64,000 bases of DNA. Origin: Vicugna vicugna. Lineage: Eukaryota. The stretch covers positions 2,767,502 to 2,831,501 of the forward strand of contig MU058059.1 in assembly GCA_013265495.1 (NCBI GenBank), written 5' to 3'. A program made the translations under genes and the position numbers. Positions 1 to 64,000 of the stretch are shown here, piece by piece. The notes under the pieces are model-generated. The model did not search any database. It was not told where the DNA came from and was given only the letters and a program-made list of their open reading frames with translations. Each line of letters opens with the position of its first letter. The first letter of the stretch is position 1.

Positions 1-206
1 GTCCATGATGGGTACAGCCTGCCCAGCGTCCCATCCCTCTGCCTCACTCCCACGCTCATCTGCGGGCTGGAGGATCCTGCCAGGGGAACGAGCACCCCGA
101 GATCTGGAGGTCCCATCCTAGCCACGTGGGGGCTCCAGCACCTGGCCGGGGCTTCAGAGGAGCTGGAGCTGGGAAGACGGGAGGCAGGTCTGCACCCAGA
201 GGGCGG

Positions 207-225
207 CCCCCAGCAGAGGGCGCTG
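207..225 (+). promoter_or_regulatory. Putative CTCF site
   Basis: CCCCCAGCAGAGGGCGCTG contains the core CCAGCAGAGGGCGC. Confidence 0.5.
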
Positions 226-3200
226 GGGCGCCCCGTGGAGGGGGACGGTCTTCGTCTCTGGCGTCTTGAGTCTTCTCGGTTGCCTGTTGAAATGGATCAT
301 CTCTCAGGAAAGAGTCACACACAGACACACCGTTCTACATAGACGTTCGGGCATCTTCCGACTTACTAAAATCCAGCCTGAAAAACCAATACACCCCAGA
401 TAAAAACCCCTGAATGAGAGGGGCTCTGAACAGAGAACTGACAAGTGACGTGAGGACGCTGATTGAAAGGCTTCAGATGAGGAGTGTTGTTTAATGGAAG
501 GCGGAAAAGCAGGGAGGGAAAGGGGAAGGATGTTTTCACACCACGTGGTGGTGAAAACAACGCTTCAAGAAGTTTAATTAGTATGGGATTATCCTGGAGG
601 GGAAAAACTGGAAACAAAGATAGCAGGGAGTAACCACCAGAAAATCTGGGAGAGAAGTGAGTCATTCAGACAACAGTAATGACAGCCGGGCCGTTGTAGC
701 TTTGGATTATTCAACAATCCAGGTTGCAGACGACTGAAATACGTTTTCTAATTTTAAATATGTTCTGGTCTCAAAACTGTTGATTTGTAAGTGTGTCTCC
801 TTCATTTAATGAAAGGGATAAGTCATTTTCTTTCTGTATGGGTAGTTTGGGTTGGTAGACTTTTCTTTCTGAAACTCAGCATTTTTCTTTGTCCATCCGT
901 TCAGTAAATATGAAGTGCTTTTTATGTACTAGGCTTTGTGCTGTAGCTAATTTAGTGTATTTTCCATCCTCTGGCCGTTTAAGATATTTACTTGTCTTGT
1001 TTCACAAATAGAAGACTTGAGGCCCACGGGGAGAAGCAGGGTTGAACAGAGGGGTAACTAACAAGTAGCTGAGTGTGTGCGGGCAGGACGCTGCGGGCAC
1101 CTCTCTGGTGTCTGGTGGGCCTGGGTAATGTGTGATCCCCGCCGTGCACCTTTTGCGCCGTGTACACTGGCCTTAGGAAACTCGCCCCTGCAAATCACGT
1201 GACTCATCTTTTACAAAACAAATGTAGGATGCAGCCACTTCCTTCTAAGTTTCGATGCTTCTCAAAAAGCAAATTTTCTATAATACATTCACATCTGAAA
1301 ATACTTCTTAACTAAAATTGTCTTGAATGCCCTGAAATGTGACATGGTGCATTTGGAGTCATCCTGCTCCCGTGTGGGCACCCGTTTGGAAGACCCACTG
1401 GTCCAGGGCTTCACAAGGGGGCTGCTCGGCAGAGCCAACGCTGATGGTAACAAAGAGACTCCACGTGGCGTGATCAAGTCCGAGCTCAGAACTCCCCATG
1501 GCAGGGGAGGGGGTCAACCGACTGAAATTGACACAGTTCAGGAAAAAAGCAATGACAGAGTGGGTGTCAGATCACCTATACTCAAGGAGAGTAAACTGTG
1601 TGGGTTTTCACAACCTAGAATTAAAACGGTAACATCTTTCATGCTTGGAGTCTCCAGGTGCTCAGTGTCGTGGTTTGGGATGCCAAGCCACACTTGCATA
1701 AACACAGGAAAGACAGAAACACTAGATACCGGTTAGTTACTTACCATCTATGGGACAGAACTGCCCTCACCTGGCAAGGACAGCCTGCGTCTCTTCGGCA
1801 GACGTCTGCTTCTCGGCCTGACATCCGCTTCTCGGCCTGACATCCGAAGAAGAGCCTCAGAATTCACCCACGGATTCCCGAGGACCTGCCTGCTGGTGGG
1901 GTGGCCGGCGGAGCGCGGGCGGGAGGCGACACCCATGAGAAGGCAGGTGCGAGGGAGGGAGGGCAGGAGGGAACAGAGGAACGGATGGGGAGTTGCCATG
2001 CACCCAGCACCAGCCGGGCAGCACAATACTCCATCCAGGCGAAAGGACACTCCCTGTTGGCCTAACCAGGTGTCTGCTGGCCTGAGTGGATTTTTATCTC
2101 CAATATCTGGGACTCCTTCTTTCTAAGTTAAGGGCCGGTCAGCGCCAGTTCTTGTGGTGACTTTTTCTTGAGGTGTGTCAATAAATCCAGGTACCGTTTT
2201 GGGGAGAGTCCATCTTGTCAAAATCACCTTGTTTCTCTGACTCTGCTCGTGCAGATACAGCCCCCCTCCCATCTCCACCTCGTACGATCAGCCTCGTTTG
2301 TCCATAACCATAATCTGCTAATCATCTGGAAAAGAGGAGCCCAGAAAAACGTCCTCCAGAGACTCTGAGCTAAGAACAAGCTTCTACATGCAGGTGACAC
2401 AAGTATGGGGCCTGAAGGTTAACAGCGGGATTACCTCCAGGTCCTCAGCTGCTGGGAAACAGTGGAAACTGTGCTGCACTGACTGCCTCCTGTTCACTAT
2501 CTTCCTTCTACGTTTCGTCCAATACTCTGCATGGTGTGGACATTTTCATAAGGATTTTAGAAAGATAAATACGGTGTGTATTTTTCCAGGTCAGATTCCA
2601 CAGCAGGCCTCTGAAGAGGTAAATACTGGTGCTCAGAACAGGACACTGCTTCCTGGCAAGTCGTTCTCGAGGCAGAGACTTGCCAGAGGGTCACTGCAAG
2701 TTCCGCACGCTCTACAGAGAGCTTTTGTCTCCTGTGTTCTGGTCTCCAGATGGAGATAAACACTTGAATTTTTTTCTCAGTAGAACTGAAAGAAAAAGAT
2801 TTTTTTAAATCACAAGCTAAGCTTTCAGTAAACAGCCTTTGTTTTTATTCCTCCAAGCACCAGGGTGGCGGGCACCTCAAGTTCAAATTCTACATCACTC
2901 GCCATTGTTCTTGCCAGCAGAGTTGTTCCCACGTTGTCAGTGGGTTGTGGGTTATGTTTGGATTCACTGCTCCTGTCCTGTTTGAGGTTGATTTAAAAGT
3001 ACTGCCCCGTAGAGTGGAGGATTCTCTAGTGTCCAGACTTCCACAGGGAGGCTTTGAGGAAGAGCGATTTGTACCCAAGCAGACGGTGACCTACCTGAGG
3101 ACATCTAAGTATTCCCAACACCCAGGGCCAAGCTCTCTGTGCAGGGCCTGCCTGCATCTCACTCTCCATCTGCAGTTTCCCAAGGGAAAATGAAGAATTG

Positions 3201-3577
3201 CAATAAACAGCTGACCCACAAACTTCCTTTCAAACAATAGTTTTTCTTCCCCAGATTAATTTCAGAAGCCACTGGCCAATTAGCTGATAGGTCAGATCAC
3301 AGACATCGCTCATCCCTGTGCCCTTAATAAACTTGCTCATGAGTCCTGAGAACGTTTAAAGACAGTTTGCAAATTAAAAGATGAAACCAAAATTAAATCG
3401 CGTTAGGTAGCATCCACCCCTGTTGTCAGAGATGCTACGGCAGAACCGTATCCCCCGAGTAACGGAACCTAAGTGAATACAGAGTGACTTGAAAACAGAT
3501 GATTTCCCACTGCTGAGCAGGTGCTGGGTCCTTGAGTGCCCTGCAACAAATGCTTTTTAAGTCTTTAAGAAGAATTT

Positions 3578-3890
3578 AGATGAACTTATTTACAAAAGAG
3601 AAACAGACTCACAGATGTAGAGAACGAGCTTATGGTTACCAGGAGGAAAAGGGGGTGGGAGGGATAAACTGGGAGCTCGAGATGTGCCGATACTAACTAC
3701 TATATATAAAATAGATAAACAACAGATTTCTTCTGTACAGCACAGGGAACTATATTCAGCATCTTGCAGTAACCTGTAAGGAAAAAGAATATGAAAACAA
3801 ATACATGTATATATGTATGACTGAATCACTATGCTGTGCGCCAGAAATTGACACAACATTGTAAACTGACTATACTTCAGTTAAAAAAAG
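3578..3890 (+). mobile_element. L1 LINE 3' UTR fragment (5'-truncated, artiodactyl-type)
   Basis: gaacttatttacaaaa..acagactcacaga..ttatggttaccag..gggataaactgggag..gcacagggaactatattca..gactatacttcagttaaaaaaa; same motifs recur at 36750-37055 and 50505-50800. Confidence 0.85.
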
Positions 3891-5599
3891 AGGAATTTGG
3901 AAGTGTTCCTCATTAGAAGTCAAAAAATTGTAGGATCTTTTGGAGCTGGGAGAAACTTTAAAAGTCTTCAAGTCCAGCTCCCTCATGATAGAATTCAAAC
4001 AGTTGAAACTTACAGTGCAGGTTGGTTTAAGAGACTTTCATCTGCATCCGTTCAGATGAGCCCCGTGTGCAGAAGGACTTGTGAACCGTATGGATGGACG
4101 TGTGTGTTTTAATGGGGTCTGTGCAGTGTTCAACTTAGGAGGAACGTCGTGGGTTTCATTCCTTTCAGGCCTCTTTCATCAAAAATCGCACAAACATTTC
4201 TGTGCCCCGACCAACTGTCGGCTAAGTACAAGGTCAGGAACACAGCGTGACTTAGGAATGACGCAGTGGGCCGTGTGTATAAAGGGCCAGCTAGTACCAG
4301 TCTGTGATTTCGCTGCAACGTCAGACGTGGGCCATGCTCAGGCTGTAACCCTAAACTGCTGAGCAGGTGGAGAAGTGAGGCCTGATTCAGCCCAAAACCA
4401 TTCTTTCTGAGTCCCGGGACCATGGTCCTTTACCCCCGTGGACTCCATGGTTTTGGACAAGTTTATCAAGGCAGCCGACTTGAGGTAGTGTCGGCCAGGG
4501 CAAGTTCTTTTTCTTGCCTTCTCTCTCAAAAGGATGCTTCTGGAGATTTCTCACTGCTGTTGAAAACCCGAGACTGCCTGCACTGAGCTATGTCTAGGGA
4601 GTTAGCTTACCCCTGTTTTATTCTTTTGTAAGATGCATTCTCTTTTTCCTTAAATCAAAGCGGATCCCACTTGTGTCGTGGGAAAAAAAGCTTAATTAAA
4701 GAAGAGAGAGGCTAATGGAAGCTCTTGTCCCTCTGGCAGTGTCCCCAAGTGGGTGGCTGGAGGCTTTCTCCTTGCGTTGCTTTTCCTTGACAGAAGGCGG
4801 GCAGGTCCTTGGGGTCACCCTCCCCTCCGTGCTGAAGGCTGCCATTCTTCTGTTTCTCCTTGATTGCCTTCTCTCTGTGCATCCGCTTTGCAGTGTGAAC
4901 AAGTCCACAGGATGAGTTCATGAGGGTTCTCTTTGGAGACAGGCCTGATGAATGCTCTGTGACTCCGCCAGCAGGAGGCTCTTGTGCTGTGAACATCTGT
5001 CACGTTCCTCCCTCGCGGGGCTGCAGACACTCCTCTGTCTGCCTCTTCTCAACTCTTCGTGCACTGGTTCCATCCAGCCTGTCCCGGGGATCGGGGCCCC
5101 TGGGAGTGTGTCTCTCTCTCTGCACCTAAGAGCCACTCTCCGCCGACCGCCCTCCCTTCTCTTCTAGACACGAGTTTCTCTTGGGAGGCTGCATCTTTAC
5201 GCCGCCACTCACAGCTGATTTATCTGCCTTCATCCTTCTGTTTCCGTGTCAAGAATGAAAACAGCCTTTGCGTTTCTGTTCACAGTGGTTCCGCTGCAAG
5301 CTGGCAGTGTTTGTGTAACTGCTGGGAAGGCGTGATTCTAGAACAGGGCTGATCGTCCAGAAAGAGCCAGATCCAGGTAGCCTTTCACTTAGGTAGATGG
5401 GGTTTCCAGAAATGCTGTGGAACATTCCAGTTCCAAGCCAAAGTCCTGCCAGGACTCACCCTGTTACTGGTCTTATTCCCAAATATTCCTTTGCTTTTGC
5501 AACATGGTCACAATCAAATATTTGAAACATGGCCCTCAGATTCCTTCCACGTACAAATGTGTTTTATGCCAGTAACTAGGACAAGGCTTTTTCACCTCC

Positions 5600-5690
5600 A
5601 AAAGGCAGTAGAGCAGAGTGGTTAATTAGGGTGTAGATGCTAGAGTTACACTGTTTGGGCTCAGATACCAGCTCTGCAGGCAATCTCCCG
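5600..5690 (+). mobile_element. MIR SINE fragment
   Basis: ggcagtagagcagagtggttaa..tgggctcagataccagctctgc resembles the MIR 5' region. Confidence 0.55.
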
Positions 5691-6598
5691 TAATTATTAG
5701 CTAAAATTCTTACCATGATCATTATTCCATCGATTCCAAGGACACATCTCTCAAAGCACACAGGCAGTCAGGCTTTAATGCAAGTCTAGTGTATACATAC
5801 ATAGTTTTCGTGAAAGCTGATACATCCTATTCCTGTTAAAGCTTCTCCCAGAGGGAGGAATCCCGGAGAACCACTTACATTTTCCCCAGCAGCCTGCATC
5901 CCCCCACCCCAGAGTACAAACACTGCCATCACTGTTGTTGACTTAAACAAACGTGGCTTGCAAAGACGATCAGCTACCTCACAAAGTGCAGAGAGCATAT
6001 TTTCCTTCAGTTTTTGAAGTCTTACAGACGTTGACCATCTCGGATAGCAACAGAGGACACCAGCGTGGGGTTCTGAAGGCTTCTCTCATGCTCCTTGGAG
6101 TCAGACTCCATGAGAGTGAAAGCAGCTCAGTTCCACAGGCCAGACCAGTTCCTTCCCAAGAGGCTTCGTCCAGACCAGTTTCCTACCCAGGAACCGCACA
6201 CGGGCAGGTTAGAGAGGCGCAGAGAAGGCTGAGGAACCGCTGGAAAGTAACATGGAGCTGAGAAGCGATCTGGGAAGGCGCATAAGGACGTCAGAGGGAG
6301 ATGGAGGGGAGCAGTGTGCTCTGGGCCAGTTTCTGCAGCTGGTCTCTCTTGGGTGGGGCTGATGAGGCTTGGCTGAGCAGATGCCTGAAAGTGGCCAGTG
6401 CCGATCTGAGCTCCAGAGGCTGGAGATAGAGTAGAACTGAAGGGAAAGAAATTCACTCTCCGGGCCACTGAGATTAACCTCACATAGTGGAGTCACAGCA
6501 AATAAGTGCAGGGGTCCCCCAGGCACAGCATATCAGCTTGGGAAAAGGACCATGGGGTCAATAGTTGATGGGTGTACAATGATCTTAAGAATTATTGT

Positions 6599-6737
6599 TG
6601 TATAGCTCAAGTGGTAGAGCACATGCTTAGCATACATGAGGTTCTGGGTTCAATCCCCAGTACCTCCTCTAAAAAGTAAATAAATAAGCCTAATTAATTA
6701 CCCCCCAAAAGAAAACCTTAAAAAAGTTTAAAAAAAA
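6599..6737 (+). mobile_element. tRNA-Ala-derived SINE (camelid Vic-1-like)
   Basis: A-box tagctcaagtggtagagc, B-box ggttcaatcccc, taaataaataagcctaatta..cccccc and A-rich tail. Confidence 0.85.
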
Positions 6738-9700
6738 CTGTGTTAAGAGAGTAACGTTACTTAAAAAAAAAAAGGAATTACTATTCTTTTAAAGTGAAAA
6801 AACATTCTCATGGTTATTATGTTCTTAAAAGGACATAAAAATACCAGTGAAATATTTGCATCATGCAATGAAACGTAGACATTACACTAGGGGGTAATCG
6901 TGCCCTTGGCTTTGAGTCCTCGAGGGTGACCCCATCCTGACCCACACCTGAAGCCTCACTGCTCACACCAGGGAAACGTGAAAGGGACAGTAACAGTTGT
7001 CCCAACAATTTATGGGCAAGTTTCCAAAACAAATTTTCTAGCAGCACAATCAGACGAATCTTATTCTACTTCTATTTTCAAGTCGAAAGTTTTTTTATGT
7101 TTTGTTAACGTTGAAAACATTTGTACCACTTTGAAGAATCTTTTCATTCTGAGTATGTTTTATAGATAAAAATATGTTTGTTTTTAACAAAACCCATCCT
7201 TGTGATTTAAATCCCCACACGGCGTATGTGGTGTGAGGGCGATCGCAGTCACGGCGTGTGTGGGCTGCGGGCGATCACAGTTATTTCTAACATGACTTCT
7301 TATTTTTTAATCTTTATTTAGGATTTTATTAACAGGTAAGTGTGTCTACATGGTTACGACTGTGTGTGTGTTTGTGTATCAGGAATAATTTAATTTAAGG
7401 CTTCTGTGGGTGATCTCGGGATTTTCACTTTGAAATGCTTCATTCAAATTAATTTTAACACACGTAGCTTTTGTTTAAGAAAAAAGACTTCTAAAAATAT
7501 TATGGCAAACTTAGGCTTCAAAGCCACTATTTTCATTTATTTTCTTATTTTAAGGTCTTAAAATAATGAGTGAGGAAAGGGAAGAAGGTATTTTGAATAC
7601 TTGGGTCATTTTGTTTTAATTTTTTTTAATGTGCTGCTCTATCTGCTTTTGCTGTGACTTGAGGCATAGTTAAGAGTGGTGTGGAAATGCCTGCACTTTA
7701 TCCTAGTGGAGCTAAATTAAGGAAAACCACAATAAAAATTATGGAAGCTACAGAAATTTGCAACAGAAAAAAGAAATGGTAATAATGACCAATCAAGGTA
7801 GGATGAACCCTTACTGGAACTAAAACACTAGGCAGCACAAATATGAAAAATGAGAAGGTGCCAACTGGAATTAAATACCAAGTTCCTGTATTTCTTAGGA
7901 AGAAAATGGCTATTGATTAAATTTATCTTTATTAAGACATATTAAATAATCCCTACTCTGTTATTCCTTATTGCTTTTAAATATTCCATAATTATTTCTA
8001 GTTGAGTAAGTGAGCAGGATGAGAGTCAGATGATTAATCAGAGAGCCGGGGGCTGGCGGTTGTGACCAGCACCGCAGACCGAGGTTCCCGGGCTCTTAGA
8101 TTTGTGTGTGGCCTCTCCATTAGTGCCTGGTTCACACCGATTTTCTCTTAATTAAATCTGACACGACCTTTTGGTGTCCAGTCAGGATTTCACATGTTCT
8201 AGTAATGCGCCTGGAAACTGACATCACGGGAAGCTAATGACCTGGAGAAGACCACAGCTCCTTGCACAGTCAGTGCTGCCACACTGTCTTATTCCAGCCT
8301 GAGAGGAGGGTTTTGGGGAGTGGCACGCGTGACGGAAACATCGTCATGTGGAGGGAAACGTGTGCAGGAGGCAGTGACGGTTCTTCCAGGTATCAGGAGA
8401 GCGCACGTCTTTTGAGTCAGTTTGGGAGAAGCAGGCTTATCAGCAAGTTCCTGCTCACCTGACCGTGCCAGGTGGCAGAGAAGACTCAGGTGGGGGAAGG
8501 ACCCGCTCCCGTGGAAAAAGGGATTTGTCTGGTGTGAGAGCTGTGGAAATTCAGTGACAAAAAAAGGCAGAAGCTCTATTTAATGTCATTAAGTCATCGC
8601 TTGTGACACCAGTCCTAAAAAAGCGTACTTCATTATAGCTCCAAAGTCTATTTTCTCCTGTTTTGCTAAATTAAACTTAAAATTCCACTGAATTTGTCAC
8701 TAAATTAAATTCCCACTAGGCCGGTGAACATTCTGACCCTGTAATTTTGGACATAAACGGTGTTTCCCCTGAGACCTATCCTTAGAAATGCTGCCATTTA
8801 TATTTTTGAATTTAGGTTGAATAAAATATGCCCAAGTTTTCCCCATCATCCAGCATTTCTCAGTGTTTGCTTCTAAATCTTTCCTTGATTTCTGTTGTTT
8901 CTTTTAAACAGTAATGGGGGAACATTCTTAGCGATTCAGGAAAATAAGCAAATTACATCCCATGCACCCAGCTACCTCCATTTCCTTGTTCTTTTTTGGC
9001 CACTGAAACCGAAAATTATAAAAATGCCATGATTTTAATGAAGTAGCCTCAGGAGAGAGCAACACTATCAAGTAAGTGTTGTTAAGGATCATTAATTATT
9101 AACGCAGATGCCAGCTGTTTTCTGTGTCACCGTCAGCGCTTTTGTGACACACCAGGCTGATTCAGTCCGTAAACACGGCAGCAGGTTTCACCTTTTACAT
9201 TGCAGTCCTGCGGAAATGAAAGGCTACTGAATGTAAGGTTATAGATGGAAGTGTTCTGGAAGCAAAGTATTGAAAAATCACGTAAAGTTTTGTCATAAAA
9301 ACTTACTCAGAAACCACTGAAGGGACATCTGATGATCTGAACGTGGAGTAACTGACCTCAGAATGCTTATTCTAGATTATTGCCAGCAGCAGCAGTAAAA
9401 ACAATGGATCAGAAATTTAGGGCCCCTGTATTCCATGAGCAAGAGCTTGTAAATGAACGCATGAATCGTAGGTCGCTCTTTTCCACGTCGAGAGTCCCCT
9501 GTCAGGGGTCCCCGGTTCTAATGGAGAGAGCTGGAGCCCGGCCAGCGCCCTGAGCCGGGACTCCAAGTTACCTGCAGCTGACAGCCCTCAGGGTCCCCGC
9601 CCCTCGCTCTGCACTGCGCCCACGCCACCCATCACCCCTCTGCTCCCTGGACCAGTCATGTGGTCGGAGACTGATGTTCACAAACAAGGCTTTGCGGGTC

Positions 9701-11221
9701 ATTCTGAAATTGTAGAAGTGCAGATGGGCTGACGTGGGTTGGAATCCCGACTTCAGAGTCTGGTGACTTTGCCCCTCAGCCCCCTCAGCCCAGGTCTCAC
9801 GTGAGCTGGAAATGCAGTAGCTGTGATGCTGAATGACTGAAGGTGCTTTTAGAGGGCTCATCCACGTGCCGTCCTCCTCAGCCCCTTCCCGGGTCCCCTC
9901 GACGCCCCAGCCCAGAGCCCGCGGCTGCTTTGCGGGCAAAACAATGGTCTCGCCCTAGAATTCATCTCGGTGTCATCCAGAACTGCCCTGGTCTTCCCCA
10001 GTCTGATCAAACATCAGCCCGTCCGTGACAGTGCGGCCCAGGCCTGGAAGCCCAGCTGAGCCCTGGCTCTGCCCTGGGGAGCCCTGGGCTTGCGGCTGGC
10101 CGTGCCTGTGGGCACTGTCCCCTGCCCAGCACTGAGGGCAGTAGTTCGCTGGAGTCTTTTGGATCCGCCGTGCAGATCGGTAGTGCTTGTTTGGATTTGA
10201 ATTTGGCGAAGTATCATATCACGGCTGTGTAATAAAATTTTTATTAACACTGCAAAAGGGACAAAATAAAGATAACTCCTTCCTCCCCAAGGAGTCATCT
10301 CCAGGAGTCACATGCCGCTGTGTCTGGGAGTCCAGACGTCGCCGCCTGGACCTCGTTTCCACTGGCCGTGGGGACGCCAGGGAGCCATTCTGAAAACGTG
10401 CTTTGTTAGTGCCTTTAATCCATCTGGAGGAAGTACTCTAAGACCTTCCCTCTCGTTAACCGACATGAAGCACGAGCTCCTTACTGCTCTTTACTGTTCA
10501 TGGGCAACGTTTTCCTGTCTCTTGGGAGTTTCTGTCCAAAAAAATAGCCTCGCTGCCTCCGCTCTGGAGACTGACGTCTGCGCCCTGCAGGGACTCAGAG
10601 CTTCCCTCTGGACTCAGCCTTCTGATGCCTAGGCTCGTGGGCCCGCCTCCTCCAGGCCCTCCCTCCCTTCCATCCTTCCGTCCTTCCTTCGTCGTGGCTA
10701 TGGACACCTTGTCGTGCTTCTGGCTGTGCCCGTCCCTGTTAAAACCTCCTCTCAAACAACCAGATGCTCCTTCCCCTGACGCGCCCGGGCTTTCGGTCTG
10801 CAAGATCCCTTCCGAGTTGTGTCCTTAACGTCTGTCTTCTCCTACTACTCTTAAAATCGGAACCCCCAATTTTTATCAAAATTTCATGTTTTCTCCCAAG
10901 CTGGCTGGCTCCCTGTGCGTCCTTCCCCCCTCAGGTGGCATCGAGTCGCCCCCTGAACATTCCACCTGGAGGACCTGCTGCCCTCATCCCTCCCGTCCAA
11001 GTCATAACCAGTGTGCGCTCCTCCACAGGAGGGGAAGTAGCACTCCTACTGTCTCTCCGCCGGGAAAACACAGTCTCTTCCTGACTTCAGCCACCATAGA
11101 CACATCACTGGCAGGCAGTGGTCTTCAAACTGGTTCTGCTAGTGGATCGCCAAAAGAAGTTGGAGAAAATGATGTACTTCCTTTGAACTACTAAATTACT
11201 AGCTAAATTTTTCATCAAAAA

Positions 11222-11370
11222 AGGGAGGAGGGTAGAGTTCAGTGGTAGAGCACACGCATAGCATGCACAAGGTCCTGGGTTCAATCCCCAGCACCTCCAC
11301 TTAAAAATTAATTTAATAAATAAATACATAATTTAAAAGACTTAATTACCTCCTACCCCCCAAAATAAAA
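11222..11370 (+). mobile_element. tRNA-Ala-derived SINE (Vic-1-like)
   Basis: ggagggtagagttcagtggtagagc..gaggtcctgggttcaatccccag-type head; taattacctcctacccccc tail. Confidence 0.85.
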
Positions 11371-11377
11371 TTGTGTC

Positions 11378-11550
11378 ATTTTTTTTGTTTTTTTTTTAAT
11401 TGAAATATGGTCAGTTACAATGTGTCGATTTCTGGTGTACAACATCATGTCTCAGTCATACATATACATATACATAAATTTGTTTTCATATTCTTTTTCA
11501 TTAAAGGTTGTTACAAGATGTTGAATATAGTTCCCTGTGCTATACAGCAT
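11378..11550 (-). mobile_element. L1 3' end fragment, antisense
   Basis: Poly-T followed by aattgaaatatggtcagttacaatgtgtc..atatagttccctgtgctatacag, the reverse complement of the L1 tail at 3578-3890. Confidence 0.8.
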
Positions 11551-13070
11551 CATATACTTATGTAAGTTTATTTGTTAATAGGAGGTAGAGAATATTAAAT
11601 TAAATATTTTCTAAGATAAAATGAGGTTCGAAGTCATTAGAATAAATACTTAATGGTATGTGATAAGTAGGTTTTAATCACATTGCCGATTAAAGGACAT
11701 CAGACCTGAAGGAAAACACATGGAACGTTCCTCCCTGGGTTTCATCTGGGAAAATTTGGCAGGTCTTACAGAACAATCCAGTTTCATTTCAAAGAATAAG
11801 CATTAGCAGCCTCTACAGCTTCAGGTGTTATGAATTCAGAGCATCTCCACTTGAACCAAAATACCCTGTTTCAGACACCAGATTTTGCCCTTAACTAAAA
11901 TACGTTTCAGACAGGGAAGGCGGGAGGCGCTGTGAGTTTCCAGAGTCAGCTTTTCAGTCACCCGTTGGTTTCCCACCTGCAGGTTTTTCACGGGGGCGTG
12001 TCCATGGTACAGTTGAGACAGGGGAGGGTTTGGTTGGGCTCGAGAAGGACCGCTGTTCATGGAGCTCCTTCTCAGGGAGATCAGTTTGGGCGGAGTCCAC
12101 AAAGCTCTTAAGTACCTGGAAATGACTACTTTTGGAGTGACTCGTTTTCCCCTTGGAACATCGCCGTGTGTCTGCAGTGGTGTGCGCGTCTCAGGTGAAC
12201 TGCAGGAGGACGCCGACCTGACTGCGCTTTGTATGCGAGCGTGGTGTGTTCTTGCCGTAGCTCTGTCTTATACGACTGCCAGGGTCTCGAAAGTAGAGGC
12301 CGTGTTTCTAGTCCCCAGCTCCGCATCCCTTCCCGTTTCTCGCAGGATGCCTGGCACAGAGTGGGCCGAGTGCTCATCTGCGGGTGCAGGCCCCGCACTC
12401 AGATTCCTATGGGGCCAGGGAGGGGGTGTGGATTAGTGAAGCCAGCTGGGGATGCGACCGCAGGGCACTGAGCAACTGTGTGCGCTGGACGGGCAGACCG
12501 CGTCCCCAGACCACCGAGGGAGACCTGCATCCAAACACTAGTGCCGCAACGTTGCCTGCTGTGCAGAGGTGGGGAGTCATGCCTCCTTGGAAAACTGGCC
12601 TGAAGAGGTGACTTTCCATCTCCCGAGCTGAGAGCGGCGGACGGGAGGGCGTGATCTGAAGCACATGGAGAGGAGGGGTCCTGGCAGGGGATCCTCAAGG
12701 GGGTCCTGGGGAGGTGGCCCCTCATTAAAGGATCTGGGTTTTACACAATGGAAACTCCTTGGAAGACTTTTCCTTAAGCAGGAAAATGATGTTTTGCAGA
12801 AACAACTGAGGCTGAGATGGAGAGAACAGGCCGGGAGGAGCCCGAGAGTGAGGCTGCGCTGGTCATTCAAGGGCGTGTGGCTTGGGCTGGTGGCAGGGGT
12901 TGGGGGTGCCAGCGGGGGGAGTCAGCCGGGACGTGCTGGGTTCTGGAAGCACCCGGGTGCAGGAGAGGACGGAGCTGCCCAGAAGCGGACTTGGGAGAGG
13001 CTGTGCTCATGAAGTTGGACTTCATTCTGTGGCAGTGGGTCCGTGGAAGGTTTAAAGAGGGAACTGGCCA

Positions 13071-13180
13071 GGGGGCGGGGGCGTGTAGCTCAGTGGTAGG
13101 TCATGTGCTTAGCCTTCGTGAGGTCCTGGCTCCCATCCCCAGTGCCTCCATTTAAAGAGAAATGAAGAAATGAAAATAAA
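13071..13180 (+). mobile_element. tRNA-Ala-derived SINE (diverged)
   Basis: gtgtagctcagtggtag..cttagc..gaggtcctgg..ccccagtgcctcca plus A-rich tail; approximate gaggaact duplication on both sides. Confidence 0.8.
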
Positions 13181-13329
13181 GGAGGAACTAATCTGATGGA
13201 AAAACAAGTCTGAAGAGGTTGTTTGCGGACGGCTGACGTGGGTTTCCTTCTCTTACTCTTGCTGGGATCGTGGTAGCTTGTGCACACACAGCTGTCAGGG
13301 GGAGCTCCTCTGAGTCCCTCTGACCGTGG

Positions 13330-13520
13330 GGTCAGACCTCGGACTCAGCCCCACCGCTCCAAGGCCGGGTGACCTTGGGCAACTTTCCTGGCTTCTCTCC
13401 GCCTCCGTCTCCTCTCCCTAAAATGGAGGAGCAGTAGCAACTATTACATAGGATTGTGATGTTTAAACTGATGACATAACACATGCAAAATACTCAGAGC
13501 ACACCTGGGGAATAGTAGGA
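13330..13520 (+). mobile_element. MIR SINE
   Basis: gtgaccttgggcaact..taaaatggagg..cataggattgtgatgtttaaa..agcacacctggg: MIR core. Confidence 0.65.
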
Positions 13521-15799
13521 GCTCAGGAGACGGGAGGTGTTCCTCTGCTTGCGGTGGAATGCCAGCGCGTAGCTGTGCTGTCTTCCCTTCCAAACTCTCA
13601 GACGCCGCTGTGAGCTCAGGACCTCGATTCTCAGCACTCCTGGTTGACACCGAAGACGTGCTGCATAGAAACGGCAGTGTGCCGGGCGCGGCAGTCATCC
13701 ATCAAGGCTTGCAGTCCTGATTTTCAGCACCTCCCACTGCCGTGAGCGAGGGCTCGTCGGGCACAACAGCCGTCCATGAACGTCCTTCACCCCGCTCTCC
13801 CTGGCTTGTACTTGATTTTACTCTGCTCTCGTTCCTCCTGCCCTTTCTCGTTGCTGCTCCTTCAGGGACCAGGGGTGTCAGGACGGCCCCTCCGCACGTC
13901 TCCTTCTCAGCAGAGCGAGGTCTGTGCGAGCCGACCACCAGGAGGGAAATGGAACGTATCACTGGCCTGATACTGTTGAAATTTGGGGCCCTGCCTTACG
14001 AAGGCTTTGGTCCCAGGGGGACAACTGCTGAGAATAACCCTCCCGCCTATCGTGCTGACATCTGTGAGCACACAGCGCAGCGAGCCGGGCTCCCACCCAG
14101 CCAGCGACTGCAGGAGTCAAAGACCGGGCTGTCGACCGTAGCTGTTCATACCGGGGGAGGAGGGTTTGCAGCATCCTTGCTTGCTGTTTTGGATTCCTTG
14201 TCTGAGGAGCTTCGCTGTCCGTCCGCCCCGTGAGCGATCCCGTGACCTCTCTCTGGACTGTTCTCCCTGTGCTGAAGGCGTTCCCCACCCCTGCCCTAGG
14301 GAGACGGACGCGGAAGGCGGAGGAGTACCTTCTGACCACCCCCTCCCCGGGTGCTCCTCCCCCAGTTTCAGCCCTGCTAGGGTGTGGGCCTGAGAGCAAC
14401 CGCCCTGGGCACCTGGCACACCTCTGTGGGCTCACGGTGTCGACTGCCCGACAGCCACAGTCACTGAGACCCCACCAGGAGCTGCTCAAACCCAGTGGTG
14501 TCTGTGAGATCTACCCCGCCCGGCCTCCAACATGATTTTTGATTTTGTTTTGAGAAGTGTATCTCTGAGAAAGTCGTAATGTATTCGGGTCTCAGGAAAT
14601 AATTTGAAATATGTTGAATAGAGAAGAAAAACAGGATTGACAAATTTTGCATTAAAACCCTTACATTTAGGTGACTGCCTTCTTCTATTTCCCCCTCTCC
14701 AAAAAAACAAAAAACATACACAAGATTTGAATGAACATTCATGAAAATATCTTGAATCATCAGCCAAGAAGACGAGACTCTGCAGTGTGTGCCCTGAGCA
14801 GCTTTATTGTTGAACTGCCCCAGGGACCAGGGGCAGGAGAGGACCACGTGTTGTGCAGGCGGGGACACGCTCACGTCCTACCCTCACCTAATGCATCCTT
14901 CTCTCCTGATCTTTTCTTTCAGTCCAGGTCAGTGGGTGAGAACCTCGTCAAGATTAAACTGTATGTCATCACCCAAGTGAGCCACCAATGCTTATAAATG
15001 CCCTTTATTTTCAAGATAGCCCAAATCTAGTCACGTAAACATTAAAAAAAAAAAAGCCATGTCATCTTAAATACCAGTGTGCGCCTCGGTGAAGTGGTGC
15101 AGCCATGTGCCTGAAGTTCTTTCTAAGTCAAAAAGCATTGGGATTTCTTGATTCAAAGAGCTTGTATACAGGTCAAACTAATCAGTGATTCGAAACCTAC
15201 AAATCTTGTGTGTCCCACAGTGACTCCTCCACACGAGACTGCCTGGCAGTCGGAGGGGCAGCCGAACGCCCAGGTGCTGGGGCTCTGTGATCCCCGCCCC
15301 CCCCCCACCCCCAGGAGACCCTGCCCCTGGCCCCGGCCAATAAGTCTAGAGTCTCTTGGGTTAGGACATCAAAACTGTTTTAAAGCACCACAGTAGCTGT
15401 AATATGCCGCCAGTGTTGAGAACCACTGCCTTCGACAGAAGAAGCCGGGATCACACTCTGGCTATAGGGTGATGGGTTAAGTTTGGTGGCCAAGCCTTGG
15501 GGCAGGGAGATGCAGGGAAGCTGCCTCTTAGCGGTTGGGAGCAATTCCACGGCGGCAGCACCAGGCGGCGCTCTGAGGCCTCGGGGACCAGCAAGCTCCT
15601 TCTGACAAAGGTGCCCCCCTCCGGTGACCCGGGAAGGAGGACAGGCAGCATGCTTTCGAGGTCCTCCAGATACTTTCCGAAAGACGTCAAGAAACAGACT
15701 CGTACAAATATTATATACTCATATTAGTTAATGTTTTTATATTTAATACAACGTTTTCATAGCAAATAATACGGTGTATGCACATGCATGCAGACTTAC

Positions 15800-15915
15800 T
15801 CATTCATTCATTCACTGAGCCCCTGCCGTGTGCTGGGTGTTCCGTAGGCACTAAGGGGAGAGAGGTAACCATGACAGCCACATTCCCCTCCAAGGGGGGA
15901 GCTTGAGACCAGTGA
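15800..15915 (-). mobile_element. L2 LINE 3' end fragment
   Basis: cattcattcattcactgagcccctgccgtgtgctggg..taggcact: antisense L2 tail pattern. Confidence 0.6.
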
Positions 15916-17843
15916 CCGGGAGGGGTCTAGCGCTAAGAAAAGGCGGGCGAGTTGCACCTTGGAACTTGCCCCCAACCAGGAACATCTCTGTCGGGCAGCA
16001 GGGAAGAGGGCGCTTTTTCGTCCTGCAGACACCTGCGGTCCAGGATGCTGGGACACCTGATTCTTCTCCGATCTGGTCCTGAAAGTTTCTGAGTAGGTGG
16101 CACAGACCTGTGTATCTGGTGAAGGAGGCAGAAAGCGCCACCCCTTTGTCTCAGGGTCACATTGGGATGGCTGTCTGTTTACACAAAGATGGACTCAGGG
16201 TATTTTTTCCTCGTGAATAAGTGACAAGCTGTTAAGTACACAGTGGAGGTGTGGCTCTGTCTGCGAGCTCAAAGCTTAGTGATTGATGGGACCCGATGTT
16301 TACTTGTCTCCTCTGTAACCTTGAGCGAAGTCACCGAAATCTGCAGCCTCTACATCAGGAGAATGGCACGCACGTGCCAAGGGACGGGCCTGGGTGGCAG
16401 GCGCGGGTCCGTGGGAAGTGGCGTGCGAGGTCTCGCAAAGGGACTGGACCCAGAGGCCCGGGAAGTGGTGTGGTTCTCCCCAGGAGGGGAACGGTGTGGC
16501 CAGAGCAGCAGGAGGAAAGGCAGGCGTTTGTGTTCCGAGGAGAGGGGTGGAGGCTTGACAGTGAGAAAGAAGAACACACAGGAACCCACTGGTCACTGGT
16601 CCAGAGGAATGAGAGGTGTCTGAAGGGGCCCCCGGTGTGCCCGCATCACTCAGCATCTGAGCCTCAGCCTAGGAGTGACCGTCGATGAATATCCTTTAAT
16701 GCACTTTGTTTTTGTTCTAACATGTGGCTGTGTCTGAAATGACCGAGTGCACCTTAACTCCACGAATCCTCAAAATAACCCTGAGAAGTGTTAGTGACCT
16801 CAGTACATAGACAAAGAGTCAGACACTGACGGTCGCAGTAGCCAGGCGACGTGCCCCAGATCACACAGAGGGTTCAAAGTCAGAGGAGATCTCAGATTCA
16901 AGTATTTGAGCTCTAAACCGAGTGATCTGTCCTGTCAGGGTTCAGTAGGGCAGCCAGGCCGTCCCAGCATGTCCCTGGATGCTTATCTGAGCCCACATTC
17001 AGTGCGTGGCTGTCCACGAAGTTATCTTCCTCTCATGTCCTCCTCACACCTTTCCTGATCAAAAAAAAGATTTACACTGTCACGATGACACCTCAAATAT
17101 GCCTGGGCATAGAGTTGTTTTTTTCAAAAATCTGCATGGAAAAAAAGTTGAAACGCCAGCTTTCTGTACCTGCTGGAACACTGGCATTTTGTCATACCTG
17201 TTTCATCTCTTTTTCTTTCCAGTCTGTGAAGAGCTTTTTAATACTCAGATCCCAAGCACTAGGCAGGTAGAGTCTAGTCATGTTTGGTGGTGGGAAGGAC
17301 GACAGCTTGGAACTTCAGCTCCTCTCTCACTTTGGGAAGTCAGGCAAAAGTTAAAAAAAAAAAGATTAATTTGACAGCACAGAGTAAGAAAAATATTAGA
17401 AACTAGAAAAGGCCATTTTTTCCTATCAAGGCTCATTTCATTGTCTGTACCATTTCGCTGGGATATCTGCCAGTTGTTAGCAGGAAGAGCAACGTCATCC
17501 ATTTCTTAAAATCTCACTCTTGGGTATTATGGAGATAAATAGCTAAATGATGAAGAAATGACTTCCTTTCACGGCAGTCATTTAAGAGGGGCAGAATGAC
17601 CTCACATGCAGATTGGCTGGATGACAGGAGAAAATTCACCCACGAGTGCAAAGCTCAGGATTCCTACAGGTGCTGTTTTAGGAAGAGAATCCTCTTGCCT
17701 TTGACACTAGAAAGGCGAGTCCCGTCCGCCTGTGAAAGTGAGGGACTGCGTGTGGCGGTCCAGAGGTTTATTTGCAAGCCCCAGAAATTTTCCAGTTGCA
17801 AACTTACAAAGAAAAAAAAATCTCTTCTCTGTTCTGCCTGCAG

Positions 17844-17941
17844 GACCGATGCAAGAGACCATCTACGACTTCTGGAGGATGGTGTGGCACGAGAGCACGG
17901 CGAGCATCGTCATGGTGACCAACCTGGTGGAGGTGGGGAGG
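17844..17941 (+). CDS. PTPRM: PTPRM coding exon (D1 domain): (G)[32 protein letters not shown], 98 nt, starts in phase 1
   Basis: Pyrimidine tract plus ctgcag acceptor ending 17843; donor gtgagt at 17942; PTP motifs GP...DFWRMVW and IVMVT; R2B-type sequence matching PTP-mu. Confidence 0.96.
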
Positions 17942-19414
17942 GTGAGTGAGCGCTCACGCGGGGCGTTCGGCCCCTGCTTCACTGGTGTGCGGAGTGAGGC
18001 GAGGGCAAGTTCTGGAGGCACCGTGTGCATCCAGACAACGTTAACCACTCAGCTCCTCCATCGCTTGCCACACTGGCTTATAGATTATCAGTAAACACAG
18101 CCTGAACTGCTTTCATTTGTTGCGACAGCAACAGGCAGAAGAGGCACTCAGGGTTTAGCAGCAGTTGTTAGCTGGCTGCACTGAGCACGCGGAAACCAGA
18201 AGCACCGCGAAGTGCACGCTGGCGGCTGGGGGTCAGGACACCGTGGGAGGTGCGGGAAAGTCCCCCGTGGGAGCCGCCCGCAGCCCTGGAGTCAGCCCCG
18301 GCTTAGGACTCCAGCATCTCCTCTCCTCAGACTTGACTTTCCTCGTCTCCTGACTTGCAAAGTGGAGACCACACTCCGCCCCCCGGGTCTCGTATCCCTT
18401 CATCTGTGCTGTTAATAAGCTACTTTTATTCAACCAGGAAACTCTCACGTAGTTAAGATCTCGGTCCTAGCACGCGACAGGCGTATTTCCAACACAAAAT
18501 TTTAAAATGAGAAGATACACAGGGTGCAACTGCTTGGTTGAATAGTGGAGCCAATTCCATGGTTCTGCTTGAGAACCGTGGCTTCTTAGAGAAGTCGATG
18601 TTCGGAGGTTTACCAGAGATTAGCCTTGAATTGAAATATTGGGGCAGAAACCATAAAGGAGTTGTTTCTAGGAGTCTCTGTTAGCCTTAAAAAGAGAAAG
18701 AAATCCTGCTGTTCACAACACAGACCTGAAGGGCATCGTGTCCCGTGGAATAAGCCGGTCGCAGAAGGACAGGCACGCACGGTCCCACTCACAGGAGAGG
18801 CCTGGAGCGGTCAGATTCATAGAAGCGGGAGGTTCAAGGGTGGTCGCCGGAGGGGAGGAGTGGGTGGGGGTGTGAAGTGGGCTCAGCATGTGTAAAGTTT
18901 CAGCTACGCCAGGTTCTCTAGACCTGCTGTGCAAGTAGGGCTGCTGGTCAGCGATATGGCTCCGTGCGCTCAAGTTGTTGCAAGGATAGAGCTCGTGTAA
19001 AGTGCTCTTACCACCCGCACGCACACGTGCGCACACACAAGCAGGAACCCGCGGCAGGGGTCGGGCGTTGCCTGTCTCCCTGGCAGTAGTGACAGTCGGT
19101 GCCCAGGAGGTACGCGTGTGTTGAAACCCATCAAACTGTGCAGGTGCCGTCCTTTGTATGTCAGTTGTCCTTCAGTAAAGCTGTTTTAGAAATAGATTTT
19201 CTGGAGGTATCAGAAAGCACGAACTGGGAAGAAGAAAGACGTTAAGAAGAGGGAGCTACTTTACTCACAATTCTAGCAAAAATGGCCAACTAACTTACCT
19301 GAAGACCATCCTCCTACAAACGTCTAGACATTTTCAGTAAAATATAGATGTGTATTTTAATGCATTTCATGCAAAATGTACATGTATATGTAAACTTGTG
19401 TTTAAAGTGTTGGA

Positions 19415-19506
19415 ATATATGTGTATACATGCATGACTGGGACATGGTGCTGTACACCAGACGCTGACACGTTGTAACTGACTGTACTTCAATTAAAAAA
19501 AAAAAG
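19415..19506 (+). mobile_element. Short L1 3' terminal fragment
   Basis: atgactggga..gctgtacaccaga..ttgtaactgactgtacttcaattaaaaaaaaaaa. Confidence 0.75.
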
Positions 19507-21857
19507 TTTAGCTCAGCTCTCAAGGAAGTAAACCGGAAGAGACCAGAAAGAAGTGAGGAGGAGAGACGACCAGAGACGGGACGCGCCCAGCAGCTGCCCG
19601 TTGGAGGCCGGGCGCCGTGGTGCCTGTCAGTCTTGGGGAGAGGCTGGCAGGGCTTCAGGCTTGTGACCTTGGATCTTGAGTTTGAAAGCCCACCAAGAGC
19701 AGGAGGTAACATCTTGGAGAGATGCAATGCTGAGAATCTGAACTGAGACTGTCGGGTAAAATCTAAACCCTCCGAGGGTGGACGCTCAGAGGAAGGGTGG
19801 AAGGGGAGGGGCGGGGGTGGGGGAGGGAAGCCAGCGGGCACCAGAGCAGGACACAACACGGAAGCAGATGGGTCTTCCCTTCGGATCCGGGTGAGAAAGC
19901 ACTTCCACTGTCTGTTGGACATGGTACCTTCCTCCGGGACCCAGATTTCACTCCGAGTTACCTGCCTTGGAATAACAAAATAGAAGGGCCAGGGCGTGGT
20001 GGTGTCTGTTTCTTCCATCTGGCACTGGGACCTGTCCCTTTCAGGGTGGCCACCGTTGACATTTTTGATGGAAACTATTCTTCTGGGCAAATAGCCACAG
20101 ACTGTTCACCAATGGTGTGAAGTGAAGGAGAGAGGGGGGCCAGGTTCAAGTTTACCTGTAGATAGAAGCCCACAGGCTCCCAGAAACTCGGTAATTTTAG
20201 GTCTGGTAAGCTTATTTTAGAAAAAAATAAAATCCTTCCAAATCCTTGCCCCATTTGTGGGCATGCTGTCAGCTCTGGAGAGTCCCCTGTTACCACCTTC
20301 AGTTAGTCGTGCCCGTAGTGGCATGTGTCCTTGAAACGTCTGGTGTGATTGAGGGTGCTGACAGCAGGGCGCATTCCCTCCGGGAAACGGTCTAACCTTA
20401 TTCCAGGCCATTTCCCGTGGCTCATCCCACACATCTGCTGAGAGATGACATCCCTGTCTTCCATGCCTAGAAACAGCGACAACAAACCACAAAAGAAACG
20501 AAAACGACGTGGTTTCTCGGGGCAGCAACTACCTACTTAGCATGTCGGCTGTGCACGGCAGGCCCTTCATGAATCAGGCATGAGCCCGGCGGATGCTGTT
20601 TGTTGACACAGACTTGCTGCTGATTCATTAAGTCGGAGCGGAGAGCCTCCCCGGGTTTTGCCCTGCAGCGCTCCGCATCAGGCCGCTGTAATTGCCGGGC
20701 TCGGGGCCACCGGGAGGCCTTGCGTTCGCAGCACCTGTGCGGGAGACTCAGCCGCCGCACTTCCCTCCAGTGGGGTCCGTGCTGCATCTGCCAGGGCCTG
20801 TCATTATCTGAGATGCCAAGTCGCCACCGTGCGTCCCTCCCGGCCGGTGTGTGGTGGGAAGGGACCTCGTCAGTTTTCCTGACGCCTGCCGACAGCTGCA
20901 CACCTGGCAGGTGACCTGCGCCGGGGTGTGTTGTGGCTGTTTTCCCTCTTTCACGACCCCGCCCGAGGGGTGCCGAGCTCTTCCTCTGGTCGCCTGTCTC
21001 CCAGATGCTCCCATTCACACTGTCTGCGTGCAGACTCAGAGCTCCGCGCGCTGTTGTACTGACCCACCTGCCGAACGTCTTAGGACCAAATCCGGGGGCT
21101 CCCCGAGGAGATTTTTGCACTGGTAATCTCAGCTAATGATTTCTAAGCATATTTAGTCAGTTTTATGAAGACCTCATGAGAATGTGACTGTTCATTAAAA
21201 ATTCAAATGAGGTCTCATAGTCGCAGAGGAGAATTATTGTCGCGCTGCTCTGAAGAGCTCTGGTAACAGGTGATGCAGGGTTTTGGAGCTAAGACAAGTA
21301 GGGACCAGAGATGTTAATAACCCCTGTCGATCTAAAGGATGCAAAGGAATCACCGAAAGAGATGCTTTAAAGGCTGTCGTCTGCCCATAGAGGGTGACCT
21401 GCCGTTCCTTTCACAACGTCTGCCACGAACAGAGTAACAAAAGGGAAAAGTTAAAGACTCACATTGGATATCAGAAGTAGCGATTAATTCACATGCAGGG
21501 AAGGTTTATCAAGATTCCAAGCACCCCTGTCACAGCCAGCAAAGAACATCTGCTTTTCTACAAAAGCCACCAGATCCAGGCTCAACGGAAGAGGCTGGAG
21601 AGAGTCAAGATTTCCGCTTTATAACATGTGGAAATGCTGTTTAATAGTAAAAATAACAGATAATGCCTAACAGTATAAAAAATAATCTTTATTACAAAAA
21701 TCTTTGCAGCTGTTCCAAGACATCAAATTCGTACATGAGCGAAAAGAGACAAATTCTTTTTGTGGACCTTGCAGAGGTGTTTCTGTCTTGAACGCTCACA
21801 GACATCCTTTCATCCGTCTCTTTTTTAATGAATTATATATTTAAGATTGACGTTAGT

Positions 21858-22031
21858 GGGGAGGGTGTAGCTTAGTGGTAGGGTGCATGTTTAGCATGCA
21901 CGAGGTCATGGGTTCAATCCCCAGTACCTCTGCTAACGAAAAAACAGTAACAATAATAAATAAATATTACCTCCCGCCGAAAAAAAATAAAACGCAAGAA
22001 TAAAAAATTTCATGAATGTTTTAAAAAAAAA
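21858..22031 (+). mobile_element. tRNA-Ala-derived SINE (Vic-1-like)
   Basis: ggggagggtgtagcttagtggtag..tagcatgcacgaggtcatgggttcaatccccagtacctc; taaataaatattacctccc; A-tail. Confidence 0.85.
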
Positions 22032-25000
22032 GAAGGCTGATACTTGGTGACCTGGGAACATGGACAGTGCCCCGAAGTCACAGGTGTGTGTGTGACACGG
22101 TCCTACGGATGGATGCCAGTGAGGGTCACCACAGCTCTCAGATGACAGGGATGTGGCTGTGTTTCGCCTCCCTGATTAACCCCTTTGTGTGACGTTGGCA
22201 TTTCAGCCCCATCCATTCTGTCCCTTTAGAAAGGGCAAAGTCACTTTTATGCGAATATATCAGTGATGAATTGTAAACTGGGCTCTGAGGCCGTTCTTCC
22301 CATGCGGTGAGTCATCTGGTGCTCTCTAATCAGCTGTCTCCAGTGTCACCAGGGTGGCAGGGCCTGCGGGATCGGCCCGCAGGAGCCTCTCGCTGCACCC
22401 ACAGAGGCGCCTGTTTCTGTGGGGGTGCCCCCGTCCCTGGTCGCCGCCGTCCAGTCCGGTCGCCGCCGTCCAGTCCGGTCGCTGGCCTCCAACAGACACT
22501 CGTGTGCTTTGCCGTGATGGCCCGGCCCTGGACCGTCCTCGCGTGCCTCTGTGTCTGGGCTTCCTGTACGTACGCCCTTTTACTGGCCCCGGGCGGGGCT
22601 CTCTGCTATCTCTCCCTGCAGCCTCTGACTTTCCCTGACACTGTCTCTGGGGTGCATGTAGGCACTCACCTGCCTGAGTGCCGTGAGGCGCTTAAGAGGG
22701 CAGGGCTGACGGGAGCAGTGGGCAGGTGCCCTGGGACAGATGCTTCACAGGCCCAGTCACACTCGTAGCCGCCCGGGCAGCGTACATCTGTAATTTCTTG
22801 GCAGCATAGTTGGACGCAATATGGGGTGGTCTCAAAGCCGCCACAGCCCTCCTCCTGTGTTCTGCTCACGTGAGCACCTGGAAATTGAGCTCCCCCTCCT
22901 TGCACTGCAGGTCCATCCTCTCCTCGAATAACTTGTCAAGAACTGTAACTGGTGCCCTGCCTGGAATGTAGGATTATTTTTCCCTTCTCTGCTTTCCAGA
23001 TCTGCCAAGTTCATCTCCTGAGGCCTTGCTCTGCCTTCCCCTGAAGGCGTGGAGTTTCGCACTAAGGAAGCAGGAGAGTAAATGCCGGGGGTGTCAGAGG
23101 AGAAGAGGGCCCAAGAGACAGAACAACCCCGAGAGCCAGGCTGTGGTCTGTATACAGCTTCTTTCCCAATAACCAAGTGACAAGATGTCCGTTTCTCTAC
23201 ACTAGAGATTTAATTAAGGGGTTTAACTAGAGGAGAATTTAATTCAGGGGCTAACAGGCCGCCAGAATTCACTGCCTCAGAACTTTGCTTCTGAAAGTCT
23301 TTGCGATAGGTTACAACCCGAGCAGGGTAACGGTTTAGGGTTTAAGCCACTGTCCCGCTTCTCTGGGACCAGGTTTCCCGCAGTGAGAACGTGGGACAGC
23401 TCTGGACTCTTCTCTGATGTAAAACCCAGCCGGAGACCCCCTCCACACCTGACGAGAAGGTGCAAATTTCTTCCTTGTCCTGTAGACCTCTGGATCAGGG
23501 AACATGGATTTGGGGAAGGTTATCTGAAAACACGGGAGGTGGGCTGGCCGCATGGTGCGCGTGGGAAGCGGAGACGAGCCGCTGCCAGGCTCTCACCTCA
23601 TTGCCTGCTGGGAAATTAAAAGAGGCAGAGCCTGAGAGAAAGGCTGGAGGGGACCCGTGACACGGAGCGGAGAGCACGGCCCGCACAAGGGAGTAAATAC
23701 GAGAAGTGAGGGAGGAGACGGATATTTCAAATCCCGACATCAGGTTCACATCTTCTAGCTTCGGACTGGCTGCTCTGAGATACAGATCCCTTACCCCTTA
23801 CAATTCTGGATGACAGAGAAGTCTTTTCTCGAGAAAAGGATGGTTACATTCATCATCAGGGAAGAATCTCTCTTTTCTGACGTTGGGTAGAGAATCCAGC
23901 ATCGAGAGTGAACTTGTGGGAGTTTTAATCCACCGCCTGGTTGAATCCCACACTAAGGACCATTTATGTGATGTTCAGGCCACTGTATCCTTCAGAGTCT
24001 GCTCTGCTGAGCTGTGCCTGCGGGATCTCAGGGAGAGGACCGTGGAGCAGGTGAAGACGCTCGGACCCCGGGGCGGCTGGTACCTTTTGTAAGTTTCTTT
24101 CTCGATCCGTAGCCCCAGAGCCATTCACCTCCCCCGAAAGATTAGGTGGGACAAGTGTGGGCCGCAGACTGCCTTAGAGGGGTTTAGCCCAGATGGGTGC
24201 TTCTGGAATTCAAGTTCATTGCCTTCCTGACAGACGCGGTCCTACGTCTCGTAGGGACCGTAAAGTGTGAGCCGCCCGAAGCAGCACAGCGCCTGCCGTT
24301 CTCTACGGAGGGCGAGCCGCTCCTTAATAGCAGAGGTGCTGACGCGATGGTAAGACAGTGGTGGCCGCTTGCAGTTAGTGACGTCTCCTGTGCGGGCTGA
24401 CGCCATGGGTCTTGAATTCATTGTCTGTGACGCAGGCATTGTTGTTTCCCAGATAATCCACTGAAGCTTTCAGGGGTTAAATAACTGGCCCCAGGCATGC
24501 AGCTGGCACGGGTGAGCCCGTGGCTGGAACTGCAGAACCCCCCTCCTGACCTGCTGCTGAGCTGCAGGGCTTCTAAAGGGGCTCATTCTAGAGCCATGAA
24601 GTGGGATCGTTTCACACTCAGACTTGGAATAATTTTAATAGCCACAAGGTCTGCTATCCTCTTTTTCTGCACATAAGGATACCGAGGAGGGTATGAAGGA
24701 CAGACGCACGCGCTGAAAGCATCACTCATCCGTGTCCCTGATCAGAGACGGCACCCTTCCTGCAGATGTGCCCACATCGCCGACTGCCGTTTGGCGGGCA
24801 GGAGCCTGAGGCAGAGCGCACAGGTCCGCTTCTGTGCTCTGTCTGGGCCCGAGGACGCCTTCTGCTAAGAAACTCACGATTAAGGACGATGAAGGAACTG
24901 AACGTTAGCCCTTCAACTGGGGGCCCCTAGCCCCACCTAATTCACGCAGCGTAAAGGGGTGGAAGGCAGGGAAAAGAAAAAGGCACGGTACAAGTCTTGC

Positions 25001-26139
25001 TTCGTCAAGGGGTTTTCGGCAAACTCTTTGTTTTTCTAGAACAAGCCATCCAAAGAGAGAGTAACCACAGTTCCACCGATAGCCATGCTGGGGGCCAGCA
25101 GAGCGCGGCTCTGACGGAGAGACCTGGTAGCAGGAGCGAAGCTGCTGCCAGGAAGCACGGCGACCACGAAGGCCCAGCCGGCAGCCGGCGCCAGCGAGAT
25201 TTCCGAGAGAACAGATCTGTGGCAGCCAAGTGTGTTTTTTAAATAGAGCTCTCAGAGCAGTGAAAATGTGCACTCTTTTAAATGTCCTGAAAATACGGAT
25301 GGCTTTCGTCCCAGCGTGATGAGGTGAGGTGAATGCACGCCAGCCTTTCTCCTGGCTGACCTGTGGCGCTGCAGCCTGAGACTGTGCCCACTGGGCCTCA
25401 GTGTTCTCATACGTAAAGTGGGATCACAGCACTGATTTTTTTTTTCCCCAGGGAGGTTGTGAAGATGAAGTCAGACAATCTGTATAAAGCTTTGCATAAG
25501 TGCCTGGCTCCACCCTTCCAAACCCACCTCCTTTGGCCCTGGGCCTCCTTTGGGCCACATCCTTGAAGCCTGTTTCAAAACCCAAACTAAATCAGAAACT
25601 TCCAGAGGTCCGGAGAGTGTGAATTTGGGACAATCACTTCACCCGTGAACAAACCCCTCTTCCTCACCCTCAGACTCCTGCCCAAAGTCCCCCCACAAGG
25701 CTCCAGGTTTTCCACCTGGTCTTCCAACAGCATCTGCTAGTCAGTGGGCACACGATACTTACCGTCCGCACAGGGTCACCTCCATGTTTTCATCAGCTGT
25801 AAAGAAACACGTGGCCTGAGCGCCATCGTGCAGCCCACCCGAGAAGAGTCTTGTTGCTTGTTCTCTCTCTGACCTCATGAGGATGACAAGGGTCGCACCC
25901 AGCTAGGTCACAGAGCACCAGCACTTCGGAGACACACGGGCACCCGGGCTGCTCGCCCCACCCGACTCAGCAGATCAGCCCTCACTTTCAGCCAGTCCCT
26001 AAATTTAAAGTCCTCCTGCCAGTGGAGGGAGATTTGCCACCACCGTTGAGGACAATAAAAAGTGTGTGCCATGTACTCTGGGGATTCTTCTGAAGGAAGA
26101 TTTTCGGAACTCTCCTGAGCAGTGGCAGCATTACTAGCA

Positions 26140-26332
26140 TCTGTGTATATCCGTATCTGTGTATAGCTATCGACTGATCGATCTAATCTGTCTTGTCTAT
26201 CTGTCTATCCAGTTTACCTATCTGTCTATCTCCTGGGGTACATCAGGGGATCTATCTATCTCTCTATCCATCTATCTGGCTACCTGTCTGGCTATCTGGC
26301 TGTCTATCTAATCTACCAATCCGTCTATCTCC
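26140..26332. repeat. Degenerate (TCTA/TCTG)n tetranucleotide microsatellite
   Basis: Many tatc/tgtc/tggc units, e.g. tctatctatctctctatccatctatctggc. Confidence 0.8.
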
Positions 26333-26874
26333 AGAGGCACAGCAGGGGGACGTTTCTTAGAGTGCTGTCTGTCTCATCTTGGAGAAGAAAGACCCACGTT
26401 TTCTCTCACTGGCAGTCTTCCCACGCAGCAGGGTAGCCAGTTAGCTCGGCAGCACTTTTGAGTTTATAAGGTTTTACATCTACTGTCTTTCTGTGAGTCA
26501 CACAACCGTTCAGGCCAGACCATACGGAGGCCACAGTCACTGCAATCCCAGAATGATCTGATCGTGTTCTACCTCACACTAATTTTGTGGGGGACACAGT
26601 ACTCCCATTTTTAAAATCCATCATCTAAAGCTGGTGAGGCTGAGGCGGGCTAGGAGACTTCAGGGCTCCCCATCATGGCTGCGGCCTCTGGGCTCAGGAT
26701 GGCGGTGTCCAAGGTGCCCTGCCGTCACTCAGACGGCCCTGAACGCTGTGATGAGCAGAACCCACTCCCAGCACGGCTGGGGTACCAAGAGCGATGAGGA
26801 ATGAGTTAAGAGTCTAACGCCAGGAGGAGGCGGATGTGTGAATAACCACCCTGACTCGGTGTGGGGTGAGAGGC

Positions 26875-27080
26875 AGGCTGAGCCGTGTGCTCTCCCTGGA
26901 GCCACACTGTCTGGGTTCAAAGCTTGGCCCCATTCATCTGCTGTGTGACCTTAGGCACCTTACTGAACCTCTCGGTGGCTCCATTTTTCAGCTGTAAATG
27001 GGGATAATAATAACGTTTTTAGAAGGATTAACTGAATTCTCGTTTGTCAAGCTCTTAGAACATGCTTGGCACCAGGAAAT
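26875..27080 (+). mobile_element. MIR SINE
   Basis: ctgggttcaaa..gctgtgtgaccttaggcaccttactgaacctctc..ctgtaaatggggataataata..cttagaacatgcttggcac. Confidence 0.75.
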
Positions 27081-29499
27081 GAACAAAATGAAAACTCCCC
27101 CTGGAAGTCAGAAGGAAGAAGTTCAGTTCTAAAGGAAGAAAGTCAGAGCTTCACCAAGGGACTACGTCACAGATGAGACCAGCAAGAACAAGTGCACTTT
27201 CCGTGGGTGGATGGACGGGGAGGGCACTCCGGACGGAAGAGGTTAGCGGAGGGCAGCTCTGGAAGCCTGAGTGGCCCCGAGTCCCTGTCCGGGGGGTGGG
27301 GAGGGGCTGGAGGATGGGGTTCTCCCAATAGCAGAGAAACAGTCCCTGTTTCAGGATCTCCAGCTGCTTCTGTCACTGTCCTGGTTGAACGTTCTTGGTG
27401 CTATGTTTTAAAAGAAGAGGAATAGTCCTGTGGTGGGAAGTGTGTGCTGGAGAAGACAGGCGAAGGCGGGAAATGGATTTCTGCAGGACCTGCATCTTTA
27501 AAGGGCACAGTTCCTTTGTCTGAGTCGATATAACCACAGGAACCACCTGGGGCTCTCTGCCGCTGAGCCAGCTGCCTGCCCGTGGGCTGCTCCGGGCAGA
27601 GTGCACACTGGATGCTGGGATGCGCATGTGTGCGCGCAGGTGGGGCACCGGGAGCTGGGATCACCAGCTGATCACCCGCTACGACCATCAGGCACCTCTA
27701 CCACCAGCTGTTGAGGAGCAGTGGCCAGCTACCCGCAGAAGCAAGGTGGGGTGATCACTGTCATGGCTAGCCCTGTGGCTTCTTAGAGCAGGTGAGCTCA
27801 GGGGCCAGGCCTTCTGCATCTCCCACGTTGCCAGCATGTGACCTCTCTGGCCTAATCACAGACCTAGAGAAGTTCTTGAAAACACTGCACGTGCGCCTGC
27901 ACGTGCACATGCGCACGCACACACACACACACTTTCTTCTAGGTAGAGGGGTAGCGTTTTATTTTTAAGGACCACTGATGAAGGTTTTTTGAACCTCTCT
28001 GAAAAACTCACATTTAATAACACAGCCCAATGGCATTAATGGGCAGAGGACTGGGCTGGCACTCAGGAGGGCCTGGGGCTGAGTCTGATTCTTGCTGTCT
28101 GACCTTGTGCAAGTCACAGACCCGTTCTGGTCCTCGGTATCCTTATGTGCAGAAAAAGAGGATAGCAGACCTTGTGGCTATTAAAATTATTCCAAGTCTG
28201 AGTGTGAAATGATCCCACTTCATGACTCTAGAATGAGCCCCTTTAGAAGCCCTGCAGCTCAGCAGGTCGGGAGAGGGGTTCTGCAGTTCCCGCCACGGGC
28301 TCACCCGTGCCGGCTGCATGCCTGGGGCCAGCCCTCACACCCTCACTCCCCAGCATAGCTGAAGGCATCTCAGGGCTTTGGTATGTGTTCCCAAAATCAG
28401 ACCCACGAGACTACAGGAAGTGCAATTCGCCTTGAGTTCCCTCCTCCACAGAGCCCTGCGCTGGGGGCCGGCCCACAGCCTCTCACTCGCCACCACCTCA
28501 CTCATCCCCTGGAGTGAGTCCCTCTGGGTCCCTGGGTCTGCCTTTTGGTTCTTCCTCTCAGGACACAAGATGTGGGGGGATGAAGGAGAGGGAGGCCAGC
28601 CTGGCCCCTGCAGGCTCGCCCCCAGGCCGCTCACTGGGGAGGCCACGCTTGTGAGAACCCCGTGATTCCAGGCAGCAGAATCCAAGTACAAAAGGCTTAC
28701 GTCTGGCCGTCATGATGATCTTGAAAAGGAGCGTTTGGAAGCTGTCTCTGCGGCTCCTCACAGCTCTGTGGGATGGGAATCTCCTGCCCAAAAGGCATGG
28801 CATTCACTTCTGTTGGGAGTTACCCAAACCTGCCTAGTGGGAGAGTGGCCTGCCGGCCGCTCTCCAGGCTCCTTAGCGCCTGGGACAGGTGGGCAGGACA
28901 GAGGGGTTGTGAAAGCACGGGAGTTTCCCTTTGTCTCAGCCTGCGTTTCCCCAGCAGAGAGCTTGCAGGCTCCTCCGGGCTCCTCTGCCCGCTCTTCCTC
29001 CTCCCGAAACCCAGCTCACCTCTCCAGGCCTCTCCAGGACCTCTGACCCCTGTGGTCACCTCCAGTCCAGCTCACAAAACTGTCATCGTAATTAACGTAA
29101 GAATTTCCACTTGGGGGCACTCACGACGAACCCCCAGGGCAGACGTTTCCGCCGCGTCTTATCACTCAGCCCAGCGCCTCCCAAACCCAGCTGCACTTTG
29201 GGGTTGAGTTGCCTGCGAACGGCGAGAAATACACGCCTCTGTCTCACCCAGAAATGATGGTTTAATTGGCCTGGCCTGTGACCTGGGCTTTGGAAATTAA
29301 TACCCTCCCCCCACAAATGAGTCTAATGTGCAAACTTGCAAACCTCTGACTTAATCTGAAAACCTTCTGATCTGAGGTAGAACAAAAGCCACCCCCTCCG
29401 CAGGTGAAGAACCTGAGCTCTAGCAGACTGAGTGCCTTACCCAAGCTCACTGCATCCTTAAGGGGAGAGGCAGCCTCTGCAATCAGGCTGTTGTCAGAA

Positions 29500-29656
29500 T
29501 CCTTGCTTCCCGAAGTGTGGTCCACAGCCCAGCAGCATCACATGGGAGCTTGTCTGATATGCAACTTCTGGGACGTTCAGAGCTACTGAATGAGAAACCT
29601 GGGAATGGGGCCAGGGCCTCCTGACGCCGGCTGAAGTTTGAGAACCACTGCTCTAG
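29500..29656. mobile_element. MER5A-like hAT-Charlie DNA transposon relic
   Basis: aagtgtggtcc..cagcagcatcacatgggagcttgt..tactgaatgagaaacctggg..gaagtttgagaaccactgctcta. Confidence 0.7.
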
Positions 29657-31739
29657 AGACGCCAGGAGGCCCCGAAGACCACAGTAGTCGCAGCCAACCC
29701 GGGAGCCTGCGCTCCCGGGGGCCTCTGACTGTTGTGTGTCACGTCGTCTGGGCTGCTGTCTGAAAGTGACCCACCTGAAGAGTTTTTTTCAGGCTGTTAG
29801 AAATCCAGGGGTTGTTCTGCTTTCTGTACGGTTTCATGTTTGTGAATTTCAAAGCCAGCGAGGATGGCCCACTGGTGGCAGAGACCGATGGCGCACCCCT
29901 GCCGCCCTGCATGGGGACGGGCAGGCAGCAGCCTCAGCCGCGGGGTGCCCGATTGATGGCCCGATAGAACGGCGGAGACACCCGGTAATTAGACGAACCG
30001 GATATGGGCTGAGGGCTACTGCCTTCCGTGAGGAGGATGTGCGAGGACCTGTGCGTAGCACCGGGATGGAGGAGGTGGCCAAGCCTGGCTCACGGTCAGA
30101 GGCAGGGAGCGTCTGGTCTGCGGTTCCTGGCAGGCCTGGGAAGGTGCGTCCAGAAAGAAGCCTATCTTCCTCTGGCTTCTTTTTTTGAAAAGCAAAATAA
30201 TAATTTGACACAAGTCCAAGCAGTTAAAAAGATGCTAAAAGGAGTCCAATGTTGAAAGGCTTTTAGTAGACTGAAAACAGATGTGACAGGCCATTTCGGG
30301 ATATTCTAGGAGATGAGGTGGGAGGGCAGGATGAGCCATCTGCCTCTTCTGGGCCCGCCCAGCCAGGTGCCTCTGCTCAGAGAAGTCTGCCCATAAACAC
30401 GCTCTGGCAGGAGGCTTCCTTTCTAATGACTGCTCTGCCGGAGCCCGGGGTGGCAGTTTGGGGCAGGCCATGCTTCTCTACCTGGTTCGCTCATGGGGCT
30501 TAGAGCGTGGCTGGCCCTGAGTGACTCCCGGTCCCCGTGGCCGCTTCCTGCTTCTGACACCAGGGGGCGTCTGGCTCCATCCAGCCTTCGAGGGGAGGGG
30601 GTACCCCTCTGGGTCTGGATTCCTAGGGAACCCAGGTCGCCCAAGGGACTTGGAAGAACAGTCCCCAGGAGAAGCTCTATGAGCATTTGGTACATTGCAG
30701 AGGCTTTTTCCCTGAGCCCAAGGCTTTGAAGCCCCCACACCTATAATTACTGAAAATTCAGAGAGTAGAGGGGCAGGTAAAGACGCTAAAACAGAAGCAT
30801 AGGTGACCAAACAGTGTGTCCCACAACAACCGTATTTTATTAGACTGGATGTACCTAATTGACATAGGTTGCAGGTGTGTGTTTTGTTCTTTGTAATTTT
30901 CAGAGAAATACGTGGATTTTTGAATTATGTATTGATTCCATGGAGAATTGTTTAATTTTAAAAGTTCACACGTTACCCTCTGTGGTTTCGTATCTCTCCA
31001 CTACCGTGTGCGCGCATGGGTGAAGTCACAAACGGGTAGGAGCAAGTCCCCCCAGAGAGAGGAGACTTGGGTGTGGGCCGCAGAAGCGTCGTGGTTAATT
31101 GCCACTGTGACAGTAATTAGACGTTCTGTGAGTGAAATCAGGGTTGCTGTCAAGTTAGACGTCACAAACGTGCATGATCTGTTCAGACTCACCCTCCATC
31201 CAGGAACAGAACGGGGAGATTATAGGTCTCTTATTCTGGACTATTTCAGATATGGCACAGGTATCCATGATGCAAATCTTTGAAATATTGTGGATAAGTC
31301 ATAATACATGTAAGTATTTTTACTGTAAAAAGTCACAGATAATTTTCCCACGAGGGGAAAAAAAAAGGTTCCCAGAGGAGACTAAATATGTAATGAGGGC
31401 GGGACCGTCTCCCGCTCGCAACGTGCCCGGCTCTCACCTTGCCGAGTAAAGGTGGCAAGGCCCGTCTAGGAGCGCGTGGACTGGCTGCCAGAGAGCCTCA
31501 TAAGGAGGCCGCTGGCGTGCTGCTCCGGCACATTAGTGGGCCAAGGTATTTGGCGTTCCGGAAACAGTCGCCTCCGTCCACATTTCTTTCTGTAGGTTCT
31601 CCCGGCAGGGGTTGTCCTTCCTGTGCTGATCCTGTGATTGTCCTCGGGAAATTCAGTTCTGCATGTACCTGTTGCATACTTACCGTGTATGGTACACGCG
31701 CCGGATTTACTGGGTTTGCAGAAATAAGCAATGCAAAAC

Positions 31740-32510
31740 CCTTGGCATCTGCCAGGCAGTGAGCAGGCGTCACGCAGTGTGAAGAGGGTATCACACGTGC
31801 AGGACGGGCTCACCTCATCAGAACATCAGGAGAGAGCTCACACCGTGGAGGAAAGACTTAGAAGGGGCGTGGCCTTTGAGGTGTTCTTGGAAGAGTGGAT
31901 AAAATGTTCGGCTAGGGAGGTGGAGTGGGCGGAGAACTTTCTGAACAGAAGGAGTGGCATGAGGAGGAGTCTGGATGAGGAGGTCTGCTTTGGGGATCGG
32001 CAGACTCCTCATCTTTGAACTTAAACTATATGTGGACAGAAAGGAGCAGAGGGAAAAGGGTGAAAATGCTCGTTGTGGCCAAATAGAAAACAGATCTTCG
32101 CGTGCCAGGCCAAATCTGATTTCTATTAATTTCACAGGCGGTAGTTGGAAATAGAAGTTTATTGAACAGAACGAGAAAATGCCATTGGGGTGACACTTTG
32201 GAAGGGTTTTGGCGATGCTGCTGTGTATAAAACTTGCATGCAGGAAGTTACCAGAACCTGAGCTAAGACGGTGACAGAGGAGATGAAGAGTTGGGAGATG
32301 TATTTGAGAGGTATTTCCAGAGCTTCTCAGATTGGCTGTTGGTTGGGTTTTGGAGAAGGAATACCCAGGTTTTGTGCCAGGGTGCCCAAGGACATCTTAG
32401 TGTCGTTGACATAGGGAGTCAGAAAGCCAGCCGTTGATGTGGGACAGAGAATTCTGGTTTAGACGAAATGCCTGTGAGGTGCCCCAGAAAGAAATTAGAA
32501 ACCGAATTCA
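31740..32510 (-). mobile_element. Old L2 fragments (diverged)
   Basis: Purine-rich L2-antisense-like blocks (ggaggaaagact..tttgaggtgttcttggaagagtggata; gagatgtatttgagagg..gattggctgt; tttagacgaaatgcctgtgagg). Confidence 0.45.
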
Positions 32511-33317
32511 GCACTGGGAGAGATAGGACCAGAGGTCCAGAAGTTCACCCTTGGGGAAGCGGCGGCAGGAGGGCCTGTAGCACCAGGAGCCCGGGTCAGA
32601 TCCGCCTCCTGCCCCCCCTCACCCCAGGCTGCTGCTGTCTGGGAGAGCCGGGGGCAGAAGACCCGTTCCCCGGGAGGGCCAAGTCTGACAGTTCCTCCAC
32701 CTGCCAAATCCCTGGATTGAAGCCTTCAGGAATAGGGAGAGACTGGGTTCCTATCTCAGCAAGGTTTGTTGAATGTTGAATATTGAATTTACTAAGATTA
32801 AAATGAAGCTGTAACACCAACTTGGGAAAAACACACAGCTACTTCCTTCTTCAGAAGAAAAACGTCTCTCGTCTTTGCTGTTGGCTCTGATGTCCTGCTC
32901 TGTTGTCCTCAAACGTGTTCACTCGATTTCTGAAACTAGGAGGAATTTGAAATTCCAAGGAGCTAAGATATGGCAAGCTACCTCTTACAGTTTTATTTTT
33001 CCAGGCCATTCCTGAGTGGGAACAGACAGGAAATGAATCGTTACTTAACAGAGATGTTTGTGGTATAAATACAATTTGTTAACTTTAGACCATTTTCCTC
33101 GGTTTCACTCCTGCCATACCTCAAATTTTGTTTTCTTCTGAAGAGAGAAAAAAGCACAAGTGATCTGGAAAAATAAACCTTGCTTTTGAGTGTTCCGCTT
33201 AACTTCTGTTTTTGGGTACAAATTGTATCCTATAAATTATACTGTGACCCATCATTTGGAGAACTTAAAAAAAAAACGAAAAGCCTAACCCCTCATTTCC
33301 TTTGTGTTTTTCTAAAG

Positions 33318-33434
33318 GTCAAATGCTGCAAATACTGGCCAGATGACACAGAGATATATAAAGACATTAAAGTTACACTCATAGAAACAGAGCTACTGGC
33401 AGAATACGTGATAAGAACGTTTGCCGTTGAAAAG
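33318..33434 (+). CDS. PTPRM: PTPRM coding exon: [39 protein letters not shown], 117 nt
   Basis: tttttctaaag acceptor; gtacgt donor; KCxxYWP PTP motif; phase 0/0 joins neighbouring exons. Confidence 0.96.
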
Positions 33435-36235
33435 GTACGTTTTCATGCTCCTTTGGAAAGCTATGGTCAGCCGTGAGTGCTGGCAGCCTCATTAACTTAC
33501 CTGGGATCATTCATACGTGGTCACACCTGAAGGCAGGTGGGCTCTTTCCAGTCATTTCTCAAGATTGCATCTCGCCCTCTGATTCTGTAGCAGCTCAGGT
33601 CCATCTTTGAAACAAATCATGCCCATTTCACAAAACTCTGTGTTGCAACAGACCCGAAAGATACCACCTCTCTGTCTACTGCCTCTTCCTTTTTAAGCTG
33701 GTAGATGCTGTCCTGCCCATCGCTCTGTCTGGTTCACAGACAGTTTGATACGTGCCCTTTGTGCCATATGTCCACGTGGGTTTCCTGGTCGTGAGTTAGC
33801 GTCACAGGCCTTAACTCCTCCTGGAACCCCCCTACTTTCTTGGGGCTTTTCCAGCCTGTGGGTTTCATAGGACAAATGGGTTTTCCAGGTGGAAGTTTCC
33901 ACCTGGAAACACAAGTAGACGCGGGACACCCTTGCATGACCAGCGCCTCCGTGCATCCTCGCCGCCATGCTGGTTCCAGCCCTCCGTGCCCACTGGCCCT
34001 GGGTGGGGGTCGCTGTGGCTCTCTGCCTCGTCCCATGTGCATGGATGGGGCCTCTTCTCCGGGAAGCGCTGGAGGGCGTAACAGGGAATCTCCTTGCTCC
34101 CCCTCTTTCTGCTGACATAGGGAGGGGCCGGAAGTGACGCACACTGCAGTCCGTCCAGAGAAGCGTCACAGGTAGGCTGCGGGGGAGTGGAGGTGACGGG
34201 GCCGAGAAACCTGCTGCCCTGCGGTCCTCGTCTTGCCTTCACAGGAGGGGACACATGCTTTTGTCTGGGAGGTCCGCAGACTTTTCTGTCCAGACCTGAT
34301 TCTCCATGACGGAGCCCTGCACTGGATGTGGTGATGCGTCGTGGACTTACCACTGGCGGGTCCCCTGGGAGGACCCGGGCTGAGGTGGACTGCTGGGCAC
34401 TTGGCTCCCGGCCCTCCTCTCTCATTCTCATGACATCAAAGTGCACTTTCCAGATGAACAAGACCAGTTTTAGGAAGTGAGGAAACAGCAGCATTGGCTT
34501 GTTGGCTAATTTACCCTGCTGTTTGGAACCACCTCTCCTGGTTTTCAAATCCGTATTTGTCATAGAATCACAAGGCTGAAAAGACTTTCCTTTATTTTAA
34601 CCTGTTTCTCAGACTATTTAGCATTTTTCCCCCTCAGCCTGTCTTTTTTAATAAGCAGGCAGGAGGCTTGGAGACTTCAAAGAATGTGAAGTTCTGGTTG
34701 ACTCAGTTCTTCGAGTTCTGAACCTCACACTTTGATGTCAGTTTTTTTCCTTCTTAGGCAGGATTGAGGGGAAAATATGGGGGATTTTTCTGTGGCAAGA
34801 GCATTCATGAATAACTGCATTAAAACAGCGATAAAAGACCCTGAATATTCTTTTCTCTAAAAAAAAAACCATCCAAAAGCCATCACTTAAACATGCAGTC
34901 CTTTGAACAATAGTCAGCTCTCTAATAAGCTGAAAATGCATCTCTGTTGCTAAAGGAAGGGTTTGTTTGTTTCTTTGCTCTTTTTTAACCTCTTACTGCC
35001 CCCTCCCACATCCCCAGCTACACAGAAATGGTTCTGAAATGCCCAGTTATTTTAGTCACCAGACAACCAGCCAAGAGGTGGTGGAAGGAAGGCAGGACAA
35101 GGAGCTTGTTCAGGCATTTGGGGAAATTAAAATGACGTGTTAGTGATTTTCTAACCGGGCAGCTGGAATCTCTAAGGAAAATAAATCATTAGTACTTCTG
35201 TGGAACGCTGCTTGTAGGTTTTAAACTTTCTCATTAGAAAGGAAATTAAAAACAACAACAACAGCCGAGCGTGCACCTTGACAGTCCCACAGTTCTGATT
35301 CTACTTTGAGAGTATTTGCATCCAGAGCCCTGAAGGCGATAAGTGGGTCTGGGTTCCATTTCCGCAAAGCAAGCAGGTAGGTTGCACTTTGATCAATTCC
35401 TGTTTGACCTGGGACTGTCTTTCCTTTCCTGGGGGAGCTGATGACTCAAAGCTACACAGATTTTAGATCACAAAGTGCCGGTCCTGTCAGGAGGACGGCT
35501 GAAAAGTCTCTGTGGATCTGGGCAATCTGGTGACTCTGTCCCCACCTCTCTGGGCAGGAAGGAAGCCAGCAGTGGACACTGAATCCTCTCTGCTGGAAAC
35601 TCAGAGAGGCAGGAACTGGCCCTGCTCCTCTGTGAGACAGGACGTGCACCTAGTGATTCATTTTTGCCCCGTCTTTATCAGGCGCCCACTCTGGGTGGGC
35701 ACTGCTGTTTGTCTCGGGTTCTGCCATCCCATTATACCACAGCGAAAATGAGTGAATGTCACTTTTTCATATAGCAATAATACTAAGTATTATATTTATA
35801 CTGTATATAACATAATTCTCATATTATTTCTATAACATTAATTCTTACTAATGAAAAATAAACAAAAATACACTTGATATCAAGTTGGGAGGTCCTGGGG
35901 CTGTGAGCACTGGTCCTACCTACAGTTTTCCCCCACGTAGGTTACAGAACAGCGGGAGGCAAAGCTGCCATGTCCGTGAGCAAGCGTGAGAGGCAGCTCG
36001 GGCAGTTTCCCTGCTAATCTTGTCAGTGGTGAACGTATCTGAGGGTGGAGGTCCACCTGGGGAGAAGGTTCCCTACACCCCAGACACTGACATCGACCTC
36101 GCTGAGAAAGTGAGCCTTAGATCAGCTGGGGGCCCATCTCACGACGGATGGAGTTTGGGGTCTGGGGATGCTGGGTCTGAAATCTAGCACAGCTAGAAAG
36201 GGAAGTGCCCAAAAATTAAAAATAAAAATCACAGC

Positions 36236-37056
36236 ATATACTGCTGGTGGGAATGTAGTTTGCTGCAGCCATTATAGAACAAAGTTTGGGGATTCCTTCA
36301 AAAACTGAAAAAAGACTTACCATATCATCCAGCAATCCCACTCCTGGGCATATATCCAGAGGGAACTGTAATTCAAAAAGATACATGCACCCCAGTGTTC
36401 ACAGCAGCACTGTTTACAATAGCCAAGACATGGAGGCAACCTAAATGTCCATTGACATTGACAGATGACTGGATAAAGAAGTTGAGTGTGTGTGTGTGTG
36501 TATATATATATATATGTATATGTATATATATATACACATATATATATATATATATACCACAACAATTATACACACACACACACACACAAACACACGATGG
36601 AATATTACTCAGCCATAAAAAGAATGAAATAATGCCATTTGCAGGAACATGGATGGACCTGAAGATTGTCATACTAAGTGAAGTAAGCCAGACAAAGACA
36701 AATATCATATATCACTTATATGTAGAATCCAAAAAAATGACACAAGTGAACTTATTTACAAAACAGAAACAGACTCACAGACATAGAAAATAAAACTTTG
36801 GTTACCAGTGGGGGAAAGGGAGGGGGTGGAGGGATAAACTGGGAGTTCAGGATTTGCAGATACTAACTACTGTATATAAAATAAGTCAACAGCAAGGTCC
36901 CACTGTACGACACAGGGAACTCTATCCGTTACCTTGTAATGGCCTAGAGCGAAAAAGCAGGTGGAAGGGAATATATGTGTACAAGTGAATCACTATACTG
37001 TACACTAGAAATTAGCACAACATTGTAAACTGACTAGACTTCAATTTAAAAAAAGA
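36236..37056 (+). mobile_element. L1 LINE 3' portion (ORF2 C-terminal remnant plus 3' UTR and A-tail)
   Basis: Translation FTAALFTIAKTWRQPKCP..DDWIKKL..KKNEIMPFAGTWMDLKIVILSEVSQ matches the L1 ORF2 C-terminus; 3' UTR as in other copies. Confidence 0.92.
36487..36593. repeat. Compound (TG)n(TA)n(CA)n microsatellite inside L1
   Basis: tgtgtgtgtgtgtgtatatatata...tatacacacacacacacac. Confidence 0.9.
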
Positions 37057-38072
37057 TTACAGTGTACAGGAGAAATAAATGCCCTTTGTTCGTCTCTGGA
37101 ATAAATACATATTTATTAAAGGCTTTCCCAGTCCACGGGACCACCGCTGCCCCATCGCCATAGGAGATCCAGGGGAGCGCGAGGGGTTTAGAGGGCAGCT
37201 CAGGCCTGGCCATTGTCTTCCGCTGGAGGCTTTGGCCAAATGTTGCCATGGTTTTCGTGATGGAAATATGGGTGCCTCACTACCTGGTAATCTCACTGTG
37301 GGGTCACAGAGCATATTTAGCAGATGACAGTGTTGATGTGAATCCCTGATGGCTTAATTCGTTCATGCTTAAACTCCACTAAAAAATAAAGTGATTTTCA
37401 AAGAGAAATAAAACCTCAGCACTTGCTTTAAATTAAACCAAGACCAACGAACATGCTGATGGCAAACAAGTCTTGTCTTAAAACCTATCACTGTTTGCCT
37501 CTTCTGGTCTTTCAAAGCACATAAAAATCCTGAATTTCTCCCTGGCTAAGTATGTGTGAACAGTGGCTGAGGGAGGGCTGTGACAAGGCTACTGGGTATT
37601 TAATGTTAAGATAATAAAATCAAACCCAGGGCCTGATGCAGAGATGGTGTTCAGGAAACAGTGATGGAGTGAGAGAAGGGAGAAGTCCAGTTTGTGCTTG
37701 GATTCCCTCCAGAATTCTGAGAGTAATTGTTGTTTTCAAAATAAACTTTTGTTTTAAAACACAGTCTTCATACACAGGCTCCTAATTAAAAAAAAAAGAC
37801 AGATATAAACCAACTTAATTATTCTCGAAACAAGAATACGTTTTTCCAAAACAACCCTCTGCCTTCCGTCTTCGGTTTACTGCGGACCCCACCCCCAAAC
37901 ATCACCTCCCCTTCACCCCACAAACGTCTTCCTCCCTGTTACACCTTCTCGCCAGCAGTTCAGTTTCCCAGCCCTGGGCTCAGTCGCTGCTTCGGGGTAC
38001 GTGGCCCCCTCCTGGCTTCTCATCGTGTATTTTCCTTTGTTCTCTCCCCCGGGCTGTGCCGACGGACGGCAG

Positions 38073-38227
38073 CGAGGTGTTCACGAAATCCGCGAGATCA
38101 GACAGTTTCACTTCACCGGCTGGCCGGACCACGGCGTCCCCTACCACGCCACGGGGCTGCTGGGCTTCGTCCGGCAGGTCAAATCCAAGAGTCCGCCCAG
38201 CGCAGGCCCGCTGGTGGTGCACTGCAG
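38073..38227 (+). CDS. PTPRM: PTPRM coding exon with WPD loop: [51 protein letters not shown](S), 155 nt
   Basis: cag acceptor ending 38072; gtgagc donor at 38228; WPDHGVP and VVHC motifs. Confidence 0.96.
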
Positions 38228-38479
38228 GTGAGCGGAGGCCAGAGGCCCTGGAAGGAAGCACGCGGGCGGTGGGCACGGGTCTCCTTGGGGGCTGCAAGCG
38301 TGTGCCAGCTCGTTAGCGGTGATGACTGCACCGCGTCGGGAAGGCGCCGGGTGCCGCCGCATCGTGCACTTCGCAGGGGTTCATTTCACGTTGCGTGAAT
38401 GTCACCGTAATGGAAATACAGGGGGAAGCGGCAGCGCCGGGGCCCTTTCCCCTCGGCTGACGGAGCCTCTCTCTCGCAG

Positions 38480-38615
38480 TGCTGGCGCCGGGAGGACCGG
38501 CTGTTTCATCGTCATCGACATCATGCTGGACATGGCGGAAAGGGAAGGCGTGGTGGACATCTACAACTGCGTCCGCGAGCTGCGGTCTCGGAGGGTGAAC
38601 ATGGTGCAGACCGAG
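38480..38615 (+). CDS. PTPRM: PTPRM coding exon completing the catalytic loop: (S)[45 protein letters not shown], 136 nt
   Basis: ctctctctcgcag acceptor; gtaccg donor; AG+T restores Ser of [10 protein letters not shown] across a 252-nt intron. Confidence 0.96.
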
Positions 38616-40332
38616 GTACCGCCGCTCCCCGCCGCCCCCAGCGCCTGCCCTGCGCCCCGCCTCCCGGGCCGAGGGGAAAGCAGGCCAGCAGTCCTGTCTC
38701 CAAAACTCCCCGGAAGAAAAGCCATCTTCCGGGCTATCCTCTTCCCCTCCCTCCCTCTCTCCATCCACCCTTCCTTCTCTCTATCTTCCATAAACGCGCA
38801 GAAAAGGCCAGGAGTCTCCCAGGCCTCCAGCTCTGCTCCGTGAGCCCGACTCTGCCCTTGCTTCCGTGTCCAGGGTCCAGCGAGGCTCTCCATGAAGCAC
38901 TCGGATTCAGTGCCGTTTCTTTTTATTGTGTCTTTGAAACTAGCTGGTAACCAGAGCGAGACCACTCCCGAGAACAGCCAGGCATTTGGCAAGTGGCTGA
39001 AGGGTGGTCTCTGTGTGTTTTGTTCTCCCCGTCCTATCCCTAGAAAGAAAGTCTGCCCCGTGGCCCGGCATCGTGGGAATTCACCCATTTTCTGGAAGTT
39101 CTCCTCTATAATTTACATATAAATTAGAATTGAAGGTGTAGCAGGAATTTAAGTTTTTGAGAAAAAGCATTCCATCCTACTTCCAGGAAATTCATGTATT
39201 TACTAATATTTGATCACTTTAAGTAGGCATGGCACTCACCACCTGGAAAATGAATCATGGTGTAGAATGATCAAGAATCCTTTACATTCAGATTTTGTAT
39301 TTAAGTTAACAAGAGTCAGTGGGAAACCTAGTTTCATTTTCTAACTAATGAAGAGAAAGAGCAGAAACTGTAAATGCTACTTTCATGGCCTTTTTTTTAG
39401 AGGAGGGATTCTTTGTTTTAAAGATGAGAATGATCACGGTGTATTTTTTAATGTGCTTGACAGTTGACCAGACATTGTCACGTCCACTGTCTCACTCGAT
39501 CCATTTCTGAGGTGTGGTTTAATAGGGCGGGCTGTTTTTGAGAACTAAGAGTGCTACTTATTTATAGAAACCAAGGTAAAAAGTAATGGGACTCGTCTGC
39601 TTTCACATAATTAGAGCTCAATAGTAAATAGGGTAGAACTTTACTAATTAACCGTAGGGAAAATCAGTGCCAGTTCAGAATTATTAGAGGGTGATTTTTA
39701 AACTGTAGATTTGTATGTACAAACAGGAGCTCTTCCCTGGTCACATAAAGACTTTCATCATCATCACATTAATTCGTGTTTGAAAATAAGTATCTCTGAG
39801 TGCTCGGAACTGTTTATTTTCATAGTGATGTCACGTTTCCCTGGACCTTCTCTGCACTATCGATTTGGTTAGCAAAGTCCTCTTTTCATTATGGATGGAT
39901 AAGATTCGGCTTACTTCCTCCTCTGCAATGCTGAGTTCCAGACTCATGGGATCAGAATTACAGAGAGTGTAGCCACGGTTGCTTTCACATTCCAGTGTTT
40001 GTGCTGGTATTTATCAGTGTCTGAGTGGTTTTAATCGATCCATTTAACGCTTCTGCATTGAGCCCCCGTTTATCTCTTCCTCCTGTTACACCCCACACGT
40101 GCCCAGTCACTAACATGCCAGCCATCCCGTGTGGAGAACAGTCTTACTGGCCCTGGAGTACCCGCCTCCTAGCAGCCAGGTCCTGTCCCCTGCTCTGTCT
40201 CTGGTGGGAAGTCATGGTCTGTGATGGGTGGACCATCGTCTTGACCACATAGGGCTGCCCTCCATCCTTCCCTAGTTCCTTCGGGGCCCCTTGGTTTCTC
40301 TCCCCCTAACTGCCCCCACCCTGTGTCACCAG

Positions 40333-40482
40333 GAGCAGTATGTGTTTATCCACGATGCCATCCTGGAGGCCTGTCTTTGTGGAGACACCTCGGTCCCTGC
40401 TTCCCAAGTGAGGTCTCTGTATTATGACATGAACAAGCTGGATCCGCAGACAAACTCGAGCCAGATCAAAGAGGAGTTCCGG
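40333..40482 (+). CDS. PTPRM: PTPRM coding exon (end of D1 and linker): [50 protein letters not shown], 150 nt
   Basis: Branch-like cctaac, caccag acceptor, gtaagt donor; Q-loop QTEEQY formed across the junction. Confidence 0.96.
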
Positions 40483-40567
40483 GTAAGTCGTGCACAAGGG
40501 AGAGGCGACTGGCTGGGACCTCGCTCCCGAAGAAGTGTCTCAGAGTCAGCCCCCGACCCCATAAGCC

Positions 40568-40745
40568 AACCAGGGCTTCTCAGCCTCGGCACCGGTGTCC
40601 CCGGCCCGTCCTGTGGGGTGTTTGGCAGCATCCTGGCCTTTACCCACTGGGTGCCAGGAGACCTTCACTGCACTGGTTCCAACAACCAAAATGTGTGCAG
40701 ACATTTGCAGTGCCCCAGGTTACCTGGCTGACAAGCACTGGGCTG
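40568..40745. mobile_element. MER20-like DNA transposon relic
   Basis: cagggcttctcagcctcggcac..gtgtttggcagcatcctggcctttacccactgggtgccag..aaccaaaatgtgtgcagacatt. Confidence 0.7.
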
Positions 40746-41160
40746 GCAGAGCCAGGCCCCCATAGAAAGTGGACACTGGACAGTCCCACAGCGAGTGTAA
40801 CACGGTGCAGCCAAACCAAGCAGGGTGCCTTCAGGGAACTTGCAGCCAGGAGATCATGCCGTTTCTCACACTCACGTTCCGTCTAAATGTCCTCGGCTCT
40901 GGACCAAACTCTACCAGCCTCTTACTCCCACACGCCCAGATGTCCAGCCCTAGTTGGAGTGGAGGGCGTGTAATCCTGCACACCCACAGCAGCCCTCAGG
41001 CCTGATGGGCGCTGTCTGGGGACAAAATCCGAGAGAACAGAGAAATCAAAACCTAACTGTGTCGGTGGGGGAGGGGCCACCCACTGCAGGAACTGGGGAC
41101 CTTCTGGGGTCTGAACAGGAGTCGGGGTTCTCTCCCCAAGTGCGTGTCCTCCGTCCGCAG

Positions 41161-41334
41161 ACCCTGAACATGGTGACACCGACCCTGCGCGTGGAAGACT
41201 GCAGCATCGCGCTGCTGCCCCGGAACCATGAGAAGAATCGCTGCATGGACGTCCTGCCCCCTGACCGCTGCCTGCCCTTCCTCATCACCATCGATGGCGA
41301 GAGCAGCAACTACATCAACGCCGCCCTCATGGAC
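41161..41334 (+). CDS. PTPRM: PTPRM coding exon (start of D2): [58 protein letters not shown], 174 nt
   Basis: ccgtccgcag acceptor; gtgagc donor; KNR and NYINA motifs. Confidence 0.96.
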
Positions 41335-42307
41335 GTGAGCGCCCCCCCAGCCCCCCGCCGCGGGGAACCGGGCATCTCTCCAGGGGCAGCCCGCAACGCC
41401 CTTGGGGTTTGGTGTTTTAAGACATAAACTACCGTCAGAATGCATTTCAGATCCTGTATCTGTTTTTGTGCCGGGGCCGACGTTCTGGGTCTCCCGGAGA
41501 CCCCAGTCCAGGAGGATGGATAAATGAAGCGTGTCCCAGCTACTCTCTGAGCACTTAAATTTTTAACCTGCTGGCCGGAGAGCAGGAGACAGCTGTTAGT
41601 CACGAAGGCAGTCAAGTGGGGTAACGTGGTTTGCAGCGTTGTGTTAGTTCCCAGGCCTCCTCATCTAGGCGGTAATTAACAAGGGGGGAGCGGATTGCCT
41701 GTCGGCACAGATAGGACACAACTGATCACTGCCTGTCAGTCCGTTTACTTCTAACTGAATGAACATTTCTATTCAATTGATGGAGAAAGTGAATGGATAT
41801 TTTCCGTGCTAATAGGGAAATTTTCATTCTGTTGCTGCGGTATCAGTAAAAAGGCATCTCAGCTTGTCTGAAGCTCTGCAGAGCTGTAAAAAGCACGCGT
41901 GTTTTTATGGCAGGAGTAAGTAACACCGTCACACACAGAAGTGACAAGTACGCAGATTTCAGGGAAACAGAACAATTTTAATCATGCATGTTTTTTAGGT
42001 AAAGTTAAACTTTCCCCATTAAATAAAATGGTTATGTATAGAACCAATACTGCCTTCCTGCCAGAAATACCAAAAAAAAAAAAAGAGAGATACTAAGTTC
42101 TCTTGGTCTCAAAGTGAGGATATTTTATGGTTATTCTTCTGCAGATGAGTCGATATTTGATCTACTTGGCATTGACCACAGGGAAAGAATTCAGCAATGC
42201 TGCACACCTTCAGTGCTTCAGGTCCCAAGCTCCCCTATGCACAAAACGCCTTGACCTCGCAGCACGCTTCCCGTGTGTATCTGGGTCTCTCTTGTTTGTG
42301 TTTGCAG

Positions 42308-42439
42308 AGCTATAAGCAGCCTTCAGCTTTTATAGTCACCCAGCACCCTTTGCCAAACACAGTGAAAGACTTCTGGAGGCTGGTCCTGGACTACCACTGC
42401 ACGTCCGTCGTGATGCTGAATGACGTGGATCCCGCCCAG
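42308..42439 (+). CDS. PTPRM: PTPRM coding exon (D2): [44 protein letters not shown], 132 nt
   Basis: tgtttgcag acceptor; gtgaga donor; TQHP...DFWRL motif. Confidence 0.96.
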
Positions 42440-45400
42440 GTGAGAGTCGGGAATTACGGTCAGAGCCGGGCCTGGTGTCCAATGCCTGTTGGCTTTCTTT
42501 GCACCTCGAGAAGTGCGGTCCTCCCCACCCCCCAGGCCAAGTCACAAACACCAGGCGAGGGCTGAGACTCAGAGCTGAAACCCCAGTGCTGAAAATCAGA
42601 TGGAATTAGGGATGGGGCAGAAAATAGTCTGAAACCAAAACGACGGACTGAAATTGTAGACAGTGGGAGTGACGGGCAAGAGCGGGTCAGAAATTGGGCT
42701 GTTCCCGGAGAATGGAAGTACTGACTGGAGGGCAATCCAAGGTCACGGGCAGAGTCAGAGCAGAACAGGAGCCTGAAGGTGGCAGAGCCCAAGACAGAGC
42801 CAGCAAACCAGGGGGCCGTGAGGAGGGGCCGCCAGCCTCTGACCCAGCTTCCACGCATCCATCCAGGAGCATCTGTGCAGCTGCCTCCTGCTCAGCTCGC
42901 CGGGAGCCTGCAGGTGCCCGTCGTCCCGGTGAGGTGACAGTGGAGACCAGCACGTGATTCTAGGGGACAGCAATGACTGTGTCAACTCTTTGGTAAAGAT
43001 ATTAAAAAGAAATACCACTGGAGCTTGACAGTGAGAAAAGCTCAGAATGATAAGTGGGGCTTTTTCATATCTCCTCTTCTTCAACATAAAAAGAGAGGGC
43101 ACTGGGCAGTGATGACTCAGTCTTAGTAATGGGGTTGGAAGCGCTAAAGGGCCGGGTGAGGCCAGCAGCAGCGCAGCGGCCCTGGGAGCGGGATTTCCTG
43201 CCGTTGGGCTCGGCTGCTCCGGTCCCAAGCTGACCTGCCGGGACAGAGGGCACATGGCAAGTTTGAACTCAGCGTGTTTTAAGAATAAACTTGTTCTGAA
43301 GCTGAGCTAATCTTCTACCTCATAGACACAAATTCTTTAAAGAAGAAAACTCTGAAGTATTTCAGCTGCCACACTGGACTTTTTCCTTCCCAGAATCCCC
43401 TGTATTGTCACCCACCTGCCATAAGTCCAGTGGACATTCACTTCGGTTCTATACTGTTTTTAATTACATTTGAGGCCCTACCTGATACGGTTATGGCTCC
43501 AGCCTGCAAGCTCGTTAATGAAATAATAATGATAATCCTTGTGCTCATCCAGTCCTTTTTACTTAAGAAGCTTAAATATTTTAGGAGTCTTCCCTGTTAT
43601 CCTCTCTGAAGAGTAGATTGCAACCATTTGGAAGGACAGGCAGACGCCACAGCTGGAGGAACTTCAGAGACACCACAGGAAGCAGGGCCCAGGACCCTGG
43701 TTTTCCGCCCCACGATGCTGCGGGTTAAGTTTCACCAAGGCAGGCACCCTCACTCACAGACAGTTACAGGCAAGCGGCTGCCCCCTCTTCAGGCTTATGC
43801 TTTTTCCCCAAATGTGAGCCCCAAAGTGTAGCAATACGCTGTTTTCTTCGTATTAGTGAACCAGACGTCAGTGATTCTCGCGTGTTCTTTCTGGACGACA
43901 GTGTTTGAGTTCTCAGGCTGCGTTCTAACCCGGCCGTGTCTGGACTCACACCAGGCCCTGGCTGATGGCGGTGGGAGGGACAGGGAGGCCCCACTTCTGC
44001 CCGGCAGACAGAACTGGTGCTCAGAGAGAGAGGAGGCTCCTGGGATTCGGTCTTTTACAGAACACTAAACGGAGCATTTGAACTGAAAGTCTGCAATTGC
44101 GCAAGAATAGCACTCAACGACTTTAAGTATTTATAGCTCTGGTTCATGGACGTGTGATGCACTATTTAAGCCATTTTCCACACGGTTTCCTTGGGCAGAG
44201 TACAGAATGCGGCGTAGGGCGTGCCAGGTGCCCGCCTAGGCCGATCCTGTTTTCCTGGTGTCAGTGACAAGCTTTAGATTGGGGCCTGAACCGAGAGAGT
44301 GAACAGAAAGGAAAGCTGGCTCAGTCGGGAGGAGAGTGGGCAGAACAGCTCAGACGTGCCTGTTAGGGCCTTCGTCACTGCCGGCGTGTCCCATCCTACT
44401 GCCTGTGAATGTCAGCAGTGGGTACCCTTGGGCATCAAAAAGTCAACACCAGCAGGCTTATTGAGTGACAAGGCAGTTCTGTCACTTGTCACCAGGAAGC
44501 GCTGGTGAGGAAGGAGAAATTTCCTGGAAGCATTATTTTACAATAAATAAATGTAATTCCTAAAATACTACAGATTTTGCCAACAAAGAAAGGACCCTTA
44601 GTTACCCTGCTTTCATCCTTGAGCAGGAAGTCCAGACCTTCAACTTCCTTGTAACAGAGGGAGGGGGCTGGCTCGGGCCAACCCGCTGAAACCCGCCTCG
44701 TAGTCTTGGACACAAATCAACCTTTGTAACCTTTGATGATGAGGTTTTAGAGCCTTTGGAAGATGAAAGGCATCAGGAAAAGGAAGTTCAAGCACTGAGC
44801 TCTCTCTTTTTGTGGTACATTATTCTGCTTAAAATGAGATGATACGTTTTTCGTCTACTCTTGGCCCAAAAGAAAAATACTATAAAGTAACGAGGTCATT
44901 GCCTCTCGCCTTCCCCCAGCCATTTGTCCCTCGGGTCAGTCAGAAAGAAGAAAGTTAAACACTGCTCCCAAAACATCACAGCATACCACGTCGCCAGGGC
45001 AGTTGAATTTCAGACTTTAAATGCCTACATTAGGGGCCCAGAGCTTTAGGAGAGGTTTGTGAGAACAGGTTGGTTCCGAGTTTAGAGTTTCTAGGGGGCA
45101 GAAGCAAGCGAAGCCTCTCCCGTCAGCCGCCAGACCAGCGCCCCTCCCCCCACTGACGTCACGTGCATCCTGTGCGTGCAAAAGTCCCGGTTTCCCGGCA
45201 TCACCGGCACCTGGAGCTTGAGACTCTGAGAATTGTGGTTTTTCAATTAAAGCCTCCTCCAGGTAAAAGAGCCAACAGTTACTCTTATTACACCAGTTTC
45301 CTAGATCTGAGCTGGCAGGGTTTGGACCAGAGCATGAAAATGCAAGCCAACCCTGTTATCAATATCTTGTCACTAAATAGCCCTATTCCCCAAGGTGAGT

Positions 45401-45850
45401 ACAAACTACGGTGCCAGCCCAGACGGGAGGATGGAGATCTGGGGCGTTGACAGGTATGCGTTCCATCTCAGGCGTCTCAGAGCCTGGAAGGGCAGGCTTC
45501 TCCCCAGGGCTGGAGAAGAGTTCCTTTCAGCTGCAGAAGGGACCTGACAAGGGCTAGATGTGGTCCACAGCATCCACATGGCCTCCTTGGAACACAGAGG
45601 TACTCACGGCTTAAAGATGCTTTCAGAGAAAATGAAGGGAAAAGTATTAGGAGAGGAGGTGGATTTAAGGAATCAGCCAGCAAGAAAGTCCTCGAGCTGA
45701 CTTGCTGGTAGGAAAAGAGAGAAAGGGGAGAAAATGAAGTGACTCGGGGGCGTGTTGAGAACGACTGAAAGCTGCCCGTGACCTGATCCCAACCGCGAGG
45801 AGTAAATGTATTCTTCCCACTCACCTTGTGTTTCTGTGTTTTGAACTCAG

Positions 45851-45976
45851 TTGTGTCCGCAGTACTGGCCCGAGAACGGCGTACACAGACACGGCCCCAT
45901 CCAGGTGGAGTTCGTCTCCGCGGATTTAGAAGAAGACATCATCAGCAGGATATTCCGCATTTATAACGCAGCCCGG
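45851..45976 (+). CDS. PTPRM: PTPRM coding exon (D2): [42 protein letters not shown], 126 nt
   Basis: ttttgaactcag acceptor; gtagga donor; CPQYWP motif. Confidence 0.96.
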
Positions 45977-46014
45977 GTAGGAGCCGCGGCTCACGTTGTG
46001 CTTTCGTTGTTTTG

Positions 46015-47200
46015 TCACTTGTTGATTGTTTAGAGGGTTGGTACTGGTCACTGTTCTAGGTGTTTGCAATGCACTCTAGGAGACTGTGAGCAAAACAAAG
46101 CTCCTAACTTTATAGAGCTTCCATTCTACTGGGAGAGGACAGACCAGGGATGAGGGATGTAACAGATATGGTACCAGATGTGTTAGAAAGTGACAGGTGC
46201 TGTGGGAACAAGAGCAGGGAGGCAGAAGGTGCTCAGGTCCGAGCAGGAGGGAGGGCGGGTGTGCCCTGTGACCAAAGACCGGAGCAAAGTGAAGGAGCAG
46301 CCGCTGCTCTTGTAGAGACAGCTTTCCAGACAGAAGCAATGGTCAGTGCAAAGGCCCTGAGGTCAGGAACCATCCAGAGGCTGTATAGCTAAAGCTCAGT
46401 AAGCAACGGTGGGCGTAGCTGCTGGAGCAGTTCACCTGGAGGGACAGGGGCCTAGGTCACACAGGGCCTTGCAGGTCACTGCCAGGGCTGGCGGTTTTGC
46501 TTTGAAGGAAGTAAGGAGCCATGACAGGGTTTTGAGTAGAAGGGTCACATGATACAATTTACCTTTGAAAGGAGCACTCTGGCTTCTCTGTTGAGAACAG
46601 AGAGTAGGCGAGGCTATTATAATCCCATGTAAGGAGGGACAAGGGCGGACTGGAGTGGAGCAGTTGGAGGAGGTGAGAGGTGGAGAGATTCTGATTCATT
46701 CTGATGGCACAGCTGATGGGATTTGCTGATGGCTTGGATCCCAGGGAGTCCAGGGCGGCTCTCAGGACTTTAGCCTTGAGAACTAGACGGAACAGACATT
46801 CGCCATGCTGGGGAAGGCCCTTGGGGTAGCAGGATTGTTAGAGGGTCGGGGGCACACATGGACAGGGGTCAGGAGTTCAGCTGGGGACATAGTAGATTTG
46901 AGATGACAGTTAGACACCTCAGTGGGAATATCAAGCAGGCCTTTGAATCTGTGAGGGGGAAGTTCAGGGGAGAGGGCTGAACTGGAGATCCAAACTGATG
47001 CCTTGTTGGAACATTAAAAGCCATGAGACTGAATGAAATCATCAAGTGAGAGACAGAACGCAGGCCTGAGCCTGGGGCGTCCATCAGCAAGAGGTCTGGG
47101 AGAAACGGAGGCCGGGCACACAGGGACAGCCAGGAGGAGGAGAGAGTGTGCACCGTGTCAGGTGCAGCTGAAGGTCACGGAAGACTTAGTCCCAGTGACT
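46015..47200 (-). mobile_element. L2 LINE (about 1.2 kb, antisense)
   Basis: cactgttctaggtg..gagcttccattctactggg..gtgcaaaggccctgagg..ggagccatgacagggttttgagtaga..tttgaaaggagcactctggct..ggagttcagctggggacatagtagatttgagatg. Confidence 0.8.
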
Positions 47201-47740
47201 TACTGTGGCCACATGATTTCTTGGATACTGCAAATTCCACTTACTTGTGACGAAAGAGTACTGAGCTAGTGATCCCTTATCAGGGGTCACACCAATAAGC
47301 AGAACCGTCTCCTATTCCGAGGAAACATGGTGTAGTCTACATCACCCTGAGCTCACAGACATCTCCAGATAAGTTAGCCTTTTCCCTTCATTTCCCTGCC
47401 GTTAAGGCAAAGCCTTTCTACTGCTTTCTGCCCAATGTGGTCCGTGCTCAGTTTGTGCTATTTTTCACTGGGCTTTTGCAAAACCCTAAGCCTTCTTCGA
47501 TTTCACTAGGCTGGCCTGTCATTGGAAACACCTGGTTTTTTACAACCACTAGAGATTAAAGCTCGTAACCCTTCAGGCCAGTGGACGATTCCTTCATTAT
47601 TTGCAGGCAGGCCCCCAGCTCCCAAAGGCCCTGCTGGAATGAGGGCCAGGTGGGTGGGACCAGCCCGCTGGAGGTGGGCACTGGGAATGACGCCTGGTTT
47701 CTCTCTCTCCATTCCCCGGCCGCTGCCCAACCCTCTGCAG

Positions 47741-47904
47741 CCCCAAGACGGGTATCGGATGGTGCAGCAGTTCCAGTTCCTGGGCTGGCCCATGTACAGG
47801 GACACGCCGGTGTCCAAGCGCTCCTTCCTGAAGCTCATCCGCCAAGTGGACAAGTGGCAGGAGGAGTACAACGGCGGGGAGGGCCGCACGGTCGTGCACT
47901 GCCT
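47741..47904 (+). CDS. PTPRM: PTPRM coding exon (D2): [54 protein letters not shown](L), 164 nt
   Basis: ccctctgcag acceptor; gtgagt donor; degenerate WPD loop (WPM) typical of R2B D2. Confidence 0.96.
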
Positions 47905-48314
47905 GTGAGTACTCGACCCCGGCCGCGGCCGCCGTCAGCGGAGAAGGGACAGGCAGGTCTGCTCTCCCCTTGGAAGGGTCTTAGGAGACTGCTCACACTT
48001 CCCCTCCACCAGAGGTCCCCGTCTCTGTCGTGGGGAAAGACGCTCTGTCACCGCTCCCCCCACCACTTTCCCCTTCCTTCTCACAGACCCAGTTCATTAA
48101 AAACATCTGTACTGAGACAGGGTCCAAAAGGATCGCTTAACAGCCCGCGTCCCCAGCTTTACTTCTCCCCATCCAGATAGAACTTCCGATCAGAGTAAGT
48201 TCAGACGGTCACCTGTGTGGAGCTGATGCAAGCCTGGTGGGGAAAATGGACATTTTGGTTACAGTTTGCATTAGATCTGTTAGGTTTTTTGGAGATACGA
48301 AAAATAGTTTGCAA

Positions 48315-48451
48315 GGAGGAGTGTATAGCTCAATAGTAGAGCACGTGCTTAGTATGCATGAGGTCCTGGATTTAGTCCCCAGTACCTCCATTAAAAAATA
48401 CATAAACCTAATTACCTACCCCCCCAAAAATAAATTAATTAAAATAAAATA
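48315..48451 (+). mobile_element. tRNA-Ala-derived SINE with target-site duplication
   Basis: Full head and aaacctaattacctacccccc tail; TSD aaaatagtttgca (48301-48313) / aaaatagtgtgca (48452-48464). Confidence 0.9.
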
Positions 48452-49109
48452 AAAATAGTGTGCAGTTACTGATTTCTGCCTCTGGAGTCTGCCAGTGCTG
48501 GAACTGGGAACATGGCGCACGGTAGCTCTTTGATGAGGGCTTCCTAACGAGGGCCAGTGCTGTGACCCACAGGAGGAAGTCCCCATCGGGGAGCCGAGGC
48601 ACCAGGACAGGCCTGGGTGGGAGATACAGAGACCCCCTTAAATTACTGCACCTGGTAGCCACTGACCACACCCTCCCAGGGCACGGCTGTGACCCTAGGA
48701 CTGAACAGCCACACCGCCCCCGGCGTCCTACCTCGGACGGCAGGCTGCCCTTTAACTGCAGTGGGCGTGGTGGGCGCCCGCCGTGTCCGCCCTCCTGCCA
48801 GCCCAGCACCCGGCCCTTCTGATGAGAGAACTGGGACTTTTTTCTGGGGACCGTCCTCCCCACTCTGAAGCCCCTGCGGGAAGTTCCGGTGGGGCCCCTC
48901 CTCCTCTCTCTGCGTCATGGCATGAGACCCAGGCCGGGAGAAGATGCTGATTGCTGTTTCGACTCAAAAATCTAAATCTAAGAATTTTTAGTTGTGGAAC
49001 CAAGTTAGGTTCATTTAGTATCCTCCAGTGCAGCCAGGAAAGGATGCTTTGACCCACACATCAACCTGCTGTCCGTCTCTGAGGTGAGAACTTCGCATTC
49101 CGCATAGCA

Positions 49110-49128
49110 TAGCGCCACCTACTGGCCG
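49110..49128 (-). promoter_or_regulatory. Putative CTCF site
   Basis: Reverse complement CGGCCAGTAGGTGGCGCTA closely matches the CTCF core CCASYAGRKGGCRS. Confidence 0.6.
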
Positions 49129-49209
49129 TTGGCGGAGCACCCCTGCCCAGACGCCCTCCAAGGGCCGTGAATTGAGGCACGTTACATCTCATAGTAAGCA
49201 AATAGGGAA

Positions 49210-49326
49210 TTTATTTTTTTAATTTTTAATTGGGGGGGGTAAGGTAATTAGGCTTATCTGTTTATTTATTACTTTTGGTGGAGGGTTTGAAGGCAGGCAC
49301 TCTACCACTGAGCTATACCCTCCCCC
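49210..49326 (-). mobile_element. tRNA-derived SINE, antisense, internally deleted
   Basis: gcactctaccactgagctataccctcccc is the reverse-complement head; ggtaattaggctt tail; middle of the head is missing. Confidence 0.8.
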
Positions 49327-49749
49327 TAGGAATTTTTTCTTTATGCACGTCTTCCAGCTAGTAAAACCAGACGAAATGGATAGATTCAGGGTATCACCAT
49401 TTTTCAACCCTTGATGAGAATAATGGATGTATGCAGTGGTCATTGACAGCTGCTAAAATCATTAGGTGAAAAGCTGATGGGAAAGAGCAGTATGGTGTCC
49501 ATGCAAAGAAAATCCTGGAACGGAGCCACGCCCTGGGGTCCCCTGGTTTACAAGGACCCACCGCAGCACACCGACTTCAGGGCAGCAGGAAGAGCCTGCC
49601 TGCACACCTGGCCTCCCTTCCCACCCTGCAAACAGAAGCCATCTCCAGGTGGACAGTAGACCAGGGTGGGAAAAGGAAAAGAAGGAAGCTTCTAGGGAAA
49701 GCCTTCGCAATGCTGGGGAAACCAGAGATGTGCTACACAGGCCACAGAC

Positions 49750-52560
49750 ATGAGCCAGAAAGGAAGACATTGGCAAACTGGGTTTCATTCAAGTCAACTC
49801 TTCTGTTCATCAAGACACCAATGAGAGTGAAACACAAGACAGGATGAAGAGTTTTGTGATACATACACCTGACAAAGGATTCGTGGCCAGAGTGCAGGTC
49901 AATAGGAAGAAAGACAGACAATCCACTCGTTTGGGGAAAACACTTCATGAGAACTTCATTTAAAAAAAAGAACTTCAATGCCAATAAGCACTGAAAAGGT
50001 ACACAGCATCATTAGTCTTCAGGAAAATACATGTTAAAAGACATTAAAATTGGATGCCGCTGCTTGCTGGCCAGAGTGGCAAAAATCTAAATGACAAGCA
50101 AAAGAATGATTCTGAGTGTTGGGAAGCTGTGGGGCAACTGGACCCCCAGACACTGCTGGCAGGAGAACATAGGTACGACCACTTTCGAGCTGATGGCATC
50201 TCCAAAAGCTAAAGGTAAAGGTGTTTTCTGAGCTCTTCTCCGAGGTCTGCGACTGCAGGAATGAGCCGTATGTGCAGACATGCTTATAATATGGAAAACT
50301 GCACACAGCCCATTCTTCAGCTCTTAGATAAGGAGATTCTACTGCGGTATATCCATTCAGTGGACTTATTCTCAGCAATATAAGGGAACAAACTACTGAT
50401 ACAACATGGATGATTCTCACACAGATAATAGTAAGTGAAATAAGCCAGACTCAAAAAAATGAAAAAAAAAATAAAAGAAAATAGTAAAACGAAAAACAAG
50501 GACACAAATGAACTTACTTACAAAACAGACTCACAGACATAGAAAACAAACTTATGGTTACCAGGGGGGAAAGGGGGGAGGGATAAATTAGGAGTTTAGG
50601 ATTTGCAGATTCTAACTACTAGATATAAAATAGGTAAACAAGGTCCTACTATACAGCACAGGGAACTCTATTCAATACTTTGTAATGACCTATCATGAAA
50701 AAATATGAAAAGGAATATATATGTAATACACGTGAAAATGAATGACTAGGCTGTACACCAGAAACTAACACACTGTGAATCAACTGTACTTCAGTTAAAG
50801 AGTGTATATGTATGATTCCATGTATACAAAATTCAAAAACAGAAGGAATTTCTGATGCTGAACGTGAGAACAGAGATTATCTTCAGGTATTGATGTTGTT
50901 GAGGAAGGAGCATGGGGCGGGGGTGGGGGCATCCAGGGGAGTGGTCATGGTCTGTATCTTGATCTGAGTGGTGGTTACATGGCATATGCATTTGTAAAAG
51001 TGAACTGAGATAGATACTTACCATCTGTGGACTTAATTGGAGGTTTGTTATATTTTATTTTAAAAATTGCTTTACAACTTAATCATGGAATGATCAAGCT
51101 GGCATTGGAACACCAGGATCAATCTTAAAATCACAAAACAAGGAACAGCTTGATATCCTGTGCCTGCTTCCTAATGAGCATTCATTTATAAGGTATCCTT
51201 GTCTTAAAAAAAAAAAAGCAACTGAATTTTTATGAAGCTCTAGAGCTAACTCCCAACTGACAGGAAGTACAGGTTTAGAGATGGGTGTGTCAAATCCATC
51301 TCAGAGATGCAGTGAATGAGAACAACCCAGAATGTGTGCTCTCTGCAGGGGAAATGACCCCATTTCATCCACAAATACATTGCCAAGAGTAAAAAAGAGA
51401 GAGCAGGGAGGAACCTATAGATTAGAATAAACTTGCAAGACATAGCAACCAAATGCAATGTGTGGTCTTCCCTTGGATGAGGATTTGAAAAACGTAACTA
51501 TAAGAAAATGTCTGAAACAGTCTGGGAGATTTGGACATTGCCTAGAAACGTGATTCTATTAAACTGTAGTGTTTATTTATTTTAGATGTAATAATAATGC
51601 TTTTATGTTTAAAATAAAAAAAGATCCTTTAGCTCCTTGGAAAAGTGGTTGATTCCAGAGCTGGTGCAGGGAAGAAGATACAGGGTAAGCCTGGAACATC
51701 TTGTGGTTCTAGGAAGTAAGGAAGTGCTTCAAATAAAAATAAATAAGCAAATAAATTTTCAGTGGTGGTAAGAGCCAGCTGTGTCTTTAGAATGCTGAAA
51801 GAGGGAGGAAAGTGGAAATCATTGTTGCAGACAGGATCCACCTATGGACACCAAAATCAGCAGGTGAAACTTTGAGGAGAAACAAGGTATTTCCATATTC
51901 CCAAAGTATCTTTCCCAAGACATCTGTTAACCACAAAGAGAAACATAACTACACAGTGAAGAGGTCGGCCAGATGCCCACCGTCCTAACGAGTGACCCAG
52001 GCTGACATCTCGAGCGAGAAGACAGTTGAGCAACAGGAACACCTCCACGGAGGTCCGCTCTTCCGCAGTTTTCTGGCCAAAGTGAGTAACCTCACGTCCA
52101 GCGATGAAGAAGCAACAGACGGACCCAGAGGAAGGGACTTTCTACGATTTGTACTTCGTGGTGACTTAGAGGGTGGGTGGGGACCATGGCTGCTCTTCTC
52201 ATTCCGTATTTCACACTCTACACAATAACTGACCAGTCCTCATTGAGAGTGTCGAGGTCGAGAAAGACGAGGGAAGAGGAGGCCTCGTGATGTGGAGGAG
52301 ATGAAGGAGATGTGACAGCTAAACTCAAGGTGGGTCCTGGACTGGATCCTGGACCAGAAAAAAAGGCTCACGCGGAAAAATCAGTGACGTTTGCCTAAGG
52401 TCTGTAGTTCAGTTGATAGTATCGGACCAGTGTTGACTTCCTGGTTTCGGTCACGTGCTGTAGTTCCCTAAGACATTCACATCAGGGGAAGGTGGCTGTG
52501 CAGGGAACTCTGCTCTTTTAGCAATGATTCTGTACGCCTAAAATTAACTCAAAAGAAAAA
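49750..52560 (+). mobile_element. Cluster of old L1M-type (ORF2 end and L1MC/MD-like 3' UTR) fragments
   Basis: cagcatcattagtcttcaggaaaatac, tatatccattcagtggacttattctcagcaata, gacatagcaaccaaatgcaatgtgtg, gaaaagtggttgattccagagctgg, tggatcctggaccagaaaaa blocks. Confidence 0.7.
50495..50800 (+). mobile_element. Younger L1 3' UTR fragment nested in old L1
   Basis: gacacaaatgaacttacttacaaaacagactcacagacatagaaaacaaacttatggttacc..cagcacagggaactctattca..ctgtacttcagttaaa. Confidence 0.85.
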
Positions 52561-52580
52561 GTCGTATTAAAAGAGCCCTT

Positions 52581-52837
52581 TTCAGATTCTCTTCCATCAC
52601 AGGTTATTACAAGGGAGTGGATGTAGTTCTCTGTGCTCTACAGCAGGGCCTTGTTCGTCTATTTTATACATAGTAGCGCATACATATTAAACACAAACTC
52701 ATAATTTTTAATTATATATCATAAAACTATATGTGTACAACTGAATCACTTTTCAGTACATCTGAAAGTAACAGAACATTACAAATCAACTACAATTTAA
52801 AATTTGTAATAAAATACTTTAAATTTAAATTCAAAAA
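52581..52837. mobile_element. L1 3' insertion with 5' inversion (antisense segment plus sense tail), TSD-flanked
   Basis: About 52578-52705 is antisense L1 3' UTR, about 52728-52837 is the sense terminal part; TSD attaaaagagccctt / attaaatgagccttt. Confidence 0.7.
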
Positions 52838-53019
52838 ATTAAATGAGCCTTTATGTTTTAGAGATAAATAATGACATATTAATGGCGTATTTAAGGCCAA
52901 ATCCACCTTTGAGCATCACATACCATTACAGCTTTCCTGCAGACACTACACCAGGTGGTTTTCATCGAAAATTTCCCTCTGGGCCCCTTTCCATAAAAAT
53001 GGACAAGGTTCCGCATCAG

Positions 53020-53430
53020 ATGGCGTCGGCAGGCCGCGGCGGGCGGGGCTGGAAGCCCTGCCCCAGTCTCCCATCCCCCGCCCCGCCAGGGCCGGCGGCC
53101 TGGGCGCTGCAGTCCCCGGCGCGCGGAGGGGTCTCGGCCGCGCGGTGTGAGGTCGCCTCGTGCAACCACCTGCCTCCTCTGCCCCCTCCAGGAACGGGGG
53201 CGGCCGCAGCGGGACCTTCTGCGCCATCAGCATCGTCTGCGAGATGCTGCGGCACCAGAGGACGGTGGACGTCTTCCACGCGGTGAAGACGCTGAGGAAC
53301 AACAAGCCCAACATGGTGGACCTGCTGGTAGGACCCGCGCCGTCCCGCCCAGGGGGCCCTTCCCGGGTAGCGGGAGCCCGGGCTGACCCCCGGGGGAGGC
53401 GGCTGGCGTTCATGGTGAAACAGCGCGGTC
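53020..53430. other. Intragenic CpG-island-like segment over a D2 exon
   Basis: Dense CpG and GC boxes (ggccgcggcgggcgggg, ggcgcgcgg, ggccgcgcgg) bordered by AT-rich L1 sequence on the left. Confidence 0.65.
53192..53327 (+). CDS. PTPRM: PTPRM coding exon (D2): (L)[45 protein letters not shown], 136 nt
   Basis: cccctccag acceptor; gtagga donor; CT+G restores Leu of HCLNGGGRSG. Confidence 0.96.
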
Positions 53431-56400
53431 GTGTCTTTTTGCCGGTTTCCCTACCTCGTTCTCTCTCTGCCGTTTCGCAAAAAGACTTCATCTCGACACA
53501 TTCGAAATGAGGGAACAGCTGAAACTCAAAAAGTGAACGTTCTTATTAATTCCCCTTCTTTGCAGTGCCTTCCACACGGCTGAGCATTTCGTCCTCCTGG
53601 GGAAGAAATACTCGTAGCACATGAAATGCCAGAGTTTCAAATTATATATTTTATAAATAGCTTAATCACCTAATATTTATCAAAGGCGGGAATTTGAGCT
53701 TGACATCCAGAATATTGCGTTTAATTACAGTGGCCGTATCTGGGGAAAGGATTAAAGAGGTGGAAGTGAAATTATTAGAGTGTTTCATGAAATCTCCTTT
53801 TTGTGTGGAGCTGTTGAAATGCCAACCACTGTGACTCGGAGAGCAGAGCAGCTTAAAGAAGGGAGCTTTTCCATTAGGTTTTTGTGCTTCTCTGTTAGTG
53901 GAGGAAGGATCTGAAGGGAACATAGGACTAATCCCAGTCGGGGAGGATGGCTGGGAGGGGGAGGGGTGCGATGATGAGCTTGGAAAGTCTGCGTCCTGGG
54001 TCCAGTGCACGGCCGCAGTGGCGTTACAATTTTAAATAGAATAAAGGGGCTGAAGAGAGAGTCGAGATTCAAGCTAAATGAGGAGGCAGCAATGGTCCCC
54101 GGTCATTTCAGCAGTGCCCAGGCTGGGTAAAGACAGTGACCCGTGATGGCCGCCTCCTGGGACACGTCCCAGCCCTACTCAGCACAGGTCACCCTCCTGT
54201 GGCATCTGTTCCCCGCATCCAAGCCTCATGCTTAATGAGCTGTCCTGGTTCCAAGAAGCCCAGTGCTGCCTGAGGAGTGTGGTAAACGGGCCAGGTGCAG
54301 ACACTCAAAACCATTAGCAGTTACCATGCTGGCTTCTGTGCCCAAGGATCGTGCCCCCACCTCCCCCGCAAACTGCTGCTCCTGGCCCGGCCCTGCCCTG
54401 CCCTAGGGAAGCCCGTGCAGACCCTAATTCTAGTCAGCCCAGCTAATTCAGGTGAAGCAACTTCAAACAAATGCGCTTGGCCATGTAAGTCTCCTCGTGC
54501 ACGTCACTCGACTGTCCCAAGCCTGGGTTGTGCGAACTAGGGATGATACTGATTTGCTGAGGGGACCCCACGTGACGATACGTGTGAACATGTTTGGGAA
54601 GCGGTGCAGGTGAGAACGGAGGTCTCTGACAGCACAGGTGTCGCCAGGCCCGTGCAGCCAGCAGCCCTCCTGAGGCAGGTGAGTTCCAGCCCTGGATAAG
54701 GGGTGGAGACCCAGGTAGCAGCAGTGTTTACACACGCGGTGCCTTCCCACAGTCCGGATGTCACATGGGTGGGCTGGGAGGCCTGTTCCGTGCCCTGACT
54801 TCGCTAGACCACCCCCTCCCAGAGTCAGAGAATCGTCTCACACTGCGAGACCCACCCTGAATTGGAAAGAGTTCCCCCATCCAGGAATTCTCCGTCGTCT
54901 GGGCTGGGGGCAATTGAGAAAAGGACAGTTGGGCAGGTAAAGGTGGCCTGAGTTTAGAACAGATAAGCAGATTGGCAGAGGATGGAGACAAATGCATAAA
55001 TCAGAGTGCTCTGATTGGGACTTCGGCATTTCAGGCCCTGACTCAGGGACGTGTGTAGCGTCCAAACCTTAATCGGCACCTGAGCAAAGCTGACCTTGAT
55101 TTTTCTTTTAAAGACAAGGCCGCCATTTCCCTCCCACTGCAGCCTGAATTAAGCAGATCATGAGAAAAAGACCCTTCCAGGTCTTTCCTCCAATGACTCT
55201 CGCGGTAGCTTCCGTCACCCACCGGTTTTTATGCGCAGAGTTTGGCTTTTCCCAAAGCCGCAGTGCAGACTATGGGATGAGGTGACGCTACACAAAGCTG
55301 CTGATCGCAGCCCACTTTCCTGTAACAACCTGGGTGTCGCTGCAGTCGTGTGTAATTCTGACAGAGAAATAGGACCCCTGGGTGCCCGGAACCTGAGGGT
55401 CAGCCCCAGCCTGAGGATGAGCTCCGTGGCTGAGAAGTGCCGGAAAGCTCTGACATTTCCTGGGGAAGATGCCCGGTGACTTTGTCACTGCGACTGCCGG
55501 AAGGAGGAGAGAGAATGTCTGGTGGCCAGAGGGAGAATGTCACAGTGCCCTTCCCAGTGGGTTTGAAGCTTCTAGAGTTGGATAAGGGCTCTCGTTTGGT
55601 TGGTTTTGCCTGTAAGTACATTCTGTAGCTTGGTGCTTGTATGTGTGTACGTTGGCTGAGGGAATTAATTCAGGTCTGGGTGGTAAAATCTGGTGCAGTT
55701 TTACTGGGCATAAAAGGCCATCTGAGACCTAAGCACAGAATGTTGTACCAACAGCTGAAAAGAGATGGGTCCTGCCAGTGCCCCTGCGCAGAGTGAAGTG
55801 TGAGTCAGGACGTCCTGGGGTGCACTCTCATGCTGGCTGCTGGGAGGCAGGCCGGAGGGGGTGGGGAGCCCTGACCAGCTGCCCAACTCCGGATCTGCAT
55901 GCTGTGGGCCCTTAGGAAATTCACACATCCTTCCTGAAGCATGACGTTCTCAAGGGAGATCCAGAAGGCCCTACAGATTTATTTCTTCAAACATTTCATT
56001 TTGCGGGGGGGGCTCCAGGGAAAAGCCAGTTGATGGCCAGGAATCAAAATTATTTTAACACAAGGCTGGATGTTTTCATGCTGGGGGCAGCTAGGTTTTT
56101 CTCCTGACCCTCTCAGCCCAGTCTCTCAGTTATCTGCCTCTTCAGCAGGCCTCCAGTCATCATCAAAGGACTGGGTCCCAGGGGGCAGGCCGGGGTGGGA
56201 CAGCCTGAGGTCGGCTCTACTGGGCTGGTCAGATGCACACCGAGTCGCCCGCCCTGAGCCCCTTTGAACCTGATAGAGTTGCTGGAAGACTGGCTGCTTC
56301 AGCAGTCCTCTCACCTTTGCCTCCGCACTTGACTTTTGAAGTTTCCAGGGATCTGTTTTAACAGAGGAACAGCCTTTAGGTGATCAATCTTGCCTAGAGA

Positions 56401-56444
56401 AACGTGCTGTTCCCTGGGAGGCAGTGGGAGCTTTGAGCAGTGTG

Positions 56445-56735
56445 ATGATTTGAGACACATACGCATTGTAGAAGGGTTGCCAGGATGAGGGTAGTGAGCC
56501 TACCCGTCCCTCGCATCATCAGCATAGCGACTCTGTGTGCGCGGTCAGAACGTTTACTGCCTGCTCCCAGCAGCTTTCAGGTACACGACCCCATATCGTT
56601 ACAAGCCACTGTACTGTACGTTAGATCCGCAGAACCTGCTTTTTTTACAACCGAAAGTGTCTACCCTTTAACCAGCATCACCCCCCTTGCCCTCCCCTCG
56701 ACAACCGCAGCGCTAGTCTCCATTTCTATGCAATG
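56445..56735 (-). mobile_element. Old L1MA-type 3' end, antisense
   Basis: gatttgagacacatacgcattgt..ctgtacgttagatccgcagaac..accgaaagtgtctaccctttaaccagcatc..tttctatg pattern. Confidence 0.6.
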
Positions 56736-57974
56736 GGCTTTTTGTGTAATGGAAGCTTTAAAAAATTCTGATCCCTGGCCCACCCCAGAGAGCTTGATCC
56801 CGTTGGTCTCAACCTGGCTTCAGCGCAAAGCGTTACAAGCCCCTCGCGTGATTCTGGTGTGTAGCCAGTCCATAAAGGCTCTCAGCTCACTTGCACCTGA
56901 AATCGCCTGGGCGCTTCCCAGACACGGATGCCCAGGCCAGCCCCAGAAAAGCGGGGCAGACCGAACCCACGTGTTGTGCTGCAGGGCAGGGAGCATGGTT
57001 CAGGAGGTAAACCGGCCTCCCTGTCCTGCCAGGCGGGCTGCAGGGCGGGGCCAAGCCCACCCCCCAGCCTCCTGCTCCATCCCTCCTGCTCCACGTAGGA
57101 ACAGAGGGTGGAGACCTCAGGTGGGGAGTCAGAGAGACTCCTTCAGGTCCCAGAGCTGTGCCCCCACCAGCTGTGCGGCCCGCTGCTGGGACCCTGGTGG
57201 CATCTGCTTCAGGGGCCCAGCCCTGAAGGCTCAGGCCGCCTCACTGATACAGGCACTGCCCAGACCCTCAGGGAAGCTGCCCACAGCCGCCGCTGGCACT
57301 GTGGCCTCATGACGCCTCCCCGGGAAAGCAGGGGCTTTCAAAGCGTGCCCTTGCCTTGTGCCCTTCAGACTTCCCGTTCTTCCTCTTTGTGGGAATAGAA
57401 GTTGGGTCTGGAGTGAAGCTGGAGTCAGGAGTTTTGGAGAGGAGTCGCCCTGGTTACGGTCAAGCTCAAAGATGAGCCCCTGCTCCTGGCACCAGCTCAT
57501 GTCACCCAGATCTGGGAACCCGGGACAGGGCGTAAACGGGCTTTTTCACCTGAAGCACAGAGAAGGCTCGTGCGGCCAAATTACACTGCTCAAAAGCCAG
57601 TGAGCGGGAGGGGAACCGCAGAAGGCGGCCCTGGACCCTCGACCAAATTGATCAGGTTCCAGTGGATTTCAGGCATTTCCCCAGGTGCTTGGGGCAGGGG
57701 GTGTGGCCATTCTTGGTCTTTCTTCTCGGTACCCTTATTTTCCTGGTTCAGAAACCAGTCATCACAGAGCCTATGGGGACTGGCAACTTGCTTAGGAGGC
57801 ATAAGACGTGAGCGAGAATTCACTTTGAAAACTGTAGTCCGGCCTGCGACAAGGCTCCCTGCCTGACTCCCACCACAGCCGCTCCTTGCAGGGAACCCAA
57901 AACCCCTTCCCATGCCCTCACCTGCCCTGTGACCTGAGGCTGGCAGCCATGTGGCCCTCAAAGTACATTTTAAT

Positions 57975-58118
57975 TTATTTTTTTATATTTATTTTGGTGG
58001 GGGGAGGTAATTAGGTTTATTTATTTATTTTAATGGAGGTGCTGGGGATTGAACTCAGGACCCTGTGTTTGCTTAGCACGCACTCCACCCTGAGCTTTGA
58101 GCTATACCCTCCCCCTCC
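57975..58118 (-). mobile_element. tRNA-Ala-derived SINE, antisense, with TSD
   Basis: ggaggtaattaggtttatttatttatt..ggggattgaactcaggacc..gagctataccctcccc; TSD aagtacattttaat (57961-57974) / aagtgcattttaat (58119-58132). Confidence 0.9.
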
Positions 58119-60149
58119 AAGTGCATTTTAATGCACTAAAAAGTTAGTTCATAGTCGGCACTGGAATGAATTGCAGTTAGGTTTGTACAGAATCATAGTT
58201 CTGCGATAAAGGATTGGACCTCTTAGGGAGGGGAAGTGAAACGTCAGTGTGATCCCCCAAAACAGACCTGGCTGGAGCACTCCACAGCCAGCGTGGCCTG
58301 ACAGTGTCAGAATTTCAAAATTCAAATGACTTCTTTGAAATAGTCTGAAAATAAAAGTATCAGAGCCTGAAGTAATGAACCCTGGGATGTGAATCAGAAA
58401 GTTTTCATGCCACTATTTCCAGTTCTGGGCCTGTGCCCGGGAGTGGCTTCGCTGGGGCGTGGGCCAGCACCAGGCGGTTTTCCTAGGGGCTGTGCCATCT
58501 TGCAGCCCCAGCAGCAGTGGGAGGGCTCCAGCGTCTCACAGCCTTCCCGAGACTTGTCTTTATGTTTTAGCCGTCATGGGAGGAGGTACCACCATTGATG
58601 TTTAATTTTGTGGCACTTCAGTGTATTGAAGTCACCCATCTCCTTTCTGTCTTTACCTCTGGATTGTACCACCTGAGGGCTGAGGCTTTGTCTGGAAATC
58701 CCCAGTCTCTCGCCTTAAATATTTATCAGGTGGAATCAGACGCTAATACACCCATGTTTTGTCATCATTTACTTGCACCACCAACATTTGAGCCCCAGCT
58801 GCATGCTGGGCTCTTTGCTAAAGACCGAGGGGACAGACCATGGCTTCAAATAAGTAGGTTGGCCTAGTGGGGCATTTAGAGAACAAAATGTAGGTGAAGA
58901 AAGAAAATTGCAATGACTAATTAGGCACATGTCCAAAAACGGCAATTTATTTTTAATTAATTTGGTGAACTCCCAAATAAGAGACCCATTCCCTCAGTTG
59001 TGGCCATTGTATTGGTGATGAGACAGCGGTGTGACCTGCATGGCTGGTGAAAACTGACCTCCCCTCTGGGGGGGTGGGGCCTCTGGTTGCTGAGGGGCTG
59101 GGCTGCTGCCTCGTGGAAGATGGAGGCGTCCCCAGCCTGGGTCCCTCCACCTGGTTCAGAGGCCACACCCCGGCGAGTGTCCAGCAGCTCACGGCATAAA
59201 CACAGGTGTGGGATGCCCTCCTCTCCCACCTGAGACCCCACCTGGGCCAGGACCTCACGCTGGGGTGCTCAGGCTGCAGTCCCTGACTGGAGGAGGCTTT
59301 CCCCAAGAGAAATGGGTCCACGGCCCGATTAAGAACTGCCGTGTGGCCCCCTCTGTGCGTTTCCTTTTCCTGTCGCTCCACCTGAAGTGCCTGCTCCATC
59401 TCCGGTCAGGATGACCACATACTTTATCATTCACACTGGGAGGCTTTGAGAGTGAAGTGATCTGACTACGGATTCTGCCGAGACAACAGGTGGAAATCGG
59501 GACTGTCCCGGACAAACCAAGGCACACAGCCCTCTGCCCCAACCCCCTCCTCAGTGTCTCCTACTCCTGACCACCCCTGCACACCTTCCCTAAGAGGCTC
59601 CGCACCCTCCTCCAGTATCCACATGGGGACTGTTTGTGGGCTCCACTCAGCTCTGCCCGTGAGTGTCATCAGGTCCCTGCCCCTCCTCTCTGTTGGACCA
59701 TGGCCTTCTCCAAGTCAGGGACCAGGTCCAGGTGCTTGGTACTTAAGAGATGCTGAGTAAACTCGGGTAAGAGGGAGGAAGTCCCGCTGAATGAAAATCA
59801 GGGAGAGCTGGGCCAGGAGAGAGACCACGTTTATTCGCTGAGCAGATCACAGAGACAACCCCTCCTTCCACGTGGAGGGTTATCGGTCCTTCCACGTGTC
59901 TGGAACGTCCGTCCCAGAACCTCTCACGAGCATCGATGTCACAGTCCCTGTTCCATCAGGCCTCGTGGGAAACTTCTACAAACGGCGGACACGCTTGCGG
60001 TTCCGAACTGCAACTGTCGGGTTGGTTGCCAGTTAACATCCTTCTCGGTGTGATTTCTTCCTGCGAAAACCCTAATGTGACATCATTGCTTTGGTAGGAA
60101 CAGCACTGAGTCGTCACCAGGCTGACGCTCTGTCCTCTCTGTGTTCCAG

Positions 60150-60203
60150 GACCAGTACAAGTTCTGCTACGAGGTAGCCCTGGAATACTTGAATTCGGGC
60201 TGA
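60150..60203 (+). CDS. PTPRM: PTPRM terminal coding segment: DQYKFCYEVALEYLNSG*
   Basis: ctctctgtgttccag acceptor; in-frame TGA at 60201-60203; C-terminus characteristic of PTP-mu. Confidence 0.96.
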   Translation, partial: DQYKFCYEVALEYLNSG

Positions 60204-61000
60204 CGGCACCCGGAGCCCTGCAGATGCGCCTTTCAGCCCGCGGGGCCAGGACGGCCCGTGGAGTTGGTGCGGACGAGATGAAGGCTTCTCAATGCGCTTC
60301 CTTTGCTTTGCATCCTCGGCTCTTCGAAGAGCCCAAGCGAGCGTTGCTAAAAGCGCTTGCGCTGCCCAGCCCCCAGCAGCGCTGCTGCCTCCAGAGGCCT
60401 CCCCGCATCTCCCCCGTCGCCAAGCTCCAGCGTCCGGGGCGCCGGGTCCCTGGAGCGGCGTGGACAGCTGGCGAACTGAAGAGCACAATTATATTCTTAT
60501 GAAGGAATTTGTACCTTTGGGGTATTATTCTGTGGCCCGTGAACCTTCGTTATTGTTACAGCTGAGTGTACATTTTTGTTCTGTGGAGAATGCTGCCCAG
60601 CATTATGGTAATATATTATTTTAGTTAATATTTGTACTTTAACATGTTGCACCATAGAAGTTTCTGTCGCTTCCCGAGACTAACATAAACACGTCATGAA
60701 CAGAGATAAGTTGTCTGAGTTGTGGTTTCTATCAGATTTGTATTGTTTCCGAGGGAAAAGCTTGGGAGGGAGTTCAGTTCAGAACCGCAGAGGTCGGCTG
60801 TCAGAGTCAGAGATCCGAGGCTCTTCCCTTTGTGTATATTGTAAATATCTTTGAGTTCATCCAAATTATTTATTCATTAAAAGAAATTTTTGTGAAGCAC
60901 AGTGAGTGACAATCATTTTTATTAAGCCCTGGACATGATTTACTGTGTAATGTTCCCTCGTGTGAATTCTCAATAAATAAAGACCCGTGACCAGTCTGGT
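60204..61000 (+). other. PTPRM: PTPRM 3' UTR (end approximate)
   Basis: Follows the stop codon; GC-rich proximal part, AU-rich distal part; ends after the AATAAA signals. Confidence 0.8.
60972..60981 (+). terminator. Polyadenylation signal (overlapping AATAAATAAA); weaker upstream ATTAAA at 60876-60881
   Basis: caataaataaagac followed by GT/T-rich downstream sequence (gtctggtgtcttcc). Confidence 0.8.
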
Positions 61001-62435
61001 GTCTTCCTAGTGTCCACACCCTGGTGGGGACAGCTCGGTCCCTCTGGGCCTTTGGCAGAAAGGTCATACCTGGGATCTGTTGGCCTGGAGCAGGTAGAGC
61101 TGGGATTTTTGAGAGAGAGCGTCTGTCCGTGAGGAACCTAGGCCCATCCTGAGAGCTTCCCGTGGTGCACAAAACAGGGTCCCACCGCCAGTGAGCCCTG
61201 AGCCGGCAGGCAGGCCGGCCCTCACAGGGGGCACGGGGCCGGACACCAGGGCGGTGACTTCCTGACCGGAAGCGGCCTCTGCCTTTCTCTGCCTCATGTC
61301 AGTGGATGGAGGTCATATCTCTCCCTCTCCAGGCCTCACGTAAACCTGAAACTTGCTCTGAGAACACTCTTCAGAGGGTCCCAGGATCGGAGATGCGTTT
61401 AAGCAGGACTCAAAGCTGAACAGGACAATTCCTGCAGGAGGAAAGGATGGCGGCCCGAGGGCAGTGCCTGACCCGGAAGGAGGAGTAGGCTGCGGACTTA
61501 ACTCGGAGTTTAAGCTGAGTTCCAGGCTCTGCAAAGTGATGACCCACGGACGATGGGGATGGACCTTCACCAGACACCAGTTCCGTGCCGCAAACTGCAG
61601 GCCCTTTTCCCGAGGGGCAGTGGACCCCCCCCCCAATGGTGTGATCGGGGACAGTGATGAGCCATCGTCCAGCTGGAGAGACTTGGTTAGAATAGAGTAA
61701 ACAACATGGGTGAAGTCCCCACAGCTGGCTGGTGCCAGGGGTGCCCAGCCCTGTTACAACACTCTGGGCGGGAAGTGCCTCTCCTGCTGAGACAGGAGGT
61801 GGGACCGTCGCCCACACTGGAGGGTGGCAAGGCTTCCTGCCTGCCTGGGGATCCCAGTGACTAAGAACGACCAGCTCACCCAGGGGACCACCCAGGCGAC
61901 CGAGGCTGACGTCTGCATCTGAGGCCTGCACTGCTTCACTCCACCGAGGACGTCATCCCCAGCCCCCAGAGCCTGCTCAGAGAACATAACGTTGATAACC
62001 CTTTGAGCACACATGCCGCCGAGCTCGGGAAAAACCCCACGGCCCAAGATGTCCCTGCAAGAAACCTGCTCCAGCCAGGTCTCCAGCCAAGAGCCCTGTC
62101 CCGCTCCCTGTGTCATCTTATTGTTTTCCCTTCTGTGGTCTGTCCTTCCGTTGATTTCTGTATAGGAATCTTGTATCTTGTCTGTGGTGTCATTTTTGTG
62201 TTATTTCTGTTCTTTAAGTGTCTGGTTAAGCCCTTGTGATGAATATGTTAAACAGATATATTTCGGGGGTTTTTAACCCCAAAAAGGAGGAATGGGACTC
62301 CATACGTGCCTGGAAAGAGCTGAGTGAGTCTGGACTAAGCACCTCACCGCCCAGGCTCCCCCTGGACCGTGGCCTCTCACCATCCCCACCCCATTCTCTT
62401 TGACGAGCTCCTAGAAGATTAAAAAGTGCTCTCTG

Positions 62436-62544
62436 GCGCGGGCCTAGCACACATGAGGTCCTGGGTTCAACCCCTAGTTCCTCCATTAAAAAAAATTAAA
62501 CTAACCTAATTTCCTCCCCCCCCCCAAAGTTTAAGACAACAAAC
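62436..62544 (+). mobile_element. 5'-truncated tRNA-derived SINE with TSD
   Basis: tagcacacatgaggtcctgggttcaacccctag..acctaatttcctcccccc; TSD aaaagtgctctctg (62422-62435) / aaaagcactctctg (62545-62558). Confidence 0.85.
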
Positions 62545-62954
62545 AAAAGCACTCTCTGTGACTTCCCCGGGATACAGCTCTGGGAATGGACACCTGTGGT
62601 GTGCAGGCTGGACGGCGACGGGAGGGGGCGCCCTCAGTGCCCTTGTACGCAGTCGTGGCGGGTGGAGGGTCTTCACTCCCACGGTGAAAAGGGAAGCGGT
62701 TTCCGCAGGGCCTGGACCCGCATGAGATCGTGGGTCTGAGGGTGCCACCCACATCCCAGTACATCCTTGCATCATCAGACCCCAACTCAGTAGTTTCCTC
62801 TAGATTTTTGAATTTCAGATTTTTACCTTTCTTTCACTTGGTTTCAGCTCTCGGCAGAAATAGTGGTAGAAGAGAAGGGACATCTGGTGGCTTTTCCTCA
62901 TCTCTGGGGCCTTGCTGCAGGGTTGAGATTCCCATCACTTTCCGGACACAGCCT

Positions 62955-63475
62955 GATTCTCTGCCCTTTGCTGCTGAGTAACAATCGCCCAAAACTTAAA
63001 TGCTAAAAACACCAGTAAGTATTTATTATCTCATGCAGTTTCTATGGGGGAGAAATCCTAGAGTGGCTTTGCTGGATGGTTCTGGCTCTCATGTCATTCG
63101 TGAAGTGACTGTCAAAATGCTGGGTCAGGGCTGCAGTCAGCTGAGAGCTTGATGAAGGCAGGAGATCCACTTCCAAGGTGGCTCGTGCTCACCTGGCGAG
63201 TCGGTGCTGGTCTGGGCAGGAGGCCTCGGTCCTCTCTTCACGGGCCCCTTCACAGGCTGCCCAGGTGTCTTTGCAGTGTGGTGGCTGGCTTCTCCCAGCG
63301 ACAGGGAGCAAGGCAGAGGTCTCTTGTGACTACGTCTTTCACGATCGGGCCTTGGAAGTCATTCCCACGATATCCTGCTGGTTACACGAGTCAGCCCTGT
63401 TCCGTGCGGGCGGGGATGAGAAGGCACGACCCCAGGCTGTGAGGCTCCTCGAGGCCGTCTGAGGCCGGCCGCCTC
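62955..63475 (-). mobile_element. MLT1-family (ERVL-MaLR) solo LTR
   Basis: ttgctgctgagtaacaa..cccaaaacttaa..tatttattatctcatgcagtttctatggg..gggctgcagtcagctgagagcttga..gatccacttccaaggtggctc: MLT1 hallmarks. Confidence 0.75.
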
Positions 63476-64000
63476 CTGGCCGGCGCCCCTGGCCGGGCGG
63501 GCGGGCTGGTTGGCGCGCGGTCAGTCCTGCGCCTGTTGCCTAGCCCGGCGGCGGAGCTCACTCCTCCCGTGCGCTGACCTCTCCGTGCCGCGATGCACTG
63601 TTGTCCCACCAGCTTCTCCTGCTGACGTGGCCTCTTGTTCCTTTAACTGTGCCTGGAGGAACCTTTATTCGGTTGTGAATAAGCTTATCCCACAGCCTTG
63701 ATTAACCTGAGGCTCTCCCCCTCGGCACCCTGCAGAAATGGCCTCTGGAACTCTCCCCACAGGTGACTCATTCTTCCACATCCCAGACACTCCCTCAGTT
63801 TCAGCCACTGCCCTTCAGACTCCACTTGAGCTAACGGAGGCCACACCCTGCAGCTTGTCACCTTAAGTGCCCTCACCACTGAGATCTTAAACTTGGCCAA
63901 ATTCTGACCGCAGCCTCGTCAATTGCTAGCTTCCTCTTTGCTAGGTTCCTCCTGCCTCTCTTGTTCTTTGAGTGTATGAAGCCTCCAGTGCTTTCTCTGA

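Follow-up and report, generated by a model that had tools for sequence, protein, structure and literature searches.

A well-formed 14-nt splice cassette deep in a PTPRM intron of Vicugna vicugna, a possible silenced cryptic microexon

Does a 14-nt element deep in an intron of a receptor phosphatase gene of Vicugna vicugna act as an exon, as a recursive splice site or not at all? The window, the whole 64,000-nt stretch of DNA analysed here (G000:C1337:2767502-2831501; genome of 2.03 Gb), is assigned to PTPRM, the gene named in the original prediction, because a buffalo protein, P0082 (database name PTPmu), maps along the locus in 31 segments, mostly at >80% identity. The exon upstream of the element lies outside the window (L002:6055-6091), measures 37 nt, is flanked by AG and GTAAGT, encodes GYHRPNHYIATQ-G, has AAG as its last letters and ends in phase 1. 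The start of the following exon at 17844 in phase 1 is confirmed, and the premise that no other exon precedes the candidate holds, with 0 coding exons of the reference protein between the 37-nt exon and 17844. These two exons enclose a host intron of 21,752 nt, in which the candidate lies 11,230 nt from the donor and 10,508 nt from the acceptor; 11 constitutive exons follow their junction. The region 7150-7450 is single-copy, matching only itself in a search of the genome (E≤0.001). The three best paralogous exons are those that we take, from their peptide signatures, to belong to PTPRT, PTPRK and PTPRU.

Re-reading of the letters places every part of the cassette where it was first reported (Table 1). 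The AG-free zone before the acceptor spans 39 nt, counted from the last upstream AG, vs a median of 31 nt for 43 real acceptors. A second branch-like motif, TTAAT (A 7310), is located inside the U-rich tract, 25 nt upstream of the CAG that forms the 3′ end of the candidate (7333-7335), itself a possible recursive 3′ site of 4.9 bits. The host intron contains two AT-rich patches (4 of 85 tiles), one of which is occupied by the cassette. Within this otherwise AT-rich patch, the area of the 32-nt tandem repeat reaches a CpG count of 8 per 100-nt tile. No stable RNA fold or hairpin switch is detected across 7200-7420 (z = -0.31), no RBFOX motif is found in 7200-7500, and no UGC enhancer is found near the acceptor, the nearest TGC lying 55 nt upstream, at 7266. 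With a canonical acceptor, a canonical donor and a branch point, the cassette has the sequence anatomy of a poison exon. The cassette is well formed and real in sequence; its use in splicing is unproven.

Table 1. Positions of the cassette, its surroundings and the related PTPRM exons (window coordinates unless a locus is given)
Feature	Position	Strand	Description
AT-rich patch around the cassette	7060..7640	.	GC 0.32; intron ~50% GC
32-nt CpG-rich unit, two head-to-tail copies	7218..7281	+	84% identical; adjoins the branch motif; contains AG 7279
Branch-point motif TTCTAAC	7285..7291	+	Putative branch A 7290, 31 nt before TAG
AG-free U-rich tract	7292..7318	+	Last 20 nt before TAG: 80% pyrimidine, 70% T
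TAG acceptor	7319..7321	+	8.2 bits, above 11 of 43 real acceptors
14-nt candidate microexon	7322..7335	+	Joined to the 37-nt exon: in-frame stop TAA at 7330-7332
GTAAGT donor (CAG/GTAAGT)	7336..7341	+	13.0 bits, above 43 of 43 real donors
UG/GU-dense tract	7342..7385	+	19 TG+GT dinucleotides; candidate TDP-43/CELF site
Next constitutive PTPRM exon	17844..17941	+	98 nt, G-PMQET...VEVGR, phase 1 start
Counterparts of the 27-nt and 12-nt neuronal Ptprm microexons	L007:243-269; L007:4148-4159		Juxtamembrane region; the 12-nt one has an AAG acceptor

How often such a cassette arises by chance depends on the stringency of its definition. A strict rule shaped on the candidate finds it as the sole match in 524 kb of sense strand, with 0 matches antisense; because this rule was post hoc, weight matrices were built from 43 junctions of the source genome, auto-detected in PTPRM and two paralogues, a few of them possibly imperfect. 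The matrices were scanned over 964 kb per strand, with the antisense strand as control, and a cassette pair was defined as an acceptor and a donor 3-30 nt apart with a total score at least that of the candidate. By this definition, 15 pairs occur antisense, about one per 64-kb window, and nine occur sense, including the candidate. Requiring a YTRAY branch motif, with 1 bit of slack, leaves one antisense and six sense pairs, again including the candidate. By chance alone, about 7% of windows (strict definition) to most of them (loose definition) should contain such a cassette, and many are therefore expected when a large number of windows is scanned. The CTAAY form of the branch motif is present at only 3 of the 43 real acceptors. 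The splice signals are good yet not beyond chance at the scale of a scan; less common is their combination with a UG-dense tract.

Further cassettes are found in the same intron and in a paralogue. About 665 nt after the 37-nt exon, a T-rich tract, CAG, 20 nt and GTAAGT (L002:6756-6775) form a cassette that would shift the frame if used, and a 13-nt cassette at 14923-14935 (+) combines a CTAAT branch motif and a 90% pyrimidine tract with a weaker GGG-type GTGAGA donor. In the PTPRT-labelled paralogue (G000:C9999, ~2,035,966, +), an 18-nt cassette that keeps the frame, with a strong tract and a CTAAC branch motif, scores slightly above the candidate and is possibly a real microexon.

The tract behind the donor ranks in the top 0.13% of 44-nt tiles across the 524-kb locus, and its longest run is only (TG)5, at 7361, <100 nt from the donor. 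UG repeats adjacent to the exon, the mark of TDP-43-type cryptic exons, are accordingly present in a short run. The count of 19 TG+GT in the 50 nt after the donor is the highest among the cassettes compared, namely those with both sites of at least 5 bits; at least 17 per 50 nt follow 4 of 549 sense cassettes, 0 of 486 antisense cassettes and 0 of 43 real donors (maximum 14), in a test chosen post hoc, after the candidate was known. UG density, branch motif, AT-rich patch and repeat were all selected after inspection and are partly interdependent. The sense strand of introns tends towards G+T richness, which can account for some of the UG-tract excess confined to that strand, and activators of the CELF family are also able to bind such tracts. 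The GU repeats listed after the donor in the original prediction are present; a silencing role, which it did not consider, is now part of the leading reading. In the next intron, a 23-nt cassette (19087-19109, +) with sites of 7.9 and 8.8 bits likewise precedes a stretch dense in UG (17 per 50 nt).

Translation in silico of the candidate joined to the 37-nt exon gives ...IATQ-G-F-Y-stop, so the phase and the Gly-Phe-Tyr-stop reading first proposed are correct; skipping of the candidate reads GYHRPNHYIATQGPMQET in silico. The exon junction corresponds to residue 1001 of 1497 in P0082 numbering, before the WPD loop (1106) and the 10-letter motif (1139). Stops far upstream of the last junction lead to NMD. 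The stop precedes a downstream junction by >50 nt, and the included mRNA is a predicted NMD target because 11 junctions lie downstream of the stop. A product escaping NMD would be a receptor without the WPD loop, the catalytic Cys motif and D2. Inside D1, an in-frame 51-nt cassette exon at 34121-34171 (+) reads GGAGSDAHCSPSREASQ after FAVEK; since 6 of the 133 stored proteins that cover this position (models from primates, rat and buffalo) carry a homologous 17-residue insert, that exon is already annotated elsewhere.

Stored proteins and paralogous introns were searched for the candidate. Among 261 stored proteins (the best 120 of 1109, the best 120 of 457 and all 35 matches), none of the 194 with the IATQ junction continues as QGFY, a weak negative, given that few NMD isoforms receive annotation and that clustering conceals members. 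The equivalent introns of the paralogues measure only 0.6-1.4 kb, and those of PTPRT, PTPRK and PTPRU contain no significant local match (scores of 25-26 vs shuffled maxima of 26-34). An origin of the element by duplication of the 37-nt exon, as a mutually exclusive copy or its relic, was rejected: that exon ranks third of 43 acceptor regions, and with 400-nt flanks the score of 35 falls within the shuffles (maximum 43). Exact and degenerate pattern scans of metagenomes gave 0 matches each and, run without a positive control, are uninformative. Among 24 rows of sequencing runs, 14 carry 0.97-1.00 of the words (DNA by guess in 10, kind unrecorded in 4; organisms A-D, one of them possibly the source), shares that point to near kin only; six RNA or possibly-RNA runs contain 0.06-0.17 of the words, unaligned to the sequence, and thus carry no splicing evidence.

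Published catalogues were covered through their supplements. In the mouse MicroExonator table (file 2 of PMC7821500; 2,988 rows, 289 bulk samples), the chr17 minus strand at 66-68 Mb carries exactly two microexons, of 12 and 27 nt, whose counterparts at the PTPRM locus are identical at 10 of 12 and 26 of 27 nt; because both have such counterparts, they are identified as Ptprm exons and serve as a positive control. A 14-nt Ptprm exon is absent from that table, which an NMD-bound or rare isoform could escape. PTPRM is likewise absent from the 394 conserved human cryptic exons in the supplement of PMC11632617, and the PTPRM candidate is absent from 12 of the 13 supplement files of a mouse-neuron AS-NMD study (PMC11188260) and from four of the five small supplement files of PMC4317164, among which the full catalogue is not included. 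The 11 of 27 supplement files of PMC5630039 that were searched are uninformative. No report of a PTPRM microexon, poison exon or cryptic exon was found in the full-text literature, a scope outside which most subscription journals fall.

We tentatively favor the reading that the 14-nt element is a splice-competent cryptic microexon, normally skipped or silenced. The CTAAC branch point could engage U2 and the perfect donor U1, both signals being present in the sequence. At a length of 14 nt, exon definition is hard to achieve unless helper factors assist; a UG-binding protein, such as TDP-43, may be recruited to the UG tract that follows the donor and would hold the exon off. Leakage or loss of the repressor would yield an mRNA reading ...IATQ-G-F-Y-stop, and this stop-bearing mRNA would enter NMD; the cassette would persist through silencing, with no regulatory role and no requirement for conservation. 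A perfect donor and a UG tract could coincide without such a role because a strong decoy on the sense strand would be costly unless silenced. In the available part of Jeong et al. 2017 (PMC5289002), non-conserved cryptic exons are skipped owing to adjacent UG repeats and usually lead to NMD. The silenced cryptic exon is favored because the donor exceeds all real donors, the branch motif is of the rare CTAAC type and the UG density is at the top of its range, and it fits the absence from the mouse table and from the 194 junction-bearing PTP proteins, as expected of an exon that is silenced or lineage-limited. It is weakened by antisense cassettes of equal score at about one per window, by a UG run of only (TG)5 and by the post hoc nature of the UG test.

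The catalogue negatives fit equally well a chance pseudo-exon that is never spliced, in which a passable acceptor happens to be followed, 14 nt on, by a perfect donor within an AT-rich patch; we regard this as somewhat unlikely. Such a pseudo-exon agrees with the 15 antisense pairs that score as high in 964 kb, with an acceptor in the lowest third of real ones, with the missing traces in the catalogues and stored proteins searched and with the PTPRK, PTPRT and PTPRU introns without a counterpart. Conserved exons usually have constrained flanking sequence, and the 32-nt local duplication sits directly on the 5′ flank of the cassette. Chance is harder to reconcile with the single antisense pair per 964 kb that remains once a branch point is required, and with the coincidence of a perfect donor, CTAAC, the long AG-free zone and top UG density. 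We consider unlikely a conserved, regulated poison microexon, whose inclusion would be switched on by a tissue factor (putatively CELF or a TIA-type protein on the UG tract, or QKI on CTAAC), with PTPmu lowered through NMD or a phosphatase-dead receptor as the outcome. The complete splice anatomy with its in-frame stop speaks for regulation, as does, weakly and indirectly, the location in one of the two AT-rich patches of the intron; PTPRM uses other microexons (12 and 27 nt), and the portion of PMC11632617 available to us documents a class of poison exons that are unannotated, conserved and missed by poly(A) RNA-seq. Counting against regulation are the mouse, human and mouse-neuron lists above, from which the exon is absent within the files covered, and the missing RBFOX motif and UGC just before the acceptor. 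The regulated off-switch of the original prediction is a hypothesis, and neither the searched catalogues nor the junction proteins contain such an exon.

Recursive splicing, the other function first suggested, is improbable. Here the TTAAT branch, too near TAG, would select the CAG at 7333-7335 as a zero-length site; joining to the 37-nt exon, with its AAG end, would rebuild GTAAGT as a strong donor, and the intron would leave in two halves. The site lies near the midpoint of the 21.75-kb intron with TTAAT at 25 nt from CAG, and two possible RS-exon donors are present downstream (5.7 bits at 7588, 8.7 bits at 7798), an RS-exon ending at either containing a stop. The position of the candidate AG/GT also agrees with the definition given in the available part of PMC6110456, an AG/GT in an intron >5 kb, with every annotated site >2 kb away. 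The CAG, however, scores as a weak acceptor on the matrix built here, above 6 of 43 real ones, with 60% pyrimidine and another AG 14 nt before it; TAG would be picked first from the best branch point (7290), and equally strong AG/GT sites number 15 in 964 kb antisense. In the supplement of Zhang et al. 2018 (PMC6110456; 12 of 15 files searched), PTPRM is confined to S1 Table, compiled by motif and conservation, with 25 rows, the two inspected both in intron 1, and is absent from the files that hold, by their numbering, 342 read-supported human sites; on these grounds the recursive alternative is weak. The supplement of PMC10156609 contains no PTPRM in the part covered, a weak negative since 'chr18' is absent as well, and one paper in the recursive-splicing literature names PTPRM solely among long lungfish genes. 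Very improbable, as a joint claim, is a single 14-nt mammal-conserved element read two ways by two branch points with a UG-binding protein setting the balance, in which A7290 and TAG would give a poison microexon switching off PTPmu catalysis, and A7310 and CAG a zero-length recursive site removed without trace. PTPmu level would then depend on TDP-43 or CELF activity. None of the readings held above that slight level of support amounts to a new kind of system.

SRRM4-type neural microexons carry a UGC enhancer shortly before the acceptor and have frame-preserving lengths, whereas the candidate has no UGC there, measures 14 nt and contains an in-frame stop. TDP-43-repressed cryptic exons, as described in the available part of PMC5289002, resemble it as unannotated intronic cassettes with adjacent UG repeats, a premature stop and predicted NMD; the candidate differs in its length of only 14 nt and its short (TG)5. 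The conserved poison exons in the accessible portion of Margasyuk et al. 2024 (PMC11632617) are similarly unannotated cassettes creating an NMD isoform, selected on conservation and split reads and with a median of 94 nt, whereas the candidate was recognized from its letters. The 12- and 27-nt neuronal Ptprm microexons listed in the table of Parada et al. 2021 (PMC7821500) share gene and approximate size with the candidate and differ in keeping the frame, having weaker splice sites and being detected in mouse RNA. Vertebrate recursive sites, in the portions available of PMC6110456 and of Hoppe et al. 2023 (PMC10156609), share YAG/GTAAGT deep in a long intron and a branch-like motif 25 nt upstream; here, by contrast, an AG interrupts a weak tract, a better acceptor competes from 14 nt upstream, and the intron measures 22 kb, vs 329 kb as the median at saw-tooth sites. 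If used, the cassette would work like a poison or cryptic exon; membership in the poison-exon class is not established.

As a silenced cryptic exon, the element would be one more of a large known class, notable mainly as a lineage-specific TDP-43 target. If it were conserved and regulated, it would constitute a splicing off-switch for PTPmu, a cell-adhesion receptor phosphatase, placed just before the catalytic core, and antisense oligonucleotides at the cassette could raise or lower PTPmu level.
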